Shown piece by piece: positions 1 to 6,200 of a DNA stretch of 6,200 bases. Origin of the DNA: a virus. The DNA is taken from positions 1 through 6,200 of IMG/VR virus record IMGVR_UViG_3300011982_000016; one strand, given 5' to 3'. The position numbers were made by a program, and so were the translations under genes. The notes under the pieces were generated by a model. It saw only the letters and a program-made list of their open reading frames with translations, had not been told where the DNA came from and searched no databases. The stretch's first letter is position 1; each line of letters opens with the position of its first letter.

Positions 1-77
1 GGCAATGATTTGTTATTATATGTAAGCAAAAGCATCAAACAAGTACCACCTAATTTATATGTATCACTAATTTCAGA
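1..77. repeat. Terminal direct repeat, copy 1 (identical to 6124-6200). It is the circular-closure overlap of a 6,123-nt genome.
   Basis: A base-by-base comparison shows ggcaatgatttgttattatatgtaagcaaaagcatcaaacaagtaccacctaatttatatgtatcactaatttcaga at both ends, 77/77 identical. The rep reading frame runs through the junction without interruption. An overlap of exactly 77 nt is typical of a k-mer overlap left by an assembler on a circular contig. Confidence 0.97.
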
Positions 78-188
78 GCACAAGCGTTGATAATAGCCAT
101 CACGGCGTACAGCTGCATTTATAACGGAATTCTCTGGAATATAATTACCGCAATTAAACGAGAAGTAAGAGGGTTTATTAACTAACAT
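1..188 (-). CDS. VP4: 5' (N-terminal) portion of the replication initiator Rep (VP4-like). It continues across the circular junction into 4938-6123, and bases 1-77 duplicate 6124-6200.
   Basis: Manual translation of the minus strand starts at ATG 188-186, and an in-frame TAG lies just upstream at 200-198. It gives MLVNKPSYFSFNCGNYIPENSVINAAVRRDGYYQRLCSEISDTYKLGGTC (50 aa). This joins in frame to L-MLLLTYNNKSLPF, the beginning of the ORF-track protein. The R-x3-Y-x-R-L-x2-E segment followed by LLLTY fits the usual microvirus Rep layout, in which about 50 residues precede motif I. Confidence 0.8.
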   Translation of the reverse strand, partial: MLVNKPSYFSFNCGNYIPENSVINAAVRRDGYYQRLCSEISDTYKLGGTCLMLLLTYNNKSL

Positions 189-199
189 AACGAAATACT

Positions 200-310
200 A
201 TTTATATAGAGCAAATGAACGCATTTCGCACCACAGAGGGTGTCGGGGTGTACCGATTGCGTATAATTAGGCAAGTGTTGCGCCCGCTACCTAACGCGCG
301 GATGTAAATA
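200..310. other. GC-rich non-coding island A between the VP2 stop and the Rep start, containing short nested inverted repeats.
   Basis: Hand count of line 241-300 gives 34/60 G+C (about 57%), against about 40% in the capsid genes and 20-25% in the rep 3' half. Inverted repeats: acgca(219-223)/tgcgt(258-262) encloses cacc(229-232)-acagag-ggtg(239-242), and ccgc(284-287) pairs with gcgg(298-301). No ORF is present on either strand. Confidence 0.6.
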
Positions 311-332
311 TATGGGGAGAATTCTCCCCATA
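311..332 (-). terminator. Perfect 22-nt palindrome hairpin 2 nt downstream of the VP2 stop codon. It looks like a terminator or an mRNA 3'-stabiliser.
   Basis: tatggggagaattctccccata is its own reverse complement, giving a stem of up to 9 bp around an aatt loop. On the coding strand it is followed by tatttacatc, which is only a weak T tract. Confidence 0.5.
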
Positions 333-334
333 CA

Positions 335-1645
335 CTACTTATTAGGGTAATACGTATTGCCTGTATTTGTAACATTTACAGTTTTAGCACCTTTAGCTTT
401 GCCACCTGCAACTGCAGGTGCTGCAGATTGAACCGTTTCAGCTATACCACCGAGAAGACACACACCAAGTGCCGACCAATCCATTTTTCCTGTCTTAAAA
501 TATTTATCCATAATATTCTTAAAGGTAAAATTCATTTGTGCTACCTTATCCGAAATATTCAAAGATTTCATAAGCGTATCAAGATGTGTAAAAGCGTCCA
601 TTTGTCGAATATTTGCCCACATTTCCTTTACATGTGCTTCTGCTTCACCAATCTTAGCATTATTCAAACCAATCTCGGAAGCATTCTTGTTAATATTTGA
701 CTCTACCAAAGCTACTTGTAACTGTTCAACTGCAAGCCTAAATTCTCTACATTTTTCAAAAAATTCATTACCATTCTTAAGTTGTCGAACTTCCTCAATA
801 GCTTTCTTATAAGTCTCAACTGGAAGATTAGCAATAGCCTTAATACTTTCTGGATTGTCCATGATAGTATAAAGATTTTGCTTGTACACATATTCAGACC
901 GTTTAGCCTCCTGTTCTGCTCGCGATATATCTACACCATGTGCAATTACTTCAAGCTGCCCTAAAGCTTCCTTGAAACGCTCTTCGCTCATATAACCCTC
1001 AGCAGCATTCGCAATGACAGTTGCACCATTCTCTTCCATCTGTTTACGCTCTTCTGCCGTCATACTTGCATCTGCAACCCGTTTCTTTTCTTCAAAGAAC
1101 GCTCTCAACCAAGACAAACGACGGTCTGACCGCTTTTTCTCATCATCAAATTCACGCTGGCGCTTCTCATTATCAATATCTTGTCCACGTTTTTCAGAAG
1201 TCAATTTATCTGCCGTCTTCTCGAGTACCTTTGACTGAGTAAGTTGCATAATACCCGTTAAAAGGTCACTTCCTGCAGCCTGACCCGTAGCACTTACAGG
1301 CACTTGTTGCGCAGCATTCGAATTAATAGAACCACCATTAAAACCACCATTTAAAGCAGCTACCGAAAGTCCTGCAGCTTGTTGTCCACTCTTTTGAAGT
1401 AAAGGAGTATCATACATAAGTCCCCGTTGGTATTGGTTATTAACAGAAGCCATCTCCTTAGCATTTGCCATATCAATAGCAGCTTTGCGCCTATATTGTT
1501 CGATAGCCGTAGCATTATCAGCTTTATTTCCGAGAAATTTTGACAATAAGCCAAAGCCCATCTTGGCAGCCATACCCCATACAGATGTACCCGTACCCTC
1601 TTTCACAACTCCGCCTATCTTTCCTAAAAGATTTCCTAAACTCAT
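335..1645 (-). CDS. VP2: Minor capsid / DNA pilot protein (VP2-like, functional analogue of phiX174 H), 436 aa.
   Basis: A long ATG-initiated ORF (cat at 1643-1645) sits directly downstream of the major capsid gene, which is the conserved microvirus position. The N-terminus is Gly/Ala-rich (MSLGNLLGKIGGVVKEG...). The central segment is highly charged and coiled-coil-like (EKRGQDIDNEKRQREFDDEKKRSDRR...EERKQMEENG). Near the C-terminus is a hydrophobic stretch (WSALGVCLLGGIAETV). The assignment rests on position and composition, not on a homology search. Confidence 0.8.
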   Translation of the reverse strand: MSLGNLLGKIGGVVKEGTGTSVWGMAAKMGFGLLSKFLGNKADNATAIEQYRRKAAIDMANAKEMASVNNQYQRGLMYDTPLLQKSGQQAAGLSVAALNGGFNGGSINSNAAQQVPVSATGQAAGSDLLTGIMQLTQSKVLEKTADKLTSEKRGQDIDNEKRQREFDDEKKRSDRRLSWLRAFFEEKKRVADASMTAEERKQMEENGATVIANAAEGYMSEERFKEALGQLEVIAHGVDISRAEQEAKRSEYVYKQNLYTIMDNPESIKAIANLPVETYKKAIEEVRQLKNGNEFFEKCREFRLAVEQLQVALVESNINKNASEIGLNNAKIGEAEAHVKEMWANIRQMDAFTHLDTLMKSLNISDKVAQMNFTFKNIMDKYFKTGKMDWSALGVCLLGGIAETVQSAAPAVAGGKAKGAKTVNVTNTGNTYYPNK

Positions 1646-1650
1646 AATTC

Positions 1651-1678
1651 AAAAATAAAAGGGGAGGAAATCCTCCCC
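1651..1678 (-). terminator. Intrinsic-terminator-like hairpin plus T tract between VP1 and VP2, a candidate attenuator.
   Basis: The coding strand reads TAG-ttttatttgtttaacatt-tGGGGAGGAttTCCTCCCC-TTTTATTTTT-gaatt-ATG. The stem is 7-8 bp and GC-rich (1661-1678). It is followed immediately by a 10-nt T-rich run (1651-1660), and the VP2 ATG lies 5 nt further on. Confidence 0.6.
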
Positions 1679-1697
1679 AAATGTTAAACAAATAAAA

Positions 1698-3716
1698 CTA
1701 AACATTAGTAACAGAAGTCGTACTATTATCTGTTTCCTCCTCGAAAGCGTCAAATGAATTTGATAACGGTTTAAGAGAATTTATAAACTTAGCATTCACA
1801 ACACATTGAATGGTAAAATTATCATCTGAACGTGTCAAAGTATCATCCTCTGGAGACGAATTACCCGAATTTAAGAATATTCTGTTAAAAAATCCTAATT
1901 GTGGGTACTTACTTATATAACGCCATTCCGTACCTGCATCTGGAATATCATTACGAATTACCAAGAGATTGCCATCTTTATCAACTACAATTTCTTTTCG
2001 CTGTATCCATCTATCAAGATGAAAAGATAAAAAGCTATCCTTTGTAGAATGCAAACGCATATCTCCGTTTATCAAATTTTTCTTATACTTAAATTGACTG
2101 TAACGGGGCAAAAAGCCAAACGATTTATTGGTAGAATTGTCCAAACTATCAACGTTAATACCATTATTATCAACTACTTGCGCAAGTGGAGTTAATTCAT
2201 AACCGAGTGCATCAAATTCTGCTGTTGGGAAACTATAGCGTGATGTCATATATAGTTGAGGGTCGTCACCTTGAAAGTAGTAACTTACGGGATATATAGC
2301 AGTAAAGCCAATTATAAATCCGAACTCGTTAGCCTTAAACTTAAACGAATTATTACCACTAAATCCGTCACCACGACCACCACGCTTACCAAGAGGTTCG
2401 CCTTGTGTACCATCTTTCGTAAGAGTATCCGCACTACTGTACATGTCATCTAATTGTACATCAGTTACAAAGGTTGCAATATCATTAGTATCATCAAATA
2501 GTTCACTAACCTTAGAAGCACCATAATGAACTCTTACCCACTCTTTGATACGATTACCTACAAGTGAATTTTTGTTAAGAAAACGTGTAACACGTTGCAA
2601 CGTCTGAATATTCACCAATGAAATCTCATTTTCAGTAGGAAGATTAGGCACAGATTGTTTACCATAAGGACTTGGCGTTTCTTGACTTGCAGAACCTGCC
2701 TTTAAGCCAGTTGTAATATCACCTGCAACGTTTTCGAGAGGTGATACTTGGTTTGCACTGTAATAGTCATCTTGAAAGACGTACCACGTATCAGAGAGTT
2801 CCTCAAAAAAGTTTACCAAAAGAGAATGATACGTATTATTTTCTTTCGCATCCAATACGGTTAAATCCTGCAAATTCGCTTCAAAGATAGTATTTATCAA
2901 CTCAAAGGTTGCCGTATTTTGCCAACCTTTAAAACGAGTAGGATAATACTTGTCAAACCACGCTTTATAATAAGCGAACAGCGGTAAAATGCTTACAGGG
3001 TTAACGTTATTAGCATCAAGAGAATAACCAAGACCTTTAAATATTTTATAAAGTCGCTTACCTGCATTCGACAAACGAATATACAATATCTTATTATCGT
3101 CCAAAGTGAGCATAAAATCGCAGTTACTATATTTTATAGTACTATCCACAAAATCCTGACTGCGAAGTACAAATTTAGACTTAAATACATCATATTTATC
3201 TTCAAACTTAAATCCTTTGTCTGTAAAGAATTTCAAATACAAGTCCCAGGATACCGAAAGTGAATTGCCAACAGTCATCTTTACAACCGAATTCGGTGTA
3301 ACATGCAACATCTTTATTTTCTCAGATTTATAACCTTGGAAATTAATTCGTCCATAAAATATACCCAACATAAATACCAAATAAGCATTTGAAATAGTAG
3401 GCACTTGCGTAGGCTTATAATTGACCAAATATGAATGAATATCTTTACCAGATATCAACGCTTCAAATTGTGGGAATATTTCACGCATTGGAACAAAGCG
3501 GAAATTATTCACACACTTTATAAGTCCAAATGTTGGATTTGGCATGACAGCATTACGAACCAACTGTTTAAATTCACTTAAAACATAAGTGTCATTTGGT
3601 GACATAAAATGATTAAAAATTGGCTGAAAACTGCCAAAATCAGAGGTAGTATTTATATTATAACTACCATCGTGAGCATACTTTTTAGTATGAGAACCTA
3701 AATTAAAATGTAACAT
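1698..3716 (-). CDS. VP1: Major capsid protein (VP1 / phiX174 F-like jelly-roll), 672 aa.
   Basis: This is the largest ORF. It starts at ATG (3714-3716) and stops at TAG (1698-1700). The N-terminal region follows the microvirus capsid pattern: ...HDGSYNINTTSDFGSFQPIF...MSPNDTY (equivalent of the PGD-T motif)...NPTFGLIKCVNNFRFVPMREIFPQF (equivalent of the FFVP-R-W motif). At 672 aa it exceeds the gokushovirus and bullavirus capsid proteins, consistent with a large surface insertion as in Alpavirinae-like lineages. Confidence 0.93.
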   Translation of the reverse strand: MLHFNLGSHTKKYAHDGSYNINTTSDFGSFQPIFNHFMSPNDTYVLSEFKQLVRNAVMPNPTFGLIKCVNNFRFVPMREIFPQFEALISGKDIHSYLVNYKPTQVPTISNAYLVFMLGIFYGRINFQGYKSEKIKMLHVTPNSVVKMTVGNSLSVSWDLYLKFFTDKGFKFEDKYDVFKSKFVLRSQDFVDSTIKYSNCDFMLTLDDNKILYIRLSNAGKRLYKIFKGLGYSLDANNVNPVSILPLFAYYKAWFDKYYPTRFKGWQNTATFELINTIFEANLQDLTVLDAKENNTYHSLLVNFFEELSDTWYVFQDDYYSANQVSPLENVAGDITTGLKAGSASQETPSPYGKQSVPNLPTENEISLVNIQTLQRVTRFLNKNSLVGNRIKEWVRVHYGASKVSELFDDTNDIATFVTDVQLDDMYSSADTLTKDGTQGEPLGKRGGRGDGFSGNNSFKFKANEFGFIIGFTAIYPVSYYFQGDDPQLYMTSRYSFPTAEFDALGYELTPLAQVVDNNGINVDSLDNSTNKSFGFLPRYSQFKYKKNLINGDMRLHSTKDSFLSFHLDRWIQRKEIVVDKDGNLLVIRNDIPDAGTEWRYISKYPQLGFFNRIFLNSGNSSPEDDTLTRSDDNFTIQCVVNAKFINSLKPLSNSFDAFEEETDNSTTSVTNV

Positions 3717-3724
3717 AACTCTAA

Positions 3725-3997
3725 TTAAGGGTGAATATCTTGAGCATCCAATGCTTTAAGTGCCGTACTGTCATCAATAGGCTCAATGCCTAAAACAGAG
3801 GGGTTTAACTGCTGCAAAGATACGCCTGCTTCCAACAGCGTATCAAGGTCATATTCTTTATACGGTGGCAAAGATGCGGGTTTATTCTCATTTTTAACTA
3901 CCAATACCTTACCATTCTGTAAGGTATCCTTGAGGGTGACACGGTCAGTGTTTACACCTCCTGCTATTGCAGGAGGTGGTAAAATTTTTCCAAACAT
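3725..3997 (-). CDS. Hypothetical 90-aa protein immediately upstream of VP1, possibly a scaffolding or assembly factor.
   Basis: The ORF starts at ATG (3995-3997) and is tightly packed. It begins 3 nt after the stop of the 31-aa ORF and ends 8 nt before the VP1 start. The C-terminal half is acidic (YDLDTLLEAG...IEPIDDSTALKALDAQDIHP). I recognise no motif, so the function is inferred from position only. Confidence 0.6.
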   Translation of the reverse strand: MFGKILPPPAIAGGVNTDRVTLKDTLQNGKVLVVKNENKPASLPPYKEYDLDTLLEAGVSLQQLNPSVLGIEPIDDSTALKALDAQDIHP

Positions 3998-4000
3998 AAC

Positions 4001-4096
4001 TTACTTTTTTTTGCCGGGCTTCTTTGTAAATAGCCCAATGATAAAACTTGCGATAGCAACTATCACGTTTACTAACTCGGGTGACATGTGTTCCAT
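4001..4096 (-). CDS. Unannotated 31-aa micro-ORF encoding a single-pass membrane-type peptide with a basic tail.
   Basis: Manual translation from ATG 4096-4094 to TAA 4003-4001 gives MEHMSPELVNVIVAIASFIIGLFTKKPGKKK. It has a hydrophobic core of about 17 residues (LVNVIVAIASFIIGLFT) built from mixed codons rather than only TTN codons, followed by KKPGKKK. The stop lies 3 nt before the next gene's ATG. The ORF is too short to appear in the ORF track. Confidence 0.4.
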   Translation of the reverse strand: MEHMSPELVNVIVAIASFIIGLFTKKPGKKK

Positions 4097-4177
4097 AATT
4101 TAAAACTTTTAAAAAAATAAACAATATATTTATAACTAAAAATAACAATATCGTGAATATCGCTGAGGGCTCTGTTG

Positions 4178-4264
4178 ATAGGGGAGGTATCTTCGCCTTG
4201 CAGGCTCGACCTCTCTGTAGGTACTGTCGTTATGGGGGCTGTGAGCCCCCTATACCCCCTCTAT
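4178..4264. other. GC-rich structured island B: a 13-position long-range stem enclosing three small hairpins.
   Basis: ataggggaggtat (4178-4190) pairs with ataccccctctat (4252-4264), giving 11 Watson-Crick pairs, 1 G-T pair and 1 mismatch. Three hairpins lie inside: gcct-tgc-aggc (4195-4205), acct-ctctgt-aggt (4209-4222) and gggggct-gtg-agccccc (4234-4250). Hand count of line 4201-4260 gives 36/60 G+C (60%). The region is non-coding on both strands. Confidence 0.55.
4234..4250 (-). terminator. GC-rich hairpin about 25 nt downstream of the peptidase stop codon, with no T tract.
   Basis: gggggct gtg agccccc forms a 7-bp stem with a 3-nt loop. The flanking tat (4231-4233) can pair with ata (4252-4254) if a 1-nt bulge is allowed. 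The architecture (tatGGGG...CCCCata) matches the hairpin at 311-332. Confidence 0.35.
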
Positions 4265-4275
4265 AGCCTTACAGC

Positions 4276-4608
4276 TTACGGTTTGGGGTCATATTCAATA
4301 TGAATATGGTCCTTTTCCAAAACTATATCCAGTGTTCTATCAAAGTGAAATTTTAACAAATTTAAAAACCTATTAGTTTCTTCTTTCGTCTTATCACTTA
4401 TCCGACAATCAAAAGCCAAACCTTTATAATGTAAACTATTTTTACCATGCTTACCCTCTACTGTAGAGGTTATAACCATTTTTTTAGAGAAATATTTTAA
4501 ATGTAAAAAGGCAATAGATATAATATACATATCCATAACGTCAATTAAACCGTCGTGCTTTACACCGTCCTTGTATAAAACATCTATAACATAACAAAAT
4601 TTATCCAT
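4276..4608 (-). CDS. Zinc D,D-/L,D-peptidase of the M15 / LAS (Hedgehog/DD-peptidase fold) type, a putative peptidoglycan hydrolase (endolysin), 110 aa.
   Basis: The zinc-ligand signature S-x-H-x-x-G-x-A-x-D is present as SLHYKGLAFD (nt 4408-4437). The C-terminal H-x-H ligand motif is present as DHIHIEYD (HIH at nt 4300-4308). Both have the spacing and order characteristic of M15 phage endolysins and VanY/VanX-like enzymes. The ORF starts at ATG and stops at TAA. I could see no signal peptide or membrane anchor. Confidence 0.82.
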   Translation of the reverse strand: MDKFCYVIDVLYKDGVKHDGLIDVMDMYIISIAFLHLKYFSKKMVITSTVEGKHGKNSLHYKGLAFDCRISDKTKEETNRFLNLLKFHFDRTLDIVLEKDHIHIEYDPKP

Positions 4609-4751
4609 AATCTTAAAAAATTAAAATTTAATTTCATCAAAAGCATGTACCTTAACATAACGCTTCAAAATCTCTAAATCCTTTCTCTTGGACAACAATT
4701 AGGAGCATACATTGTAGCATCAATTAACGTCATATCAGTAACACGTGCTAT

Positions 4752-4856
4752 TCAACAGTAATTAGTAACAGGCGACCAATATTTTACAACATAAACACCA
4801 CGCCCAACGGGGAGAAAATGAAAATCACTTAAAGAAATTTTAACTCTTTTTAACAT
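4752..4856 (-). CDS. Speculative 34-aa micro-ORF in the leader region downstream of the predicted promoter.
   Basis: Translation from ATG 4856-4854 to TGA 4754-4752 gives MLKRVKISLSDFHFLPVGRGVYVVKYWSPVTNYC. It is the only ATG-initiated ORF longer than 25 codons on the coding strand in the 330-nt gap. There is no recognisable motif. Confidence 0.2.
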   Translation of the reverse strand: MLKRVKISLSDFHFLPVGRGVYVVKYWSPVTNYC

Positions 4857-4892
4857 AACCTTGATATTTAATTAATTATTTATTTAACACCA

Positions 4893-4924
4893 CAAAGTTA
4901 AAACTATTTTTTTAAAACAACAAA
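4893..4924 (-). promoter_or_regulatory. Candidate Bacteroidota-type promoter (-33 TTTG / -7 TAnnTTTG) just downstream of the rep stop.
   Basis: The coding strand reads TTTG(4924-4921)-ttgttttaaaaaaatagttt(20 nt)-TAACTTTG(4900-4893). This matches the Bacteroides primary-sigma consensus TTTG-N19-21-TAnnTTTG exactly. The background is AT-rich, so a chance match is possible. Confidence 0.4.
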
Positions 4925-4937
4925 TAAAATTACTACT

Positions 4938-6200
4938 TTAACATAAATTAACGGGGTAACATTTCACTGCGTTACGCTTCTTTATCTCGTAATTCTCATT
5001 TTCCTTTAATATTCTCTCTTCCTGGTCTATCTCTATTAATGTATCAAGTTGCTTAATACAATATTTCATTTTATTTGACAAATCAATAAATTCAGAAGGC
5101 AAAGTATTAATATAAGATGAATATTTACAACGCTTTGAAAACTCTAAATACCTACTATAAGTATCGCTTTGAAAGCTAATATATTTCTTAATATTCTCAA
5201 TATCAAATGCAGAATAAAAATCTTTTATAAAATCTCTTACATTACTACTAAATATTCTAACATATTGACGATATTTTGCTAAAATACTTGCTAATTTATA
5301 TATATCATTATTTAAAATGAAACATTTTGATATATACATAAATTCGCTATTATTTACAAAATTACTCGCAATAACATTATAATACTTAAGTGTTAAATTA
5401 TCTAAAGATACTAATTTATACTGTATAAACTTCTCATCATCAACTTTCAATATCCTGTCATATAAAGCATTGTTTTTCAGACCTTTACGACAATCAAAAG
5501 CCAACACATTAGAATACATATATTTATTAATTATATATTGTGGAATTGGAGCATATCTTTTCGTAAGAGGGTTCAAAATACCTTTATGCAAAGTTTCCGA
5601 AAAGTCAGTAATTAATTGATTTTCAAGAGATTGACCAATACCATTACTTTGAAAAATACGAGGAAAACACCGCAATACTTCCAATGCTTTATCGTATTCA
5701 TGTCCTGACTTCAAATGCTCGTAATACCTACGAAGCCTAACTACTTTAGGATGGCCAAGATAAGCTACATCTTTAGTAACATACTTCGATACATAAGATG
5801 CTGCAGCATGGCGAGAACGAAGCAAAGCTTTCTCATAACTGCCTATTTTAGCATCTGGAAAGACAAAACCATAATCCAAAGATTTATCCCAGATTTCACG
5901 AACCAAATTTATAAAATTACGATACTTTGATTTGTCATGGCAAAACAAAAGTAAATGGTAGTGTTGTCGCTTAGTATCGCTTCCATACTCCATACATATA
6001 AAATACTTATAACTACCTAATTGCCTACGACGGCTATATACTTTTAATCTGTTAAGAAAAGTTTGCAAATGCTTACGATTAAACGTAGGTGCATACTCAT
6101 CATATAACGGATTATAAGTAAAAGGCAATGATTTGTTATTATATGTAAGCAAAAGCATCAAACAAGTACCACCTAATTTATATGTATCACTAATTTCAGA
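4938..6200 (-). CDS. VP4: Replication initiator protein (HUH rolling-circle endonuclease, VP4 / phiX174 A-like). The 5' end runs off the window and continues at 188-78 through the circular junction, for a full length of about 457 aa.
   Basis: Motif I is LLLTY. The HUH motif is HYHLLLF (HYH at nt 5955-5963). The di-tyrosine catalytic motif is YVSKYVTK (nt 5772-5795), with the Y-x-x-K-Y-x-x-K form of the phiX174 A protein. The ORF track's start at 6161 is a TTG codon inside a frame that stays open to base 6200 (...SEISDTYKLGGTC). The stop is TAA at 4938-4940. Confidence 0.93.
   Translation of the reverse strand, partial: SEISDTYKLGGTCLMLLLTYNNKSLPFTYNPLYDEYAPTFNRKHLQTFLNRLKVYSRRRQLGSYKYFICMEYGSDTKRQHYHLLLFCHDKSKYRNFINLVREIWDKSLDYGFVFPDAKIGSYEKALLRSRHAAASYVSKYVTKDVAYLGHPKVVRLRRYYEHLKSGHEYDKALEVLRCFPRIFQSNGIGQSLENQLITDFSETLHKGILNPLTKRYAPIPQYIINKYMYSNVLAFDCRKGLKNNALYDRILKVDDEKFIQYKLVSLDNLTLKYYNVIASNFVNNSEFMYISKCFILNNDIYKLASILAKYRQYVRIFSSNVRDFIKDFYSAFDIENIKKYISFQSDTYSRYLEFSKRCKYSSYINTLPSEFIDLSNKMKYCIKQLDTLIEIDQEERILKENENYEIKKRNAVKCYPVNLC
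5022..5051 (-). other. Candidate viral-strand (rolling-circle) origin: a 30-nt phiX174-ori-like sequence inside the rep coding region.
   Basis: The coding strand from 5051 to 5022 reads CAACTTGATA-CATTAATAGAG-ATAGACCA-G. The phiX174 30-nt origin, as I recall it, reads CAACTTGATA-TTAATAACACT-ATAGACCA-C. Both conserved blocks are identical (10 nt and 8 nt) and are separated by the same 11-nt AT-rich spacer. By analogy, the nick would fall between G (5045) and A (5044) on the minus strand. Confidence 0.6.
6124..6200. repeat. Terminal direct repeat, copy 2 (identical to 1-77).
   Basis: Same evidence as copy 1. This copy lies inside the rep coding sequence. Confidence 0.97.

Follow-up and report, generated by a model that had tools for sequence, protein, structure and literature searches.

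The window analysed here, a 6,200-nt stretch of viral DNA, comprises the whole of a circular microvirus genome of 6,123 nt and a 77-nt overlap, in which bases 1-77 recur at 6124-6200; this agrees with a first-pass annotation that had described a microvirus genome of only ∼6.1 kb. All genes lie on the minus strand, and the major genes are all open under translation table 11. In GenBank, the closest entry to the window is Microvirus D_HF3_26, obtained from human saliva and 86% identical to it at the nucleotide level across the full length. The accessory slot between the Rep/VP4 gene and the gene of the major capsid protein (MCP) holds a broken ORF, a 110-aa ORF for a predicted zinc peptidase, a GC-rich island and a 31-aa ORF for a membrane peptide. 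The features of the window and of the related loci are listed in Table 1.

Table 1. Features of the window and of related genomes; coordinates are in nucleotides of the sequence named in the second column.
Feature	Sequence	Coordinates	Strand	Remarks
Rep/VP4 gene	window	start at 188	minus	457 aa; runs across the circle junction
Conserved block	window	137-286	minus	candidate regulatory or origin element
Pilot-protein gene, mosaic	window	287-1172	minus	
31-aa membrane-peptide ORF	window	4001-4096	minus	from ORF list, hydrophobicity, pN/pS and family HMM
GC-rich multi-hairpin non-coding island	window	4162-4275	minus	between the peptidase and the TM-peptide gene
110-aa peptidase ORF	window	4276-4608	minus	ATG start
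Recombinant cassette (upstream ORF and most of the peptidase gene)	window	4300-4920	minus	from sliding-window identity
Remnant of 78-aa accessory ORF	window	4621-4856	minus	intact in L009, L010 and L001
Bacteroidota-type promoter-like motif, TTTG-N-TAnnTTTG	window	4893-4924	minus	after the Rep stop and ahead of the accessory cassette
90-aa ORF	window		minus	listed after the 31-aa ORF
MCP gene	window		minus	672 aa
436-aa protein gene	window		minus	close relative L001 has 'DNA pilot protein' annotated at this position
Integrated prophage	L002	5961-11864		peptidase gene outermost at one junction
Integrated prophage	L003			peptidase gene outermost at one junction
Integrated prophage	L014			peptidase gene outermost at one junction
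Integrated prophage	L032	6663-12127		peptidase gene outermost at one junction
Peptide gene, no peptidase gene	L030	2980-3162		60-aa member between capsid and pilot genes; complete 5,448-nt circle
Peptidase gene, no peptide-family member (HMM)	L023, L024, L005, L008, L016			L023, gokushovirus from Ciona; L005, L008 and L016, tailed phages
Neither gene (HMM)	L025-L029			0 of 5 with the peptide
Second hydrophobic ORF	L004	5856-5978		
Second hydrophobic ORF	L017	3723-3845		
Second hydrophobic ORF	L018	3688-3798		
Second hydrophobic ORF	L019	3634-3753		
Second hydrophobic ORF	L021	3697-3840		
Second hydrophobic ORF	L022	3788-3916		
Lipoprotein-like ORF	L025	3104-3271		
Lipoprotein-like ORF	L026	1920-2141		
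Lipoprotein-like ORF	L027	5515-5691		
Lipoprotein-like ORF	L028	4038-4253		
Lipoprotein-like ORF	L029	1697-1870		

The 110-aa ORF was found where the first-pass annotation had placed it, with both of the motifs read from it, SLHYKGLAFD (S58-L-H60-Y-K-G63-L-A65-F-D67) and HIH (H101-I-H103). It is a real gene under purifying selection, with a pN/pS of 0.08 in comparison with the 93%-identical copy in L009. A word-seeded search returned 62 homologues, and an exhaustive search with the family profile (E ≤ 1e-3) returned 6,130 cluster representatives, nearly all of them stand-alone proteins of 98-110 aa; the domain is also found as a C-terminal fusion on proteins of 363-1,075 aa. Across the alignment of 63 sequences, residues H60, A65, D67, R69, D94, H101, H103, and E105 do not vary, and 90% or more of the sequences retain H54, S58, Y61, G63, and E98. 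H60, D67, and H103 are the predicted Zn ligands; E98, H101, and H54 are candidates for the catalytic residues. No N-terminal signal or SAR-like segment was found in the peptidase, as had been claimed, and its sole hydrophobic stretch (residues 21-37) is part of a helix of the folded domain (residues 23-40, pLDDT ∼96).

Used as a single sequence, the peptidase missed the Pfam thresholds: HH_signal (PF01085) gave 18.4 bits against a gathering score of 22.1 (E = 0.0019), and Peptidase_M15_3 (PF08291; MEROPS M15A) gave 15.6 bits against 23.2 (E = 0.018). There was no match in PHROGs and NCBIfam, and the matches in PDB were weak. At E ≤ 0.01, HH_signal matches 29 of the 63 family members and Peptidase_M15_3 matches 19 of the 63 (best E-value, 1.7e-4). 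Judged by profile scores, these sub-threshold M15_3 matches show clan-level relatedness and no formal membership. Because the single-sequence matches in Pfam and PDB were weak, a family profile was needed; its search of PDB found the Hedgehog N-domains at E = 4e-7, with the SLHYxGxAxD and HIH segments falling on the zinc ligands of Shh. With the AlphaFold (AF2) model of the peptidase (pLDDT 93.4, pTM 0.85), Foldseek found ShhN, IhhN, and DhhN in PDB (TM 0.70-0.74, probability 1.00), followed by the pneumococcal LD-endopeptidase VldE with a domain TM of 0.56. The top match among the viral structures of BFVD was a Microviridae protein automatically named 'Sonic hedgehog protein' (TM 0.89, 39% identity), and further matches were to 'Peptidase M15A C-terminal', 'Murein endopeptidase K', and tail-associated lysin domains.

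The zinc motif of LAS/Peptidase_MD proteins is present in the peptidase as H60-x6-D67 and H101-x-H103, aligned to the Shh zinc ligands, and the AF2 model superposes on solved LAS proteins, with a central antiparallel sheet against helices. The equivalent of the catalytic Glu of Shh (E177) is E98 in LEKDHIH, directly before the H-x-H; it aligns beside the YESKAHIH segment of Shh, which has a 2-residue insertion. Since the H-x6-D, the H-x-H, and the catalytic Glu of the Hh/DD-peptidase family are all in place, we concluded that the protein is, by sequence and model, a predicted minimal LAS/MD-clan zinc peptidase of the M15A/Hedgehog branch. The first-pass identification of an M15/LAS-type zinc peptidase is therefore upheld at the level of clan and fold, with conserved catalytic residues, a profile E-value of 4e-7 and a TM of ∼0.73. 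The HMM and structure searches that it had suggested gave a divided answer, the single sequence staying below the Pfam gathering scores while the family profile and Foldseek matched Hh/M15A. Its proposed T5/Ply500-type superposition targets proved to be the wrong branch: T5 endolysin and Ply500/Ply118 (M15C) were found neither at E ≤ 1 in the profile search of PDB nor among the best 50 Foldseek matches in PDB, and the nearest proteins are those of the Hedgehog/DD-peptidase branch (M15A, Pfam M15_3). With the latter family (Roelink, 2018; PMC6027127) the peptidase shares the H-x6-D and H-x-H motifs, a catalytic Glu just before the H-x-H, the SLHY(K/E)G motif and the fold (TM ∼0.73), and the family provides the best PDB matches in both sequence and structure. 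Unlike ShhN, the peptidase is ∼40 residues shorter, at the N-terminus; and whereas bacterial Hh-like domains form the C-terminal portion of larger proteins, it is stand-alone, phage-encoded and without a signalling context.

The supposition that the gene class is probably not new was correct, given two earlier reports. M15_3 peptidases were described in 11 human-associated microviruses, with horizontal acquisition inferred and an endolysin role proposed, and M15_3 homologues were noted beside holins in prophages (Roux et al., 2012; PMC3394797). Peptidases were later listed with the small number of accessory microvirus genes that are associated with lysis, and a ∼700-nt recombination event had shifted a peptidase between microvirus families (Kirchberger et al., 2022; PMC9239249). 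The peptidase of the window resembles those M15_3 (M15A) enzymes as an accessory zinc peptidase of Alpavirinae/Gokushovirinae-type genomes, which is horizontally acquired, common to tailed phages and Bacteroidota prophages, proposed to be an endolysin, and recombined between distant microviruses as a ∼0.6-0.7 kb cassette; it differs in that the ∼100-110-aa branch found here falls below the Pfam M15_3 gathering score. The peptidase itself brings no new concept, having been under discussion since 2012. The particular feature of the present case is a divergent ∼100-aa branch that goes unnamed in the matching GenBank phage records, 14 of 14 of which read 'hypothetical protein' or carry no annotation. 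The present analysis gives a name and a fold to a large family (∼6,000 clusters at 50% identity) that mostly lacks a Pfam domain and is poorly annotated in the records checked. It adds a testable pair, the ∼110-aa zinc peptidase and a conserved, previously under-annotated membrane peptide of 31-58 aa.

The family also occurs in microvirus prophages of Bacteroidota-like chromosomes and in matching free circles (L002-L004, L014, and L032/L033); one virus was recovered both integrated (L002/L003) and as a free circle (L004). No integrated copies of the window's clade were detected in this analysis. In tailed phage L005 the homologue lies between packaging-like genes, and in tailed phage L008 it directly follows the gene of a 1,140-aa protein, itself located after three Collar-domain tail-fibre genes. 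In the tailed-phage contig L016 it comes directly after tail-like genes, and a GTA_holin_3TM-like protein (23.8 bits; cut-off, 24.8) is encoded three genes downstream of it.

In comparison with L001 and L012, the sliding-window identity falls to 40-64% within the cassette of Table 1, whereas the backbone outside it, GC-rich island and 31-aa gene included, is mostly 80-98% identical. In the same comparison the peptidase shows 57-60% amino acid identity, against 94% for the MCP. The peptidase cassette is horizontally mobile. Its upstream 78-aa ORF is broken in the window by a TGG to TGA change (4752-4754) and by the loss of one nucleotide from an A-run near 4690, which reflect either a decaying gene or assembly errors. 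Stop-codon recoding was considered, as the TGA aligns with Trp in the relatives, and was rejected because of the additional 1-nt deletion and because the major genes are open under table 11. In L012 and L013 the slot of the 78-aa ORF is occupied by an unrelated 96-aa ORF.

The first-pass annotation had described the peptidase gene as a unit of its own, set between a promoter-like AT-rich region and a structured GC-rich island. The second flank stood up to analysis and the isolated unit with its own AT-rich promoter did not. The AT-rich region is mostly the broken 78-aa ORF, and a scan of 3900-5000 for sigma-70 promoters and terminators found no enrichment (7 against 4.7±2.1 expected). The sole Bacteroidota-type promoter-like motif here lies further upstream, before the entire cassette (Table 1); the window as a whole contains three matches to it against 0.53 expected, which is weak evidence, as 3 of 200 shuffles also reach three. 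The island, which includes the hairpin GGGGGCU-CAC-AGCCCCC, is structured beyond chance, with folding z-scores of -3.5 as RNA and -4.1 as DNA against shuffled controls. It is almost invariant in four relatives although the adjoining peptidase gene is highly divergent, and only two compensatory pairs were seen among these four near-identical sequences. A search of the whole window against Rfam (E ≤ 1) gave no match. The island may be a candidate complementary-strand origin, or a terminator or attenuator acting between the peptidase and the peptide gene.

The signal-less peptidase had been reported to have no canonical holin nearby. In substance this was not borne out, as a conserved ORF for a 31-aa, single-TM, basic-tailed peptide lies ∼180 nt downstream of the peptidase gene. 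The peptide, MEHMSPELVNVIVAIASFIIGLFTKKPGKKK, has an acidic N-terminus, ∼19 hydrophobic residues and a polybasic KKPGKKK tail, and its KD17 hydrophobicity is 2.47. The ORF is a real gene under purifying selection: its pN/pS is 0.03-0.09 between four relatives, with 8-15 synonymous versus 1-4 non-synonymous changes per pair, and the ratio is reversed in the other two frames. Gene callers independently predicted it in L009 and L010. The members of the peptide family share the motif ...TF(L/I/V)(L/I/V)GLF(I/T)(N/K)P/K..., followed by a K/R-rich tail, and come in two forms, one of 31-35 aa and one of 57-60 aa (58 aa in the loci analysed). The long form has an extra signal-peptide-like N-terminal segment, which suggests that a common N-out/C-in topology can be predicted for both. 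The 58-aa form is recorded in Prevotella bivia genomes, which gives a host genus for the prophage-forming clade. The prophage-forming clades also have a second ORF for a conserved hydrophobic product of 36-47 aa, which starts with the consensus M(N/S/T)EKDKL(Y/F)K... and lies between the pilot-protein gene and the peptidase gene further downstream (Table 1).

There was no significant match of the peptide to a curated holin family in Pfam, PHROGs, or tblastn. Pfam Phage_holin_10 matched 3 of 11 members, all of them 58-aa variants, at 19.6 bits against a cut-off of 27 (E ∼1e-3), and left the 31-aa form unmatched; PHROGs gave weak matches only. Bacillus phage 'holin' genes, found by tblastn of the 31-aa peptide at E ∼1, were dropped as chance or compositional matches. 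One relative, DAK63207.1, is called 'holin [Microviridae sp.]' in nr, which is an automated GenBank TPA name. The peptide has the general features of holins, being a small phage membrane protein with at least one TMD, a charged C-terminus and a lysin gene nearby, and it is probably a holin-like candidate partner of the peptidase. Such a partner is described in neither of the earlier reports: the word 'holin' is absent from one (Kirchberger et al., 2022; PMC9239249), and the other refers just to a neighbouring 'unknown ORF' (Roux et al., 2012; PMC3394797).

Using a family HMM, we found the peptide gene directly downstream of the peptidase gene in 12 of 12 non-redundant Alpavirinae-like genomes (the window, L001, L004, L009, L012, L015, and L017-L022), the genomes so counted not being phylogenetically independent. 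The near-duplicates L010 and L013 share the peptide ORF, and L032-L035, which were sampled via the peptide, have the peptidase with the peptide directly downstream. Strict two-way co-occurrence was ruled out by genomes that carry only one of the two genes (Table 1). No peptidase was found in the six frames of L030, so the peptide does not need the enzyme; the peptidase is found alone in L023, L024, and the three tailed phages. The MCPs of the five genomes with neither gene are 34-46% identical to that of the window, whereas those of the other clades with peptidase and TM peptide are only 22-28% identical to it, over partial alignments. The placement of the pair also differs between the two clades, Rep-pep-TM-MCP in one and VP2-pep-TM-Rep in the other. 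Because the genomes with neither gene are the closer ones by MCP and because the pair sits at different genome positions, the linkage of the two genes across these very different backbones goes beyond simple shared ancestry. The notion of a module that always moves as one unit has to be qualified, as the window's clade swapped only the peptidase and the upstream ORF. An exchangeable peptidase allele next to a fixed peptide would be expected if the peptide makes a non-specific lesion on which the enzyme depends, and not the reverse. A 1.7-kb contig with the peptide beside an integrase-like gene (L031) was too short upstream to judge.

The mode of lysis is at issue for most microviruses outside the phiX174 type, among them the Bacteroidota-infecting phages that abound in the human mouth, gut, and vagina. 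The best explanation of the locus, and one in which we have moderate confidence, is a two-gene lysis module formed by the zinc peptidase and the 31-aa membrane peptide. The 12.8-kDa peptidase, made in the cytoplasm, would be the peptidoglycan-cleaving lysis enzyme of the phage. As it has no export signal, it would depend on the peptide encoded ∼180 nt downstream. The peptide would sit N-out/C-in and permeabilise the inner membrane late in infection, and through its lesion the peptidase would reach the murein of the host, a member of the Bacteroidota that is probably Prevotella-like. The peptide gene largely resolves how a signal-less enzyme could reach the wall. A lysis role is consistent with the holin-like neighbour, with the GTA_holin_3TM-like protein near the homologue in L016, and with the proposals in the literature (Roux et al., 2012; Kirchberger et al., 2022).

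Several findings speak against the two-gene module. The holin assignment draws on sub-threshold matches and an automated TPA name, the peptide occurs without the peptidase in L030 and the peptidase without the peptide in L023, L024, and three tailed phages, the peptidase allele was swapped in the window's clade while the TM gene stayed, and no spanin-like outer-membrane component was found here. With 31 aa and one helix, the peptide is below the size of the well-studied holins known to us that release soluble endolysins, and lesions of pinholin size would not pass a folded protein. The arrangement resembles the holin-endolysin cassettes of tailed phages in that a soluble, signal-less enzyme (predicted to be muralytic in this case) is encoded beside a small membrane protein with a charged tail. 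It differs from them in that the enzyme comes first and the peptide second, that the peptide is far smaller than the characterised holins of soluble endolysins, and that it lacks a significant holin-family match and an accompanying spanin. Two-TMD class II holins and pinholins such as S21-68 have an Ala/Gly-rich first hydrophobic segment and a second TMD, as do the 58-aa variants of the peptide; the 31-34-aa variants would correspond to the second TMD alone.

The main rival to the two-gene module, unlikely in our estimate, makes the TM peptide the primary and self-sufficient effector of lysis or killing, which would block a membrane step of wall synthesis or act as a depolarising toxin, with the peptidase as a dispensable accessory. 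The complete genome L030 with its peptide and no peptidase would fit this reading, as would the exchange of the cassette independently of the TM gene in the window's clade and the precedent of the classical microviruses, which need a single small membrane protein for lysis, E in phiX174 (Roux et al., 2012; PMC3394797). It accounts poorly for the fact that all sampled peptidase-bearing Alpavirinae-like genomes keep the peptide directly downstream, and for an enzyme under strong purifying selection with its active site intact. A signal-less enzyme would be useless without a membrane lesion, so that the self-sufficient peptide and the two-gene module overlap and are not exclusive. The phiX174 E protein, which is overprinted and 91 aa long, inhibits MraY without any muralytic enzyme. 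The 31-aa peptide is like it a small microvirus membrane protein, possibly lytic alone, as the TM-only genome L030 suggests; unlike E, it is encoded by a separate non-overlapping gene that is nearly always paired with the peptidase.

The remaining readings take the peptidase out of progeny release. A function in lysogeny, such as remodelling of the host peptidoglycan, superinfection exclusion or a prophage 'moron', appears quite improbable: the gene does occupy the typical moron position, outermost and next to the host junction, in L002/L003, L014, and L032, and in L005 the homologue lies outside a lysis cassette, between packaging-like genes, but an enzyme with no export signal could not reach the wall of an intact lysogen, the peptidase is tightly linked to the membrane peptide, and no integrated copies of the window's clade were seen. 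Highly improbable, too, is a virion-associated enzyme that would open the wall at entry. We know of no microvirus T=1 capsid that packages an enzyme, the gene lies outside the structural block in a swappable accessory slot, and its pairing with a membrane peptide is not required for entry; these points weigh against the C-terminal fusions to large proteins, the occurrence of the domain in tail, tape-measure and gp5-like proteins (BFVD), and the location of the homologue directly after tail-like genes in L008 and L016. That the best sequence and structure matches are Hedgehog signalling domains and not characterised lysins could point to a catalytically inactive, Hedgehog-like binding protein. 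Such a pseudo-peptidase is scarcely credible, since the residues lost in the inactive Drosophila Hh, which are the D of H-x6-D, the second H of H-x-H, and the catalytic E (Roelink, 2018; PMC6027127), are all kept here (among the 63 sequences D67 and H103 are invariant and E98 is present in at least 90%).

An extension of the two-gene module, plausible but offered tentatively, would be that this 6.1-kb ssDNA microvirus carries a complete two-component holin-endolysin system whose membrane part has 31 residues. The peptidase would depend on the peptide, without which it does not occur in the sampled Alpavirinae-like genomes, the peptide could work alone, as in L030, and in sister lineages a small lipoprotein would take the slot as an alternative lysis device. 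If this is true, the 31-residue holin would be among the smallest known and the module would represent a second, non-phiX174 lysis strategy in Microviridae. The two-gene module, if confirmed, would be a minimal lysis cassette for Prevotella/Bacteroides.

Small lipoprotein-like ORFs were observed in the five peptidase-less genomes L025-L029 (Table 1). Each encodes a signal sequence and a Cys in a lipobox-like context, and the motif ...SC(K/R)T(Y/F)FEGE... is common to four of the five. They lie in the accessory slot between Rep and MCP, the place of the peptidase and the TM peptide in the window. Their products may be an alternative lysis or exclusion device.

Two further observations concern the remainder of the window. 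The pilot-protein gene is a mosaic, with 62-79% identity to L001 at 723-1172 and 65-74% identity to L009/L012 at 287-722, a pattern that suggests separate recombination events. The most conserved 150-nt block of the genome, with 96-98% identity to L001, L009, and L012, spans the Rep start and the non-coding region upstream of it; this candidate regulatory or origin element is overlapped by a spurious conserved 'ORF' (..YIYIRALGSGRNTCLIIRNRYTPTP..).
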